Shown here: positions 1-64,000 of the stretch, piece by piece | How positions within the stretch are numbered: the stretch's first letter is position 1 | Layout of the letters: each line of letters begins with the position of its first letter | Source of the DNA: a virus | Taxonomy: Duplodnaviria; Caudoviricetes | IMG/VR virus record: IMGVR_UViG_3300024331_000007 | Coordinates: 64,001-128,000 of that record | Reading direction: 5' to 3' (one strand) | Length of the DNA stretch: 64,000 bases | Notes under the pieces: model-generated | What the model was told of the DNA's origin: nothing | The model's database searches: none | The model's input: the letters and a program-made list of their open reading frames with translations, nothing else | Position numbers and translations under genes: made by a program

Positions 1-147
1 TACTCGGGGGTCATTAAATGATACTGGAGGACAGCCGTTATTGCGAAGGATGATCCATTCCCAATCAGTGTATGCTTGATCCAGTAACGATTGATAGGCT
101 TCTTTCAGAAAGACATCAGTGTGGGCGGGTGTAAAAACTGAAATCAT
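1..147 (-). CDS. Glycosyltransferase family 2 (GT-A) N-terminus, runs off the window edge
   Basis: Hand translation MISVFTPAHTDVFLKEAYQSLLDQAYTDWEWIILRNNG matches the GT2 start pattern; AAGGAG SD upstream; absent from the ORF track. Confidence 0.65.
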   Translation of the reverse strand, partial: MISVFTPAHTDVFLKEAYQSLLDQAYTDWEWIILRNNGCPPVSFNDPRV

Positions 148-214
148 TAACGTACTCCTTGCGTAGTCTACGATTATATATAAACATCAAAGACTACGCA
201 AGAAGAATGTTTGG

Positions 215-1126
215 TTATCCAATTATGCTTAGACTTGTTCCACAATCGCTGCAAAACTTATTTGTGGCTTTGTTAACACGACCACAAGTTACGCACTTTG
301 GCTTCACATCAACTGTGATTGGTTTTACAACTTTGGTTTCGCCGATTGCACCGATCAACTTCAGAACAATCACTTCAGATGATTCGCAAGCAAAATCCGA
401 GGCACGATAGAAAGTTTGGTTGCTTTCGCTACCCGGTACAGTAATTCCAGCTTTGTTTTCAGGCATTGAACACTGTGCGAGCATAACGCTCTGGTTCATC
501 TGAGCAGGAGCCGCGCTTTTTGTAAACTCTCCCATACTACGAGTTTGAGCACAGTTTACGGCTCCGAATATTTGGCCTGATTGAGCACCGCCCAACGATC
601 CAGACGAGGTAGTAGATGAAACCAATCCGCCTTGAATATTCGAATTATAGAATGTCCACTCGCTGCTCCACGATGGTGCTGGTGTGGTTGTGATTATAAC
701 AGGAGGATTGTACCACGGATGGTTGTGCCAGTAATCATAATGGTACTGATGAATGACAGTTTGTGGAGCTTTGTATATTTTTTCAAATTTATATTCAACA
801 CGAACCAAACCATCTTCTGCTTCAATGCCACGATGCTTTTCAATATTTGCTGTGCGTTCGATGAACTTGAACTTGTTTCCCTTTGAGAGATTGCCGTTCT
901 TGATCCAGCGTTCAAGGTCCAGCTTGCCGTTTGGTTGAAGGATCAACCATCCATCAGTGGCTTCCACACCATCAATAGACACACGTACTTGTGCTCTGAC
1001 GCTGTTCATATTTTTGAGTAGGATTGAATATTCTGATCCGAATGGAACTGCTACTTCTCCATCATTCTCACGAAGAACTTTTCCATTGGCTTTTATAGAC
1101 GTGACAAATTTACGATGATACATCAT
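215..1126 (-). CDS. Hypothetical protein with C-terminal double zinc ribbon
   Basis: 303 aa, SD AAGGAG, ends CVTCGRVNKATNKFCSDCG. Confidence 0.75.
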   Translation of the reverse strand: MMYHRKFVTSIKANGKVLRENDGEVAVPFGSEYSILLKNMNSVRAQVRVSIDGVEATDGWLILQPNGKLDLERWIKNGNLSKGNKFKFIERTANIEKHRGIEAEDGLVRVEYKFEKIYKAPQTVIHQYHYDYWHNHPWYNPPVIITTTPAPSWSSEWTFYNSNIQGGLVSSTTSSGSLGGAQSGQIFGAVNCAQTRSMGEFTKSAAPAQMNQSVMLAQCSMPENKAGITVPGSESNQTFYRASDFACESSEVIVLKLIGAIGETKVVKPITVDVKPKCVTCGRVNKATNKFCSDCGTSLSIIG

Positions 1127-1218
1127 TGTATTTCTCCTTTAACCGCCCACAGACTAAGAGCGCGAACAAATTTACAGCAAGCCTGTTTGGATATGATGGG
1201 TATTCCCATCAATGTTAT

Positions 1219-1725
1219 TTATGCTTGAAAATCTATGATTGGAGTAATTTTAGGAGCTTTATTTTTACCATATAATCTTTTGTTTTCTTTTTGCTGCGCT
1301 ATTGCCGCTACTTTCCGTGCTTCTCTTTCTTCGGATGTAAACTCTCCTCTTAGTTTTTGAACACGAACACCAATTATTCGTTGTCCCTTACGTCGATCTT
1401 CATAAACGTTAGAAAACGATGATAAAACCGAATCTAAGTTACCTTTTGGATACACTCGTGCTGATTCTGGTAAAAATCTAAAAAGTTTTTCAGCTTCATT
1501 ATCAATAAAACTAAACCATTCCCCGTTTACTTGGCAATATCTATACTTGTCGTGCAATTCCTTCTCTAGGGTATTATGATCTACCGCTCGCCAAACGCCG
1601 ATAATTTCTATTTTGAATGGAAGTAGAATACCGAGGTCTTTGATCCGAATTTCAGGTGTTCTTGACTTACCGATTTTGTACCATCTAAAAACTTTTGTTC
1701 CAATTAGATAAACGTAACCAGCCAT
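1219..1725 (-). CDS. GIY-YIG superfamily nuclease, T5orf172/MUG113-like
   Basis: YVYLIG...YKIGKS...LEKELH...NGEWF. Confidence 0.75.
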   Translation of the reverse strand: MAGYVYLIGTKVFRWYKIGKSRTPEIRIKDLGILLPFKIEIIGVWRAVDHNTLEKELHDKYRYCQVNGEWFSFIDNEAEKLFRFLPESARVYPKGNLDSVLSSFSNVYEDRRKGQRIIGVRVQKLRGEFTSEEREARKVAAIAQQKENKRLYGKNKAPKITPIIDFQA

Positions 1726-1779
1726 ATTTCCTCTTTAAAGTAATTTTTATAGATTAACATATACAACACACCTAGTCAA

Positions 1780-1806
1780 TAAAAAACGCATCCCGAAGGA
1801 TGCGTC
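1780..1806 (-). terminator. Intrinsic terminator
   Basis: Minus strand ACGCATCC-TTCG-GGATGCGT followed by a T run. Confidence 0.75.
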
Positions 1807-1982
1807 TTTGGATAAAATGAATTTTGGTTAGACGTGAATGGCGTTTCTGAACACAATTGCAAATACACATAACCAAATAAATGTTTGATAATATTACACC
1901 AAAGCAGACCACTTTTGCCACAAAGAATAGAAATGATAGCTACAACAAGATAGGTCATTGCAAATCCTTTCAAATCTTGAAA

Positions 1983-2273
1983 TTAGTCGCAGAGACTAAC
2001 TGAGCAGTTAATGATGAGCTTTTTAGCTGTGGTATCAACGTGGCTTACACGATCAGAATTAGAGGCACGAAGACGAGACTGTAGACTTTGGCTTTTGGTG
2101 CAGTGCTTACTGGCGTAAAAAGCCGCAATAATGGCCTCAGACACGGCAGGAGTAATATCGCCAGCATAGGCAATGTCAATGCTGTCCTGCCAATCATCTG
2201 TCCAAGCATGCTGCCTGTAAGAGCCTTCAACTTGCGTCCTAGTTGCCGTCAGGAGTTTTCCACCGAATGCCAT
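1983..2273 (-). CDS. Hypothetical early protein (start revised to MAFGGK)
   Basis: GAGAGGAA SD and a sigma70-like promoter directly upstream of ATG 2273. Confidence 0.7.
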   Translation of the reverse strand: MAFGGKLLTATRTQVEGSYRQHAWTDDWQDSIDIAYAGDITPAVSEAIIAAFYASKHCTKSQSLQSRLRASNSDRVSHVDTTAKKLIINCSVSLCD

Positions 2274-2298
2274 ATTGTTTCCTCTCACCAACAAATCT

Positions 2299-2327
2299 AG
2301 TATACCAAACTTCCGAATAAGAGTCAA
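2299..2327 (-). promoter_or_regulatory. Sigma70-like early promoter
   Basis: TTGACT-17 nt-TATACT with extended -10 TG. Confidence 0.8.
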
Positions 2328-2526
2328 GCAGAAAACGAAAATAGTTAGGTTAGACTCGAAAAATGGCTTCTGCAAGTTGTTGATTCCATTGGTTGAAAAA
2401 ATCTGTTTTGACTATTTTTTGATGGTTAAGGGTTTTTGACGTATCCTTGCTTGCTCAGCGTAATTATAAATTTGATAAATCCTTTAAAATGATGGAGTTG
2501 CAGGCAAAAATAACCAAAAATAGTTG

Positions 2527-2555
2527 TTGACGGCAACACGAAAATTTGGTATACT
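2527..2555 (+). promoter_or_regulatory. Sigma70-like early promoter of the small-ORF array operon
   Basis: TTGACG (2527-2532)-17 nt-TATACT (2550-2555), extended -10 TG; ATG 6 nt downstream with no SD. Confidence 0.8.
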
Positions 2556-2561
2556 TATTAC

Positions 2562-2903
2562 ATGGTTGAGAAAGACAAAACGACTGTGAAGCGCAAAAAG
2601 CGCACCGACCGTACTCACATCATCTATCGCCTTGCTGTTGCGAATATGGAGTACATTGGAATCACCGCCAAAACTCAATCGACGGTTTTGAAGTCTGTCC
2701 GTCTTCGTTTCGCGAAGCATGCAGAACGTGCCAGAAACGAAAACAAGCCGTGGCCTCTTTACAAGGCAATTAGGAAGTTTGGAATTGACCAGTTTGAACT
2801 GGAAATCGTTGAAATTCTCCGTGGCAAGGCTGCTGCTCATGCTCGCGAAGTTGAGCTAATCAAGGTTCGCAATCCCAAACTTAATCTGGCGAGTGCAAAA
2901 TGA
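2562..2903 (+). CDS. Small GIY-YIG nuclease-like protein, first gene of the array operon
   Basis: HIIY...YIGIT...RFAKH...LYKAIRKFG...REVELI...LN pattern. Confidence 0.7.
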   Translation: MVEKDKTTVKRKKRTDRTHIIYRLAVANMEYIGITAKTQSTVLKSVRLRFAKHAERARNENKPWPLYKAIRKFGIDQFELEIVEILRGKAAAHAREVELIKVRNPKLNLASAK

Positions 2904-3115
2904 AAGTTGGCGATTGTGGTTGGGTAAAAATTCATGCTGACATGACTCAGAAATCTTTTGGTCAGATTGTCACTATTGTAACGGGTGGTGCTGTTACTGT
3001 TTTTCTTGTTCGATCTTCTTACCATCACGGCGCAATTGCTCCTTATTTTGAGGACGAGTTTGAATTGATAGAAAATGAAGGCGAAGCAATGGCTTTACTT
3101 TTGGAGTATGCATGA
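2900..3115 (+). CDS. Array member 1, SH3/KOW-like (MKVGD) with tail GEAMALLLEYA
   Basis: ATGA overlaps at both ends; shared tail. Confidence 0.8.
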   Translation: MKVGDCGWVKIHADMTQKSFGQIVTIVTGGAVTVFLVRSSYHHGAIAPYFEDEFELIENEGEAMALLLEYA

Positions 3116-3366
3116 TAGATAAAAATGGTCATGCGCTATCTATCGGTGATTGGGTAAAGTTCCGTCCCTCCGAAAAATTCCAAATCTATTTTGGAGAAAT
3201 TGTCGGAACGTGGCAGGGTCAAGAGTTCAATAAAGTTGGCGTGTGCGTTCGTGTTATTAATTATCCTCACCCACCTCAAAAAGATGGAACTTGGCATATG
3301 TATGATGCTTCCATGACATTCTTGACCAAAGAGCAATTATTGTTGGAACTTTTGGAGAACGCATGA
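3112..3366 (+). CDS. Array member 2, YopX-like start (DKNG...IGDWV) with tail KEQLLLELLENA
   Basis: SD GGAG inside previous tail; ATGA overlap. Confidence 0.8.
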   Translation: MIDKNGHALSIGDWVKFRPSEKFQIYFGEIVGTWQGQEFNKVGVCVRVINYPHPPQKDGTWHMYDASMTFLTKEQLLLELLENA

Positions 3367-3587
3367 CTGAGTGGCAGGGTTTTGAACTTCCAGATGGATC
3401 ATTGATTCGGTATCGTGACAATGGCGACGAACGTATTGGATCGATATTCACTAATATGTATCACCAGAAACAATTTTTAGACATAAACCCAAAAGCCAAA
3501 ATGTCAAATTGGAACATATCGCAATGGGAAATGTATTCAATAGCAACAGAAGCCGACGCAATGCTTTATTTGTTGGAGAACGTATGA
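3363..3587 (+). CDS. Array member 3, LPxG type, tail TEADAMLYLLENV
   Basis: ATGA overlap; shared tail. Confidence 0.8.
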   Translation: MTEWQGFELPDGSLIRYRDNGDERIGSIFTNMYHQKQFLDINPKAKMSNWNISQWEMYSIATEADAMLYLLENV

Positions 3588-3814
3588 CGAGCGCAGAATT
3601 TAAATCGCTGAAGCCGAATATGATTGTCTATCATGTTGAGGGAGGCAAAAAGGTTTTCGGTCATGTGTCTGCGATATATCGCGCCTATCCAAACCTTTTA
3701 GGTTTCAGTAGATTTAAAGATGCGTGGGCATCTTGGATTCCAATAGACGATCCAAAAGATTTTCATATGGCATCAGAAGCCGAATCTTTTTTGTGGAAGC
3801 TGGAGAACGCATGA
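3584..3814 (+). CDS. Array member 4 (start revised to MTSAEF), tail SEAESFLWKLENA
   Basis: ATG at 3584 overlaps previous TGA after GGAG. Confidence 0.8.
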   Translation: MTSAEFKSLKPNMIVYHVEGGKKVFGHVSAIYRAYPNLLGFSRFKDAWASWIPIDDPKDFHMASEAESFLWKLENA

Positions 3815-4047
3815 GCACATTGATTGGTCAAGATCGTAACGGACAATTGGTTGAGGTTGGCGATATTGTTCTGGTCATAGATCAGGAGATTCCAATTGAA
3901 TTGGCAGTCATTCTTGATTTTCAGTATCCATTTACGGACCCGATTGTTCTAAAATTTGCAGATGGTTCTGAAGTTCATAGGCAATCGGCAGAAATTGAGA
4001 AGGTTTCAAATGAAAAAGCTGTGTTGTGGAAGCTGGAGAATCTATGA
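3811..4047 (+). CDS. Array member 5 (start revised to MSTLIG), YopX-like DRNG...VGDIV, tail SNEKAVLWKLENL
   Basis: ATGA overlap after GGAG. Confidence 0.8.
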   Translation: MSTLIGQDRNGQLVEVGDIVLVIDQEIPIELAVILDFQYPFTDPIVLKFADGSEVHRQSAEIEKVSNEKAVLWKLENL

Positions 4048-4262
4048 TTAACCTTAATATGCTCCCAGATGGAACACTCCTTTGGTACGAACAAAACGAA
4101 GACAAGATTTTGGGAACATATTCCAAGAACACTGGCGAGTTTGTTGTTAGAGGGGTAGTTGATTCTCGTACAAATGATGCGTGGCCTATCAGGAATTTAT
4201 CAATGTATCGTATTGCGACTGAATCAGAAGAGATGATGTTGTACATGTTGGAGAACGCATGA
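4044..4262 (+). CDS. Array member 6 (start revised to MINLNM), LPDG type, tail TESEEMMLYMLENA
   Basis: ATGA overlap after GGAG. Confidence 0.8.
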   Translation: MINLNMLPDGTLLWYEQNEDKILGTYSKNTGEFVVRGVVDSRTNDAWPIRNLSMYRIATESEEMMLYMLENA

Positions 4263-4438
4263 ATCTACTTGGACGAATCGTACTGGACATTTTCGTGTTT
4301 GGGTTTCCTGTGCTTGCCATCGTTGGATTTGCCGCAGGCTGGAGAATTGTGAAAGTCGGCGGGCCAAAATTTGATCGTGAAGTGAAAGACTTTTTCACGT
4401 CCAAGGAAAAGTTGATGCTCAGAAAGTTGGAGTCATGA
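4259..4438 (+). CDS. Array member 7, 59 aa single-pass membrane protein with tail SKEKLMLRKLES
   Basis: Hand translation MNLLGRIVLDIFVFGFPVLAIVGFAAGWRIVKVGGPKFDREVKDFFTSKEKLMLRKLES; below the ORF track cutoff; ATGA overlaps at both ends. Confidence 0.8.
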   Translation: MNLLGRIVLDIFVFGFPVLAIVGFAAGWRIVKVGGPKFDREVKDFFTSKEKLMLRKLES

Positions 4439-4641
4439 ATATTGGTGATTACGTTAGGGTGCATTTGGAAACCGAGGCGAGGATTCGTGTTGGACGTATA
4501 GAAGAAATTGAAAAATACAGTGAATGCGCGTTTCCATATTACGTTCGATTCTCCGCCAGCAGAACTTGCTCTTGCTCGCGGAATGAACTAGAGATAATGT
4601 CTGAAGCTGAAGCAATGCTATACATGTTGGAGAACGTATGA
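4435..4641 (+). CDS. Array member 8, KOW/SH3-like (MNIGDYV), tail SEAEAMLYMLENV
   Basis: Clear paralog of 5650-5859. Confidence 0.85.
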   Translation: MNIGDYVRVHLETEARIRVGRIEEIEKYSECAFPYYVRFSASRTCSCSRNELEIMSEAEAMLYMLENV

Positions 4642-4829
4642 AGATCGGTGATTTGGTTTACGTATTGTTAGACCACAAACATCCAGTTGTGGGGGAAATT
4701 ATTTCCCTTGAGCCTGAGATTCGACTGAGGAATCTGTATGGACGAGAAGCTCCGTTGTTCTCTACAAGAGATACAATTAGGTTATTGACAGACGGCGAAG
4801 CGATGCTCTACAAACTGGAGAACGCATGA
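4638..4829 (+). CDS. Array member 9, KOW/SH3-like (MKIGDLV), tail TDGEAMLYKLENA
   Basis: ATGA overlap; shared tail. Confidence 0.85.
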   Translation: MKIGDLVYVLLDHKHPVVGEIISLEPEIRLRNLYGREAPLFSTRDTIRLLTDGEAMLYKLENA

Positions 4830-5020
4830 ATCCGAAGATTGGAGATTTTGTTCGAATTAAACAAACTGGAGAAGTTGGGCTTATTGTTAATTTGTTTCCA
4901 AAGGCCCGATACCCATTTTTGATTAATACTCAATCTATTGGTAATAACATGTATATGGAACGTGAGTTTCAATTTGCCACAAACGAAGAGGCCATGTTAT
5001 ACAAACTGGAGAACGCATGA
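4826..5020 (+). CDS. Array member 10, KOW/SH3-like (KIGDFV), tail TNEEAMLYKLENA
   Basis: ATGA overlap; shared tail. Confidence 0.85.
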   Translation: MNPKIGDFVRIKQTGEVGLIVNLFPKARYPFLINTQSIGNNMYMEREFQFATNEEAMLYKLENA

Positions 5021-5241
5021 AAAGAAAAACAAAGGTCGGTGACATAATTAGATTGTCATTCGCAGATTCGTCCATACTGCCAAGAATCGGACAGGTTGTT
5101 GATAAGAGAAAAACATTTTTCATCGTTGAAATTAATAAATGGAGATGGCTTGTAAAGCATACCGCTTATGGAGGGAAAAGATATTACATTACTCATTTGA
5201 CGGACGAAGAGGCGATGTTGTACAAGTTGGAGGATGCATAA
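5017..5241 (+). CDS. Array member 11, KOW/SH3-like (KVGDII), tail TDEEAMLYKLEDA
   Basis: ATGA overlap at start, TAATG overlap at end. Confidence 0.85.
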   Translation: MKRKTKVGDIIRLSFADSSILPRIGQVVDKRKTFFIVEINKWRWLVKHTAYGGKRYYITHLTDEEAMLYKLEDA

Positions 5242-5417
5242 TGTTTAAGGTCGGTGATTACGTTCGAATTTTGACGGGGCCGCGAAAAGGTATGATCGGT
5301 GAAATAACATCCACATATGGAAGTGGTATGTATGTTCATCCATTCTACATGTATCCATTCGAAGTCGAATACGTTTCACCCGAAGAAGCAATGGTCTACA
5401 AACTGGAGAACGCATGA
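5241..5417 (+). CDS. Array member 12 (start revised to MFKVGD), KOW motif protein, tail SPEEAMVYKLENA
   Basis: VGDYVRILTGPRKGMIGEI is a canonical KOW motif. Confidence 0.85.
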   Translation: MFKVGDYVRILTGPRKGMIGEITSTYGSGMYVHPFYMYPFEVEYVSPEEAMVYKLENA

Positions 5418-5653
5418 GGAAAGAAGACGGACTTGCGTTGCCAGAGGGAACGTTTTTATTTTACGATAATCCTCGTCTTGGAAGAAGTTGGTACGGTACT
5501 CTTCGTTTTGAGAGAGATCAGTATGGACAGATTGAGCCTTCGTTCGAATGGACGAGGAACGGTGATAAAAAATTCTGGCCGTTGAGGGCATGGAAATTAT
5601 ATCGTCTCGCCACTGATGAAGAAGTTATGCTATACCTTTTGGAGAACGCATGA
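5414..5653 (+). CDS. Array member 13, LPEG type, tail TDEEVMLYLLENA
   Basis: ATGA overlap; shared tail. Confidence 0.85.
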   Translation: MRKEDGLALPEGTFLFYDNPRLGRSWYGTLRFERDQYGQIEPSFEWTRNGDKKFWPLRAWKLYRLATDEEVMLYLLENA

Positions 5654-5859
5654 AGATTGGTGATTACGTCAAAGTCAAGCTGGAAATTTCCAAGCAGGTT
5701 CGAGTTGGCCGCATTGACTGTATTTTGAATAGTGGACTCTTTCATGAATATCCGATTCGTGTTGCATTTCCAGATGCAAAATTTTGTTCATGTACTCGGA
5801 ATGAAGTGAAGATTATCTCAAATGAAGAAGCAATGCTTTGGATGTTGGAGAACGCATGA
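5650..5859 (+). CDS. Array member 14, KOW/SH3-like (MKIGDYV), tail SNEEAMLWMLENA
   Basis: Paralog of 4435-4641 (VRVGRI...CSCxRNE). Confidence 0.85.
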   Translation: MKIGDYVKVKLEISKQVRVGRIDCILNSGLFHEYPIRVAFPDAKFCSCTRNEVKIISNEEAMLWMLENA

Positions 5860-6089
5860 AAGAAATAGATGCCAAGCAGCTTCCAAAAGATGCTACAATT
5901 TTTTATAATCAGGGTGGTCGTAGCAGAGCTTTTGGTTATATAGAGAAAAAAGATGGAGTATTCTATTTCATTCCAGCGTATTTTAGAGATAGCGATGTCG
6001 ATTTAAATCGATGGCGCATTTCTGCATGGTATGCCTACGAAGTAATGTCCACAGAAGAATTTGTTCTTTGGAGATTGGAGAACGCATGA
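5856..6089 (+). CDS. Array member 15 (start revised to MKEIDA), LP type, tail STEEFVLWRLENA
   Basis: ATGA overlap after GGAG. Confidence 0.8.
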   Translation: MKEIDAKQLPKDATIFYNQGGRSRAFGYIEKKDGVFYFIPAYFRDSDVDLNRWRISAWYAYEVMSTEEFVLWRLENA

Positions 6090-6295
6090 CATTCGATGAT
6101 ATGTGTGAACTCGAAGAAGGCACTGTTTTGTGGTGTGAAAATACTAATTGCCCTATACTTGGAAAATTGCATTTTCATAACGGCAACGAGCCGATGTTTC
6201 AACACAATTCAGTGGGATGGCTGATCAGAGATGCACATTTATATTCAGTTGCCACCGACGAAGAGGCCATGTTATACACATTGGAGAACGCATGA
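6086..6295 (+). CDS. Array member 16 (start revised to MTFDDM), LEEGT type, tail TDEEAMLYTLENA
   Basis: ATGA overlap after GGAG. Confidence 0.8.
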   Translation: MTFDDMCELEEGTVLWCENTNCPILGKLHFHNGNEPMFQHNSVGWLIRDAHLYSVATDEEAMLYTLENA

Positions 6296-6513
6296 CAAAG
6301 GAAGAAATTTGGAGTCTCCCCTCAGGATCATATCTCTGTTGTACAAATATGTTTGGTGATGCAAGGTTTGGACGGATTCGAAAGAGAAAAGATGCAAGAA
6401 TCTTTCATACTTTGACAGGGGATAGCAAGCCATTGTCATTTAAAATTAGCAGATTTGATTATTATCGCGTAGCTTCAAAAGAAGAATACGTTCTGTGGAG
6501 ACTTGAACGATGA
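6292..6513 (+). CDS. Array member 17 (start revised to MTKEEI), LPSG type, tail SKEEYVLWRLER
   Basis: ATGA overlap after GGAG. Confidence 0.8.
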   Translation: MTKEEIWSLPSGSYLCCTNMFGDARFGRIRKRKDARIFHTLTGDSKPLSFKISRFDYYRVASKEEYVLWRLER

Positions 6514-6959
6514 CTAAATCTCCGCTGGATTTTGAAACCATCGAGGAAGCCGAAGAGTTTATTCGAGGAGTTGAGGATTTAAATTTTCTTCCTGAAGATT
6601 TACAAATCATAGCTGTACTCGGCGATCATCATAGTTATGAAAAAATCGTTAATCCAACCGAAAAGGTTAAGTTGGCTGCTGTAATGGGGTTTGGTCGGAA
6701 TATTTTCTTCATGAAAGACCCCAGCGAAGAAATTTGTCAAACAGCGGTTTCAAATGATGGAGATGTAATCAAGTACATCAAGAATCCATCGCTGGAAACG
6801 CAACTCATCGCTGTTGCTAAAAGACCGTTGGCAATTGCATGGCTCAAAAATCCATGTGAGGAAGTTCAACTTGCGGCTATACACAAAGACAGCCGCGTGA
6901 TTGCTCACATAAATAATCCAACCGAAAATGCATTGATGTTGGCCAAACTAATAAACTAA
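6510..6959 (+). CDS. Helical repeat protein, DUF4116-like; last gene of the array operon
   Basis: Repeats of the form NP[ST]ExxQLxAV...xxIxyIxN. Confidence 0.65.
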   Translation: MTKSPLDFETIEEAEEFIRGVEDLNFLPEDLQIIAVLGDHHSYEKIVNPTEKVKLAAVMGFGRNIFFMKDPSEEICQTAVSNDGDVIKYIKNPSLETQLIAVAKRPLAIAWLKNPCEEVQLAAIHKDSRVIAHINNPTENALMLAKLIN

Positions 6960-6997
6960 AAATGCTCCCTAAACTCAATCAGTTTAGGGAGCATTTT
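6959..6997. terminator. Probable bidirectional terminator
   Basis: Perfect 14 bp inverted repeat AATGCTCCCTAAAC / GTTTAGGGAGCATT between convergent genes. Confidence 0.8.
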
Positions 6998-7012
6998 CGG
7001 TTTATGTGCTAG

Positions 7013-7558
7013 TTACTTGTTTCTAACAAATCTAGTAATTCCTAACTTGGAAAGAGCTTCCTGAACCATTTTAGTTTGACGAATGCAATCCTCAATGGAA
7101 TCGTGTGTGGCTTCTGGCGCTTCGATGTAAACCAAATCCAGTAATGTGCGGCTATCTCTTACCGCTCCATAACCCCAAGGAACTCCCTTACCGTATTCTG
7201 CAAAGATGTGAGTCAGTAGGGTAATATCCAGCGTCGGGCCTTGGCACCAAATTCTATTCTTCTGCCAGCAAAATTTAATGAGACTATCCAATGCTTCTGG
7301 TACTGGAACACGTCCTACATCATTGAAAATTTTCGCTTGTACTTCTGGCGAGCGCATAGTCCACCACCAACACGTATCGTCATCCTGACTTCTATGAGCC
7401 TGTTCGTCAAGGGACAGAAGCAAATCCAATTTTGGGTTTGTTGTAAAATCAGTAGTGATTTCAAATGGGTTGAACGCAATCGCAGAAATGCTCAAAATCT
7501 GGGCGTCGGGTTTTACGCCCATTGTTTCTATATCAATAGTTATATCAGTGAAGTTCAT
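7013..7558 (-). CDS. DEDDh 3'-5' exonuclease (Rv2179c / exonuclease VIII-like)
   Basis: IDIET, WCQGPTLD, RDSRT, HDSIEDC motifs. Confidence 0.8.
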   Translation of the reverse strand: MNFTDITIDIETMGVKPDAQILSISAIAFNPFEITTDFTTNPKLDLLLSLDEQAHRSQDDDTCWWWTMRSPEVQAKIFNDVGRVPVPEALDSLIKFCWQKNRIWCQGPTLDITLLTHIFAEYGKGVPWGYGAVRDSRTLLDLVYIEAPEATHDSIEDCIRQTKMVQEALSKLGITRFVRNK

Positions 7559-7572
7559 ATAACGATTATGAA

Positions 7573-8514
7573 TCAAACAAAGTTTGTTGTCAATTGATAA
7601 TATAGAAATTTCTCAAGTAGAACTGGAATGGTTTTATGGTCCCAATACGGAATGATAAGCAGAGGAATATTATTTTTAATACAATATGTTTCTTTGATTT
7701 TATCGCGCTCCTGAATTTGGCGAAACATTTCATCATCAGAAACAGATTTGCTGCCAAAATTGAATTTATCATAATGCTGTTTGCCATGAAATTCAATCAT
7801 CCCGCACAACTTTCCATTGCGAAATAATCCGAAATCGAATGGTAGTGTATTGACATTACGGCAATTCTTTATTCGATACTGTGGCTGAAACGAAATGCCT
7901 AATCTTTCTAGTTCTCTCCTAATTGATCGTTCGCCTTTAGATTCTCTACACGTAGGGCATCCTTGCCCATTTAGATGCGCGGATGGTTCTTGTTTGAAGT
8001 CTCCGTGCTTAGGACATACAATTAGAACTTTAGTATGCATATCAACGTAGACGCATTTTTCATATGAAAATTTTGAATTGTGTTTTTTATTACCTCTATC
8101 GATGAATATCGGCAGTGTCAATTTATCGTCGCGTCTTGCGCAAATCAGACACCCATATCCTTGTAAATGCGCCGTTGCTTCTTGCTTGAAATCTCCGTGA
8201 TCTGGGCAAGTTATGATTACAGAATTATTAGAGCCTGTGTAAGATGTTCTTTCGTAAGTAAATTTATAATGATGAGTTTTTCTTGCCTTCTCTATAAATT
8301 CTTGATTACTCATCTTTGAAGTTCCGCCGCATTTTGGACAACCTTGACCATTGATATGATTCTTTGGAAGTTGCCAGAAATCTCCGTGGGTCGGACAACC
8401 AATACAAATTTTGGTGTGATTATTGAGATAGACTACTTTATCGTAATTGTGTTTGTTCCGATGGGTAGGTTCTATCGACCCAATAAATTTTTGTAAGTTT
8501 GATCTACTAATCAT
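7573..8514 (-). CDS. Free-standing endonuclease: CxxHG/GCxxC zinc repeats plus C-terminal PD-(D/E)XK (Vsr/DUF559-like) domain
   Basis: Three CPxHGDFxQ...HxxGxGCxxC repeats; LPFDF...IEFHGKQHY...RDKIK...IPYW. Confidence 0.8.
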   Translation of the reverse strand: MISRSNLQKFIGSIEPTHRNKHNYDKVVYLNNHTKICIGCPTHGDFWQLPKNHINGQGCPKCGGTSKMSNQEFIEKARKTHHYKFTYERTSYTGSNNSVIITCPDHGDFKQEATAHLQGYGCLICARRDDKLTLPIFIDRGNKKHNSKFSYEKCVYVDMHTKVLIVCPKHGDFKQEPSAHLNGQGCPTCRESKGERSIRRELERLGISFQPQYRIKNCRNVNTLPFDFGLFRNGKLCGMIEFHGKQHYDKFNFGSKSVSDDEMFRQIQERDKIKETYCIKNNIPLLIIPYWDHKTIPVLLEKFLYYQLTTNFV

Positions 8515-8516
8515 AT

Positions 8517-9665
8517 CTATGAGTTTTGGTTTCCGCCTTCATCAATACGAAGCAATGTTGACAAGTTTTGAATAATCGGTTCAATGTTACCTGAGCTATT
8601 CGTAAAGGAATTTGCATTATTTACATACTTATCTCGCAAAGTTTGACCAGTGCCCGGTGTCAACGGAGTTCGTTGTTCAGTGCTTACATATTGCCAGATT
8701 GATCCAGAAAATCGGTATAATCTAGCCGGGAAATAGTCTTGTCTAAGTATATACTGGCCCACTGTGGGAGTCAATGGAAATTCATTAGCGACAGTGACCG
8801 GATAGCCATTTGCTGCTTCGCCGTTGTTCACCAAATGTCCTGTAAAACGTTGCTGAGGGCTTGATCCTACTGGCAATGTTCCCTTCTTTGGATTACCATC
8901 AACAAATAATGGTGCGTACAATGCATCCGTATTGTATCCGCTTTCTGGCACTTCAAATTCCGCCTGTTTTACAATCGCATCGTTCATTCCCTGATAAACC
9001 TGTCCTGAACTTGTGATATTGCCATATGTCGTTGTGTTTCCATTAACAATGATCGGGTTACCGTCAACTCCAATAACGGGTTGATTAAGAATGTCTTGAT
9101 ATTCTTGAGCATCGATCAATGGCGTACATTTCAAACGCCATAAATGACTCCACCAAGTAGGACTGAAACCCGCCGCTGGACGAGTTCCTTCCTGCACGAC
9201 ATAATAACGCTTCAATGCAACTGGAATAGTTTCATCCAGACTGAAAAACTCCTTCAAATTTGGAAGTTCCAGAACATCTCCGCTCATTAGCTTTCTGCCA
9301 AATGTATCAACCATGTTCTTTGTGTGCATGGTAATATAGAGCGTTCCTGCTGCAATCATTAAACCAAATTGGGTCAAATCCAAGTCCAAATCCTGAACAT
9401 TGTAATGGCAACGCAATCTATAAATGTCTTTGGCATACTTTCTATCGCGATTTTCCTGAAATAGCAAGTCTTGGATGTTCATTGCGCTCAAGTTTGGATA
9501 GATCGGTTGAGTGGCGTCATCCACGATGTTTGGATTTTCCGCTCCCAGATATTTGTGGACGTAGGTATCCACTCCCCCGACTGTGAACTGTTCGTAAACC
9601 AGTCTGTCGAACCAAATATAATCCAGCGCGGTTTTTTCATTCTTCCAAAGACTAATTCGTGGCAT
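8517..9665 (-). CDS. Neck / head closure protein, T4 gp14-like
   Basis: MPRISLW...EQFTVGGVDTYVHKYLG, DLLFQENRDRKY, GRKLMSGDVLELP; divergent from gp13. Confidence 0.7.
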   Translation of the reverse strand: MPRISLWKNEKTALDYIWFDRLVYEQFTVGGVDTYVHKYLGAENPNIVDDATQPIYPNLSAMNIQDLLFQENRDRKYAKDIYRLRCHYNVQDLDLDLTQFGLMIAAGTLYITMHTKNMVDTFGRKLMSGDVLELPNLKEFFSLDETIPVALKRYYVVQEGTRPAAGFSPTWWSHLWRLKCTPLIDAQEYQDILNQPVIGVDGNPIIVNGNTTTYGNITSSGQVYQGMNDAIVKQAEFEVPESGYNTDALYAPLFVDGNPKKGTLPVGSSPQQRFTGHLVNNGEAANGYPVTVANEFPLTPTVGQYILRQDYFPARLYRFSGSIWQYVSTEQRTPLTPGTGQTLRDKYVNNANSFTNSSGNIEPIIQNLSTLLRIDEGGNQNS

Positions 9666-9670
9666 ACCTG

Positions 9671-9693
9671 TATTTATCGATGGCTAATAAATA
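9671..9693. promoter_or_regulatory. Back-to-back T4-like late promoters
   Basis: ATAAATA on minus (9671-9677) and ATAAATA on plus (9687-9693) between divergent neck genes. Confidence 0.75.
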
Positions 9694-9713
9694 CAAAGAC
9701 ACATGGAGATACG

Positions 9714-10490
9714 ATGCCAGAAGAAATCAAAGGAAACGTTGTAGACCTTAATAAGCTCAAAAACAACCTATTCGACTATATCAAGCTGCGTTTGGGCGAC
9801 AAAATGGTTGAGGTTGAATTGGACCCTGAGCATTATGAGAATGCATTGACTCGTGCGGTTGAAGTGTTCCAAACTCGTAGTTCTGCGGCAGTTGAGGAGA
9901 GTTTTGCCTTTCTAAAAACCCAAAAAGATGTGCAGGTTTATACCCTTCCAGAAGAAATTCAGTATGTTCGTCAACTTTGGCGTCGTAATTTGGGTGATAT
10001 CGGAAACGCTGGCTCCCAGATTGATCCATTCAGCCAAGGATATTTGAATGTCTACATTTTGAATAGTGGACGTTCGGGTGGATTGCTCAACTATGAATTG
10101 TTCAAAGACTACGAATTTCAGGTTGATCGTATGTTTGGGGGTCAGATTGATTTCAACTTCAATTCGATTACTAAGAAACTTACTTTGATTCGTAAGACAT
10201 ATGGCAACGGTGAAACTATTCTGATGCAGACATACAACTTGAAACCATTGGTTCAGTTGCTTGTTGACTATCGTTCTCTCACTTTTATCAAAGAATATGC
10301 ATACTGCCTCGCAAAGCACTCTTTGGGAGAGGCTCGTGAGAAGTTTGGATCAATACCGGGACCGGGAGGCGGAACGACTCTCAATGGTGCTGCGCTCAAG
10401 GCAGAAGCAATGGCTGAAATGGATAAATTACACGAAGATATTTCGAATTTCCGATTTGGCGAAACTCCAACTGCATTTATTATTGGATAA
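9714..10490 (+). CDS. Neck / head-tail adaptor, T4 gp13-like (start revised to MPEEIK)
   Basis: YIKLRLGDKMVEVELDPEH, IKEYAYCLAKHSLGEAREKFGSIPGPGGGTTLNG; SD GGAG at 9705. Confidence 0.8.
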   Translation: MPEEIKGNVVDLNKLKNNLFDYIKLRLGDKMVEVELDPEHYENALTRAVEVFQTRSSAAVEESFAFLKTQKDVQVYTLPEEIQYVRQLWRRNLGDIGNAGSQIDPFSQGYLNVYILNSGRSGGLLNYELFKDYEFQVDRMFGGQIDFNFNSITKKLTLIRKTYGNGETILMQTYNLKPLVQLLVDYRSLTFIKEYAYCLAKHSLGEAREKFGSIPGPGGGTTLNGAALKAEAMAEMDKLHEDISNFRFGETPTAFIIG

Positions 10491-10534
10491 TGCTTGCAAT
10501 CAATTTCGTCTCATAGTAGACTAGGAACATATTC

Positions 10535-11119
10535 ATGAAAGTTGCAGAACTATTTGAGGGTGTGAACACCAATATTCTCGTTGTTGATGTTCAACCGGGA
10601 TACCGCCATCATTGTAATCGTATTGCTGGAAAGGTTTGCAATCTGCTAAACCAGCAATCAGGCAAGAAAGTTGTAATGTTCAACAGCGAAGAATTGACCA
10701 ACGACACGCTTGAGGATGTTCAGCAATACTACATGGATTATGACTTGGACCCTGAGTTGATTGAAGACGGTTCCATCAAGTTTGTGGAGAAGGAATATGC
10801 ATTTTTTCGAGATTGGATGGATAATGGTATTAGCGACCATATAATCATTAAAGTAGTCCGAGCAATGGTAATGCAAAGGGTTAATAGTAGTGAAGATTTA
10901 GATTTATCAGACATATTATATGAAGATGAACTTGAACAAGTTGATGATTTGGAAGGCGGCGCTATTTATTTACCATATTGGGCCAATATTGCCGAATTGA
11001 AACAACTGAGTCCGTTTTACATGTGTGGCGGTGGTCGTAAAGAGTGTCTGCGAGAAATCGAGCTAATCTGCAACGCATTCAACATTAGATACAAACGAAT
11101 AGATTCACTTATATATTAA
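10535..11119 (+). CDS. Isochorismatase-like cysteine hydrolase fold protein
   Basis: ILVVDVQP, EKEYAFF and GGGRKECL supply candidate D-K-C triad. Confidence 0.5.
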   Translation: MKVAELFEGVNTNILVVDVQPGYRHHCNRIAGKVCNLLNQQSGKKVVMFNSEELTNDTLEDVQQYYMDYDLDPELIEDGSIKFVEKEYAFFRDWMDNGISDHIIIKVVRAMVMQRVNSSEDLDLSDILYEDELEQVDDLEGGAIYLPYWANIAELKQLSPFYMCGGGRKECLREIELICNAFNIRYKRIDSLIY

Positions 11120-11128
11120 AAGGAACAA

Positions 11129-11782
11129 ATGATTATTGGTTTGAATGGCCTCATTGGGTCTGGAAAGGGCGCGGCATCGGATTATCTGCAAACAAAACAT
11201 AACTTCCAACATCTTAGTTTTGCAGATTCGTTAAAACATGCAGTTTCGGCGATTTTTGGTTGGTCGTTTGAAATGTTAAAGGGAGCGACACCTGAAAGTC
11301 GCGCATGGCGTGAGCAAATTGATCCGTGGTGGGCCAATAGGCTTAACATTCCTGACCTTACACCTCGTTGGATTCTACAACAATGGGGAACAGAAGTGGG
11401 CCGTCGCAGTTTTCATCCTGATATTTGGGTAGCAGCCCTCGAAAACAAGATTGTAAATTCGATAGGCGATTTTGTTATTGACGATTGCCGTTTTGCCAAC
11501 GAAATGGATATTATCCGTAAAAATAACGGAGCACTAGTTCGTATCAATCGCGGAGCATTGCCAGAGTGGTATGGAACTGCACTCAGTCAGTTGTCTCTTC
11601 AGAACGTTTATGGCAATGATCCAGATTATGTTGATGTGATGGCAACAAAATACCCCGATGTTCACGTAAGCGAATGGGGATGGGTTAACCAGCCTTTTAA
11701 CTATGAAGTGGAAAACAACGGAACACTGAAAGAATTACACGCCAAACTGGATGAAATCGTCGAAACCGAAGCGACCAAATAA
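11129..11782 (+). CDS. Deoxynucleoside monophosphate kinase, T4 gp1-like
   Basis: GLIGSGKG P-loop, SFADSLK, LQQWGTEVGR, DDCRFANE, HVSEW. Confidence 0.9.
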   Translation: MIIGLNGLIGSGKGAASDYLQTKHNFQHLSFADSLKHAVSAIFGWSFEMLKGATPESRAWREQIDPWWANRLNIPDLTPRWILQQWGTEVGRRSFHPDIWVAALENKIVNSIGDFVIDDCRFANEMDIIRKNNGALVRINRGALPEWYGTALSQLSLQNVYGNDPDYVDVMATKYPDVHVSEWGWVNQPFNYEVENNGTLKELHAKLDEIVETEATK

Positions 11783-11798
11783 GGTCGCTTTTGTTTTT
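11769..11798 (+). terminator. Intrinsic terminator
   Basis: AAGCGACC / GGTCGCTT followed by TTGTTTTT. Confidence 0.7.
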
Positions 11799-11884
11799 GA
11801 CCTCTATTTATCGAAAACCCCCAAAAATCAAAAATGACCTTTCAATCAATACCTCGTTAAACAGCCCTGTTTGATAGTAGATTG

Positions 11885-11891
11885 CTAAATA
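11885..11891 (+). promoter_or_regulatory. Late promoter CTAAATA for tail sheath
   Basis: Same hexamer precedes most structural genes; SD GAGGAG before ATG 11953. Confidence 0.65.
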
Positions 11892-11952
11892 TCTTCAGAC
11901 GCAGCATATAGTCCTGCATAAGGGACACATGTAAGTTTAACGAGGAGAATCC

Positions 11953-14900
11953 ATGAGCACACAGCAAATCTCACCGGGAGTTCAAGTAACCATTGTAGAC
12001 CAGACACAGTTCACGTCTGCTCCAGCGGGTACAGTCCCATTTATTCTTGTTGCAACTGCCGAGAATAAGCTAAATCAAAGCAACACTCTTGCTCAATTCA
12101 CAACTGCTAACACAGCAGGACAAATCTTTCTTGAAACAAGCCAACGTAGTTTGGTTAATGATTTCGGCGCACCAATTTTCGAGAATGTGCAGGGTACTCC
12201 AGTTAATGCCAGCGAACAGAATGAATATGGCTTGATGACAGCATATTCCTCTCTTGGTGTTAGCGATGCTGCATACATCATGCGAGCACCAATTGACTTG
12301 AACGTTCTTTCAGGTTCATTGACTGCTCCAGTTGGCAACCCACCAAACGGAACACTATGGCTTGATACAACAGCCACAAGCTGGGGACTATTCCAGTTTG
12401 ATGCTGCAACATTGACATTCCAGCCAATCGTTCCAACAAATGTTTCGGGTCAGGCAAAGTTGTTCGTTATCGATAACCCTGCTCAAACAACTGGAAACAT
12501 CAGCAGCCTACTTTCATTCTTGGGAGCAAACTGCCAGCCTCTTTCCTCAATCGGAAAGCCGGGGGACTATGCAATTGTTCCAGCAAACGACAGCAATCCA
12601 GTTTGGTTCCAGAATAGTTCTGGAGTTTGGGTTCTTGTTGGATCAAAGGCATGGCAGGATTCAGTTCCCGCCGTTGTTGGAACTGTTGCAAACCCAACAG
12701 CCGTCACAGGTAACTTGGTTATCAACGGGACAAACGTTGTGTTCTCATCTGCAAGTCTTTCATCAATTGTTGCGAACATTAATGCAGCGGCAATCGCAGG
12801 TGTAAATGCAGTTGCAGTTTCAAACCGCGTAGCTTTAACAGTTGATCTTCTTGCAAACGGAACTGGAAACGCAGTTGTTTCTGGTAACGTCACAGCTAAT
12901 ATTGGAATCACATCGGCTACTTACTTTGCTCCAGCCTATGAAGCAAGCCCATTCACACAGATTCCTCATTGGAATCCAACTGATCCAACACCAGAACCAA
13001 CAGGATCGGTTTGGTTCAACACAACGCCACAGCAGGAAGGCGCAAACATTATTGTTCGCGAATACGTGAGCAGCAGCAATTCATTTGTTGTCGAGAGCGT
13101 AACAATTGCAGATAATGATGCCGCCGTAAACCTAGTACTCGATCCAATTGGTGGAGGAATCAATATTCCAACTGGTTCGTTGTATCTTGAAACTGGCGCA
13201 TTCGGCTCAAATGCAGCATCTTTATTGCTTGAACGTATTGCAGGTGCCACAATCGTTACAGGAACAGTTGCAAATGCAGCCATTCTGAACGCTTCAACAC
13301 TCCAGATCAACACTGCTGAAGCGGGTGTCGGTTCCTTCTTGGGTAACGTCACAGTTACTGTTACAGGAACAGGCGCATCCAACCTTGTTGCCGCAATCAA
13401 CGCAGCATCAATCGTTGGAATCGGTGCAGGTTTGACAACAGATGGCAGAGTATTCATCGAAAATACAACAGGTGCAACATTCTTCCTATATGATGGAACC
13501 AATACTCCTTTGGCAACCGCTGGAATTACAGCACCTGCCAAGGTAAGTAACTGGGTAGCACCAGCTTATGTTGTGAGTGCAACCGCACCTACTGCTGATC
13601 CAGCAAATGGTTCAATTTGGTACTATGACGATCCAACTGTTGCTGATATTTTGGTTAACATTGGAAATGCATGGGCCAGCTATCGCACAGTTTCGGCTGA
13701 TGTTCGTGGTTTCAATTTGACCTTGACTGACGTAAACGGACCAATTGTTGCCTCCAGCGCACCATTGACACAAAGCAATGGTAATGCTCTTGCTTTCGGT
13801 GATCTTTGGATCAATACCTCTGATTTGAGCAATCTCCCAAGCATCTATCGATTCAGCACAGGTAATGTTTGGACTCAGATCAATAACACAGATCATACAG
13901 GCGCAAATGGAATTATCTTTGCTGATGCTCGTTGGTCTGCTTTCGGAAACGTCGATCCCGGTTTGGGAATTTTAACACCAATCAGCACATTGCTGACTGT
14001 TGCCCCTGCCGTTCTCGATCCAGATGCGCCAAGCTATGCTTTGTATCCTCGCGGTACATTGCTATTCAATACTCGTCGCAGCGGTTTCAACGTAAAGGAA
14101 TTTGAAACCAACTACTTTGCACCATCTAGCGGAGCGCAGTTCCTTGACACATGGGTAACTCTAAGTGGAAACAACGAAAGCGGAGTTGCTTTCCAAGGTG
14201 CTTCAGCACAACGCAATGTGGTTGTTAAGGCAATGATTTCAGCATTGGAGAATAGCTCACAGCTTCTTGATGAGTTTTACAACTTCAATCTTATGGCTGC
14301 ACCGGGCTATCCAGAATTGTTGCCAGCATTGGTTTCTATCAATGAAGCTCGTGGTGAAACAGCGTTCGTGGTAGCAGACAGTCCATTAACATTGGCTGCT
14401 AATGCAAATACCTTGAACACATGGGCCAACAATCTCAATCAGGCAACAACTGATGGAGTCGATGGCTTGACAACATTCTATGATTACGCTGCCGTTTACT
14501 ATCCAGCAGGTTTGACAACAGACTTGAGCGGCAACAACATCGTAGTTCCAAGCAGCTTCATGGCATTGCCAACAATTATCCAGAGCGATGCGGTTTCCTT
14601 CCCTTGGTTTGCACCAGCGGGAGCAAGACGCGGAGTTGTAACTAATGTTTCCTCTATCGGATATGTAGATGAGCAAACTGGGTCCTTTGTTACAAACAGC
14701 ATTTCGAAGGCATTGCGCGATATTCTATATCCTGCATTTGTAAATCCAATTACCAACTTTAATGCTGGTGGTGGAATCCAGATTTACGGACAGAAGACTC
14801 GCAGCGGTCAGAATACTGAACTAAGCCGCATCAACGTGGCTCGTTTGGTTATCTATCTCCGTCAGGCTTTGACTCAGATTGGTGGTCAGTATGTTTTCGA

Positions 14901-15156
14901 ACAGAATGATTCCATAACTCGTCACGGTATTGCTTTCCAGATTGGTGAGTTTCTAAAGAGCATTCAAGCTAAGCGTGGCATCACTGACTACGCAGTTGTT
15001 TGCGACTTGACGAACAACACTCCAGCGACAATCGACGCCAACGAACTATTCGTGGACGTTGCAATCGCACCAACCACAACAGCGGAATTTATCTATATTC
15101 CAGTAACTTTGGTTGGACAGGGTGTAATTACAACAAGCACAGTAACTGCTGGCTAA
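11953..15156 (+). CDS. Contractile tail sheath protein, gp18-like, with large insertion domains
   Basis: ISPGVQVTIVDQ start; FNLMAAPGY, AAVYYP, SFPWFAPAGARRG, IYGQKT, RINVARL, IDANEL motifs. Confidence 0.95.
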   Translation: MSTQQISPGVQVTIVDQTQFTSAPAGTVPFILVATAENKLNQSNTLAQFTTANTAGQIFLETSQRSLVNDFGAPIFENVQGTPVNASEQNEYGLMTAYSSLGVSDAAYIMRAPIDLNVLSGSLTAPVGNPPNGTLWLDTTATSWGLFQFDAATLTFQPIVPTNVSGQAKLFVIDNPAQTTGNISSLLSFLGANCQPLSSIGKPGDYAIVPANDSNPVWFQNSSGVWVLVGSKAWQDSVPAVVGTVANPTAVTGNLVINGTNVVFSSASLSSIVANINAAAIAGVNAVAVSNRVALTVDLLANGTGNAVVSGNVTANIGITSATYFAPAYEASPFTQIPHWNPTDPTPEPTGSVWFNTTPQQEGANIIVREYVSSSNSFVVESVTIADNDAAVNLVLDPIGGGINIPTGSLYLETGAFGSNAASLLLERIAGATIVTGTVANAAILNASTLQINTAEAGVGSFLGNVTVTVTGTGASNLVAAINAASIVGIGAGLTTDGRVFIENTTGATFFLYDGTNTPLATAGITAPAKVSNWVAPAYVVSATAPTADPANGSIWYYDDPTVADILVNIGNAWASYRTVSADVRGFNLTLTDVNGPIVASSAPLTQSNGNALAFGDLWINTSDLSNLPSIYRFSTGNVWTQINNTDHTGANGIIFADARWSAFGNVDPGLGILTPISTLLTVAPAVLDPDAPSYALYPRGTLLFNTRRSGFNVKEFETNYFAPSSGAQFLDTWVTLSGNNESGVAFQGASAQRNVVVKAMISALENSSQLLDEFYNFNLMAAPGYPELLPALVSINEARGETAFVVADSPLTLAANANTLNTWANNLNQATTDGVDGLTTFYDYAAVYYPAGLTTDLSGNNIVVPSSFMALPTIIQSDAVSFPWFAPAGARRGVVTNVSSIGYVDEQTGSFVTNSISKALRDILYPAFVNPITNFNAGGGIQIYGQKTRSGQNTELSRINVARLVIYLRQALTQIGGQYVFEQNDSITRHGIAFQIGEFLKSIQAKRGITDYAVVCDLTNNTPATIDANELFVDVAIAPTTTAEFIYIPVTLVGQGVITTSTVTAG

Positions 15157-15175
15157 ATCCTAAGGTTACGATAGA

Positions 15176-15203
15176 AGAGAGGCTGAATTTCAGCCTCTTT
15201 TTT
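15176..15203 (+). terminator. Intrinsic terminator
   Basis: AGAGGCTGA / TCAGCCTCT followed by T run. Confidence 0.8.
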
Positions 15204-15233
15204 ATGCTCATTTTCGAAATTTATGGTGATTGA

Positions 15234-15240
15234 CTAAATA
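15234..15240 (+). promoter_or_regulatory. Late promoter CTAAATA for tail tube
   Basis: Directly after terminator, before GGAG SD and ATG 15274. Confidence 0.65.
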
Positions 15241-15273
15241 CATGCAGAAGAAAATCTTCTGGAGAATAGAAAA

Positions 15274-15885
15274 ATGGCTACTGCATCGCTACTTAATTTC
15301 ACCGTTCCTCTCTCGGATATTGGAGAGGCAGCTAGTGGACAGGGCTTGATCATGCCAAAACTCAAGTACAGATTTCGTATTCTGTTCATTGGGTTTGGTG
15401 TTTCAACTGACACTACAGAATTGACTAAGCAGGTTATCGACTTCAAACGTCCTTCCGTAAAGTTCGATGAACAGGTCATTGATGTTTATAACTCCAAAGT
15501 ACACTATGCTGGAAAGCCAGCTTGGGACCCAACAACTGTAACCCTCCGTGATGATATGCTGGGAAACATTCAGTCGTTGGTTGGTCAACAGATGCAGCGC
15601 CAGTTCGATTTCTTGAATCAGGCTTCAGCTTCCTCGGCGTCTGATTACAAGTTCGAAATGCTCTGCCAGATGCTTGATGGTGGAAATGGACTCAGCGAAC
15701 CAACAATCCTCGAAACATGGGACTTGGTTGGTTGCTATGTTAGCAATGCTGATTATGATTCGCTTGATTACAAGACTTCAGACCCGGTAACAGTCAAGTT
15801 GAACATCGTATTCGATAACGCAATCCAGACTCAGTTTGGTATTGGTACTGCTGTTCCTCGTACCCTCGGCGTCCTAGCAACCTAA
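15274..15885 (+). CDS. Tail tube protein, gp19-like
   Basis: PKLKYRFR, YAGKPAWDPTTVTLRDD, WDLVGC, FDNA; follows sheath. Confidence 0.9.
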   Translation: MATASLLNFTVPLSDIGEAASGQGLIMPKLKYRFRILFIGFGVSTDTTELTKQVIDFKRPSVKFDEQVIDVYNSKVHYAGKPAWDPTTVTLRDDMLGNIQSLVGQQMQRQFDFLNQASASSASDYKFEMLCQMLDGGNGLSEPTILETWDLVGCYVSNADYDSLDYKTSDPVTVKLNIVFDNAIQTQFGIGTAVPRTLGVLAT

Positions 15886-15898
15886 TAGGAACGTTTTG

Positions 15899-15933
15899 AA
15901 AAGGCCCGTCTTTGTGATGGGCCTTTTTCTTTT
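15899..15933 (+). terminator. Intrinsic terminator
   Basis: AAAAGGCCCGTC / GATGGGCCTTTT plus T run. Confidence 0.75.
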
Positions 15934-15948
15934 GGGCTAAATAATAAT

Positions 15949-17178
15949 ATGGGAACTCTTGGATCAATTTTAAGCACAGGAATTAATGCTGTGAAGCGTC
16001 AGTCGTCTGACCACTTCACTACCTTGCGCGATTATCAACACGCAAGCAAGATTTTTCGACCAAATAACAGTTCTCTACTACCAAAAAGCAAAAATTGGTT
16101 TCATATTTTCTTTGAATTGGACCCAGCAGCAATTACAGCAGTAAATACTGCTCTTGCTGGAGCCGATGCTAACTTCAGAATCAATTGGGACCCAGATAAT
16201 TTGCCGATTCTCGGCATTCTGGCGAAAACAGTTAAACTACCCGGTTTTAAATTTGACGTTAAGAAAAACAACCAGTACAACCGATGGAGTCTGACAACGA
16301 CAAAGGTCAATTACGACCCCGTTGAGATAAGTTTCTGGGACGATACAGTCGATACGATTCGCGGATTTTGGTATGCGTACTATCAATACATGGTACAAGA
16401 CCCTAATTACGTCAGCTTCCAAGCCGCTCAGAGTCAGGGTATCGCAATTCCCTTTCAATGGATGCCAAGCATTCCTAATTTGGAGACTCTATATAGTACT
16501 CCATCAAATTGGGGAGTAAATTATGGCTTGGATACTGTCTCGTCTTCGGCAAACGTTAATGCTGTAGTGAGTTCTGCGCTGAACAGAACCAATCCATTCT
16601 TCAGAAGCATAAGAATTTACCAATTCAACCGTCAAACAAACGCCGATCCTTCGATTGGCCCACAATATTCAGAATATGTACTTGTAAATCCTGTAATTTC
16701 AAGTTTTGCCCATGATACTGTTGATTTTTCGTCTTCGGAATACATGCAAAACAAGATGACTGTAGAATTTGAAACGGTTCTTTACAATGCAGGCTTGGTT
16801 AATGATGATGAAATCGCAAGTTGGGATGCAGTGTTACAACGATTCTTTGATAACACGCCAAGTCCTCTGGCAGGAACAAATCCAAACCTTAACGAAGCAA
16901 ATCAATTGGGTTCTGTACTCGCATCTTCATTTGTTCTTGGAACGGAAGCAGTTCAATTGGGCAGGAATACAGGCCAAGCAACTACTGCAACAGTTTTGAC
17001 CGCAGCTATTGGCACGGCAACCACGATTGAATCAGCAATTAGCGGCCCTTCAAATCTTCAACTACAGGTTCCAACAGTTGTAGATGGTTATGGAACATCT
17101 GGTCAGCCGCCAAGTCTTCCAACACAGCTTATTCAGTCTGGAATTGTGCCGCTCATCGCTACAAAGGCAGGTGTGTAA
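15949..17178 (+). CDS. Tail-tube-like baseplate / tube initiator protein (gp48/gp54-like)
   Basis: LAKTVKLPGF...NQYNR...VNYDPVEISFWDD tube-fold pattern; synteny. Confidence 0.55.
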   Translation: MGTLGSILSTGINAVKRQSSDHFTTLRDYQHASKIFRPNNSSLLPKSKNWFHIFFELDPAAITAVNTALAGADANFRINWDPDNLPILGILAKTVKLPGFKFDVKKNNQYNRWSLTTTKVNYDPVEISFWDDTVDTIRGFWYAYYQYMVQDPNYVSFQAAQSQGIAIPFQWMPSIPNLETLYSTPSNWGVNYGLDTVSSSANVNAVVSSALNRTNPFFRSIRIYQFNRQTNADPSIGPQYSEYVLVNPVISSFAHDTVDFSSSEYMQNKMTVEFETVLYNAGLVNDDEIASWDAVLQRFFDNTPSPLAGTNPNLNEANQLGSVLASSFVLGTEAVQLGRNTGQATTATVLTAAIGTATTIESAISGPSNLQLQVPTVVDGYGTSGQPPSLPTQLIQSGIVPLIATKAGV

Positions 17179-17181
17179 ACT

Positions 17182-17493
17182 ATGGCAACCCTACAAACCA
17201 ACAATAATGCTATAGAACGCAACAGTTTTGATTATGCTCGGGCGTTCGCCGAGACTCAAAGTACCAATCCAACTATTGTAACTGAGTTGGAACAATCGTA
17301 TGTCCTTATTTCGCAGAATTTGGGGATCAGTGTATTCGACTTTATTCGGCTTTTAGAGAGTAAAGGCGATACGGCTCAGCAAGCAGTGTTTCTGGCTGCT
17401 CAATTAAACAGTGTTCGTCCTCGTAATGCTCTGTTGGGAGTGTCACCAACTAACAATACTCCAGCTTTTGTCTCGCGGGAGATAGCAGCATAG
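17182..17493 (+). CDS. Hypothetical structural-region protein
   Basis: 103 aa ORF in late operon. Confidence 0.6.
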   Translation: MATLQTNNNAIERNSFDYARAFAETQSTNPTIVTELEQSYVLISQNLGISVFDFIRLLESKGDTAQQAVFLAAQLNSVRPRNALLGVSPTNNTPAFVSREIAA

Positions 17494-17500
17494 GAGTAAC

Positions 17501-17935
17501 ATGGCAAACAAATTCCACAAATCGTTCTACATCATTAAGAACAAAGCTAAGTACATCGGGCGCAGACAGCCAATTTGCAGAAGCAGTTGGGAAAGCACCT
17601 TCTGTATCTTTTTGGATAACCATCCATCTGTCTTGCAGTGGGCAAGTGAGAGCGTTGCTATTCCCTATCGCGATCCATTGACCAATAAAGAGAAGCGTTA
17701 TTATCCAGATTTCTTTATGGTTTATGTGGATGCTATGGGCCAGAAGCATGCTGAGTTAATTGAAATCAAACCAGCTTCTCAAACGGGCCAAAAAAAGACA
17801 AAGAGCAAGCTGAACAATGCTCAGATTATTAAGAATCACGCAAAATGGAATGCCGCGCTACAGTATTGCGCGAAAAATGGAATACAGTTTAGGCTTTTGA
17901 CCGAAAACGAGATATTCAAAGCAGGTAAAAAGTAG
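17501..17935 (+). CDS. Head completion nuclease, T4 gp4-like (TnsA-type)
   Basis: RSSWE...QWASE...IPYRDP...YYPDF...EIKP...AKW. Confidence 0.9.
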   Translation: MANKFHKSFYIIKNKAKYIGRRQPICRSSWESTFCIFLDNHPSVLQWASESVAIPYRDPLTNKEKRYYPDFFMVYVDAMGQKHAELIEIKPASQTGQKKTKSKLNNAQIIKNHAKWNAALQYCAKNGIQFRLLTENEIFKAGKK

Positions 17936-17948
17936 GTATAATATAAGA

Positions 17949-18926
17949 ATGAGACGATTGTCAACAGAAGAGTTTATTCAAAAAGCAACAGCTATTCATA
18001 AGGATAGGTATGACTATAGTGCTGTTGTTTATACTCAATCAAAGGAAAAAGTAAATATAAAATGTAGCATACATGGAATGTTTCAGCAAACTCCAAATCG
18101 TCATTTGAACGGAGACGGATGTATCAAATGTGGGTTTTCCGCAATGAAAACAGCAAGGCGCATGACGACAGAGAATTTTATCAGAAACGCGAAAAAACGT
18201 CATAAGAATCAATACGATTACAGAGAAACCAAATATGTTAACAGTAGAACTAAAGTTTGGATTACGTGTAAGAAACACGGAAGATTTCAACAATTAGCTT
18301 CTGCTCATTTGTTGGGTATAGGATGTTTTGAATGTGGTAGAAAACGGGCTAACGACTCACTTTTGTTAGATACTTCCCATTTTATCAAAAAAGCGCAGTC
18401 TGTGCATGGAAATAGATTTTCATATAAAAAGTCTAAGTATAAGAACATCACAACAAATATTTGTATAACTTGTAAAATACATGGAGATTTTTTACAAAAA
18501 CCAAACACTCATTATGCTGGGGCTGGCTGTCAAAAATGTCAGGAATCAAGAGGGGAAAGCGCAATTAGACGTGTTTTAGAATCTAAAGGCATTATGTTTG
18601 CTAAAGAGCATCGTATGCGCGGTTGCATTCTTAAACGAGAGTTACCATTTGACTTTGCAATTTTTGAAAATCAAAAACTAAAAGGGCTTGTTGAGTATCA
18701 GGGGAAACAACATTACCTGCTTGGAAGTTTTGGTTCTAAATCGGATTCTATAGAAACACAGAAGAAGAATTTGCAATTGGTAAAGCGCAGAGATAGCGCA
18801 AAAGTTAGATTTTGTCAAAAGCGTAATTTACCGCTACTTACTATACCGTACTGGGAATTAAAAAATGTTACCAGTATTTTGGGTCAATTTATAAGTAACA
18901 TATTGACACAGAAGGAAGACTTATGA
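17949..18926 (+). CDS. Free-standing endonuclease, paralog of 7573-8514
   Basis: Three CxxHGxFxQ...GCxxC repeats; LPFDF...EYQGKQHY...IPYW. Confidence 0.8.
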   Translation: MRRLSTEEFIQKATAIHKDRYDYSAVVYTQSKEKVNIKCSIHGMFQQTPNRHLNGDGCIKCGFSAMKTARRMTTENFIRNAKKRHKNQYDYRETKYVNSRTKVWITCKKHGRFQQLASAHLLGIGCFECGRKRANDSLLLDTSHFIKKAQSVHGNRFSYKKSKYKNITTNICITCKIHGDFLQKPNTHYAGAGCQKCQESRGESAIRRVLESKGIMFAKEHRMRGCILKRELPFDFAIFENQKLKGLVEYQGKQHYLLGSFGSKSDSIETQKKNLQLVKRRDSAKVRFCQKRNLPLLTIPYWELKNVTSILGQFISNILTQKEDL

Positions 18927-19438
18927 AAATCAATACGAATCTTGAAGATGAGTTCAATCTGTCACCTATGTCATTGGACGAGTCAGAAGTAAACGAAGAA
19001 GCAGAAGAAACAGCCATTGAGCTACAAAATGAACCGACTACCATTGCTCATTATAAGGAACTTGACAAAATTGAGGCCGCTTTGCCACAAGTATTTGGTT
19101 TGGATGCTTCAGATAAGGAATTTGACGAATTGGCAGAATATGGCATTCAGGCTCATAAGGATTTGATGGAGCTTTCAAACAATATTGAACAGAGATTCGC
19201 CGCAGATGTGGCGTCGGCTGCTGGAAACATGCTTGGACACGCCATCAATGCCAGAACCAACAAGATCAAGAAAAAGCTGGATATGATTACACTCCAGCTA
19301 AAGAAGCAACTGGCCGATCACAAGACCAAAACCCTTGCAGAACCAGAAGAATTAGAGGGCGAGGGACAACTTTTGGATCGAAATGACATCCTCGCTCATC
19401 TTTTGGGGAAACCCGTTCAAAACAATGGAAAATCATAA
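18923..19438 (+). CDS. Candidate terminase small subunit
   Basis: Helical/coiled-coil protein ending QLLDRNDIL, reminiscent of the gp16-type DRNxLL tail; follows gp4. Confidence 0.4.
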   Translation: MKINTNLEDEFNLSPMSLDESEVNEEAEETAIELQNEPTTIAHYKELDKIEAALPQVFGLDASDKEFDELAEYGIQAHKDLMELSNNIEQRFAADVASAAGNMLGHAINARTNKIKKKLDMITLQLKKQLADHKTKTLAEPEELEGEGQLLDRNDILAHLLGKPVQNNGKS

Positions 19439-19457
19439 ATACAGCAGAGGTAATGCG

Positions 19458-20069
19458 ATGAAAAAGTTCAGCGAATTTTTGGCGGAAAGTGTCCGTAATT
19501 ACGAGTATAATGTCAAGTTGGCTTTCAAGCCTGACAATGAAATGATGGGTGCAATCGAAAACGCATTGCAGAAGTACAGCCTTGTGTCGATTACCGCACC
19601 AAAAAGTCTCCCAATCCAGCGCGTTGACAAGGACTTTCCCGGCTTCAAAGCTCCAGAAACCTATGTGTTCACCGTTGAACTTGCATACCCTTCCAGCGCA
19701 AACATGATTCGCCACACCATCGCCTCGGTTGGTTTCCAGTTTGAACAGGTTGCCGTTAGCTCACCTCAGCATGACGCCAGCATGGATAAGGAAGATAATG
19801 ATGTTGCTGCAAATACCAGCGACAAAGCATTACTTGATCGCCCATATGATCCACAGAACAACGAAGAAATCAGCGGTGAGAATTTCGGCGATAATTATAA
19901 TGATCGTCTAGTTAAGAACAGCATCGGCAGCACAGATCAGATGATACCTCGCGAATTTAAGCGCACAAATGGCAAAACTTTGAACGATAAAGAATTTAAA
20001 ATTGGCAAGGAGTCTGCTGTGGGGTCTAAACAGAATAAGATTCCTCCTGTGAAGTCTTTTGCTCGTTAA
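19458..20069 (+). CDS. Probable virion/internal head protein (start revised to MKKFSEFLAES)
   Basis: ATAAATA late promoter and GAGG SD; N-terminus resembles T4 capsid targeting sequence MKTYQEFIAE. Confidence 0.6.
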   Translation: MKKFSEFLAESVRNYEYNVKLAFKPDNEMMGAIENALQKYSLVSITAPKSLPIQRVDKDFPGFKAPETYVFTVELAYPSSANMIRHTIASVGFQFEQVAVSSPQHDASMDKEDNDVAANTSDKALLDRPYDPQNNEEISGENFGDNYNDRLVKNSIGSTDQMIPREFKRTNGKTLNDKEFKIGKESAVGSKQNKIPPVKSFAR

Positions 20070-20712
20070 ATTTTTGCAAGCGAATTGCGCGGTTTCTTTT
20101 TGAATTAGGATTATTTTCGCCTATAAAATTAGCACGAAGTCGAGCTTTGTATTCATCCGAATGAGTTTTGCCGAACATTGGATTTTTATGGCCAATTTTA
20201 CTGTCGGATATTTTCTTTTTGGCTGCATCCGTTCGTTTTTGTCCAGTTCTCGATTTGGACATTTTCTTACGAGTTCCTTCAGAAAATTTCATTCCTTTTG
20301 TTGTGGCAATTGGTTTCTTTCCTTTCTTAACATCTGACATCTTTTTCTTAGCCACCGCGCTCATGGTTTTTCCTATAGCCGATTCTCGCATTTTTCTTTT
20401 AGTTTCTTCAGAATGTTTCCATCCACTTATTCCTTGACCGCCATTTGTTCTATTTCTTAGACAGCCAGTTCCTAAATCAAGTCTACCAAAAATTCTAATA
20501 AGGGCTATTTCTAGCGAACAGGCTTCTTTATTTGATAAACCATCAAAAATCTTGAGTATAAATTTTTTGTCTTTTGGTGGTTTAGCTCCACAATTGGTAT
20601 GTGGATGATGTGTTCTATATTTCTTTCCTTTACCAATATAATAAGGTGTTCCTGCCTCTCCGTTTGGTGAAGAGTGCTCTCTTAGGTAAGCATACACATA
20701 ATAAATAGACAT
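20026..20712 (-). CDS. GIY-YIG homing endonuclease with NUMOD3 repeats
   Basis: YYVYAYLR...PYYIGKG...LE...LRNRTNGGQG; HSEETKRKM repeats; overlaps the convergent gene by 44 nt. Confidence 0.9.
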   Translation of the reverse strand: MSIYYVYAYLREHSSPNGEAGTPYYIGKGKKYRTHHPHTNCGAKPPKDKKFILKIFDGLSNKEACSLEIALIRIFGRLDLGTGCLRNRTNGGQGISGWKHSEETKRKMRESAIGKTMSAVAKKKMSDVKKGKKPIATTKGMKFSEGTRKKMSKSRTGQKRTDAAKKKISDSKIGHKNPMFGKTHSDEYKARLRANFIGENNPNSKRNRAIRLQKFNEQKTSQEESYSV

Positions 20713-20778
20713 GGCTGATACTCCACTTTAGTATTAGAGCGATTGGGCCTGCCAGCCGCGAACCGCATAAGTATTTAT
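20713..20778 (-). promoter_or_regulatory. Late promoter plus structured leader, copy 1
   Basis: ATAAATA CTTAT GCGGTT CGC GGCT GGCA GGCC C AATCGC TCTA ATACT AAAGTGG AGTAT CAGC C ATG. Confidence 0.75.
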
Positions 20779-20819
20779 CTCAAAATCCACAGGTTACGCT
20801 AAATATTACTGAGGTTTCT

Positions 20820-21134
20820 ATGAACAATGATGATCTAAAGAAGTTGCGAGACATTTGTACAGAAGGGGCTACGGACAATGGTTCTCATCAGTTTATTTTT
20901 GGCGATTCATTAGAAAAAGCAGCGCAGCATATTAGTAATCAGGCATATCAAGGGAAAACAAGAGAATCTTTTCTGAAAGGCGCAGAAAAATTACAAGGTA
21001 TCAAGACACTACTGATTTTTATGCGAGGAGAAAATGCCCCTCAGCATTTGTTTTTAACTGCATTGGTTGCATTGGGGAATGAAATAAACAGGCTGTATAC
21101 CGCAGCAGATTCGGTTTCTAATAAGGAAATATAA
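20820..21134 (+). CDS. Hypothetical late protein
   Basis: CTAAATA at about 20800 and GAGG SD. Confidence 0.65.
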   Translation: MNNDDLKKLRDICTEGATDNGSHQFIFGDSLEKAAQHISNQAYQGKTRESFLKGAEKLQGIKTLLIFMRGENAPQHLFLTALVALGNEINRLYTAADSVSNKEI

Positions 21135-21135
21135 A

Positions 21136-24100
21136 ATGATTGGCATGGACATGGGCCGCATACTTACGATTTTCAACAGCATGAAGAATGTTAACATGAG
21201 CGGCACCCCTGCGGCTGAAGAACCCGTCGAAGAAATCGAAACTAAGCCTTGTGCTGAATGCGTGAATTGCAGCGGTACGGGCCATCTCGATTTGGGATGG
21301 GGAGAAACTGTTCCCTGTTTGGAATGTCAAACAACGGGAAAGATTCTGGAATACAGTGATGGAGTTGATTCAGGTCCAATCGGTGACAGTGGAGCGGAAG
21401 ACGAAGGTCCAGCAGGTAAGTATGGCGCTGGAGAAATGTGGCAGAAAGATGAAATGGACTTTCCTCCTGAGAGTTTTTTCAAGACAAAAATTGCTGGCGA
21501 AAAGAAATCCGATCAGGATGTTAATGATCACGACTTAACTGTGGACGATCAACTTATACAGGATCATTTGGAAGAAGGCACCGATAAGTTGGATGAAGAA
21601 CGCGAAATGTGCCGCAGATGCGGAAATCCTACAACTGCACCGGGTATAGGGTTGTGTGACGATTGCTACAAAACTTCATATGAACATTCAATGGATAGAG
21701 TGAATCAAGTAACTCAAAAAAGACGCGCTGGAGATAGAGTTGTTGAGACAGCACCTCCAGATCAGGAAGATTGGGTTAAGAAAAACAAGTCTCGATTCAA
21801 GAAAGAATATGGCGACAAGAAGGGCGAAGAAGTTCTTTACGCTACGGCTTGGAAGAACCACAATAAGAAAAAGACCAACGAAGGTGAAAACACCGTGAAG
21901 AAGACAGTCGATGAATGTAATGGTTGTTCCGCTGGCGCTCCTGCCCAAGATCGTGATGCCGTTTCCGTCAATGCATCTTACAATAGTGACATGGACGAAA
22001 AGAGTGTTACTGTTACTGCTCGTAATGGTAGTGCTGATGAATTGATGCACATTCTCAAGCTGAGTGGCATTATGCCCGGTGAAGAGAAGACTGAGATTGC
22101 TCCTGAGCCACAGCCAGCCGCTGTTACTGGATTGTCGGCAGTAGTTGTTGGTGAAGGCAAAGAAGAAGTAGCAGCATCAATTGAAAACAAAAAGAAATAT
22201 GAACACAAATTTAAGCCGGGTAAGAGTGGCCGTATCTGCGTCCATGCTGGCTCCCATTCTCATTGTGGAAAGGTAGCAGATAATTATTTGCATGTTGGCT
22301 CACCTAAATGGAAAGCGGATAACGATAGACTACAGAGTAAATTGAACGAAGAGTTCCACCCAGACTTGCACGACAGTGACGCCGAAAGAGATTCGATGTT
22401 CTGCGACAGATGTTTTGGTTATCATGACGGTCCGTGCAAGGAAGAAACAAATTTCGAAGGATTGTGCGATCATTGTGGCGATAATGAAGCAATTGACGGC
22501 ACGAAATTCTGCCGTGATTGCCACGAATTAGGATTTGGTGAGGATTGGTATCAGGAACAGCTTGAAAAAGAAATGGCTGAACGCGATCCGTTTGCTATTC
22601 ACGAAGGACACATTTACGAATTGGATACACCTATTTGTTCCAATTGTGGATCGCCAAGAGAAGCAGGTATTCACAGCGGAGCAGATGAAGAAAAGCTCTG
22701 CGCTGATTGCTACAAGTATGCTCACATGGATGAATTGACCAATCCAGCCGACGAAGGTGCATACGATTTTGATAGAGACACAAATTGGGAACCAGATGAT
22801 TTCGAAGAAATGAATCGAAATGAAGCCAATGATTATACAAACGAATCAAAATTGAACGAAACTTCTGGTTATTATGTCACTGGATACACTCTAAAATCCA
22901 GTCAAGATAACAAATTTCGCCAGTGTTTTGTTAAATTAAATTTAGAAAGAGAACACTCTCTTAGCCCAAATTATATTCTTGTATTCGGTAAACAATTTGC
23001 AACTATTTTTGATGATTTAAACGAAGCAAAAAAAGCTGCTGCAAATGCTAAATCAATTTATAAATTACATAGCGTTTCAGTAAAGCCACAAATGGCAGAT
23101 ATTATTGAATTTCCTAAAAAAGTTCAAGAGAAGGTAACTAAAATGAATGAATCACTATCACCAAAAAGAGAAAACACTGGTTTGAACGGTGCTCCTAAGA
23201 CATGGCAGAATGAACCAAACGAACAGATGGCAGGTTGGAAGGCTCTCGTTCAGGATACCGAAGGATTGAGTCAGCCTCATGATATGTTCAATGCCGTGAA
23301 GGGTAGCGACAACATCATGACTGTTGCCTCAAAGAAGAGAGAAACAGAAAAGCCATCGGGTGATTTCGCCGCCAATGCTGTAATTGTTAGTGCAATTGCC
23401 GAAAAATTACAGAAGAAGTTCGATGTGCTGGAAGAATCAGATGATTCAGTTGAACGTATGACATGCTGCAAATGTGGCAAGAATACTTCGCGTTTCAATT
23501 GCAAGTGCGGTCACAAGATATGCTCAAGCTGCAAGGAAGCTCCAGCAAATAAGAAAAAGACTGTTAAGGAAGGTACACTAACAGAAGACCGTTGCATTTC
23601 GTGCGATGCCCGTATACCATCTGGCAGCGACATTGACCAGTGCAAGAAATGCTACAAAAAAGATCACCCAGAAGAAGGCAAGTCTAAAAAAAAGGTAACT
23701 GAAGCTAATTCCAGTAAAGCCGTAAACTGCTGTTCCTGCGGTAAAAACGGAATTGCCAAAAAATCCGAGAAATTTTCCAAATCTCATTGGACTAAGGCTC
23801 CAATGGAATGCAAGTCGTGTGGTCATAAGATTTGTACTCGCTGTAAAACACCTAAAAAGAAGGTAACTGAAGATGAATCTCTTTCGATTCGTTATTCAAA
23901 GAATCTTCCTGAGAAAAATACAGCACCATATACTCTATTGTTTACTGCAACTGATAAAAGCGGAGTAAAGAAAGGACATTTGGGTATTTGGGCTGACTCT
24001 GATCAGGAAGCTATTCAGAAAGGAATTGCAAAGATTGATCAGGAAAATAATTACGTCGGCAAAAAATATCAATTTGCTATTATTGGAATCGAAGACAATT

Positions 24101-25527
24101 TTGGTAGTCCTCGACGTAAACAAATTTATCCCGACAACAAGGTTGAGGAATCAACTGCTTCTAAAGTAGCCAAGCAGAAAGAAGACCATCCAGAAAAGTA
24201 TTGCAAGACAAAGAAGTGCCTCTATCGCACTGATGCTGACTATTGTCCAAAACATAAGCCAACAAAAAAGGTAAATGAATCTGGAAACTTCTCACAATAT
24301 TCAGATGAGTTCTATAATAAGGTTGCTGAACAAGAAAAACCAATGGAAGAGTTTTTGCGCAATGCTGGTTGGGAAAGCAAGGAAATTGTCGCACCTAACC
24401 AGAGAAAGCAATTGATGTGGTTACAACCCGGAAAGCCTTGGAGAGAATATAGTACTTTGAATGCTTATCATACCGCAAAAGGCATGACTGAATCTAAGAA
24501 TACTAAAGAACCAAAAAAGAAAAAGGTATGTTCTGATTGTGGTGGTTGCCCTCCAACTAAGGGTAGCAATTATTGCAAAAAATGCGCAGGTATGAACGAA
24601 TCCAAACTTGGCGATCTTTCTTGGCAGGGGAAGAATCCAAAAAAATTCTGGACCAAAATAACATACAATCTGGATAAGATACTATTCAAATTGTTTTGGG
24701 GTGAAACCTTTCCAAAGGATAGACCTCACTATGATACCAAGACAATTACAAAATATCTGAAGGACTATAACTTATCGGATGAGCAGATCAAGAACATTCG
24801 TCTCTGCGCCATTACAGCAATGAAATCTGCCATTAAGGATGCAGGTATCCCAGACGATAAAGTCTACAAGCTTCAGGATAGTTTTACAATTTACAATTTC
24901 ATCCCATCTTTCAATCGCGATGAAGAAAGACAGATGAGGGACGATATTGATACAGCCGCTCGACACAAATTTGAATTGCTTTTGAAGAAATATGGTCACG
25001 AATTAACGGAGTCTACAATGAAACCAATTGAAGTAACAGAAGAAGTATCCAAGTCGTCAGCAAAGAAGCTACAGGCAGCATTAGATAACCTTGAACAGAA
25101 GGTAAAGAAGTTGGGCGCACCTCCTTCTCCACAGACAAAGATCACGCAATCAATGGAACGCTTCACTGATAAGATTGCAGCTATCAAGGCAGCTTTGGCA
25201 AAGAGAAAAGGCGAAGACGAAGAGGAATCTTCTGAAGACGAAAAGCCAAAAGCCAAGAAGTCTGAAGGCGACGGCGAAAAGTCTGAAAAGAAACCTTTCG
25301 AAAAGAAGGAAAAGTCTGAGAAGTCTGAACCTGATGAAGAAGGCAAAGAAGCTGAGCCAAAGCCAAAGGAACAAAAAGAAACCGCCAGCAACAAGCCAAA
25401 TACAAACGGCGATGACAAGGCACCTGTTGGTAAGGTTAAGGATATTGGCAAAGGAATCTATGAGTCTGAAGTTGAAAAGATGCAGGGATTCCGCAGCATG
25501 CTTGTTGAAGGTTTTGAAAAAGAGTAA
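21136..25527 (+). CDS. 1463 aa modular zinc-finger-rich probable internal head polyprotein
   Basis: At least ten Cys clusters separated by recurring [LVMI]xE-[SGATD] sites; late region. Confidence 0.65.
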   Translation: MIGMDMGRILTIFNSMKNVNMSGTPAAEEPVEEIETKPCAECVNCSGTGHLDLGWGETVPCLECQTTGKILEYSDGVDSGPIGDSGAEDEGPAGKYGAGEMWQKDEMDFPPESFFKTKIAGEKKSDQDVNDHDLTVDDQLIQDHLEEGTDKLDEEREMCRRCGNPTTAPGIGLCDDCYKTSYEHSMDRVNQVTQKRRAGDRVVETAPPDQEDWVKKNKSRFKKEYGDKKGEEVLYATAWKNHNKKKTNEGENTVKKTVDECNGCSAGAPAQDRDAVSVNASYNSDMDEKSVTVTARNGSADELMHILKLSGIMPGEEKTEIAPEPQPAAVTGLSAVVVGEGKEEVAASIENKKKYEHKFKPGKSGRICVHAGSHSHCGKVADNYLHVGSPKWKADNDRLQSKLNEEFHPDLHDSDAERDSMFCDRCFGYHDGPCKEETNFEGLCDHCGDNEAIDGTKFCRDCHELGFGEDWYQEQLEKEMAERDPFAIHEGHIYELDTPICSNCGSPREAGIHSGADEEKLCADCYKYAHMDELTNPADEGAYDFDRDTNWEPDDFEEMNRNEANDYTNESKLNETSGYYVTGYTLKSSQDNKFRQCFVKLNLEREHSLSPNYILVFGKQFATIFDDLNEAKKAAANAKSIYKLHSVSVKPQMADIIEFPKKVQEKVTKMNESLSPKRENTGLNGAPKTWQNEPNEQMAGWKALVQDTEGLSQPHDMFNAVKGSDNIMTVASKKRETEKPSGDFAANAVIVSAIAEKLQKKFDVLEESDDSVERMTCCKCGKNTSRFNCKCGHKICSSCKEAPANKKKTVKEGTLTEDRCISCDARIPSGSDIDQCKKCYKKDHPEEGKSKKKVTEANSSKAVNCCSCGKNGIAKKSEKFSKSHWTKAPMECKSCGHKICTRCKTPKKKVTEDESLSIRYSKNLPEKNTAPYTLLFTATDKSGVKKGHLGIWADSDQEAIQKGIAKIDQENNYVGKKYQFAIIGIEDNFGSPRRKQIYPDNKVEESTASKVAKQKEDHPEKYCKTKKCLYRTDADYCPKHKPTKKVNESGNFSQYSDEFYNKVAEQEKPMEEFLRNAGWESKEIVAPNQRKQLMWLQPGKPWREYSTLNAYHTAKGMTESKNTKEPKKKKVCSDCGGCPPTKGSNYCKKCAGMNESKLGDLSWQGKNPKKFWTKITYNLDKILFKLFWGETFPKDRPHYDTKTITKYLKDYNLSDEQIKNIRLCAITAMKSAIKDAGIPDDKVYKLQDSFTIYNFIPSFNRDEERQMRDDIDTAARHKFELLLKKYGHELTESTMKPIEVTEEVSKSSAKKLQAALDNLEQKVKKLGAPPSPQTKITQSMERFTDKIAAIKAALAKRKGEDEEESSEDEKPKAKKSEGDGEKSEKKPFEKKEKSEKSEPDEEGKEAEPKPKEQKETASNKPNTNGDDKAPVGKVKDIGKGIYESEVEKMQGFRSMLVEGFEKE

Positions 25528-25539
25528 CGAGGGAACATC

Positions 25540-26205
25540 ATGAAGAGTTCTATTGATCTACTGAAGGAATATCGCGATCTTATCGAAGGGAGGGTATCTG
25601 TAAGCGAGGATGAAACCCCTCAAGAGATATCGCCCCGTGCCGATTTGGACAATTTCATGACCAAATGGGGATTTGTAAAGATCGACGATCCATTACATCA
25701 CAAGTTGCAATCCTATGTAAAGCGCAGCGTCTTTCTGAAGGTAATGATTGATGATGAAGATGATTTTTGGACAATTGAAGATGTAAATTCAGAGGGTGAA
25801 TACCTCGAAGATGGTATTGGTGTCGAATCATTAAAACAAACTGTCATGAAATTGATTCGTGCGGCAAAAGGTCTTCGTGAAAGCACCAACAACATTGTCA
25901 AGGGATCATGGATTCCTCGTCATGATGAAGGACAGTTAACTTGGAAGGACAGGGATGGAATTTATCTCGTTCTACCCGGTAGCAATTCGGCATATGGCAG
26001 CAATGATGGTGGATTCAGTTCAGTGGAAGACGCCGAAGAATTTAACCAAAAAGAACTCGGCGGAAAATGGAAGGTTCAAGTAAATGGAGAACCTCCACAG
26101 CATGGAAAGTTCAATACCTGTTCTGAGTGTGATGGAAAGGGCTGTCCAGAATGTGAGTTCACAGGTAAATACGATGTGGGTGTAAACTCGGAACATTACC
26201 TATAA
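25540..26205 (+). CDS. Probable internal head protein
   Basis: N-terminal MKSSIDLLKEYRDLIEG; C-terminal CSECDGKGCPEC. Confidence 0.55.
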   Translation: MKSSIDLLKEYRDLIEGRVSVSEDETPQEISPRADLDNFMTKWGFVKIDDPLHHKLQSYVKRSVFLKVMIDDEDDFWTIEDVNSEGEYLEDGIGVESLKQTVMKLIRAAKGLRESTNNIVKGSWIPRHDEGQLTWKDRDGIYLVLPGSNSAYGSNDGGFSSVEDAEEFNQKELGGKWKVQVNGEPPQHGKFNTCSECDGKGCPECEFTGKYDVGVNSEHYL

Positions 26206-26215
26206 GGGAGATACA

Positions 26216-26599
26216 ATGCATAAGTCAAGCAGTGAAATTTTAAGAGAATATGCCAACATTATCGCTGAAGGTGATTTGGGCAATCCATATAATAATACCG
26301 CCGAAGATACAGAAGACTTCAACTATGGCGAAGAGGGCGGTCCTATGCGTGATGCTATCAATCAGAATGCCGATGACGAAGAAAATGGCGTTGATCTTCC
26401 AGATGAATCCTTGATGGAACCAGAATCTAAAGACGATTCTGAATTTCTGACATATGATCAAGTTCCAGAAAATGATCCTGTCATTAATCTATCCCGCGAT
26501 TTACAGGTTGATTCCGACAAGATCAGTAGATGGCTGAGCAAAAACAAATATGAATTAACTCCTGTTGGTGGTTTATCTAATAAGGAAGGAAATATCTAA
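26216..26599 (+). CDS. Acidic probable internal head protein
   Basis: N-terminal MHKSSSEILREYANIIAEG, homologous to 25540 start. Confidence 0.55.
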   Translation: MHKSSSEILREYANIIAEGDLGNPYNNTAEDTEDFNYGEEGGPMRDAINQNADDEENGVDLPDESLMEPESKDDSEFLTYDQVPENDPVINLSRDLQVDSDKISRWLSKNKYELTPVGGLSNKEGNI

Positions 26600-26600
26600 T

Positions 26601-26909
26601 ATGGATCGTCGTCTTACTGATTTAGAAGGAACTAGCCTACCAAATGGTACTCCATTGAAGACTTGGCCTCGTCCAACTGGCTCTTTTCACGAGTGGCGTT
26701 ATGGAATCCTTGAACTCAGAAAAGGTCAGCCGTGGTTTCAATCCATTGCAGGTGCCGCATGGCCCATTCAATATTGGGATGACTTTGCTTTGGCATCGAA
26801 AGAAGAGTTTGTGATGAAGAAACTGGAACATGATAGAAGGAAATTGGAATCCTCCACGGACTTCTTCAGAAAATATTCAGATATTATCTCTGAAACTGAG
26901 AATAGCTAA
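26601..26909 (+). CDS. Array-family (LPNG type) domain fused to a head-protein motif (start revised to MDRRLT)
   Basis: SLPNGT...WPI..W...ASKEEFVMKKLEH then SSTDFFRKYSDIISE. Confidence 0.7.
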   Translation: MDRRLTDLEGTSLPNGTPLKTWPRPTGSFHEWRYGILELRKGQPWFQSIAGAAWPIQYWDDFALASKEEFVMKKLEHDRRKLESSTDFFRKYSDIISETENS

Positions 26910-27307
26910 TGAGAGAAATTTCAAAACTAAGACCTCGACGCTTTCCTGTTAATGAGGCAAAACAGGATATGATGGTCGCTGATAACGAAATAACTAATGG
27001 GTTAGATAGCGATCAGTCTGCTGCTTTACCAAATGCAAGATGGTATGATGGCGGGACGCCATATTTTCATTATAGAGCAATGGTTATGGCTGCAAGTTTG
27101 CCAAATCCACCTAAAATCGGCGTCTCGTCGTTCTCCCAAGATATGCCGTTTTCTTCTGGTTATACTCAAGCCGATGATGACATAATTTCAGCAGCAGCAA
27201 AACTGTGTGGCTATCCGGGTAAACGGCTAAGTAATTCAAGAAGTATGGAAAGTGATGAAATACATAAGGTTTCGCCTAATAATCACAATTCTGGTAAGCA
27301 TAAATAA
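26909..27307 (+). CDS. Hypothetical late protein
   Basis: 132 aa; stop codon overlaps the next late promoter. Confidence 0.65.
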   Translation: MREISKLRPRRFPVNEAKQDMMVADNEITNGLDSDQSAALPNARWYDGGTPYFHYRAMVMAASLPNPPKIGVSSFSQDMPFSSGYTQADDDIISAAAKLCGYPGKRLSNSRSMESDEIHKVSPNNHNSGKHK

Positions 27308-27361
27308 TATCGGTCGCGGATCACTAGTCCCACCGATTCTAATGCATACGGAGCATCAGCT
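27300..27361 (+). promoter_or_regulatory. Late promoter plus structured leader, copy 2
   Basis: ATAAATA AT ATCGGT CGC GGAT CACTA GTCC C ACCGAT TCTA ATGC ATACGGA GCAT CAGC T ATG. Confidence 0.75.
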
Positions 27362-28048
27362 ATGCCTATTTACTGCCAAGAATTTCTTGATCTAATCCAA
27401 TCTATTTCCTTTGATAACAAATATTTAAAATGGTATATAACTCTATGTGCCCAAGCGTCCTTGCGAGGATCAGATCGTTCTGTCATTAATCATAACATTG
27501 GATATGTCGAACAACATCACATTATTCCGAAATCTTTAAAAATTGTTAACGAAAAAGTTGATAAAAATTTAGTATACTTAACACCCAGAGAGCATTTTCT
27601 TTGTCATAGATTTTTAGCTAAGATGTTCAGTAATTCGTTATGGAAGAAGAAAATGAACGCTGCGGTTTTCATGATGTGTAATACTACTTACATGATTTCT
27701 AGTCGGCAATATGAATTTCTCAGATTCCAGCATTTCAAAACAAATATACCATCGATACATACTCGTAAGAAAATGGCAGCTAGTCTGAAAAACCTTATAT
27801 GGATTAAAAGAGAACAAACAAATGAATTTTTGCGAGTTTCATCGGAGAAAGCTCAGGAATTTTACAAACTAGGTTTTATTAAAGGCAGAAAACCTCGAAT
27901 CAATGCTCCAGTACATTCCATAGCAAATAGAAGAAAAATATCAATGTCCCATATACTACGAGTTAAAATTACTTGTGAATATTGTGGTTTGGTGTGTTCA
28001 AAACACATGCATACGAGATGGCATGGGAACAAATGTAAGGCTAAATAA
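27362..28048 (+). CDS. HNH homing endonuclease
   Basis: NKYLKWY...EQHHIIPKS...NLVYLTPREHFLCH; C-terminal CEYCG...RWHGNKCK. Confidence 0.85.
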   Translation: MPIYCQEFLDLIQSISFDNKYLKWYITLCAQASLRGSDRSVINHNIGYVEQHHIIPKSLKIVNEKVDKNLVYLTPREHFLCHRFLAKMFSNSLWKKKMNAAVFMMCNTTYMISSRQYEFLRFQHFKTNIPSIHTRKKMAASLKNLIWIKREQTNEFLRVSSEKAQEFYKLGFIKGRKPRINAPVHSIANRRKISMSHILRVKITCEYCGLVCSKHMHTRWHGNKCKAK

Positions 28049-28052
28049 CTAT

Positions 28053-29645
28053 ATGGGAAAAACGTTAGGCGAAACAGAACTAATTAAGCGTCCTCATAAA
28101 AAGACTGTTTACACAAAACAACAATTAGAAGAATTTCGTAAATGTGCAGACCCCGTAACTGGGCCATTTTACTTTTTAAGTAATTACTTCTATGTACAAC
28201 ATCCAAAACAGGGCAAGATGCTGTATAAGCCCTATTCCTATCAGATTCGTCTAATTGACGCTTATCACAACTTCAAAAGAATAGTGGCTATGATGCCCCG
28301 CCAGTGTGGGAAGACAGTTACCGCCGCTGGTTATCTTCTTTGGTCTTCCATGTTTAAAAGCGACCAAACTATTCTTATTGCTGCCCACAAGTTCTCAGGC
28401 GCATCAGAAATCATGAGCCGTATTAGATTTGGCTATGAAAATGTTCCTGATTTTATTCGTGCTGGTATCACAGAATACAATAAGCAAAGCATTGTATTTG
28501 ATAACGGGTCAAGAGTTATCGCACAAACCACAACAGAAACCACAGGTCGTGGTATGTCCATCTCCATCCTATATTCTGATGAGATGTCCTCAGTACGTCC
28601 AACGATTGCTCGTGAGTTCTGGACTTCCTGTTCTCTTACATTGAGCACAGGTGGTAAAGCAATTGTCACATCTACTCCAAACAATTCAGATGATCTTTTC
28701 GCAGACATCTGGCACAATGCCAACAAGACTGAGGATGAGTATGGAAATACTATTCCGAACGGACTTGGTTCTAATGGCTTTAAGGCCGTAACTGCAAAAT
28801 GGAGCGAACATCCCGAAAGAGATGATGCATGGGCAGATGAGCAGAGAGAATTGGTTGGAGATGAACGTTTCGCCAGAGAAATTCTGTGCGAGTTCATCAG
28901 CTTTGATGAAACTCTAATCAATCCATTCGTCCTGAATCAACTACAAGGAATTGATCCAATTGATAAGCAGGGGACTGTGCGCTGGTATGTTAAGCCCTCA
29001 AAGGGAAACATTTATCTGCTATCTCTTGATCCAAGTATCGGAACAGGCGGCGATCCCGCCGCAATTCAAGTATTTGAAGCCAAGAGCAATAGACAAGTTG
29101 CAGAATGGACTCATAACAAGACACCTATTGAAGCCCAAATAAAACTGCTCACCGATATTACCAAATATTTGGTTAGCGTCACTGAGAATAGTAGCAGTGT
29201 TTACTGGAGTATCGAAAACAATACCTTGGGCGAGGCTGCATTAGTTGAAATTCGACATGTTGGTGAAGAGAACATCCCCGGTATTTTCCTGAGCGAACCT
29301 ATAAAGATGGGTTCTGTTAGAAAATTTCGCAAGGGATTCAATACGACAAACTCCAACAAACTGAGTGCATGCGCCAAATTGAAGAATATGATTGAGCATA
29401 AGAAAATGCCAATCTACAGTCGAAAATTAATCAGCGAATTAAAGACCTTTGTCAGTGTTGAAAACACCTATCGCGCAAAGCCGGGTGAAACTGACGATTT
29501 GGTCACAGCCCTAATCACGTTGGTTCGTATGATGGAAGCTCTGAAGAACTACATCCCAGAATTGTCAGAAATTCGAGAGTTGAATGAGGATTCAAATATG
29601 CCTCTGCCGTTCAGCATGTCAACAAGCTCTAGCTCCTACTACTAA
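28053..29645 (+). CDS. terL: Terminase large subunit, T4 gp17-like (start revised to MGKTLG)
   Basis: PRQCGKT Walker A, GRG...ILYSDE Walker B, IVTSTPN, LSLDPSIG and DDLVTA nuclease motifs. Confidence 0.95.
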   Translation: MGKTLGETELIKRPHKKTVYTKQQLEEFRKCADPVTGPFYFLSNYFYVQHPKQGKMLYKPYSYQIRLIDAYHNFKRIVAMMPRQCGKTVTAAGYLLWSSMFKSDQTILIAAHKFSGASEIMSRIRFGYENVPDFIRAGITEYNKQSIVFDNGSRVIAQTTTETTGRGMSISILYSDEMSSVRPTIAREFWTSCSLTLSTGGKAIVTSTPNNSDDLFADIWHNANKTEDEYGNTIPNGLGSNGFKAVTAKWSEHPERDDAWADEQRELVGDERFAREILCEFISFDETLINPFVLNQLQGIDPIDKQGTVRWYVKPSKGNIYLLSLDPSIGTGGDPAAIQVFEAKSNRQVAEWTHNKTPIEAQIKLLTDITKYLVSVTENSSSVYWSIENNTLGEAALVEIRHVGEENIPGIFLSEPIKMGSVRKFRKGFNTTNSNKLSACAKLKNMIEHKKMPIYSRKLISELKTFVSVENTYRAKPGETDDLVTALITLVRMMEALKNYIPELSEIRELNEDSNMPLPFSMSTSSSSYY

Positions 29646-29653
29646 ATATAGAT

Positions 29654-31081
29654 ATGAGCCAACAATTCTTCTACGACGAAAATATTCGAAAATGGATGTA
29701 CCAAATTATCCGATTGTTTTCGGAGTTTACCGTACAATTCGGCCTTGATTCCAACGGAAACCAAATGTATAGCACCGTTCCTGTGATCTATGCCGATGCT
29801 ACTTTTTCTGCTGCCACTGTTGCCAAGTTGAATACAGAAAACACGATGGCAAATTTTCCAATGATCAGTATTTGGGTGTCGAATCTCAAATTTGAACGCG
29901 CCAATACATATACTCCAACCTTTGAAAATACGCTGGCAGTTCGTACCCGTCAATACGATGCTAATGTGGGAGCATATCTTCCTACACAGTCCAATGCTTA
30001 CACGGTAAAACGTTTTATCCCCGTCCCATACACCCTTCAGGTGAAAGTAGACATCGTAACCTCTAATACCCAACAAAAATGTCAAATTTTGGAACAGATT
30101 TTGCCTTTATTCAACCCCGCTTTGGAAATTCAGAAGGTTGATAATTATTTGGATTGGGAATCCCTCAGTTATTTGGAGTTGGATGACGTTACTTGGTCGA
30201 ATCGAAGCATTCCAGTTAATCAGGGAAGCGATAGCTCATACGATGTATGCACTCTCACATTCCATGCACCAATCTGGATGAGTTTGCCAGCCCGAGTAAG
30301 CAAGATGGGAGTTATTTTCAAGGTAATTGCAAATATCAACGGTGTTGCTGGACCAGATTTACAAGATATTATCTTCAATACGCGACAGGTTGTAACATAT
30401 AATAATTATGGTCTTCTTGTAAACAACGGCCAGATTCAGATTTATCAACAAACAAATTCAGTTAACGGATTAGCCCCAGACGTTCCTGATGCTTTTTGGG
30501 GTTTAACAACCGCCAACAGCACAGCAAATCTTGCGTCAGTATCCAGCAGTCCAGTATTTTATGGTCCTCCTTTGGAATGGACTGGAATCCTTGCGGCCTA
30601 TGGAAAGTTTAATAATGGCGTTTCAATGATTGGTTTATCGTATGATAACAGTCCAAATGAAATTTTGGGTACGATTACTGTAAATCCTATCGATCCGACA
30701 ATTTTGTTTTATAACGCCAATACTGCCACGCTGCCATCGAATACCCTTCCAGCCATTAACAGTGTTGTAAATCCGCAGGAAGTGGCACCCGGTATTGGTC
30801 TTGCAAATGCAACTATCGGTGATAGCTATTTGCTCACGGCAAACATAGGGACGATGTGGCCGTACAATAACGCCAACAGTAATGCATCGGCCAGTGTAAA
30901 TGACATCATTACCTATACTGGAAATTCTTGGGTAACTTCGTTTTCAGCATCCGAAAATGTCGGCAACATCGAGTTTGTCGAGGATAAGTCAACAAATCTT
31001 CAATACCAATGGAATGGAAATATTTGGATTAGAGGATGGAATGGACCGTATGATGCGGCTTCTTGGAGAATGATTATCTAA
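29654..31081 (+). CDS. Tail sheath stabilizer / tail completion protein, gp15-like
   Basis: FFYDENIR...VPVIY...PVPY...LEQILPLFNP. Confidence 0.8.
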   Translation: MSQQFFYDENIRKWMYQIIRLFSEFTVQFGLDSNGNQMYSTVPVIYADATFSAATVAKLNTENTMANFPMISIWVSNLKFERANTYTPTFENTLAVRTRQYDANVGAYLPTQSNAYTVKRFIPVPYTLQVKVDIVTSNTQQKCQILEQILPLFNPALEIQKVDNYLDWESLSYLELDDVTWSNRSIPVNQGSDSSYDVCTLTFHAPIWMSLPARVSKMGVIFKVIANINGVAGPDLQDIIFNTRQVVTYNNYGLLVNNGQIQIYQQTNSVNGLAPDVPDAFWGLTTANSTANLASVSSSPVFYGPPLEWTGILAAYGKFNNGVSMIGLSYDNSPNEILGTITVNPIDPTILFYNANTATLPSNTLPAINSVVNPQEVAPGIGLANATIGDSYLLTANIGTMWPYNNANSNASASVNDIITYTGNSWVTSFSASENVGNIEFVEDKSTNLQYQWNGNIWIRGWNGPYDAASWRMII

Positions 31082-31083
31082 AG

Positions 31084-31347
31084 TTATTCTGATTTTGGGT
31101 GGGATTTATCATCCAAAGATTTAGTGGCCCGAACAAACTTTCCACTATTTCTATTACGAATACTGCTTAGCAACCGCTTTTCAAGGTCTTCGGCGAGTTC
31201 CTGCCCATAATTTTCCTGTACGGTTTCAATCAGCTTGATTGCGCTTGCAATAATATGGGAGCCGCGAGCCTCAATAACGAGGGATGTGTCCTGCGAAGGG
31301 GCCAGTTCTACCAACTCTTCCAGCAATGTCTTTGTTTTGCTATTCAT
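31084..31347 (-). CDS. Hypothetical late protein (start revised to MNSKTK)
   Basis: ATAAATA-5 nt-ATG. Confidence 0.65.
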   Translation of the reverse strand: MNSKTKTLLEELVELAPSQDTSLVIEARGSHIIASAIKLIETVQENYGQELAEDLEKRLLSSIRNRNSGKFVRATKSLDDKSHPKSE

Positions 31348-31358
31348 GCAGGTATTTA

Positions 31359-32015
31359 TCATTCTTTAGATAGATTTTGATAATATAGCCTGACAGCCTT
31401 GCTCAGCTTTCGTTTAGTTTCTTCAGTCTGAGCTATTCCTTTGTTCCAAGGAACTCTTCCTTTAGTAGCCTCGGAAATTTTAGTTTTAGTATCTGTTGAG
31501 TGAGATATGCCTAAATTCCAAGGAGTTGAACCTGTCTTTGAGGTAGAAATTTTTTGTTTTGTATTTTCTGACAGTATTCTACCAGCCAATGATTTTGCTA
31601 GTTTATTTCTAGTTTCGGCTGAAACCATCTTACCTTTATGAGTTTTGCTGATCTTTCTTCTACCCTGTTCTGTTATTGGTTTTCTATATTTCACCGACTC
31701 TTGTATTTTTCGTCTAGTTTCAATGGAGGGATTTTTTAGACCTTCACCGCCATCTGTTCTATTTTGCAAACAGCCAGTTCCCAAATCTACACGTCCGAAT
31801 TTTGCAATCTGTTTAATCTCCTCAGTTAGTGCGTCGTTTTCGTTTAAATTAGTAGACAGAAATACAATGTTGGACTTATCTGAAAGTGGAGATACTCTAT
31901 GTTGATTACTAAATGCTCTGTTGCCTTTTCCCTTGCCTATATAATATGGAGTTCCAATATTACCATTGTTGCTATTCTTAGTTCGTAGATAAGCGTATAC
32001 ATAGAAGTCAGTCAT
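31359..32015 (-). CDS. GIY-YIG homing endonuclease with NUMOD3 repeats (start revised to MTDFYV)
   Basis: YVYAYLR...PYYIGKG...LQNRTDGGEG; ATAAATA-5 nt-ATG. Confidence 0.9.
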   Translation of the reverse strand: MTDFYVYAYLRTKNSNNGNIGTPYYIGKGKGNRAFSNQHRVSPLSDKSNIVFLSTNLNENDALTEEIKQIAKFGRVDLGTGCLQNRTDGGEGLKNPSIETRRKIQESVKYRKPITEQGRRKISKTHKGKMVSAETRNKLAKSLAGRILSENTKQKISTSKTGSTPWNLGISHSTDTKTKISEATKGRVPWNKGIAQTEETKRKLSKAVRLYYQNLSKE

Positions 32016-32029
32016 GTCGATATTTATGA

Positions 32030-32062
32030 AAAATGGCACACGATCAAATCGTGCGCCATTTT
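32030..32062. terminator. Terminator-like hairpin
   Basis: AAAATGGCACACGAT / ATCGTGCGCCATTTT. Confidence 0.65.
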
Positions 32063-32074
32063 GTAACTAAGTAA

Positions 32075-32292
32075 TTATTTTGACTTTCGAGCTTTGACTC
32101 TAATAGGTTCACCAATTACTGCTCCCCCTTCTTCTCGTTTGGTATAAAGAACTGCATCTCCTTTAGAATCGAACCATAAAATCCATTGTGGATTTTTGCA
32201 GCCGGTTCAATATATCCTATAGTTCCCATGCCATTTTTTTCATTTCCATATTCCCCAATTTTAACACCAGATTTTCCTATTCCTATTTGCAT
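32075..32292 (-). pseudogene. Small ORF apparently broken by a one-base indel in an A run
   Basis: Strong SD GAGGAG; frame 0 stops after 58 aa, the -1 frame continues NPQWILWFDSKGDAVLYTKREEGGAVIGEPIRVKARKSK. Confidence 0.4.
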
Positions 32293-32350
32293 TTTATTTC
32301 TCCTCTTTATGTAGTGGTCGTTGTTACTCTACACAAATATCAATATATCT

Positions 32351-32746
32351 TTAAAAACATCCGCCATCACTGTGTCTGTGGCGTCCCAATGCATAACTTT
32401 CAACATGCATGAAGAAATCCAGAACTACCTCTTTGTTGGTGAGCCATTGTTCAAGATCAGATTCCCACGTTGTCCACCCCAAATTATCAACCATTTCTTC
32501 GAGAAATTTCATTAAATCATAGGAATCAAAATGTCTGCATGATCTACTGAAGAATAGGAACGAGTCATTATGCTCGCATTTATGTAATCTCTGTAGAGCG
32601 GCACGAGCCTCGTTGATAACTTCTATACCTTTCTCAGAAGCATGCCAAACCTTTTCTCCGTCATAAAAACCAACAAGAGTGTCAATGGCCAATCTTGCAG
32701 TCAGCGCAATCCCCAAATAATCTGGACCTCTTCCACGAAAGCTCAT
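32351..32746 (-). CDS. Hypothetical protein
   Basis: ORF packed directly behind the ASCH gene. Confidence 0.6.
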   Translation of the reverse strand: MSFRGRGPDYLGIALTARLAIDTLVGFYDGEKVWHASEKGIEVINEARAALQRLHKCEHNDSFLFFSRSCRHFDSYDLMKFLEEMVDNLGWTTWESDLEQWLTNKEVVLDFFMHVESYALGRHRHSDGGCF

Positions 32747-32747
32747 A

Positions 32748-33059
32748 TTATACCAGATGAAAACGAACAACAGTTACTGGAGATTTTCCAGTAATGTCTG
32801 GGTAATGACGCATCATACCTTGGATAGCATCATCAACATCCTGAAATCCATCGTCCTGTAGAACCTCCAAAGGACAGGTTTCCAGAGTGTAATGCTTAAC
32901 TGATTCAACAACTGCTGGATATCCAGCAATCGTGATATTCTCTGTGAAGTCGCGATATCCCTTACGAAGGGTCACGCGCTTCGATCCATCAAGAATACCA
33001 TCGATTAAATCATCTGCTAAACGTAGCGTTGTTTCCTGTATCGGTCTTAATTCTGCCAT
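32748..33059 (-). CDS. ASCH domain protein
   Basis: ILDGSKRVTLR (GxKxxTxR motif). Confidence 0.7.
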   Translation of the reverse strand: MAELRPIQETTLRLADDLIDGILDGSKRVTLRKGYRDFTENITIAGYPAVVESVKHYTLETCPLEVLQDDGFQDVDDAIQGMMRHYPDITGKSPVTVVRFHLV

Positions 33060-33061
33060 AA

Positions 33062-33379
33062 TTACTCCAATAGCTTTGTAATTGCTTCTTCGATTTCGGT
33101 TTGGTCAACATATCCAACAATAGACTTGGCGAAATATCCGTTGTGAAAGAATAGCAATGCGGGAATACCTCGCACATCATAGTTTGACGGCGTAATAGGG
33201 TTGGTGTCAACATCCATCTTTGCAACCTTGACAGTTCCCTGATACTTGTTTGCAATGGCCTCTACTGTAGGGGCTATAGCTCTACAAGGACCGCACCAAG
33301 CGGCCCAAAAGTCCACCAATACCAATCCCTTTGCTTCCAATACCTCTTCCTTGAATGTTGCGTCAGTTAAATTCAGCAT
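33062..33379 (-). CDS. trxA: Thioredoxin
   Basis: VDFWAAWCGPC, VRGIP. Confidence 0.95.
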   Translation of the reverse strand: MLNLTDATFKEEVLEAKGLVLVDFWAAWCGPCRAIAPTVEAIANKYQGTVKVAKMDVDTNPITPSNYDVRGIPALLFFHNGYFAKSIVGYVDQTEIEEAITKLLE

Positions 33380-33388
33380 AATTACCTC

Positions 33389-33574
33389 TTATTCTTGCGC
33401 GTACCTAGTTGGATAATCGTATTGTGGATTCTGCATCTGGCATGCGGCATTATTTGTATTACTATGCACCCAAATTAATGAGTCTGTTTCATCTCCCGAA
33501 ACACAATTTCCGTCGGGATGTATTACATTTCCAGTTGGCGAAAGATATGCTTCAGGATGTATTACTTCCCCCAC
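33389..33574 (-). CDS. Small hypothetical protein
   Basis: 61 aa; internal repeat VIHPE / VIHPD. Confidence 0.5.
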   Translation of the reverse strand: MGEVIHPEAYLSPTGNVIHPDGNCVSGDETDSLIWVHSNTNNAACQMQNPQYDYPTRYAQE

Positions 33575-33602
33575 ATACTATACAAGTTGTCATAATGTCC
33601 TC

Positions 33603-34595
33603 TTAAAATCCTACCTTGTCTTGTTGTCCATCACCCTTGATTTTATGCTTCATTGTCTTGAGACGATCCAAAACAACATCATAGTCTTGGTCAAGGCAAC
33701 GAACTGCTGCTGTCATTTCGCGAAGGTGCGCAATGCTCAAGCCCTTAGTATCGGCAACCCATTTTTCAAGTTCTTCAATATCGCCGAGAATATGCTTGAG
33801 ATAAGTCTTGCGAGCTTCGGGAGAGGGCATATCAACCAAAATTCTTTCATCAAAACGGCTTGGACGATTAACAATACGTGCACCCAAACGATCAGGATAG
33901 TTGGTTGTGGCAAGCATAACGATTCTATCAACTTGATTCTCGCCATCCAGCAAAGCAAGCAAATCGTGCTCACCGAACTTCTCGATAATTTCGTCAATAT
34001 CTTCCATGATGCAGATAATGCGACGTTCTGGTTCAATACGACGCAATGCTTCTAATCCCATTGATGTGATCTTTGGGTGATCACACATAATAACAATGCC
34101 TCCGTTGTCCAACAAATACTTGTTGAGAAGCGTGATTGTGGCGGTTTTTCCGCTACCGGGAGGTCCAAATAAAAGGATACCTCTCTTGTATAGCAATCCG
34201 TGCTTACGATATCGTTCTTCCATGTCCCAAAATTTTGCCATTCCAGCCAATACCTTTTCGCTGGAACTATCAGGCAATTCCACCAACGAATCGGTGATTA
34301 CCTTGATCTTTTTGGCATAGAGTCCGTTGTCATCCCGATCAAACACATAAACACCGGGAGGAATTGATTCTCTGGTTACGCCAGCGGGACGAAATGTATC
34401 GTTCGCTCCTACTTGCCATTGGCGAAATTCAAAACTTGATTTACTTGATGCTGTGCACCCATCAATTTCATCCCAATCATTAGATGGGCTGGATAGGGTT
34501 TTCGCGTTCATTTCTCGTTGTCTGTCGCTGATTTCTGGTTCATTAACCAGCATATCGTTAAGAATCTCGTCGTCAGTTTTTCCATTTATCGTCAT
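33603..34595 (-). CDS. AAA+ ATPase
   Basis: GPPGSGKT, MEDID, TTNYP, RPSRFD. Confidence 0.9.
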   Translation of the reverse strand: MTINGKTDDEILNDMLVNEPEISDRQREMNAKTLSSPSNDWDEIDGCTASSKSSFEFRQWQVGANDTFRPAGVTRESIPPGVYVFDRDDNGLYAKKIKVITDSLVELPDSSSEKVLAGMAKFWDMEERYRKHGLLYKRGILLFGPPGSGKTATITLLNKYLLDNGGIVIMCDHPKITSMGLEALRRIEPERRIICIMEDIDEIIEKFGEHDLLALLDGENQVDRIVMLATTNYPDRLGARIVNRPSRFDERILVDMPSPEARKTYLKHILGDIEELEKWVADTKGLSIAHLREMTAAVRCLDQDYDVVLDRLKTMKHKIKGDGQQDKVGF

Positions 34596-34599
34596 AGTT

Positions 34600-35052
34600 T
34601 TATAGTGACACGTCTTCCATGCCAGCCGTGCGTAATCTTACTACATGGCCGATCATAAAGTTTTTGGATTCAAGTCCTTTTAGAATGCCCAAATATCGAT
34701 TTCGAAGCAGGGCTACTTCGTTTATTAAACATTCGTAATCAACCACTTCCTGTTCGCCATCTGTGTACTTTTCAGCATCGCGACTGGTTAGTGCTCTATT
34801 ATAGCCTTCCATATATTGCTGGAAATGTTTGCGGCGAATCTTACGAAGCTGAATGTTCATATAGTTCAGAATCGCTTCGATTTCCTGTAATTGATTAAAT
34901 CGGTGTTCAGTAACACCGGGAAGATCAGCTAAATTTTTCTCAACATTGCCACGAATAGCTATTTCCTTCTTTGCCAATTCGAGTTCATGTTCATAGTAAT
35001 TAATGAAGTTTGGTATCTCGCCGAGATTTGCTACGATTTTATTATAAAACAT
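34600..35052 (-). CDS. uvsY: Recombination mediator UvsY
   Basis: YNRALTSRDAEKYTDGE...LLRNRYLGILKGL...LRTAGMED; near uvsX. Confidence 0.8.
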   Translation of the reverse strand: MFYNKIVANLGEIPNFINYYEHELELAKKEIAIRGNVEKNLADLPGVTEHRFNQLQEIEAILNYMNIQLRKIRRKHFQQYMEGYNRALTSRDAEKYTDGEQEVVDYECLINEVALLRNRYLGILKGLESKNFMIGHVVRLRTAGMEDVSL

Positions 35053-35054
35053 GA

Positions 35055-35309
35055 TTAGTCTTCGTACTCGTTATTGAAGTTGTCTTCGCCGTCCGTAAAA
35101 GCATCTTCCTCTTCAGAAATAGCTGCATAAGCCTCACCCAAATCACTATCAAGGTCTGCAATAGCTGCTTGTTCTTCTTTGCTTAATACTGAGGAAAGAT
35201 AGCTGAAAAGTTGCTCAGCGGCGGAAGCCTGATCCCTGCGTGGAATATAATCCACAAGCAATTGCCAACATTCTGTTATGAGTTCTGGTGTTTCCTTTGT
35301 CATTTTCAA
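35055..35309 (-). CDS. Hypothetical acidic protein
   Basis: 84 aa between uvsY and uvsX region. Confidence 0.65.
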   Translation of the reverse strand: MKMTKETPELITECWQLLVDYIPRRDQASAAEQLFSYLSSVLSKEEQAAIADLDSDLGEAYAAISEEEDAFTDGEDNFNNEYED

Positions 35310-35399
35310 TACCTTTTATTAGATGTTTTCTGTGGTATGTAGATTCATTATAATCCAGTGGATGTTGCCTGTAAAGCCTTTTTCGATAAATACAGTATT

Positions 35400-36077
35400 A
35401 TGCTTCTTGACGAACTCAGCAGACCGAAAATTGGAAAAGATATTGAATCGACGGCCTTTGATTACTTCAATCAGAGAAAAACTGCCACGTCCAGTGAACA
35501 AGCTGAAGCTATGCAACTCGCCCTTCTAAAGAAGCTAAAAGTAATGGGCTGGAAGAAGATTGGTGAAGGCACTTACAGCTATGTATTCGAGAACAGCGAG
35601 AAACCATATATTCTGAAAGTCAATAAGCGAGAAGATAAGGGTTTCATGGCATATGCTGAACTAATCAAGAAAAGCCGAAATCCTCATTTTCCTAAAATCA
35701 GTGACCGAAAATCTTTGGAAGTCGAAGATGTTGACGGTTACCGTCGAATCTTTCAAGTCTATCTAATCGAAAAGCTACGTGTGATGCCTGCAAGAGAAGC
35801 AATTGATGTTTCGTATGATCTGGAAAGAATCGTTCTGTACCCATATCACACATTGGAGCAGGTATTCACAAACTCTGTTAGAGGAGCGGTTGGAAACATT
35901 GGTGGAAAAGTTCCAGATTATCTTCGTCGTAATCCTCTTTTAGTTACTGCCTGTCAAATTGTTGGCAGGCACATGAAAACTTTTGGCATGCGTTCCGATC
36001 TTCACGAAGAAAACATTATGGAACGCGCTGATGGAACAACTGTTATTACTGACCCTTATGCAACGATTGCAGGCTAA
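35400..36077 (+). CDS. Protein kinase-like (ePK/APH fold) protein 1 (start revised to MLLDEL)
   Basis: IGEGTYSYVF, YILKV, YLIEKL, DLHEENIM, VITDP; late promoter ATAAATA 35386-35392. Confidence 0.75.
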   Translation: MLLDELSRPKIGKDIESTAFDYFNQRKTATSSEQAEAMQLALLKKLKVMGWKKIGEGTYSYVFENSEKPYILKVNKREDKGFMAYAELIKKSRNPHFPKISDRKSLEVEDVDGYRRIFQVYLIEKLRVMPAREAIDVSYDLERIVLYPYHTLEQVFTNSVRGAVGNIGGKVPDYLRRNPLLVTACQIVGRHMKTFGMRSDLHEENIMERADGTTVITDPYATIAG

Positions 36078-36079
36078 CT

Positions 36080-36757
36080 ATGTTTCTGAATGAACTCACA
36101 AAATCGTATCCACTGGACCCGCAAGCTATAGATGCGGCTAAGACGTTTTACAAAAAGATACCTGATTTGCCAGTAAAAAATGGTAAGGTTGATGACGACG
36201 CCATTGACTATGAAGCGGATTTCGAGCTAGTTCGTAAAATGAAAGCACTCGGTTGGACTGAATCTCATACTGAGGGCTGGTACAGTACTGTATTTGTAAA
36301 ACCTTCCGAACCTTATGTTCTAAAAATTAATAAGCGTGTTGATCGTCCGTATGCTTGGTTTGCTCTGCTGGCTTCCAAATTTCCAAATGAACATTTTCCT
36401 AAAATTGGTAATGCAAAGATCATTAAAGTTCAAACAATGAATTATCGAATTTATGCAATTGAAAAGCTATCACCATTCCAAGACAAACTTGATGCCAAGT
36501 ATATTGCTGGATTTTGCAAATGGTCAGTTAAAACACAAGACGATCTGCAATATCAATTGAACTACGGTAAGCAAGTTGAAGAAAGTGTTGCTGGTTTGCG
36601 TGGTCAAACTGCTGGTCTAATTTCAGCATGTCAGATTCTCAAAAAATATGGAAGTGGTTTTCATATTGACATACACAGTAACAACATTATGCTTCGCGGC
36701 AGAACCAGTGTCATCACTGATCCATTCACACCTATTGAAGATGCTTTGGATAGTTAA
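36080..36757 (+). CDS. Protein kinase-like protein 2, tandem paralog
   Basis: EGWYSTVF, YVLKI, YAIEKL, DIHSNNIM, VITDP. Confidence 0.75.
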   Translation: MFLNELTKSYPLDPQAIDAAKTFYKKIPDLPVKNGKVDDDAIDYEADFELVRKMKALGWTESHTEGWYSTVFVKPSEPYVLKINKRVDRPYAWFALLASKFPNEHFPKIGNAKIIKVQTMNYRIYAIEKLSPFQDKLDAKYIAGFCKWSVKTQDDLQYQLNYGKQVEESVAGLRGQTAGLISACQILKKYGSGFHIDIHSNNIMLRGRTSVITDPFTPIEDALDS

Positions 36758-37008
36758 CGAACAAAGAACTTAGGTATTGAACCGTGATACCTACCGCTGA
36801 ATCCATACCTGTCTAACTTTGAAAAATTATCGGACTTGACGCTGTACAGTAATGTTATATTCCTTTCTGCAATTTCTAAAAGGTAGAAACATTTTGGATT
36901 TGGAATCCCAGCCCTCCAATTTTGGGTTAACTGTGCTCTGAAAATATGTCGATAGTTTCTCATAGTAATTGGAGGCGGCGGGAAGACTGTCCCGCCACAG
37001 GTTATTTG

Positions 37009-38067
37009 TTATTCCGCGACAATTGCAGATACTGGCGCAACAATGATCTTTTCCTCGTCAAATTCCTTCATAATCTTGTCAAGGATTCCGTCTTTGTTGG
37101 TGAGATATTCTTTACGCCAATACTTGTGCGCTTCACCGTTTACGTCAGTGTATACATAACGATTGCCTTCTTTCACAATCGTCTTGTATTGTTCGAACAA
37201 CTCAAAGAGTCCAGAATAAGGGTCCATTCCAGTTGCATATGGAATCCTTACTTCCATTGTTTCAAAAGGCTTGTTGTATCGCGACTTCATAATCTTGCAA
37301 CCAGCGCGAATACCCAAAACTTCTGATCCCTTGACTCCCTCTTCGTCTTCCTTCAATTTCAATGGCTTCATTGCAACTACGATACTGCTTGCAAAAACGA
37401 AGCCTGAACCACCGCTGACAATTGCATCTGGATTGTATGGGTCTTGGCTTGCATATGTGTGATTCGTCGCAACCAAACCTATATTCAATTCTCCAAACAT
37501 ATTGACGCAATTGGTAACAAGAGCCTTCAACTGCTTGGCCTTGATACCCATATCGCCCTTCATGTTGCCAGATTCGAATTGTTCAACGCTTGTGGGCGAG
37601 AGAAGCATACCCAAACTATCCACAACGAATAGAACGAGTGGTCTTTCCTCTTCTGGAATTTCTTTGTACTCCTTGACGAAATCGCTGACTAGCTTGGCAA
37701 CATCATTTGTCATTGACATGCTAAGTTTAAGCATTTTTTCTTCGCTCGTATCAACACCGAATGCCTGTAGCCAAGGCTCGTCCAAGGCGTTTTCGGTATC
37801 AACAAGGATAACAAAGATACCCAAATCCTGTGCGTTCTTTACAATGTTTCCACTGACGATCAAACTCTTTCCTGATGCTGGTTCTCCTGCGAAAACTGTT
37901 ACCTTTCCAAGAGGAACGCCAGCGTCAAAGCGTCCAGAGATTCGATAGTTCAGTGCGTAATTACCAGTCGAAATCCAAACATCTGGATCGTGGAAACCAA
38001 TGCTAATTCCGTCAATACTTTTTGTAATGGTACGTCTAAATTTTGAAACATCAAACGGCTTCGCCAT
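37009..38067 (-). CDS. uvsX: RecA-like recombinase UvsX
   Basis: GEPASGKS, DTENA, VVDSLGML, ATNHTY, SGGSG. Confidence 0.95.
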   Translation of the reverse strand: MAKPFDVSKFRRTITKSIDGISIGFHDPDVWISTGNYALNYRISGRFDAGVPLGKVTVFAGEPASGKSLIVSGNIVKNAQDLGIFVILVDTENALDEPWLQAFGVDTSEEKMLKLSMSMTNDVAKLVSDFVKEYKEIPEEERPLVLFVVDSLGMLLSPTSVEQFESGNMKGDMGIKAKQLKALVTNCVNMFGELNIGLVATNHTYASQDPYNPDAIVSGGSGFVFASSIVVAMKPLKLKEDEEGVKGSEVLGIRAGCKIMKSRYNKPFETMEVRIPYATGMDPYSGLFELFEQYKTIVKEGNRYVYTDVNGEAHKYWRKEYLTNKDGILDKIMKEFDEEKIIVAPVSAIVAE

Positions 38068-38098
38068 ATTATTTCTCCGAATATAATGTAATGTATGA

Positions 38099-38125
38099 AC
38101 GAAGCCGCATTGCTGCGGCCTCGTT
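38099..38125 (-). terminator. Hairpin between gp32 and uvsX
   Basis: GCCGCA-GCAA-TGCGGC stem with flanking AACGA/TCGTT pairing. Confidence 0.55.
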
Positions 38126-38139
38126 ATTTGTGGTATGGT

Positions 38140-39153
38140 TTATGCCTTTGATTCAGCTTTTGCTTCTGCTGTTTTCTTACCGCGCTGCTTAATCATCTCA
38201 AGGATCGCGCTGGCAGACTTGTTCTCACCTGCTGGAGCAGCAACAGATTCCGTTTCAGCGTGAGAAGTTTCCTTCTTGCTTGCTTCGGTCTTTGTTTCTG
38301 TCTGAGTCGAATCGGTTGTACCTTCCTTCTCAGTTCTTGCTCCCGCTGGGCGATAGAAGCTACCCCAACGTTCCTGATCGTAAGCTTCACCATTGACTGA
38401 TGCTGCAAACATTTCACGAATGATGTTAAGTTCTTCTTCGGATGGCTTCTTGCCAAGGAAGTCGCTGAGATTGCTCAGACCGTGCTTCTCGATGGCAGCA
38501 AGTTCGTCCTGTGTAAGAGCAGATTCGCGGCGAGCATAAGAGCTAATACCGTAATCTGCATACTGGCCCTTTGTTGACTTTGTGATACGGAAGTCAGAAC
38601 CTGCCTCGTAATCGCAAGGAAGATTAATCATTTCTGCATCCATCAAACCAGCCTTGACCAAGTTATAAAGCTGCTTGTTCAAGCTGAAACGACGAATTGG
38701 ATTCTCAGGAACGGAATCTTCTTGGACTGCGCTCTTACGAACGAATCCCTGCATAATGTATTGTGGCTTCTTCCAGTAAATGTTGGCCTTTTGAGTAAGA
38801 GCCTCATCACCGCTTGCCTTGGCTTCCTTGTACCATGCGCGAACTTCACTGAGGATAGGGCATCCCTGTGGATATAGTTCACGACCAAACATTTCAACGC
38901 AAGGTACGCTGACTGTTACTTGTTTGGTTTCGCCGCCCTTGATACCGTTGAATGGCAGCTTGATCTGGAGTTTTTCAACCCAGAAAAATGTGTTGTCTTG
39001 ATTGCCGTCAGGAAGGAAACGGAGTTCAGAAGTTGTGTCGGGTTTCGCATTCCAGAATGGAAAAAATGCGTTGTCGAAGTTTTGACCTTTATTTTTTTCT
39101 GCTTGAGCTAATCTCGCACGAATGGCTTGAAGTGTGCTATTAGGGTTTCCCAT
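38140..39153 (-). CDS. Single-stranded DNA binding protein, gp32-like
   Basis: LRFLPDG...FFWVE...VPCVEM...CPIL...YWKK...DYGISSY. Confidence 0.85.
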   Translation of the reverse strand: MGNPNSTLQAIRARLAQAEKNKGQNFDNAFFPFWNAKPDTTSELRFLPDGNQDNTFFWVEKLQIKLPFNGIKGGETKQVTVSVPCVEMFGRELYPQGCPILSEVRAWYKEAKASGDEALTQKANIYWKKPQYIMQGFVRKSAVQEDSVPENPIRRFSLNKQLYNLVKAGLMDAEMINLPCDYEAGSDFRITKSTKGQYADYGISSYARRESALTQDELAAIEKHGLSNLSDFLGKKPSEEELNIIREMFAASVNGEAYDQERWGSFYRPAGARTEKEGTTDSTQTETKTEASKKETSHAETESVAAPAGENKSASAILEMIKQRGKKTAEAKAESKA

Positions 39154-39320
39154 GATGATTCTCCATATATACCATGTAATTTAATTAGTGTGACCATGAT
39201 TGTACTGCTTCCATGTTTGTCACTCTTTATCAAGAGTAACATTGTATTTAGTCTGAGTCAACGAGTTTTTTGGTTGAAAACGAAAAATAATTTTGTACTC
39301 GGTAAACGAAAACTTCAAAG

Positions 39321-39400
39321 CTAAATACTTGACGTAACAAATGCAGTCCACGAGTCGCCAAACTCTGACTGCCCTATCGGTCTGGGAGGACCAACAGCAC
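39321..39400 (+). promoter_or_regulatory. Late promoter plus structured leader, copy 4
   Basis: CTAAATA...GCAGTC CAC GAGT CGCCAA ACTC T GACTGC CCTA TC GGTC TGGGAG GACC AA CAGC AC ATG. Confidence 0.7.
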
Positions 39401-39721
39401 ATGCGTATTTACTTCTCTAATTTCCTAAACGCTGTTTCTGGAACAGCGTCGGCTGGCGTTCCTGTAGATATTGAAGGTTATTACTCAGAACTCATAAATG
39501 GTTGCAATACTAAATTCCAGCCGTTTCATCGTGCTATATTTTACTCAACCAACAACGGAAATGCCGCACCTGAATGCACGTTGGTTGTTCAATATTATGG
39601 TAGCGAAGATGATAAATTGCAATCCAAAAATTTGACTGGCAATGTCATTTTTAGTGGATCATCGTGCGAAGACATCCGTCAAAAATTTTTGAACCAAGCC
39701 TTAGAAAACCTTACAAAATGA
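39401..39721 (+). CDS. Hypothetical protein (start revised to MRIYFS)
   Basis: SD GGAGG in leader hairpin; ATGA overlap with next gene. Confidence 0.65.
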   Translation: MRIYFSNFLNAVSGTASAGVPVDIEGYYSELINGCNTKFQPFHRAIFYSTNNGNAAPECTLVVQYYGSEDDKLQSKNLTGNVIFSGSSCEDIRQKFLNQALENLTK

Positions 39722-40306
39722 ACATTTACTACATTTACGCATATCTTCGTAAAGTTCAAACACTACATGGAGAAGCTGGAACCCCCTTATTACATCGGCA
39801 AGGGGTGTGGTCCTAGAATGTATGTGAATCATTCGGATTGCGGCGGAAAAATACCCAAAGATCGTCGTTTCATTTTGAAGATTTTTGAGAACTGCTCTGA
39901 AAATCAAGCGTTTGAGCTAGAACGAGCGTTGATAAAGATATTCGGTAGGATCGACATTGGAACTGGGTGTCTTCGTAATCTTACGGATGGTGGAACTGGC
40001 TCTAGTGGTAAAATCATCACCGAGGAATCTCGTAAACGAATGTCAATTGGGCAGAGTAGGAGAACTGAATACCCAAAAGGTTTGCCAGTATCGGAAGAAA
40101 GAAGACAAGCTCAAAGAGAAAAGATGACTGGCAAACCAGCATGGAATAAAGGAAAATCTTGGTCTAAAGAGACTAGACAAAAGTTATCAGATTCCCATAT
40201 GGGTAAGACTAGCCCAAGAAAAGGTGTTACCTTATCTGTTGAAACCAAAAGAAAAATTTCAGAATCCCTTAAAAAGAGAAACCAAATTATCACCACTGCG
40301 ACATAG
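39718..40306 (+). pseudogene. GIY-YIG/NUMOD3 endonuclease split by a +1 frameshift
   Basis: MNIYYIYAYLRKVQTLHGEAGTP in frame 0; PYYIGKG...LRNLTDGG in +1 frame; junction ACCCCCTTAT at 39781. Confidence 0.8.
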
Positions 40307-42875
40307 AATCTATTCCGCTTGCGTCATTTGGCATAGCAATTGAACGAACACCGCGAGGTTGAAGTTTTGGTACTTCCTTACCTGCATCATCAACATCTCT
40401 TTCTGGTGTACTCAGCAACGAAAAGGGACTCAATTTGCCAGTTGTATTTTCGTGCTTTTCAATTTCTGCTGGCTTACGAAACTTTGTACCAAGATGCACA
40501 TTTGTCCAAGTTAAAGGACCTGACCATCCAGTTGAAGATGGTACATCAGCTTCTAATAGTCCAGATTCCTGTAATAGGTCATCAATAATACCCTTGCTTT
40601 CTGGAAGTTCTTTTTCATTGTTCTTAGCTGAAATTCGTCTGAGTTCTTCACGAAATTCTGGATTACCCATGAAGAACGCTTCAAAGAACGAACGAGAACC
40701 AAATCCCTTATCTTTGAACTGACCATTTCGAGTAATTATCCAGCCGAGTTTCTTGTTTTCGGCAGGCCCAAAGATAACTGAGAAGTACGACTTTTTCCAA
40801 ATCTGATTGTCTGGATTGTTGACAATTCTCTCAAAGTCTAAATCTTTCAACAACTTTTCCATAATCAACTTGTCTTGATTTGCTTTGGCTTCCTTGCCTT
40901 TAAAACCAAACAGTTCAGTTAATTGGCTTTCTTTTACGGGACGATTTTTCATAAAATTAGTGTGAGCTTTAGATAGTTTTCCGTCGGTATCAAACATTGG
41001 CTCCCATTGATACTCGTCTGTGGTATCCTGTTCTTCATTATCTTCAAAATCATCCATATCTTGAAAATCTTCATTTAGTGATTCGCCTAAATATGCTTTC
41101 GCCATCAAATGACCCTTATAGAAATCATCCGTGGCAAGCGTTTTAACGTAGTCTTCAAAGCTGCCATTTCCAAATTCCGATGTGTCGTAGCCTTTTGAAT
41201 CTGGTTCAACAACATACTTCTGCCAAAGATCAGTGAGATATTGTTTCAATTCTTCGGGCGACTTTCCTTCTGGTTTGTCGTATCCTCTGGCAGCAAAGTC
41301 TTTTGCCTTGGCGTCCCGTTCATATTTTGCCAGATACTTCTGAAATTCTGGATCGTTGTCCAATTCATTGTTTTCAACGATCTTCTTGAGTCTGCTCATT
41401 TCAGATTCAAGATTCATCTGTCCTGTGCCTCTAATTTCATCAGAGGTAGGAATGGAGCCGTTCATACCTCCATACTCAAAAGGGCGGTAATCCTCAGCAT
41501 CTTCCTTGGCTTGGTGAATTAATGTTAAGTCTTCCTCACCAGCAATCTTTCCAGCGTCTTCTTGTTCTCGACGTGCGCTATTTCCGCTGTATCCGCATAT
41601 GTCACAGCCTTCTCCGCCACAAGAAATACATTGCTCGCCTGTGAATTTTTCAGGTGTGTCTTCAATATCTTCATTTACTTCGCCAGTTACTGCATTTCTA
41701 TCTGAATCTTCAGCACGTTTCCAATTATAATCTTCCTGTCCCAATTCTATAGCTTTTTGTTCTTCTGGTGTCAATTCTTCTTCATTATCAACGCCGCCGT
41801 CCATAATAACATCTTGGCCTTCGCCTTGACCATTGGCAGCATTAACCCACTTTTCAAATTCGTCCTGTTCTTTTACCTTGCCATGTGAACGATAGGCTCT
41901 CATAACATGTGGAAGCGCAAGCTGGCTCTCTTCATCCAGAGATTCACCATCAAACGCATCTTCGAACACTTCATCATCAGCTTCTAATTCTCCAGCGGTT
42001 CCAGTCAAAGCTGGGCTGTTCTTGGCATATCCACCCTTTGAAGAAAGGCTTGCCAAAGTCTTCTTGATTTCGAGGTAACGCTCTCTTGTAGCAGCGAGGA
42101 TCGAAGAAACGTAAGGCTTCGAAGCAGATTCAGACTTCTTCTGCTTATGATAAAACTTGTTCAGGGAAACCATTTCTTCGACAAGCTGGCAAATGTCACG
42201 GCCAACATTATCGTATGGAGTTCCGCCATTTTCAATGTGACGAGCCATAGCACGAGCCGCTACAAGGTTCTTGAATGGCAATAGGAAACGTTCATTCTTG
42301 GCATTGACCAAATAAATTCTGGCAATGCGGCGGCTTCGGCTGCCGCGAACTTCGGGATCAACTTTTGTGGTGTGCTTAATGACGATCTTGATTGGCTCGC
42401 CGTCCAGTTTTTGGTGGCTTGTCTTAGCTGTGCCGTCAATAGGCAAAAACGTGCCTTCAAACATAGGCAAAATGTCTTCAGTGACAAGTTTCAAATCTTT
42501 TTCGACATCGCGACGATTAATCTGACTCTTGTTAATGTTTCGAACATCAAAACCGAGTAAATGCATTTTAGCGAACTGGCGAATATCTTGTAGGAAGGCA
42601 TACCATTCTGTGCGAGTCTCTGTATCGGAGTCGCCCAAGTCCTGACCAAAATAGATTTTAAGGGAGTTTGCGCTCTCGCTGTCGTCCAACAATGAGACAA
42701 CCACAGTGCCTTTATTTTCCCCTTTTTTATTAACGAAGTTGAACGAAAAGACCTTTATTTCACCGGGATCGTCGGTGAAATGACCAGCTTCATCAACCGA
42801 ATCGGCTATGTCAAAGCGATCTTTTAGAAGGTTAATCAAGTCTGAGCTACAATTCTCGACGGGAAGTGGGCACAT
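40290..42875 (-). CDS. Large acidic hypothetical protein, possibly virion associated
   Basis: 861 aa; CISCGGEGCDICG; several xxE-[SDN] sites. Confidence 0.6.
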   Translation of the reverse strand: MCPLPVENCSSDLINLLKDRFDIADSVDEAGHFTDDPGEIKVFSFNFVNKKGENKGTVVVSLLDDSESANSLKIYFGQDLGDSDTETRTEWYAFLQDIRQFAKMHLLGFDVRNINKSQINRRDVEKDLKLVTEDILPMFEGTFLPIDGTAKTSHQKLDGEPIKIVIKHTTKVDPEVRGSRSRRIARIYLVNAKNERFLLPFKNLVAARAMARHIENGGTPYDNVGRDICQLVEEMVSLNKFYHKQKKSESASKPYVSSILAATRERYLEIKKTLASLSSKGGYAKNSPALTGTAGELEADDEVFEDAFDGESLDEESQLALPHVMRAYRSHGKVKEQDEFEKWVNAANGQGEGQDVIMDGGVDNEEELTPEEQKAIELGQEDYNWKRAEDSDRNAVTGEVNEDIEDTPEKFTGEQCISCGGEGCDICGYSGNSARREQEDAGKIAGEEDLTLIHQAKEDAEDYRPFEYGGMNGSIPTSDEIRGTGQMNLESEMSRLKKIVENNELDNDPEFQKYLAKYERDAKAKDFAARGYDKPEGKSPEELKQYLTDLWQKYVVEPDSKGYDTSEFGNGSFEDYVKTLATDDFYKGHLMAKAYLGESLNEDFQDMDDFEDNEEQDTTDEYQWEPMFDTDGKLSKAHTNFMKNRPVKESQLTELFGFKGKEAKANQDKLIMEKLLKDLDFERIVNNPDNQIWKKSYFSVIFGPAENKKLGWIITRNGQFKDKGFGSRSFFEAFFMGNPEFREELRRISAKNNEKELPESKGIIDDLLQESGLLEADVPSSTGWSGPLTWTNVHLGTKFRKPAEIEKHENTTGKLSPFSLLSTPERDVDDAGKEVPKLQPRGVRSIAMPNDASGIDSMSQW

Positions 42876-42876
42876 T

Positions 42877-43617
42877 TTAGTTTTTCTCCAGTTTTTTAGA
42901 CTCGTAGAATTTCTTACGCGAATCCAATATTTTCTTTCTAACTTCGGCAGTCCATTTTTTCCCTATATGCGCCACAGCAATTTTGTTGCGTGCTTCTAAT
43001 GAATGTGTTTTACCATACATAGAATTTTTGGAACCAGTGGTGGCATTACTAATTTTTATTTTAAATTCTTCAGTTCGTGTTTTTCCAATTTGGGACTTTG
43101 ACATTTTGGCTTTAGATTCATCTGAAAAGATTCTACCTGTCATTAATTTTCGCATCTTATTTTTATGCTCAGTAGTATGTTTCTTTCCAGCATGACCGAA
43201 TGTTCCTTTTTGACCCATTCGTGACTCGGACATTCTTTTTCTGCTTTCTTTACTAAAAACCTGCTTGGTTCTTGCTTTTCGTATTTTTTCTTTAGTTTCT
43301 TCCGATAATTTGCCTTTTCCTTGCGCCTTAGATGATATGTTATAACCAAACGTTTTATTTGTTGTGTCAAACTTCGTGATATACAGTTCTTCAATCTCAT
43401 TCAATTTATCTGACGATTCAATATTAGTTTCAATTACTTCAAATACGAAAGCATTTACACCATGTTTGCGTATGGAATTATAAAGTGGAAAAGCCGATCC
43501 ATTACGAGCAAAATAGCAGTGTTTATTCCATCGTCTACTAGCGGGTTCTTGGATAGTTTGACCGATGTACTTCTTTCCATTGGTCAAATTCGTTATCTGG
43601 TAGATTGAGCCATTCAT
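42877..43617 (-). CDS. GIY-YIG homing endonuclease with NUMOD3 repeats (start revised to MNGSIY)
   Basis: GSIYQITNLTNGKKYIGQT...GYN; CTAAATA-5 nt-ATG. Confidence 0.9.
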   Translation of the reverse strand: MNGSIYQITNLTNGKKYIGQTIQEPASRRWNKHCYFARNGSAFPLYNSIRKHGVNAFVFEVIETNIESSDKLNEIEELYITKFDTTNKTFGYNISSKAQGKGKLSEETKEKIRKARTKQVFSKESRKRMSESRMGQKGTFGHAGKKHTTEHKNKMRKLMTGRIFSDESKAKMSKSQIGKTRTEEFKIKISNATTGSKNSMYGKTHSLEARNKIAVAHIGKKWTAEVRKKILDSRKKFYESKKLEKN

Positions 43618-43641
43618 AACAGTATTTAGTACAAAAAGACA

Positions 43642-43756
43642 ATGGACGGGTTTTTGGGCCAACCCGTCCATCTAAGACTATTTGATCTTACCAAGCTGTA
43701 TAATTCAGCGCCCTCATAAGATAATGGACGGAGTTTTAAACAATCTCTCCGTCCAT
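43642..43756. terminator. Two related hairpins ATGGACGG / CCGTCCAT
   Basis: 43642-43671 and 43724-43756; first is followed by TGTCTTTTT on the minus strand. Confidence 0.55.
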
Positions 43757-43822
43757 CCTGAAACAAATTGGTTTTGAAACCGAATAACATCTTCGGTAGT
43801 AAAGTACGCTTACTATTAAGTA

Positions 43823-44296
43823 TTATTTGTGTCCATTGTGACCGTCTTGATGACCACCACCGTGGAATCCGTTGTTTCCTCCGTGAAAACCTTCACCATG
43901 ACCCTGACTTCTGTGTTCGTCGCGGGGATGATTAAATCCTCGTGGTGCGGGAGCGTGATTCCAGATGTGAGAATGATCCCATCTGTCGCGATCACGCCAT
44001 CCATAATGTGAATGGCACCATCTATCATAACCGCGTCCGTGCCAGTGGTAACCATACCAAGGTCCAACTCCGATGAAAAATCCATCGATAAACCAGTCAG
44101 AACTATAGTATCCATATGGAACGCAGTCGTATGGATAATATGGATAATAACCCCATTGGCACACTGGCTCAACGTATACCGGTGTTTCAACAACTGGACC
44201 TACGCCTACCCCAACGCCAACGCTGACTTGTGCCTTGGCAACCGTTAGACCACCGAGCATAATCATCAACAATATTAGGTACTTTGCGTATTTCAT
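43823..44296 (-). CDS. Secreted Gly/His/Tyr-rich protein resembling an Acidobacteria family
   Basis: Signal peptide ending AKA-Q, then VSVGVGVG...CQWGYYPYYPYDCVPYGYY...WF...FIGVGPW. Confidence 0.55.
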   Translation of the reverse strand: MKYAKYLILLMIMLGGLTVAKAQVSVGVGVGVGPVVETPVYVEPVCQWGYYPYYPYDCVPYGYYSSDWFIDGFFIGVGPWYGYHWHGRGYDRWCHSHYGWRDRDRWDHSHIWNHAPAPRGFNHPRDEHRSQGHGEGFHGGNNGFHGGGHQDGHNGHK

Positions 44297-44308
44297 TATT
44301 TCCTCCGT

Positions 44309-44779
44309 TTATACAGCATGGCCTATAAGTGCTGGAGAAAGATGAACCATTTCTGGTGTAACCTTATAAACGAAATCTGGTTCAACATTCAGCAGGCTCA
44401 AACCACCTTTTAAGCAACATGCTGTTACAAATTCGCTGCAAATCCATTCATCACTATTATGCCATGATGTATGGGCGGCGATTCCCAAAATAGTCGAAAA
44501 ATCATATGATTTGCCAATTTGTGAGTGGGCAAATGTTAAAATTGCCTCTTCTGTGGCATCATCGACGGGGATAGCATATACCCTCTGTCTTTTAATCTTG
44601 CTTGGCTTAATGTAATCCACAGCACGTATTTTAATACCACCAACGGCGCGAGCACCCAAAAAAGTACCATCGGGAAGTACAAATTCAACATGTGACCAAA
44701 GACTTCCGCCTTGGAACCATGATACCGCACCTGAAATTACATCAGTTTCGGTTACAAATCTCAGTTTTATAACGCCCAT
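44309..44779 (-). CDS. Permuted papain-like (NlpC/P60, YiiX/YaeF-type) hydrolase
   Basis: WSHV...GKSYD...WICSEFV. Confidence 0.7.
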   Translation of the reverse strand: MGVIKLRFVTETDVISGAVSWFQGGSLWSHVEFVLPDGTFLGARAVGGIKIRAVDYIKPSKIKRQRVYAIPVDDATEEAILTFAHSQIGKSYDFSTILGIAAHTSWHNSDEWICSEFVTACCLKGGLSLLNVEPDFVYKVTPEMVHLSPALIGHAV

Positions 44780-44829
44780 AACTCTCTCCTAGTATAGACA
44801 CCATTTCAGTTGAAAAGGTGCGCTAATAT

Positions 44830-45036
44830 TTAGGAGTCGAGTAGTCTTTCAGCTAGACTTTTGGCATAATCGGCAAGGAATTTGTTGGAATATATTGACT
44901 TTTCATCAGTAGCTTTGTGTTTTTCTAAGTCCTTCAGGATATGTTCGATAGTTCCGGGTGTAACTTCGTCACGTATTAGTGTATATAAAAACGGTATAAG
45001 ATAATTGTCGGGCATTTGGTTTCCTTTTACGTCCAT
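44830..45036 (-). CDS. Small hypothetical protein
   Basis: ORF packed in minus-strand operon. Confidence 0.5.
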   Translation of the reverse strand: MDVKGNQMPDNYLIPFLYTLIRDEVTPGTIEHILKDLEKHKATDEKSIYSNKFLADYAKSLAERLLDS

Positions 45037-45893
45037 AGTTTGTGACGAACTTTGATGAGGCGAATCATCATTGATTCTTCCTCTTTTTCGTACTGTTTTT
45101 CAAGTTTGCTGAGGAGTTTATGGGCTTTATCGCCTTGTTTTTTCAATTCTTCTGAATAATTATCCCCATCAAGTACTGCCCACATAATCGTATGTTTGTC
45201 ATTCGTCTTTTCAGATGCGATTCGACGCTTTTCTTCGCAGTAATCATGAAATCCAGACACCTTCATTGGATCAGGGCGATTTGGATAAATGTCCTTCCAC
45301 CAAATATAGAGGGCGAGAACTTCCTTAGCTTTAATTGCTTGATCGGTTGGTGTTCCATACTTCGGATCGTTCTTGTCATAGCAACCATAATCTTCGTTGT
45401 GGACCAGAGCCATTTGCCATTTGAGATTTTCGATTCCAGCTTCGCGACTTCTCCAGTGCATGAATGGAAGTTTGTAACGGAATGGAACTTTGTAGTTTTC
45501 ATTATGCCAGAAAATTTCAGCGGCAAGTTCAATTTCAACGAAATCTACAAGAGTATCAAACATGCAATATAGGAAGCGATTGTCAACGTCTCTCCATTGT
45601 CCTCGTTTCAAATGTTCTTTGTGCGCGACAAGAGCATGAGTTTGCGATACAAATCGATTATCAAGGTAGCATCTGGCATCATGAAATTTGGTTGGAATAT
45701 AGCTCACAACTGCTTGAATACTATTCAATGCAGAATCAGCCAGCCAAAACCTGAATGGATGCGCGGCTTTAGCCTCAATGCGCCAGTTGGCCCATTCCGC
45801 ACCAGTGCCGCTGGCTGGTTTGTTAACTCCGCGAATCCAATTTGCAAATTTACTACTTGACCAATATCTTCCCATTTTCTTTCCTCTTGTCAC
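45027..45893 (-). CDS. Conserved-looking phage hypothetical protein
   Basis: 288 aa, Trp-rich. Confidence 0.65.
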   Translation of the reverse strand: MTRGKKMGRYWSSSKFANWIRGVNKPASGTGAEWANWRIEAKAAHPFRFWLADSALNSIQAVVSYIPTKFHDARCYLDNRFVSQTHALVAHKEHLKRGQWRDVDNRFLYCMFDTLVDFVEIELAAEIFWHNENYKVPFRYKLPFMHWRSREAGIENLKWQMALVHNEDYGCYDKNDPKYGTPTDQAIKAKEVLALYIWWKDIYPNRPDPMKVSGFHDYCEEKRRIASEKTNDKHTIMWAVLDGDNYSEELKKQGDKAHKLLSKLEKQYEKEEESMMIRLIKVRHKLWT

Positions 45894-46007
45894 GCCTATA
45901 ACAAATCAACATGATTTGAATAAAACAATACACTGCCCCGGCAATTATGAAGCCAGCAAAGCCAAAAGTCAGAGCCAGCAATATTGTTAAATCCCACAAG
46001 GTTGTGG

Positions 46008-47348
46008 TCATAGTTGTTCAGCTTCTTGCGTTTCCATATCAAGAACCCCAGCATCGTTCTTTTTGGTTTCGTCTTCAAGGAATTTGAAATTCTTGAGTTT
46101 GAAGGAATCACATTCGTCCAGACGATCAATACGTACCACAACACCCTCCGCTGGAACTTCTTTGTTGTTGAACGGACACATCTGATCGTAGACGTAACGA
46201 GTCTCCAGTTTGTTCATAAACTCATCCCGCCATCTCGCAAGGCCATCTTCGCCCCATGACGATACATTTGGTGCCCAACCTAAAAATAGAGAAACGGGTC
46301 CATAGAACAATTCATGCATCATTTGAAGCCCGTATTTATTGCAAAATTCTCTCACTTGTGGAACAGAAAGTTCAAGTGTTTTTCCGTCCACATTTGTAGT
46401 CTTAACACGATAAACGATAAACTTGTGTTCGCCCTTGGCACAACCATAATGATATGGGCGTCCACCAGATGCAGCTTGAATCGCTCCCCCGTCTGGTTTG
46501 TAACCAACAATCTCTCCATAGACAGTGTAGCTTGCTGGAATCTTGTCTTCAATCTCCTTCGCAACAACACCCCAAACATCTTCGCCAAACTTTCCTCCCA
46601 CGCTTTTAACAACCTTGCGTGAACTATACGCGAACTTGTATGTTGCCTCTTCGAGATGCGCTCCGCATTTCTTCATCAACTTTGAAATCCAGCACAGGTT
46701 TCTGTTGACAAGTAGCTTTCCGTAAATGGCAGAAGTTCCATGCCACTTATCGCTGATGCTTACATAGTCAGTTGGTTGAATTTTATGGATATTCTTACGA
46801 AGATTGTCAGTATCAAAATGAAATTTGAATTGTCCATCTACGATACTGTTCTTCAAAGAAAGCGCCTTGGAATTAACATTGCCACTAGAAGAACCACTCT
46901 TCCCAACAATATACTTTTGACAAATATCATGTCCGTCTATCTTATCAAAGGCATCTCCTACCTTCAGTGGAATGCTTCGTCCGTCATTGTGACCAAATAC
47001 ATATTCCAAGCTGCTCAAAGGAATCCAGAACCCCTCGCTCTTAACCCTGAGAAACTTTGCACACTTTATTCTGCGATGCGTTTCTAAATATCCAGTTTTT
47101 GATGAATCTATGTTACCCATTTCGGCACGACGATATAGATTGTTTGCAGACACAAACTCATGACTGAGTTGGGTTTCAACTGGAAAGAAAAGGCCGAGTT
47201 CTCCAGATTGAGCATCTTTATGGACAATTACGTTATTGCCAAAAATGATAGCAGACTTGATACGATCTGCTTTCGGAATCTGGACAAATTCTTTAAGTGA
47301 CACAATTGTAGCACAGTAATTTTTGTTTTTTGGTTCTTCAAGATTCAT
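46008..47348 (-). CDS. ATP-dependent RNA ligase (Rnl2 / DRB0094-like)
   Basis: DKWHGTS (motif I), YGEIVG (III), FIVY (IIIa), EGVVV (IV), KLKN (V). Confidence 0.85.
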   Translation of the reverse strand: MNLEEPKNKNYCATIVSLKEFVQIPKADRIKSAIIFGNNVIVHKDAQSGELGLFFPVETQLSHEFVSANNLYRRAEMGNIDSSKTGYLETHRRIKCAKFLRVKSEGFWIPLSSLEYVFGHNDGRSIPLKVGDAFDKIDGHDICQKYIVGKSGSSSGNVNSKALSLKNSIVDGQFKFHFDTDNLRKNIHKIQPTDYVSISDKWHGTSAIYGKLLVNRNLCWISKLMKKCGAHLEEATYKFAYSSRKVVKSVGGKFGEDVWGVVAKEIEDKIPASYTVYGEIVGYKPDGGAIQAASGGRPYHYGCAKGEHKFIVYRVKTTNVDGKTLELSVPQVREFCNKYGLQMMHELFYGPVSLFLGWAPNVSSWGEDGLARWRDEFMNKLETRYVYDQMCPFNNKEVPAEGVVVRIDRLDECDSFKLKNFKFLEDETKKNDAGVLDMETQEAEQL

Positions 47349-47404
47349 GCGACACCTTTTCTGTAATTGTAGCAAATTTCCGAATGATTTGCAATAGGTT
47401 TAGG

Positions 47405-47476
47405 ATAAATACAAATGCGATTCGCGGTGCTGAAACACCCAATCGCTCTATCAAGGTCTTGGAGGACCGACAGCAT
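47405..47476 (+). promoter_or_regulatory. Late promoter plus structured leader, copy 3
   Basis: ATAAATA CAAAT GCGATT CGC GGTG CTGAAA CACC C AATCGC TCTA TCAA GGTC TTGGAG GACC GA CAGC AT ATG. Confidence 0.75.
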
Positions 47477-48085
47477 ATGGCTATTTACCTAGAACAAGAT
47501 TCAGAATTTATTCCTACTTGGTTATATGTAAAGCAACATAATCAAACTGGATTAAAATATTTCGGTCAAACCAAATCAGACAACCCATATACTTACAAAG
47601 GTTCAGGAAAATATTGGCTACGGCATCTATCGGTGCATGGAAATGATATATCCACAATTTGGTGTTATCGTTTCACCAACAAACAAAATTTGGTTGATTT
47701 TGCCACTAGATTCTCAACACAAAATAATATTGAAAAGTCTAAAGAGTGGGCAAATCTAATGAACGAAAATGGTCTTGGTGGGTTTTCTAGTGCATCAAAA
47801 CAAAAGGCACTGTCACCAAAAAGTAGAGCAAAGGCTGTTAAAACTAGATTGACCAAATTGAAATGTGGGAAGATTTATCTCAACACCGCACAATACATTC
47901 TAATCGATCCTGTGGGTAATAAAACTGTTTTGGTTGGAAGATCAAACTTAAATAAATGGTGCAACGATAGGGGATTCACGAGAGGCGTTGTCGAATGGAT
48001 ACTTTTAACTCAGAAGCCAACATCTCGTGGTAAATTGAAAGGTTGGACAATTACCTGTCGCTCGGCCCGTTGTGACTGGATTTGA
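47477..48085 (+). CDS. GIY-YIG (Seg-like) endonuclease (start revised to MAIYLE)
   Basis: WLYVKQH...KYFGQT...YKGSGKYW...ANLMNENG. Confidence 0.8.
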   Translation: MAIYLEQDSEFIPTWLYVKQHNQTGLKYFGQTKSDNPYTYKGSGKYWLRHLSVHGNDISTIWCYRFTNKQNLVDFATRFSTQNNIEKSKEWANLMNENGLGGFSSASKQKALSPKSRAKAVKTRLTKLKCGKIYLNTAQYILIDPVGNKTVLVGRSNLNKWCNDRGFTRGVVEWILLTQKPTSRGKLKGWTITCRSARCDWI

Positions 48086-48137
48086 GATACGGTAAAGTCG
48101 CTAAATACAACGTATCATCATTCTATATGGGTATGCA

Positions 48138-48596
48138 ATGAATATTAGAGAAATCAAAAATATAGCATCTCGATCAGCCATTGTAATCAAAGGTGATCCC
48201 GAAGATATTGAAGAAAATGATAATGCTGATGCGTTTTACAATGACATAAGAGATTTTTTGCAAGAACTCAATTTTTCAGTAAGTTTTGATGCTGGTTTGG
48301 AACACACATCACCAAAAACCGCCGATCTTTGGATCGGTCACAGTCGAGGAGCAGATCGTCTTAGATTTGCCTCTCCCGGTATTTGTTTGATTGGTCTAAA
48401 CACGCCCCAAGCCGCCGAAGGAGATGATTTTCCGATCATCAACAATGTTCGTGATCCTCTATCTCATATGAAATATGTAAATGGAAAGCTGGAAGATACG
48501 GAATCGGAGAAATTGAATGACCGATGGCACTATCTTTTTACAAATGTAATGAAAAAGAGATTAAAAGAAATTTTGATTCAACGAGAATTACTTTGA
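48138..48596 (+). CDS. Hypothetical late protein
   Basis: CTAAATA at 48101; MNIREI start; GHSRG nucleophile-elbow-like motif. Confidence 0.55.
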   Translation: MNIREIKNIASRSAIVIKGDPEDIEENDNADAFYNDIRDFLQELNFSVSFDAGLEHTSPKTADLWIGHSRGADRLRFASPGICLIGLNTPQAAEGDDFPIINNVRDPLSHMKYVNGKLEDTESEKLNDRWHYLFTNVMKKRLKEILIQRELL

Positions 48597-48851
48597 TTTG
48601 TATGCCTCTGAAAATCTTCGAAAGCAAAAACTCTGTTTCCCCCACCTTGTTTGAATACAAGGATTTCCTTTTATTTCTCCGCAAGTAGGACAATTTACCA
48701 GCAATGGATCAGCCTTAAATTCTTCATCTGTTGGAGTCCAGTTCATATGATGGTCTGGAAATGTATCAAAATGTCCTTGTTGTACTTCTGAAAAACAAGT
48801 CGGACACCACTCGCCGCTTTTTCTAAATTCTTCTTCGGAATTATATATCAT
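48588..48851 (-). CDS. Small zinc-finger protein
   Basis: CPTC...CPTC...C...C. Confidence 0.55.
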   Translation of the reverse strand: MIYNSEEEFRKSGEWCPTCFSEVQQGHFDTFPDHHMNWTPTDEEFKADPLLVNCPTCGEIKGNPCIQTRWGKQSFCFRRFSEAYKSK

Positions 48852-49013
48852 GGTCAACTCTCTTCTGTTCACATAAACAACATTCTTTAGAACGATCATA
48901 GCACGAACAATGGTATCCCATATCACTCTTTGGGCATGTTTTGTGAACGCTGTATTCCGCCGATAGTTCTTCGTCGCCCATAAAATCAGCGAGTTGTGAT
49001 TCTTTCAGTGACA

Positions 49014-49889
49014 TTAGAAATTATCGCATTCTCCTCTCACTGGAATAACTTTGACTCCATTTTTTCTCCAACAATCACGGATGACAATTGGACGGTCATC
49101 AATAGCCAAAAAAATCTGTTCTTTTGGCATCTTAGCAAGTATATCAGATTTCACATTTACATCTGGACGGCTGTCGCTACCGCGTCTCATGAACAAATAA
49201 TCATATGGTATGGCATATTTATCCAGCCAAGAAATTGTCAAAGTTTGGTAAGTATCTGGACGACCGGAAACTATACATATAGTATAATCCTTTGCTAATT
49301 CCTTTACCCATTGTATCACAAAGTCGATTGGAGAATCGTCCCCCATTGCCAAAAAATATGCATACCAATTTTTCTTTTCGCTTTGTAAGAAATGTTCACG
49401 ATGAGTTCCATCGCAAAGAGTGCCATCCAAATCACAAATAACGATTGGCTTGTTTCCAAAATTTATCATGCCAGCATTCAAAGCCATTCCATGAATAACC
49501 GCCTTGCCGATTGGCTTTGGGCGCTTTGAGTCGCGATCAACACACGTTGCAAGATCAGTCTTCGTATCTTCAATTTCAAACTGAACACAACTATTGATAT
49601 TAATACCGACATTGTTTGAAAATTGTCTCCACATATCCTCGTGCTTTTGAGTCAGATTTGTGTCGTCAATGACCGGTGTTAGTTTGTTTCTGAGAAGAAC
49701 TTCTGCAATAGCTCTCTCGATTTGTACAATTATCTCTTCGCGCTTGCCTGACCAAACATTGTCAAACACCATCGCACGTAGATCGTCACGATTGATACGT
49801 CCAGCGTTTCCACTGTCCTTTACGAATTGCTTTGCGAAGGTGCTCTTTCCGCTTCCCGGCAAGCCCTTCATCATTTTTACTTTTGGCAT
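49014..49889 (-). CDS. pseT: Polynucleotide 5'-kinase / 3'-phosphatase
   Basis: GLPGSGKST, RINRDDLR, DLDGTL HAD motif, IDDR. Confidence 0.9.
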   Translation of the reverse strand: MPKVKMMKGLPGSGKSTFAKQFVKDSGNAGRINRDDLRAMVFDNVWSGKREEIIVQIERAIAEVLLRNKLTPVIDDTNLTQKHEDMWRQFSNNVGININSCVQFEIEDTKTDLATCVDRDSKRPKPIGKAVIHGMALNAGMINFGNKPIVICDLDGTLCDGTHREHFLQSEKKNWYAYFLAMGDDSPIDFVIQWVKELAKDYTICIVSGRPDTYQTLTISWLDKYAIPYDYLFMRRGSDSRPDVNVKSDILAKMPKEQIFLAIDDRPIVIRDCWRKNGVKVIPVRGECDNF

Positions 49890-50056
49890 TTATTTTCCGT
49901 ACCTTTTTGCTGCTTTCCAAGCAGCCAGTTCTGTTTTTCCAGTTCCAATGTCCTGACCATCCCTACCCGGAAAATCACATATTCTAAATGTTCCGTCCAT
50001 CTCATAACAATACGAGCATGGAAGAATCTTTTTTACCTTTTGCTTATATGACAGTT

Positions 50057-50362
50057 TCACTTTTGCTGGGCCTTGATTACAAGTTTCGCAACCGATACTG
50101 CCAGAGATGCAAAAAGATTTTCGTCTCCTGCCCCCTCACGGACCCTAACTCGAAATTCAGGAGGAATCATTTCAAGGATTCCAATGAGTTCCTTTTTAGT
50201 TTCGCTTTCCTGTCCGTCTTTTACGGCTTCAATCGACGCTGTCTTTGGTTTATCCTTGCAAGAATCGCAAATTTCATACTGGACAGTTTTGTTTGGGTCA
50301 GGACAACGACATTGTGTGATGGTCGTTCCGCACTCGCTACATTTGGTAATGAAGTGGCTCAT
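50057..50362 (-). CDS. Small protein with N-terminal zinc motif
   Basis: CSECG...QCRC...CDSC. Confidence 0.55.
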   Translation of the reverse strand: MSHFITKCSECGTTITQCRCPDPNKTVQYEICDSCKDKPKTASIEAVKDGQESETKKELIGILEMIPPEFRVRVREGAGDENLFASLAVSVAKLVIKAQQK

Positions 50363-50369
50363 AAAACTC

Positions 50370-51503
50370 CTACTCAATAATGTGTGGGATGAACTGACTT
50401 GTATTGCCAGTCACTAGTGAAGCATCCTCACGAATGCCCATGCCAGCGGATTCTCCGTCAACAACCCAACTACCAATCACAGGATACCGATTGTCAAACT
50501 TCGGAAGAGAAGCCAAGCCTTGATAAACAAATGGCGCATCATAGTCACCTTCCGTTTCCGTTGTAGTAATTCCGTGCTCCACAACCTTGATGTTTGCTCC
50601 CTCTCGTGAAATGAAAGGCTTGCGAACATATGATAGATTGTGTCCAACAAAATAGTTCTCGTCAAAATATGCGGGTAACAAGAGTTCATCATTTGGGTAC
50701 ATTTCCCACAGTACCGCAAGCAATGCCTTGTTTGACCACATCATCTTCCACGCGGGTTCGATGAACGCACAGGCAGAGTTTGGAATGAACTTACCAAATT
50801 CGTCCTGAATCAGATTCTCCCACGGATAGAGTTTGAACAATGTACGAATTTGTTCATTGTCCAGATCAACCAAATCTCCAGTATTGGCATCATGCCCAAT
50901 GTCAGGAATTGCAATTGTTCGTACATCTACTCCAGCCTGTCTCGCAGTTTCCGCAAGATACGCGATTGTCATACCGTCTTCGCGATTCTCCAGTGCTGCA
51001 AAATGAATTGGTGTTTCCTGAATGTATTCGTTAATGTCTTTCCACTTTGCAACAAGCCTTTCATGCAAAGAGTTGAACTGGTCATTGTTTGCAAAACGAT
51101 CCTGTAGCCAATACCACTGAATAACAGAAGCCTCCAGCAAACTTGTCGGGGTATCAGCATTGTATTCCAACAGCTTAATGTTTGTTCCATCATAGGCCAA
51201 ATCAAATCGACCATATATTGCTGGTGGCTCAGTTTCCCATGTATGACGAATCAAACTTTCAGCTAACGGTCCAATACCCATCTTCGAAAATAGATTATTG
51301 TCGATAATGTATTGGCCTGCTGCGAGGCACATTTCCTGTAAACGATTGGTTGCGTTTTCCAGACGAGTTATTTCAGGCATGGAGAAAGAGTAATAGGCGC
51401 TCTCATTCCAATAAATTCCATCGTCAGTTGTGTGATAAAGCAAACCTTGTGACTCAACCGTTGATTCCCAATTGCTACGTGGAGAAATACTAATCCTCTT
51501 CAT
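50370..51503 (-). CDS. Glutathionylspermidine-synthase-like ATP-grasp ligase (YgiC/YjfC family)
   Basis: GRFDLAY, LLEYNADTPTSLLE, SNKALL, KPFISREG, GMGIRED. Confidence 0.9.
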   Translation of the reverse strand: MKRISISPRSNWESTVESQGLLYHTTDDGIYWNESAYYSFSMPEITRLENATNRLQEMCLAAGQYIIDNNLFSKMGIGPLAESLIRHTWETEPPAIYGRFDLAYDGTNIKLLEYNADTPTSLLEASVIQWYWLQDRFANNDQFNSLHERLVAKWKDINEYIQETPIHFAALENREDGMTIAYLAETARQAGVDVRTIAIPDIGHDANTGDLVDLDNEQIRTLFKLYPWENLIQDEFGKFIPNSACAFIEPAWKMMWSNKALLAVLWEMYPNDELLLPAYFDENYFVGHNLSYVRKPFISREGANIKVVEHGITTTETEGDYDAPFVYQGLASLPKFDNRYPVIGSWVVDGESAGMGIREDASLVTGNTSQFIPHIIE

Positions 51504-51653
51504 CCGTGTCCTCAATCTCTCTTAGATGTTCACACAGTCCCAATTCACGAAACATTATGCGCGAATAGTTGTTTGGCAAATCAATTGCTTCGCCTTTTCG
51601 CAATTTATCGTAGTCTTCCAAGGTAATTACTGCAATATCACCTGCTTGTCGCA

Positions 51654-52082
51654 TTATTCGCCGCCACTACTGCTGTGACCACCGCTGAACGAACTGCCAA
51701 ATCCGCCCCTTGAAACCGAAGAATACGAACGTGCGCTGCCATATGAACGGATCGTGCTGCCTGTGGACGAATATGGTGAAACGTATATCACAGAAGGACT
51801 CACTGGACGGTATCCGCCGCCATACACATAACCGGGACGACTATTGAATGTTCCGCCGAAAACGTAGTGATAGATTAAAATGTCGCGGAGCAAATGATCG
51901 TCATTTGGATTTTGGCCATTGGCCGTCTGTGGCTGGGCCTGACAAAATCGGTCATCAACAATTTGGTTGTTCTTGTCAACGCAAGATTTTACGTCTTGCT
52001 GCTTATCATCGTCACATCCAATCATGGACGCGGCGGCTGCTAGGGCGAGAGCGCCCAAAATAACTGACTTTGATTTCTTCAT
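51654..52082 (-). CDS. YgiB/YjfM (DUF1190)-like lipoprotein
   Basis: Lipobox MIG-C, two Cys, ends SRGGFG...; adjacent to YgiC-like gene. Confidence 0.7.
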   Translation of the reverse strand: MKKSKSVILGALALAAAASMIGCDDDKQQDVKSCVDKNNQIVDDRFCQAQPQTANGQNPNDDHLLRDILIYHYVFGGTFNSRPGYVYGGGYRPVSPSVIYVSPYSSTGSTIRSYGSARSYSSVSRGGFGSSFSGGHSSSGGE

Positions 52083-52278
52083 TTTATTTCCTTTGCTTGA
52101 GTTTAACTATGTGAGGAATAATTATATTTTCTACCCAATCAGTAACCCATTTGGGGTCTGGTAATTCCATTATGTTACGACAACATCTATCGCACATAAA
52201 AAGTTTAGTATCTATATGTTGATGGGTTTTCTCTCTACCGCACAAAATACAAGATTCGTCAAAAGGTGTCATATATAA

Positions 52279-52608
52279 CTATCTTACTAGATTTTGAGTC
52301 AGAAGTCCACCAAGAAAATGTAAAAGTTTGGTATACATTCCGCCTGCGTACAACCAAAATACAAGTCCAATGAAAAAGATAATGACTGACATTTTAAGTG
52401 GCATTGCAAATTTTGGTGTCTCTTGAGGATATAGAGGCATGTTAACTCGTTTCGTAAAGAAAAATAGTATGAAACCAATCAACAGAAGTAGGATTGAAAA
52501 TATTTGATCCTCAGTCCGTACTGGAGTGTAACTCTCCAGTATCAGGCCAAGGATCATGAAAAAAGATGCTGCGAGAAATGTTGGAATATGAATTGTATGT
52601 TTCATCAC
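52279..52608 (-). CDS. Small multi-pass membrane protein
   Basis: Three hydrophobic segments. Confidence 0.6.
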   Translation of the reverse strand: MMKHTIHIPTFLAASFFMILGLILESYTPVRTEDQIFSILLLLIGFILFFFTKRVNMPLYPQETPKFAMPLKMSVIIFFIGLVFWLYAGGMYTKLLHFLGGLLTQNLVR

Positions 52609-52635
52609 ATTTCTCGCAGGTTATGAAAGTTTGGT

Positions 52636-54024
52636 TTAGAAGTCCGATCCACCGCCGCTGTCAAAGCTGCTGCTGGAATCGTCACTGAAACTGCTGGAAT
52701 CGTCTTGGAAACTAGCCTGTGAATCGTTACTATCCTGATAGTTGCTCGAATCGTCTTGGAAACTAGCCTGTGAATCATCACGAGATGGTTCCGAATACGA
52801 AGGTGATGTATATGCTGGTTCACGATATACTGGTTCAGAATAAGATGGTCGAGACAACGCTTCTCCAAGAAGAACACCAGTCAGCAAGCCGCTTGAATCA
52901 TCGTGATAATGGTCTTCGTGGATAATGGTTGTGGAACCCTGTTGTACTGGAGTCGAACTGTAGGACGGGGTTGGAGCATAGTTCGGCTCACGGAACGAAG
53001 GAGTTTCAACTTCGGGCGCGGACTCTTCAGCAACAGAACCATATGAAGCATTCTTTGCTGCCTTTTTACGAGCCTTCTTCGTAGCTGAATCGCCCTCAGT
53101 TGAGATTCCCTTGAGTTCACGGAGAATGCTGTTGTACTGAGATGAAATATTCTCGTAAGCTTCTTTGCTCAGCGTGTTGTCAGATGGATCATATTGCAGA
53201 GAACCACTTAGATTTGCAAACTCAGAAGCAAGTCCGTCCAATTCAGCCTGTGACGCGGATACCTTCACACCCAAAGCAGCCTTCTCTCTGAGAGCATCGG
53301 TTAGACGCGCAAGCAAGCTAGTGACAGCATTCCGAGCGGAAATTGCATCAAGCTGGGCAAGTTTATTTGCCCTATGGATGCGACCATAATAGATAACCAG
53401 CCAAACAATTCCGCCAATGAACACAAGACCAAGTAACAGTTTCAAAAATGTGAAAAATCCAGACAAATCTGTCGGTTTCGAGTTCTTGATAATGACAGTT
53501 TGCGACCCACTTTTTTGGGCAGGCAAAGATGCAGTCTGCACGGCAGAAATTCTCTGTGTTGCCTGACGGATGCCGTTCGCAAGACCTAAACCAAAATTAC
53601 CAGAAGCAAGAAATGGACCAACTGAGTTTTTCTTAATCTCTGCCCTAACATTAAAGTTCAGAGATGTATTCTGATAATTTGGGCCGGGATAAATCCCAAT
53701 AAGGTGCTTGGGCGTCATTGAAACCATGAAAACAAGAATGTTGCCCTTAAGTCCACCCGCCCGATTTTGCCACGAATTGCAGGACTTTTGCATACGACTA
53801 AGGAAGTTTTCTTGAGTATCGTTTGCAGAAAGGTTGTAGGTGATAACATGCGCGTCAACTGACTCGCGTTCAAGTGCTGGCAAAGCTGTCTGAATCTGAT
53901 TAATATCAGACGGACTAAGAATCTTTGCAGCATCAACGACTGACGCATTGCAATCTACCGTCTGTGCCAACATTGGCACAGACGATAGGGCAATAAGAGC
54001 AACAAGCGAAAAAATCTTCTTCAT
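52636..54024 (-). CDS. TPM domain membrane protein
   Basis: Signal peptide; VVDAAKILS...ILVFMVS...IGIY...FGLGLANGI; TM helix; Ser/Asp/Gly-rich tail. Confidence 0.75.
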   Translation of the reverse strand: MKKIFSLVALIALSSVPMLAQTVDCNASVVDAAKILSPSDINQIQTALPALERESVDAHVITYNLSANDTQENFLSRMQKSCNSWQNRAGGLKGNILVFMVSMTPKHLIGIYPGPNYQNTSLNFNVRAEIKKNSVGPFLASGNFGLGLANGIRQATQRISAVQTASLPAQKSGSQTVIIKNSKPTDLSGFFTFLKLLLGLVFIGGIVWLVIYYGRIHRANKLAQLDAISARNAVTSLLARLTDALREKAALGVKVSASQAELDGLASEFANLSGSLQYDPSDNTLSKEAYENISSQYNSILRELKGISTEGDSATKKARKKAAKNASYGSVAEESAPEVETPSFREPNYAPTPSYSSTPVQQGSTTIIHEDHYHDDSSGLLTGVLLGEALSRPSYSEPVYREPAYTSPSYSEPSRDDSQASFQDDSSNYQDSNDSQASFQDDSSSFSDDSSSSFDSGGGSDF

Positions 54025-54062
54025 AAGTTTCAAAACTCTCTTTCTTGAGGTTTGGTTAGAGG

Positions 54063-54725
54063 TTACTTGATGGATGCCAACAGAGCATCAACGTCAGCGC
54101 TGTTTGTCTCTTCCTGTGCTGGCAGAGTTGAAACTGCTGAATCAAACTTCGCGCTGGCAACATCGTTACGTGCTTGCATGCGCTGAGTAATGTTGTCGAT
54201 TGAATGCGTGTCGGCTGTGTTCAACATCGAACCCATCGAAGAGATAGCATGTGCCGCTGCTTCCTTAGACTTGCTATCACGATCAAGGCGCTCAAGTTCG
54301 TGAACACGAAGAACAAGTTGATCGTGCTGATTTTCAAGACGCTGCTTGATGTTTTGCATCTGTGCAACAGTCTGAGACTGTGAAGCAATCTGGCTGTCGT
54401 AAGAGGTTGATTGTGAAATTTCAGTGAGAACAAGCGATGCCTTCGAACGAGCCAGATCAGCCGCATTTGCATCGGTACTCTGCTTCAAGCGAGAGATGGT
54501 TGCCTTGTCGGTTTCAATCTTCGCATCGAGTTCGGCCTTTTCCCGCTTCATTGTGCGAAGTGCGCCGTCCTGTACTGCAACGTCTGTTGCATAGTGAGTC
54601 AATTCCGCTTCAATGTCGCGAACCTGTTGGCGAACGGCTGAAGGGGAGTTAAGGTCAATAACCTTGTCGAGAAGATCATTGATGTTGCCGCGAACTGTGA
54701 GACTTGCCTTTGAGAAGATACTCAT
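54063..54725 (-). CDS. pspA: PspA/IM30 family protein
   Basis: MSIFSK...VRGNINDLLDK N-terminal amphipathic helix, long coiled coil, ends VDALLASIK. Confidence 0.75.
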   Translation of the reverse strand: MSIFSKASLTVRGNINDLLDKVIDLNSPSAVRQQVRDIEAELTHYATDVAVQDGALRTMKREKAELDAKIETDKATISRLKQSTDANAADLARSKASLVLTEISQSTSYDSQIASQSQTVAQMQNIKQRLENQHDQLVLRVHELERLDRDSKSKEAAAHAISSMGSMLNTADTHSIDNITQRMQARNDVASAKFDSAVSTLPAQEETNSADVDALLASIK

Positions 54726-54880
54726 ATGTTTTGTTTCCTTTTCCTTAGAATTTGGTTATGCCATTACTGGCGATTCTTGTTCTGTAGGTGAATCACAATG
54801 TTGCCAACAATTCCAATAATTGCCAGCACAGCTATGATACCCAATAATGCCTTATCTGTAGGATTCATAATGATCCTTTC

Positions 54881-56461
54881 TTAGCCCAAAAGTGTCTTGC
54901 GCATTCCAGCAAGAGTTACAGTGTTGAAGACTTTTCCATCCCTGAATCTCAGAACATATTCTCCAAGATCATCGAGGTTTGGAAGACGATCAACCAACTC
55001 GTATCCGATTTCTGGATTTACAGCCTTCAGGAATCCACGCGCCGATTTCTTCACGCCGCCCTTGTCAGTCTTTGGGTCTTTGAAGAGTTCAACCAATTCT
55101 CCATCAACCACAATAGCTGTTGCCTTGACTGCATTTCCAAAACTGTCGCGACTGTTGAACTGGTATGTGAAAGAACCAACCCCCAACACAACGTTACCGC
55201 TTGCAAAACCCTTGTTATACAGACCTTCAAGAATTTCCGCTGCTCTCTGGAGCGTGATGCTGTCTCCGTAGATCAGGCCGATGTGAGAATCCAAAAGTTT
55301 GAAACCCTTGTCCGTTGTAGTTCCGCCAAAGATTTCCCACAAGCATTCAATTGCTCCCTTGTACTCCGGGCTTCCAACTGGTGCGTCAGGATCGCCAACG
55401 ATGATCTTCACTGGATCGCCGCTATCGGGACGGATAACCACCTTGCCTTCGCGACTCATGATTACATCCTTGAGTTCGACGCAAACCTTTGTCACAACTG
55501 CCCAAAAGTCATAGGTATCTGCAACGTAGCTTATGATTCCATCAGGCTGAACTTCCGAGAACATGCGCTTTGCGCTCATCACTTCAGCATGATACAGATA
55601 TTCATCTTCCGTCAAATCAGGGAAAGCGTTTTTCAATGCTTCCTTAGAATCTTCGCGGAGTTTCTTCATTTCCTTGACGAACTTGAGGATTTGCGCGGAG
55701 CTAACGGCATGCTCACTTGCGCGAACGGACCCGCCAACCAATTCATTGTCGGAATCAGCGAAGTAATAATCTTCAAGATAATCAATGGCCGATTCGGTAT
55801 CGGTTCCAGTGAAACTCAACAGGTGAGCCGATCCAGAACGCGCCCCGTCTTCGATTCCAGACATGCCGCGATTTTCAAAACCGTGTGCTTGCCACTGAAC
55901 AAATTCCTTCGAAGAACCTGTGAGTTCGGCGTACTTGTCAAGCAACTTACGATATTCGTATGCAATAGTTGCGTTTGTGAGTGGCTTCCAAAGCTGAGTG
56001 CTAACAGCCGTCTCAATAAAGTTTACAAGCCAGTAGAAGTCTGGAAGTGTATTGAACCATACACAAACCGGGACGCGCATGTTAACACGAGCGCCTTCAG
56101 GAAGGGAGAAATATGCCAACGGCAAATATCCAAGATCGTGCAAAGCAGCAATGCGATGGGCGCTGACCTTTCCCTTGCCCAATGCGTTATCCATTCGGCG
56201 CTGATAGTGGCGAACTGCTTTTTCCTTTGGAAGATCGAAGAACGATTCGTTCCACAACTCAACCAAATATTCCATTACAACTGCGCCTTGGTGACCGTAG
56301 TTGACGACCTTATCGTCAAAAGACGGAAGCATGTTTGCCCATTTGCTAGAACGCGGGGTCATGTTCGAAAAGACGAGCGTCGTACCGCTTGGGTACATAT
56401 CCGCGTGCCCATCTTTGTAAAAATCCTTGCTGGTTGTTGCTCTTGGCTTAAACATATTCAA
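54881..56461 (-). CDS. nadV: Nicotinamide phosphoribosyltransferase-like enzyme (NadV/Nampt; possibly Namat of NARP1)
   Basis: DFYK..H...YP, TDT, ASEHAV, SYVADTYD, VIRPDSGDP, IYGDSIT, KKSARG. Confidence 0.9.
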   Translation of the reverse strand: MNMFKPRATTSKDFYKDGHADMYPSGTTLVFSNMTPRSSKWANMLPSFDDKVVNYGHQGAVVMEYLVELWNESFFDLPKEKAVRHYQRRMDNALGKGKVSAHRIAALHDLGYLPLAYFSLPEGARVNMRVPVCVWFNTLPDFYWLVNFIETAVSTQLWKPLTNATIAYEYRKLLDKYAELTGSSKEFVQWQAHGFENRGMSGIEDGARSGSAHLLSFTGTDTESAIDYLEDYYFADSDNELVGGSVRASEHAVSSAQILKFVKEMKKLREDSKEALKNAFPDLTEDEYLYHAEVMSAKRMFSEVQPDGIISYVADTYDFWAVVTKVCVELKDVIMSREGKVVIRPDSGDPVKIIVGDPDAPVGSPEYKGAIECLWEIFGGTTTDKGFKLLDSHIGLIYGDSITLQRAAEILEGLYNKGFASGNVVLGVGSFTYQFNSRDSFGNAVKATAIVVDGELVELFKDPKTDKGGVKKSARGFLKAVNPEIGYELVDRLPNLDDLGEYVLRFRDGKVFNTVTLAGMRKTLLG

Positions 56462-56526
56462 ATCCTCTCATTACTGCAATTGTTTTACATCAGCTTCCTT
56501 GCAATCTTCCGCAAGTTCATCGCCAT

Positions 56527-56721
56527 TTATTTTTCGCCTACATACAAAGCCTTTCTTTGAATGTAAGTATTTGGGGCATTGTCATTGATTTTGTCTACTG
56601 CTGCCAAAGCTCGTTCTTTTGTTGAAAAGGTTATTTCGATTGTTGATGCAACAATGCTGCTCAATCCGCCTGTTGCATATGTCGTAATCAAAACACTGTG
56701 GTCTGGTGAATATGAAGACAT
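56527..56721 (-). CDS. Small hypothetical protein
   Basis: 64 aa between prs-like and nadV-like genes. Confidence 0.55.
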   Translation of the reverse strand: MSSYSPDHSVLITTYATGGLSSIVASTIEITFSTKERALAAVDKINDNAPNTYIQRKALYVGEK

Positions 56722-56722
56722 A

Positions 56723-57610
56723 TTAAACTCTCACAATCGTAAGGTTTGGGTTAGTTGTGTCAACGTTGGGGAACGGATTAGCTGTGTAGATGTGCTTGAT
56801 TCCCGCTTCAGTGATTACGGCAAGACCCTTCGAAAAGATTCCGTGGGTGACGTAAAGTTCAATTCTTGGTTCAGTAACACCGACTCTGTTACTGAATGCT
56901 GTTACTTCAAAAGTGATTGCCTTTGCCAATTCAGTGAACGTTCGTCCACCATCGCAAATGTCGTCAACAATCAAAAATGTTTTTGTGTAATGTTCTGCTG
57001 GAATGTGAATCTGTGTCCCAGTGATTTCTCCGTTCTTCGGATCGCGAATTTTGCTGGCAGTAATCATGGGAAGATTGAATTTCTTCGCAACCTTGCCAAC
57101 CTTCTTCATTGCTCCAGCATCAGGAGATACAAGAATATATTGCTCTGCTGTTCCATTGACTTCGCGATAGCGATTGCGGCCAAGAACGTTTCCAAGGAAC
57201 GTCTCAGGCCCAATGTTGTGAACGCGATTGACGAGAGCAAGCGAAACATCACTGTGAACATCCCAAAGTTCAACAGAGTCAAAGTTGAGACTGTTGATAA
57301 TGTCGGCAATAGGACGAACGCCCAATGCTTCTCCTTCGGCACACACTCTATCCTGCCTTGCGTAAGGAAGATAGGGGCAAACGAGATTCAATTTGACATT
57401 TGGTTCGATGCGACGAAACGCATCCACGAGCATAACTAATTCCAGAACCTTATCGGAATCAGTAAGATTGGCAGTGATTGTGACGGTGTTGTGTTCAGTT
57501 TTCCAGCTTGTGATTCGAACGTGGATTTCCCCGCCGCTGAACTTCAACATTGTGTATTCGGGTAAACTTCCAACCTGCTTATGAGGAATCGATGCGTAAA
57601 TTTTAAACAT
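56723..57610 (-). CDS. prs: Ribose-phosphate pyrophosphokinase-like enzyme (possibly Adps of NARP1)
   Basis: FSGGE, PYLPYARQDR, DVHS, VSPDAGA, IVDDICDGGRTF, THGIFS. Confidence 0.9.
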   Translation of the reverse strand: MFKIYASIPHKQVGSLPEYTMLKFSGGEIHVRITSWKTEHNTVTITANLTDSDKVLELVMLVDAFRRIEPNVKLNLVCPYLPYARQDRVCAEGEALGVRPIADIINSLNFDSVELWDVHSDVSLALVNRVHNIGPETFLGNVLGRNRYREVNGTAEQYILVSPDAGAMKKVGKVAKKFNLPMITASKIRDPKNGEITGTQIHIPAEHYTKTFLIVDDICDGGRTFTELAKAITFEVTAFSNRVGVTEPRIELYVTHGIFSKGLAVITEAGIKHIYTANPFPNVDTTNPNLTIVRV

Positions 57611-57801
57611 TTCGCCCTTTCGTTACTTTCCTGCCCACATCAAGTATAGCACATAAACGATGACGCCTTGCAAAATAAACTCGCCAGTAGCACGAGCGGG
57701 ATTCGATGTTATGCTAAAGCCACATTTGTAAAAGTACTCCCATCGACCATAAAAGATCATTGCCATGAATAACGTTGCAGAGAAATGTAGTGCAAAAACC
57801 A

Positions 57802-58083
57802 TTACTTCTCGAATCCAAGAGCAACTTTCTCTTCATGCGACAACTTGTTCAATGCAGACTTGCGAAGTTCCGATGTTACCTCGTCGCTGTATTCAGCAAA
57901 TGATTCGAAAATAGTCAGCGATTTCTTCTGTACATCTCCATCGCCGATCCCCATAGTTCCTCTGCCGTTTGCCGCTCTGTTGGCATCAATATGATGAGTG
58001 AAATATGCCACATGTAGCATCGGTCCACGGCCTTCGATATTGTCGGCGTTTTCCAGAACTTCGTAAACATCAAAGCGTTTCAT
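57802..58083 (-). CDS. Hypothetical early protein
   Basis: SD and sigma70-like promoter upstream. Confidence 0.7.
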   Translation of the reverse strand: MKRFDVYEVLENADNIEGRGPMLHVAYFTHHIDANRAANGRGTMGIGDGDVQKKSLTIFESFAEYSDEVTSELRKSALNKLSHEEKVALGFEK

Positions 58084-58103
58084 ATTTCCCTTTCACTGTA
58101 TTC

Positions 58104-58132
58104 AGTATACGTTCGATTTTAAAGTTTGGCAA
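58104..58132 (-). promoter_or_regulatory. Sigma70-like early promoter
   Basis: TTGCCA-17 nt-TATACT. Confidence 0.7.
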
Positions 58133-58146
58133 GTAAAAACCAAATT

Positions 58147-58521
58147 TTAGATTTTATTTACAGTTGGTGTTCTAACTTCTCGATTTTCAGATATTTCCCA
58201 AAGTTCATCTACGTTGTAATGAGGCTGATAGATAGCGCGACCTTTATACAGAAACCACTCGCGAGTCCGATGCTCCATTGACGTGATTGCACATTTGAAA
58301 GCAGTTGCAACTATTTCGCTTTTGCTCATCTCGGGTGATAGAAACCAGCGGCGAGTATGTTGCAATTCAATAGCACCTGTAATAGTGTCGGCTTCCAAAT
58401 ATGTTGCGGCCAAATATACGGCTTTGGTTGTGTTTGATTCAACAACGACAAATGTATAATCCTGAAAATTGCATTCAGAGACAATTTCTTTCGCTGTCTG
58501 AATCCAGTTTTGATTTTCCAT
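58147..58521 (-). CDS. Hypothetical protein (start revised to MENQNW)
   Basis: GGAG SD; EHRTREWFLYKGRAIYQPH. Confidence 0.65.
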   Translation of the reverse strand: MENQNWIQTAKEIVSECNFQDYTFVVVESNTTKAVYLAATYLEADTITGAIELQHTRRWFLSPEMSKSEIVATAFKCAITSMEHRTREWFLYKGRAIYQPHYNVDELWEISENREVRTPTVNKI

Positions 58522-58529
58522 AACAACTC

Positions 58530-61100
58530 CTACCAATACTTGTGAATGAAATGTGCAAGGATAATTATTCCACCGACAAGCATAGATGTGCAAAAAGCAA
58601 ACCACAATATTGCCATTGTTCGCAGAATATTTGTTTCAAGGAAAAGAGCATCGCAAATCTTTTCGAGGAATGACCGCTTAAAAAATCGACGGTCAATTGC
58701 AGGACGACTATTAGTGTTGTTAAACATTAGTCGTCCACCTTGTAGAATGCCGCGACGTTTTCAAATTCATCAACACTCAGGTTAATGTCCGTGAAACAAC
58801 GATCTTTCAATGCCAGAGCGACGTATTCAATCTTTTCAAGTTGATAAAGCCAATTGGAATAACGTTCTTTGGCGTATCTAAGATCGTAGGAGGAGTCCAT
58901 AAGATTTTCGGCGCGGTTTATAACGTCCTCTTCAGTTGGCGTCACGAGAGGTCCGAAAATCCAATACTTTTTTCGTGGCGTTCTAAACCTATCATAGACT
59001 TCTTCTGTGGATTCTTTACGCTTCTTTTCGATGTATTCACGAGTGTCAGCGATTGATTCCAGAACCTTGTCCAGAATAAACTTGTTTGCCATTATATCCC
59101 TTCCTTCAAACGAAAATATTGATCCGCTCCCAATGGTCTTCCAAGCAGCTTTTCCTGTAGGAAATATGCCGCCTCAGACAACTTTTGAGCAGACTCAAAC
59201 TTGTTCTGTTTTACAGCATTGATGATGTGAGTTTTGTATCGCGCTATATTGCGCTTTTGCTGATTGCGCACAATAAGCATTTCCTCTTTTGAGAATGGAA
59301 CAAAGAACTTTTCGAGGAAGGAAGTGCGAGCCGCCGAGGATTGCTGTCCGCTGTGTCCACCAGTTACGAACGCGACATACTGACCGAATCGAGTGTACAA
59401 GCCATGATAGCTAGCAACAACGATGCCATCATGAGCCTTGACTCGTTCGATAATTTCTTTTTGTAATTTTGTCATTTTCTCTTCCGAGTACTCAGCATGG
59501 CAATGCCCGTTCCGTAAAGATCGGCGTTATGGTCAAACTGCATATCTTCAATTTCCTCAACAAGTTTTTCACGATCTTTGGCGTTTTTACGAGCCACTGC
59601 ACGAACGGCTTTCCGTTCATGTTGTGCAGCTAATGTTGCAAACTCCATAATAGCACGAATTGCCGCCTTATTCCACGGTTCGGGGAAACGATGTAAAGAA
59701 TGCTTCTGAATTAACTGTTTCACGAGTTTGTTTTTAGTTGGCATCGTTTTTACCCTTTGAAATTTCACCTTTTGCAATAAGGTCGTCTAATTTTTTCCAC
59801 GTCGCCAAATACCATCTAATAGTGATTGGACGATTTCCAGCCATCGTTCGAAGACTCGCGATTGATCGAATTAATCGAATGCGAGTAATAATATCAGATA
59901 GTGACATCAGTTTCCCTTCAGAATTTCTTCCACTGCGTTTAGCTTGGATTCAATGTACTTTTCAATTCATTACCAAAAAACCTCAACAAGATAAAGCCCC
60001 TCAGGGATAAGATCACGATTTACAAGATCAGTAAAAATGATGTGGGCTAAATAATCGCCGCATCCCACCTTTACAAATTCATCCAAACATTTTTGCTCAT
60101 ATAATGACAGTTCCTGCTTTCGTCCGATGAATTTAGATTCGCTGTCATTACTCAATCCCTGATCCGAAACAATCTGAAATTTATGGCCGTAAATGTGGGA
60201 TACAAAATTATCGAAGTCTTTGTAATCAACTGATCGAATTGTTTGTATTACAAAAGGTAATTGCGTCATTATTTTGTACCTTCTTTCAAAATTTTCACAT
60301 AAAGATCGCTGGCAGTTGAGCATAAAATTCTGGACGCATCTTTCAAACCGTTTTCGTACCAAAACCGCCGATTGTCCATTAGTTGATAATGTGCGCGAAG
60401 AAAAAACTTTCGAATCTCCGAAAGAGATGAGTTGGAAATAATTTCATCCATTAGCTCAAATCCTCCATAATCAGACTCGTGCAACCAGCAGCCTCGGCTA
60501 GTTCATATGCCTCGAAGCGGAAAAAATCTTCTCTCGGCCTTCCGTAGTGGTAAACCTTGTTTTCCTTCAGCCACGCCTGATACCGCGTTATGCGGCCTTC
60601 AAAATCGGGAGTCGTGTAGCATTGTGGATATTGAAACTCGTATGGAAGGTCCGCATCCGTCAACAGTTTGATTGACTCAACAAGATCGACACGATAGGCC
60701 ATTTCAGTATCCTTTCCAGTTAGCTAATGAGATGAGTGATGAAATGCGAGATGCCGATGGCAAGCAAGGTGGCGAAAAAGCTAATGATTCCCGCTGCCAT
60801 AAAAGTTGCTTTTACTTCGCGAGCAACAATTTCTTTATCATTGCTGCGCAACTTTTCTCTATCGACCACTGTGCCACAAATCACCATCGTAAGCACGCCA
60901 TAAAAACCAATCCAGCCTAAAAATTCGTAGATCATCAATTACTCCTTATCCATTCGTCCGAAAAAATATGCTGTACATACACCAGCGGCAAAAAAGTACA
61001 TGTCGTCAAACCACGTAATAAAAGAATGATTGGTTTGAAAAACATAAATGGCAATGCCAAGTCCAGCGCCAATGATTATACTAATTGCTGTTCTGGCTCT
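58530..61100 (-). other. Run of about ten tightly packed small hypothetical early ORFs, several membrane-type
   Basis: ORFs 58530-58727, 58727-59092, 59092-59475, 59472-59744, 59970-60269 region, 60269-60484, 60451-60702, 60720-60938, 60939 onward with overlapping start/stop junctions. Confidence 0.6.
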
Positions 61101-61105
61101 CATGG

Positions 61106-61351
61106 TTACCGAGCCTTTCGTTTGGATGGTACTGGCGCAAGCGAATTTGTGCAAACCATGCCGATGAATTTACCAGCGGAAACACTGCCAACATAGCACA
61201 TTCCCATCGTATTAGCCTTGGGAGCGCCGTGCACGTTGATAACGCGCACGATAGCGCCTTCGCCAAGGCCATTCACCGGGGGATTAAGAACGTCGAAAAG
61301 AACAGGGCTGTAGGAGTAAATCGAATTGACGCGAACCCTGCGATTTGACAT
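61106..61351 (-). CDS. Small SH3-like early protein (MSNRRV), in frame with an upstream ORF
   Basis: Own promoter and GAGAGGAA SD identical in design to the 2273 gene. Confidence 0.65.
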   Translation of the reverse strand: MSNRRVRVNSIYSYSPVLFDVLNPPVNGLGEGAIVRVINVHGAPKANTMGMCYVGSVSAGKFIGMVCTNSLAPVPSKRKAR

Positions 61352-61378
61352 TCGTTTATTCCTCTCACCAACAAATAT

Positions 61379-61407
61379 AGTATACCAAACTTCATCATTG
61401 AAGTCAA
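61379..61407 (-). promoter_or_regulatory. Sigma70-like early promoter, homolog of 2299-2327
   Basis: TTGACT-17 nt-TATACT, shared GAAGTTTGGTATACTANATTTGTTGGTGAGAGGAA. Confidence 0.8.
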
Positions 61408-61638
61408 GGGCAAAGTTTGGTTTTGGCCGATATTTGGCCCCTGCGCTTGTGTTGATGGACATGTATTTGCCGTTTTCATCCTTGTTAAAACATCCACCAA
61501 AAATCTTTACATTGTGAAGCTCTTTCCAGCCATCAACTTGATCTTTTAACTCTAGTGCTTTTCTTTGCTTGACTTCCCAAATATGAGAATGGGCGTTTTG
61601 AAATGCCGTAGGAATTTCGTCCATGTAAACTATGTGAC

Positions 61639-61893
61639 TCATGACCACTCCAGCATGAACAGTACATATTCAGATTTGCTTTTAAATGTGAAAGTGAGTA
61701 TATCAGTCCCCCAAACTGCATTAACTTTGATACCGAAATGTTCCATCCATTTTTGGCAGGCAAAATTCAAAGACTCCTGCGCCGATTGACTATCTTGTTT
61801 ATATTTTTTGGGGATGGTTGAAAGATAATCATTTGCCTTCATAAATGCGCTTCCCATCGTTTGAACATCAACTGTTAATGACTCGTCATTCAT
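61639..61893 (-). CDS. Second array member, tail FKSKSEYVLFMLEWS
   Basis: TGGAGTGGTCATGA junction. Confidence 0.8.
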   Translation of the reverse strand: MNDESLTVDVQTMGSAFMKANDYLSTIPKKYKQDSQSAQESLNFACQKWMEHFGIKVNAVWGTDILTFTFKSKSEYVLFMLEWS

Positions 61894-62129
61894 GACCACT
61901 CCAACATGTACAAAACATAATCTTCTTTGCTATCAAACACGATGTATCCATAACGCTCGTTTTTCTTTCCTTTGTTTTTATGAACAAGAATAGCACGAAA
62001 AGCGTCATGATATCTTTGATTCAATTCTTCCTGTGTCATTAGTATAAGTGTATCTGCTCCAAATAACGATTCCCATGCATTCAAGTGGGCTGAATAGATG
62101 GCATCAAATCTCGCTCGATATTTTTTCAT
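61890..62129 (-). CDS. Second array member, tail FDSKEDYVLYMLEWS
   Basis: TTGGAGTGGTCATGA junction. Confidence 0.8.
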   Translation of the reverse strand: MKKYRARFDAIYSAHLNAWESLFGADTLILMTQEELNQRYHDAFRAILVHKNKGKKNERYGYIVFDSKEDYVLYMLEWS

Positions 62130-62365
62130 GTCCACTCCAATGTCGTTAAAACAAATGATTCCTTGTTTTCAAATTCAAGGTAGTACCATCCTTGTCCGCG
62201 TTCATCATCTATTGTTAAAAGCCTAGCGTTGCATTTATCCTTGAAAAATTTAACAAGGGTGTCATCGTCGTAATTAAATGAGAACTCGTATCGGCAAGCG
62301 TCAATAACATGACACCATACCTCGGGTATATCAGTTACCTTTACGAGTTGTTTTAGATGTCCCAT
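62126..62365 (-). CDS. Second array member, tail FENKESFVLTTLEWT
   Basis: TTGGAGTGGACATGA junction. Confidence 0.8.
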   Translation of the reverse strand: MGHLKQLVKVTDIPEVWCHVIDACRYEFSFNYDDDTLVKFFKDKCNARLLTIDDERGQGWYYLEFENKESFVLTTLEWT

Positions 62366-63375
62366 TTAATTTCGTACCAATGACGCATCCACCCCGCCAA
62401 CCAAGAATCCATTTGTAATGATAGTTCAGGACTCTTTTTTGGGAGAGGAGAATTGGCTTCAATCGTCTTCAACACATCAAGTCTTTCATTGAGGATATCG
62501 ATGACATTGTTATATGGCAACTGTCCATTCTTGATTTGCAGAAGAAAATCAACATATTCTGACGAGAATGGAAATTCCAGATTCTTTCTGGTCAGTAACG
62601 CAATTCCTTCATCGACGACCCGCAAAGCATGCATTGTTGCTTTCCAGTCAACGTTATCGATAGAAGCAGCATCTGCGCGACTTCCATATTTGTCAAGATG
62701 TTCCTGAACAACCTTGAGGCTCGTTTCAAACGTGCTGGTGTAAGGCAGAACCTTTTCCAATAGTTTGATGCAAGGCTTCATATTTCTATGATGGTCAACG
62801 GCATACTCGGTGATCTGAAAATATTTTGGAAACTTTTCAGCAACTACAGACGCCTTCATCAAGAATGGCGGCAGATAATCCAACGGTCTAGCTCCCTTAG
62901 TTGAATTACTGATTGCTTCCTTAAACAGATTCTCAGCAGCACGAACAGCATTCAGCCGTTCGCCCTTGAAAGAGTACAGAGAAGCCTGATTCACAGCATA
63001 TCCAACTAAAGCTGCCATGTTGGATGTAAGGAATCTATTCCTCAATTCTCGGCAGAAGCCTAGAAACAGAGGATCGTGCAAAACCTGATCGGCTTTAGTA
63101 AACTCAACAGCATATGCCAATTCCAAGGCATACGTTTGACCACCCAAAAAGTCATAAGCAAAAACCTGCACAGGAATGAACTCTTCATCCATGTCCTCGG
63201 CAGAGTTGCGGGTATTCTTTTCAGTGTTTGTCTTTTTGACAATATTCTGGATTCGCTTGCCGACAAGAATGTCATTCAAATCAGGCAAAACAACATGCTT
63301 CAAGTCCACGTCAGACGTTGGGGTCTGCGTTCCATATAGAAACGATCCATATCTAGTTGTAAATAGTTTTCTCAT
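62353..63375 (-). CDS. Pol-beta superfamily nucleotidyltransferase (RlaP / Nrdc.11-like)
   Basis: YGSFLYGTQTPTSDVD; DWKATMHALR; FLLQIKNG. Confidence 0.8.
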   Translation of the reverse strand: MRKLFTTRYGSFLYGTQTPTSDVDLKHVVLPDLNDILVGKRIQNIVKKTNTEKNTRNSAEDMDEEFIPVQVFAYDFLGGQTYALELAYAVEFTKADQVLHDPLFLGFCRELRNRFLTSNMAALVGYAVNQASLYSFKGERLNAVRAAENLFKEAISNSTKGARPLDYLPPFLMKASVVAEKFPKYFQITEYAVDHHRNMKPCIKLLEKVLPYTSTFETSLKVVQEHLDKYGSRADAASIDNVDWKATMHALRVVDEGIALLTRKNLEFPFSSEYVDFLLQIKNGQLPYNNVIDILNERLDVLKTIEANSPLPKKSPELSLQMDSWLAGWMRHWYEIKWDI

Positions 63376-63384
63376 GTTGCTCCC

Positions 63385-63413
63385 ATTTTAGCAGAAACGC
63401 CATAAAGAGTCAA
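63385..63413 (-). promoter_or_regulatory. Sigma70-like early promoter
   Basis: TTGACT-17 nt-TAAAAT, then GGGAG SD and ATG 63375. Confidence 0.7.
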
Positions 63414-63430
63414 CCGAAACAACGAAGGGG

Positions 63431-63853
63431 TTAAATCTGAGGTTTTAAAGGGGTTTCGTTGGGTTCTTCGGGTGGTTTCGCAGAGGGGGCATCGCTCATA
63501 ACCTGAGGATTATATCCGTGAAAACCAGTGTATGGAAGTGCTTTTTCAGTAGTGAGCAATTCCTGCTCTTTTTTGATCAATGTTTGTTTCAGTGCAATAT
63601 CTTCGCGTTTTTGCTTTTCCTGATTATCCAACAGTCGATTAATTAACTCTTGCTTTTGTTGCGATATATCAACTTCAGAAGTCAAAACTCGAATTGCATT
63701 TGCTTGGATTTTCTCATTTGATTCAATAGAGTCAAATCTTTTTTCCAATGTCAATTGCTGCTTAACAACATATCCAACGCTGCTTGCCAGTGCAACTAAA
63801 ATAGATGCTATACTGGCCGCTGTTGCCAAACGATTTTTCAAGTCTGCTTTCAT
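63431..63853 (-). CDS. Membrane-anchored coiled-coil protein
   Basis: N-terminal TM helix then heptad-rich region. Confidence 0.6.
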   Translation of the reverse strand: MKADLKNRLATAASIASILVALASSVGYVVKQQLTLEKRFDSIESNEKIQANAIRVLTSEVDISQQKQELINRLLDNQEKQKREDIALKQTLIKKEQELLTTEKALPYTGFHGYNPQVMSDAPSAKPPEEPNETPLKPQI

Positions 63854-64000
63854 GATTGGTTTTCGTGTTGCTTTATTTTCGTCATTGCGTCTTCGGCCAG
63901 TTTAGGTAAATCATGCCATGACCAAAATCCATTTTCTTTCGGCCCTTTGTGCAATGCATTCGCCGTTTCTGTGAGAAGTTGAGCCAATCTATTACGAATT
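63850..64000 (-). CDS. Partial hypothetical protein, start outside window
   Basis: Open frame IRNRLAQLLTETANALHKGPKENGFWSWHDLPKL...QS ending in ATGA overlap. Confidence 0.55.
   Translation of the reverse strand, partial: IRNRLAQLLTETANALHKGPKENGFWSWHDLPKLAEDAMTKIKQHENQS

Follow-up and report, generated by a model that had tools for sequence, protein, structure and literature searches.

How does a small protein that begins like a unit of a mini-barrel gene array come to end in what looks like a leader of its neighbours, and what might such an ending do? The question is raised by P0001, a gene in the window analysed here, a 64,000-nt stretch that spans bases 64001-128000 of one 359,890-bp contig from an uncultured soil jumbo phage. 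When the region was searched with blastn, the sole match was the large terminase, in the jumbo phages PA5oct, Atu_ph07 and XaC1. P0001 (26601-26909) lies in a plus-strand operon which runs in the order 20820, 21136-25527, 25540, 26216, P0001, 26909, homing endonuclease, large terminase and a sheath/gp15-like gene (genes are named by position; see Table 1). Pfam and PHROGs searches with P0001, 25540, 26216 and 26909 returned no family match. The product of the polyprotein-like gene contains 36 [LIVM]xE motifs, compared to 22.7 +/- 4.2 in shuffled sequences, for a pattern that was picked post hoc. We infer that the neighbours of P0001 are head proteins, as an earlier note on this DNA had called them.

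Table 1. Features of the P0001 locus and of related genes. Positions are those of the window unless stated otherwise; a slash marks the end of a leader or leader-like start.
Feature	Position	Strand	Basis or remark
Coupled array of 17 mini-barrel genes	2900..6513	+	7 units are of the LPxG type
Gene starting MKKFSEFLAE/S	19458..20069	+	PHROG match annotated virion structural protein
Gene 20820, first in operon order	20820	+	Start MNNDDLKKLRDICTE/G, leader-like
Polyprotein-like gene, 1463 aa, heads the cargo cluster	21136..25527	+	Rich in [LIVM]xE motifs
Gene 25540, 221 aa	25540..26205	+	Leader MKSSIDLLKEYRDLIE/G; zinc-ribbon-like motif at C-terminus
Gene 26216, acidic, 127 aa	26216..26599	+	N-terminal leader MHKSSSEILREYANIIAE/G; conserved C-end ..YELTPVGGLSNKEGNI
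Shine-Dalgarno-like AAGGAAGGA for P0001	26582..26590	+	Within last codons of gene 26216; sequence read
P0001: barrel, decayed tag helix, linker and leader-like tail	26601..26909	+	ORF and orthologs
P0001 residues 1-77, LPxG-subfamily small beta-barrel (SLPNGT, WPIQYW) with C-terminal helix	26601..26831	+	HMM, profile, model
P0001 linker DRRKL, residues 78-82	26832..26846	+	Ortholog alignment, substitution counts
P0001 locus-leader copy, residues 83-98, ESSTDFFRKYSDIISE, ends I-S-E	26847..26894	+	Leader HMM, ortholog conservation, model helix
P0001 residues 99-102 (TENS) and stop TAA	26895..26909	+	Stop overlaps the ATG of 26909 (TAATG)
Gene 26909, conserved, 132 aa, leaderless, no known family	26909..27307	+	Always just 5' of the large terminase
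Homing-endonuclease gene	27362-28048		Between 26909 and terminase; phrog_655, E 3e-30
Large terminase	28053..29645	+	Separated from 26909 by the endonuclease gene 27362-28048
Gene pair lying between protease and capsid genes	genome 358294-359013 and 359044-359890 (L020 6295-7011 and 7045-7890)		Lie where T4 has its scaffold gene

P0001 is a real, conserved gene. Its reading frame extends from the ATG at 26601 to the TAA at 26907-26909 and encodes 102 aa. Gene 26216 stops at 26597-26599, one base ahead of the P0001 ATG, and AAGGAAGGA lies 10 nt 5' of that start, a layout also found in the related contigs L001 and L005. P0001 has two orthologs of the same length and layout, P0002 (81% identical to it) and P0003 (80%), so that the gene, its tail and the TAATG overlap are present in three lineages, ie the window, P0002 (four samples) and P0003. 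The overlap is the usual coupling device, both across the operon and at the sites in relatives where P0001 is missing. GAGAAT in the last codons of P0001 doubles as the ribosome site of gene 26909, whose frame is -1 relative to that of P0001.

Residues 1-77 belong, by several profile comparisons, to the LPxG/LENA-tail mini-barrel family, in agreement with the earlier note. An HMM made from the seven LPxG units of the array matched P0001 at E 4.7e-5 in a search of the 4251 ORFs of the genome; the alignment (AAWPIQYW..ASKEEFVMKKLE) extends past the tag and covers the subfamily-specific W-P-I..W motif, and SLPNGT and AAWPIQYW fall in the LPxG and W-P-I..W columns of the array. With hhalign, the three orthologs against the seven array units gave a probability of 96.3% and E 1.6e-9 (residues 6-77 versus 2-76), the iterated family HMM scored P0001 at E 4.8e-7, and BLASTP aligned it to array unit 6292-6513 with 34% identity over 77 aa (E 1e-8). 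P0001 has in common with the 17-gene array and 20 dispersed paralogs the fold, LPxG, WPI..W and a C-terminal helix with an EE..h..LE pattern. It differs from the array in the absence of the 15-nt seam YTGGAGAACGCATGA (no match within 3 mismatches at 26601-26909, as against 15 matching array junctions), in a tag which is non-terminal and fast-evolving, in its leader tail and in its place in a structural/packaging operon. The array tag, ..AMLYxLENA at the protein end, is not found in P0001. The corresponding helix is degenerate (..EEFVMKKLEH), is no longer terminal and is followed by 25 further residues, and its decay has gone further in the orthologs, eg EDFDAKKAEH.

In the AF2 model of P0001 (mean pLDDT 85.9) a barrel of five strands, at residues 18-21, 34-40, 43-48, 53-55 and 62-64, is followed by one continuous helix from residue 67 to 101. 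Foldseek with this model against the PDB gave no match at E <= 0.001. The best fold matches of the barrel were of the Tudor/KOW/SH3 kind, with rmsd 2.5 A over 54-63 residues and middling Z values of 5-6.8, and the fold assignment rests on these VIA-align Z values, all < 7.

The domain had been described as an orphan, which holds only in a relative sense, as the iterated family HMM found 38 members at at least 10 loci of the genome, several of them solitary. The proposal that it had hopped from the array 20 kb away was not borne out. There is no sign of a recent move: the P0001 barrel is 21-36% identical to array units, the seam is absent and the family is dispersed. Other members were noted outside the window. 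Six LENA-tail barrel genes lie on the minus strand at genome 250614-256898, and genome 147645-148935 (83645-84935 in window numbering), also on the minus strand, holds a 191-aa ORF with two family barrels and a 270-aa ORF in which an N-terminal Cys-rich part is joined to a C-terminal barrel ending ..ERAVLLSLEM.

The tail was compared with an HMM that left out P0001 and was built on 13 N-terminal leaders, taken from 25540- and 26216-type genes of the window and of six related contigs. Residues 84-101 were matched at E 4.5e-4 (4251 genome ORFs). P0001 was the third-best match in the genome, behind two of the training genes, and the only non-training match at that level; the next had E 0.048. The ortholog tails scored less well, at E 0.008 and 0.5. 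The tail of P0001 ends I-S-E/T and the neighbouring leaders end I-A-E/G and L-I-E/G. It is, by these measures, homologous to the 25540/26216-type leaders, again as the earlier note had read it. Identity is 7/19 residues with the leader of the adjacent gene 26216 and 9-11/19 with leaders in L009, L012 and L014. A recent duplication of the neighbour's leader, considered as a source of the tail, was ruled out by the former figure. The family-HMM, profile and leader-HMM E values place both resemblances, that of the barrel and that of the tail, beyond chance, and the reading of P0001 as a chimera, part family barrel and part head-cluster leader, is supported.

In relatives, leaders of this locus stand at the head of at least eight unrelated bodies, among them zinc-ribbon, acidic, 77-, 93- and 368-aa proteins. 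They are also found internally, at the joints of in-frame fusions, in a 202-aa protein of L017 (27 bits), in P0027 (20 bits; see below) and in a polyprotein::25540-like fusion of L014. The L017 protein (2118-2726) has MKSSLDLLKEYRKIVSE at about residue 128, and in L014 (1-2028) the end of the polyprotein passes through ..YESSTDFLRKYRDFV.. into a 25540-like zinc-ribbon tail.

Crude substitution counts among the orthologs were used to compare the parts of P0001. In the barrel (residues 12-66) pN was 0.04-0.07 and pN/pS 0.09. The tag and linker (67-83) are the fastest-evolving part, with pN 0.16-0.25 and pN/pS 0.18-0.22, so the segment that is normally the best conserved in the family is the least conserved in P0001. 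For the leader (84-98) pN was 0.06-0.11, pS 0.2-0.7 and pN/pS 0.08-0.26, an estimate which is crude because the stretch is only 15 codons long. From the low pN and the presence of synonymous changes, both the barrel and the core of the leader appear to be maintained, and the tail, on this crude estimate, is under purifying selection.

The empty site that had been predicted does exist. In five related lineages (L009; L010/L024; L012/L013; L016; L017/L018), and probably in a sixth contig, a 26216-like gene ending ..ELTPIGGLSNKQGNV directly abuts or overlaps a 26909-like gene. The N-terminal part of the terminase is 88% identical to that of the window in L001, 82% in L017 and 81% in L009, the latter two having empty sites, and because of this order the history is simplest with a single gain on the branch of the window, L001 and L005. 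Within this sub-lineage, whose three lineages stand at about 80% identity, the locus is fixed. In L007/L008 a different 85-residue domain occupies the position of P0001, in-frame with the 26909-like protein, which in nearly all relatives is leaderless and free-standing. The number and kind of leader-bearing genes vary in every contig, and the locus is clearly plastic.

Several minor features of the relatives were recorded. The 85-residue domain (L007 5755-6408, the same in L008 and found also in P0009) is unrelated to P0001 and apparently helical; its fusion joint, ..NPVIRE/SRVISKLR, fits an I-x-E site, and the leader HMM gave no match to it. The 26216-like proteins, present in all relatives (alignment A6), are extremely acidic and their middle part varies, but the leader is retained. 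Their C-end, ..W/FLK.N.YELTPIGGLSN..GNV, is near-invariant, and the gene always adjoins a 26909-like gene; the pair 5' of the terminase may be functionally linked, and 26909 might conceivably have a small-terminase-like role. The first 23 residues of gene 26909 match the L001 type at 22 of 23 positions, and the rest is of the type found in L016, L017 and L007, at 76-86% identity where L001 reaches 58%, which suggests that the gene is a mosaic with a recombination breakpoint just inside it, adjoining the P0001 junction. The homing-endonuclease gene at 27362-28048 overlaps a long upstream frame of the terminase ORF. Its site is empty in L001, L009, L012 and L016, and is filled by other inserts in L007 and L010 (a different endonuclease-like gene; DUF4116 and DUF723).

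An exhaustive phmmer search with P0001 (1.84 billion representatives) returned the ortholog cluster and one other protein, P0027, a 178-aa ORF on the soil metagenome contig L014. Single-sequence searches miss the array members because the P0001 barrel is too diverged. P0027 opens with a barrel, passes through a tag (..LAKLEEN) and a leader (..GEILKKYSDIIREAE) and closes with the acidic body of a 26216-like protein in full; a 26909-like gene is next downstream. It resembles P0001 in having a barrel of the same subfamily (30% identity, 76 aa), the same join of tag to leader, the leader core KYSDII.E.E and the same neighbourhood, directly 5' of a 26909-like gene. It differs in that the acidic body is intact down to its YELTPIGGLSN end, and in that it stands in place of the 26216-like gene and not after it. 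No further examples came from tblastn with the 26909 protein and P0027 against 50,697 deposited phage genomes (no match) or from an IMG/VR pattern scan for P0001 (no match); a JGI metagenome scan for P0001 found L002 again and nothing else, and a word-index search with P0027 found P0027 alone.

The earlier note had a unit inserted into the start of a head-cluster gene. That arrangement is found on L014, as P0027, and not in the window, where the barrel is followed by a leader stub, some 20 codons from the start of such a gene, with no head-protein body: P0001 stops four codons after it, and 26909 is a separate gene. The order of events may be reconstructed as follows. In-frame read-through would have joined a barrel unit to the 5' end of a 26216-type gene, an arrangement still seen in P0027, and the body would then have been lost to leave a barrel and leader stub beside an intact copy of 26216. 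The last codons of P0001, GAGAATAGCTAATG, resemble the junction GGAAATGTATAATG between 26216-like and 26909-like genes at empty sites, which fits an internal deletion that took the body out of a barrel::leader::body gene placed behind an intact copy of 26216. Constraint on the ribosome site could also be a source of that similarity. Either one old fusion or two independent ones are possible. The P0001 and P0027 barrels scored 39.7 bits with each other and 38.5 and 40.8 bits with array units, and because neither is nearer to the other than to the array, P0001 and P0027 may have arisen separately.

The most probable function for the tail is suggested by phage T4. In T4 the internal proteins share only a short leader, which targets them to the core and is cut off behind a Glu by the gp21 protease; the locus that encodes them is a hotspot (PMC9026906, PMC3012670, PMC12373910). 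That leader, MKTYQEFIAE as printed (PMC8442874), loads foreign proteins into the head when attached to them (Mullaney and Black 1996, reviewed in PMC9026906, PMC3012670), and the gp21 cleavage motif is (L/I)-x-E (PMC9026906, PMC5694885). The present genome encodes a prohead protease of this type (Peptidase_S77, T4 gp21; PF03420, 85.5 bits, genome 356996-357439), a T4-type portal (phrog_213) and a Gp23-family capsid protein. Between the protease and capsid genes lie two genes that belong to no known family; their starts, MSTILEELTKYRTILSE/D and MKTLSELMTDYRAPLLE/A, are leader-like, and their products are candidates for core/scaffold proteins. As in IPI, IPII and IPIII of T4, a short leader ending hydrophobic-x-Glu is the sole conserved element on unrelated small proteins, and as there the locus is hypervariable and the phage is T4-type with a gp21-type protease. 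The start MKKFSEFLAE of gene 19458..20069 is itself close to the T4 leader, and the [LIVM]xE enrichment of the polyprotein, for a pattern picked post hoc, fits as well. By this analogy the locus leader would play the part that the capsid-targeting sequence plays in T4, as an amphipathic helix with hydrophobic-x-Glu at its end.

We therefore propose, with a probability of about 0.5, that P0001 is loaded into the prohead by means of its C-terminal leader copy, as a cargo like the T4 internal proteins. P0001 would be translated by coupling between genes 26216 and 26909, and its tail would dock the barrel onto the prohead core in the way that the T4 internal proteins dock. The protease might clip after ISE98 and remove TENS only. 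Because the leader is C-terminal and only four residues would be removed, the barrel would keep its address helix after the cut; it would then be enclosed with the DNA and possibly injected. A cut of P0027 after its IRE site would give a P0001-like product.

The likeness to T4 is not complete. The leader of the internal proteins is N-terminal and is removed, whereas that of P0001 occupies residues 83-98 of 102 and would not be detached by cleavage; it is about 17 residues long here, compared to 10 in T4. The cargo, too, would come from a mini-protein family that has expanded in the phage itself, unlike the T4 internal proteins. Closer in position are T4 Alt, from which a C-terminal segment is cut away at LTE-619, and the SPN3US protease gp245, which is thought to be targeted by its own C-terminus (PMC5694885). 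In line with what is proposed for P0001, they show that gp21-type systems also recognise signals close to a C-terminus and that such regions may direct proteins to the prohead. At 63 residues in Alt, the segments concerned are long; their sequences are unrelated to that of the P0001 tail, and a targeting role for them is only suggested. Encapsulins provide a further parallel, as a short C-terminal cargo-loading peptide sends unrelated cargo into an HK97-fold shell. Their peptides differ from the P0001 tail in sequence and belong to another system, so the analogy is one of logic only.

The main rival to loading into the head is that the tail is a relic with no targeting role. An old recombination or deletion would have removed the body of a 26216-type gene, P0001 would be cytoplasmic like other mini-barrels, and the tail would stabilise the terminal helix and carry the coupling signals for 26909. 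In its favour, nothing but a leader stub follows the barrel, with no body, and family members are found in other odd fusions (a double barrel, and a zinc-ribbon with a barrel). The T4 targeting sequence, moreover, has been shown to work at the N-terminus only, and is known only as a signal of that kind (PMC9026906). The last codons of P0001 hold the ribosome site of 26909 and reach into its start, and part of the conservation of the tail could have this cause; that site, however, covers only the last 3-4 codons, and the near-invariant core SST.FFR.YSDIISE lies 15-45 nt upstream. Against the relic, too, the adjacent tag and linker, which are also helical, diverge freely, and the full cleavage-type I-S-E ending is kept in all three P0001 lineages. 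We consider this explanation unlikely, though a serious competitor. It is improbable that P0001 acts instead as a regulator or decoy, its tail binding the core or the protease at the site used by cargo leaders, so that it would tune loading or protease timing and would not itself be packaged as cargo. Its position between cargo genes and packaging genes would suit such a role, and after the ISE cut the barrel would, as we see it, keep its docking helix, unlike cargo released from an N-terminal leader. P0001 is missing from most relatives, however, and cannot therefore be a core assembly factor.

Two further explanations are more remote. P0001 and 26909 might be made as one protein by a -1 shift at TAATG, with the leader internal, for which the 217-aa fused gene of L007/L008 offers a comparison: there and in P0009 the 26909-like protein has an in-frame N-terminal extension ending ..VIRE/S, and 26909 is indeed in the -1 frame. 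We regard this as very improbable. A slippery heptamer precedes the stop in 0/3 orthologs, which is the basis of the rejection, TAATG is the normal coupling device in the operon and at empty sites, and the L007 extension is a different domain which the leader HMM misses. Least probable of all is a chance resemblance between a helical C-terminal extension and the N-termini of its neighbours. The motif is short and made of common helix-forming residues, but the leader-HMM match stands out among the 4251 ORFs with nothing comparable elsewhere in 360 kb, as many as 9-11 of 19 residues agree with the L009, L012 and L014 leaders, and P0027 has the same barrel-to-leader junction running on into a full 26216-like protein.

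The proposal that P0001 is prohead cargo may be carried further, to a form which we hold to be rather doubtful. The leader would be both a position-independent capsid address and a recombination joint, so that any ORF reading through into it from either side becomes head cargo. In P0001 it would pre-load one barrel of an otherwise early-expressed family into the capsid, to reach the host along with the DNA and ahead of all transcription, and fusions of barrel to leader, of the P0001 and the P0027 type, would have arisen repeatedly because they are useful.

If the tail works as proposed, the T4 capsid-targeting idea would extend to a C-terminal or internal address peptide, and the phage would be drawing its injected cargo from a mini-protein family that it has itself expanded. 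Phage engineering would gain from a portable packaging tag for C-termini, and the leader could be a simple flag for candidate capsid cargo genes in the annotation of uncultured jumbo phages. The P0001 locus, with an empty site and a full-fusion relative, is a clean and well-documented case of address-peptide shuffling. P0001 is also a natural experiment on the conserved tail of its family. There the tag is freed from its role in the seam (ribosome site and stop-start) and evolves fastest, which suggests that much of its conservation in the array comes from constraint on the DNA.

Scans for sigma-70-like promoters and for terminators gave results at chance level, and Rfam had no match in 25000-28500. 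The T4 late promoter TATAAATA is absent from the window, and GATAAATA has no plus-strand site upstream of the P0001 operon. Inspection by eye only did reveal GCTAAATA at 20796-20820 of the window, with GAGG and then the gene 20820 ATG behind it; it may be this phage's variant of a late promoter, heading the cargo operon.
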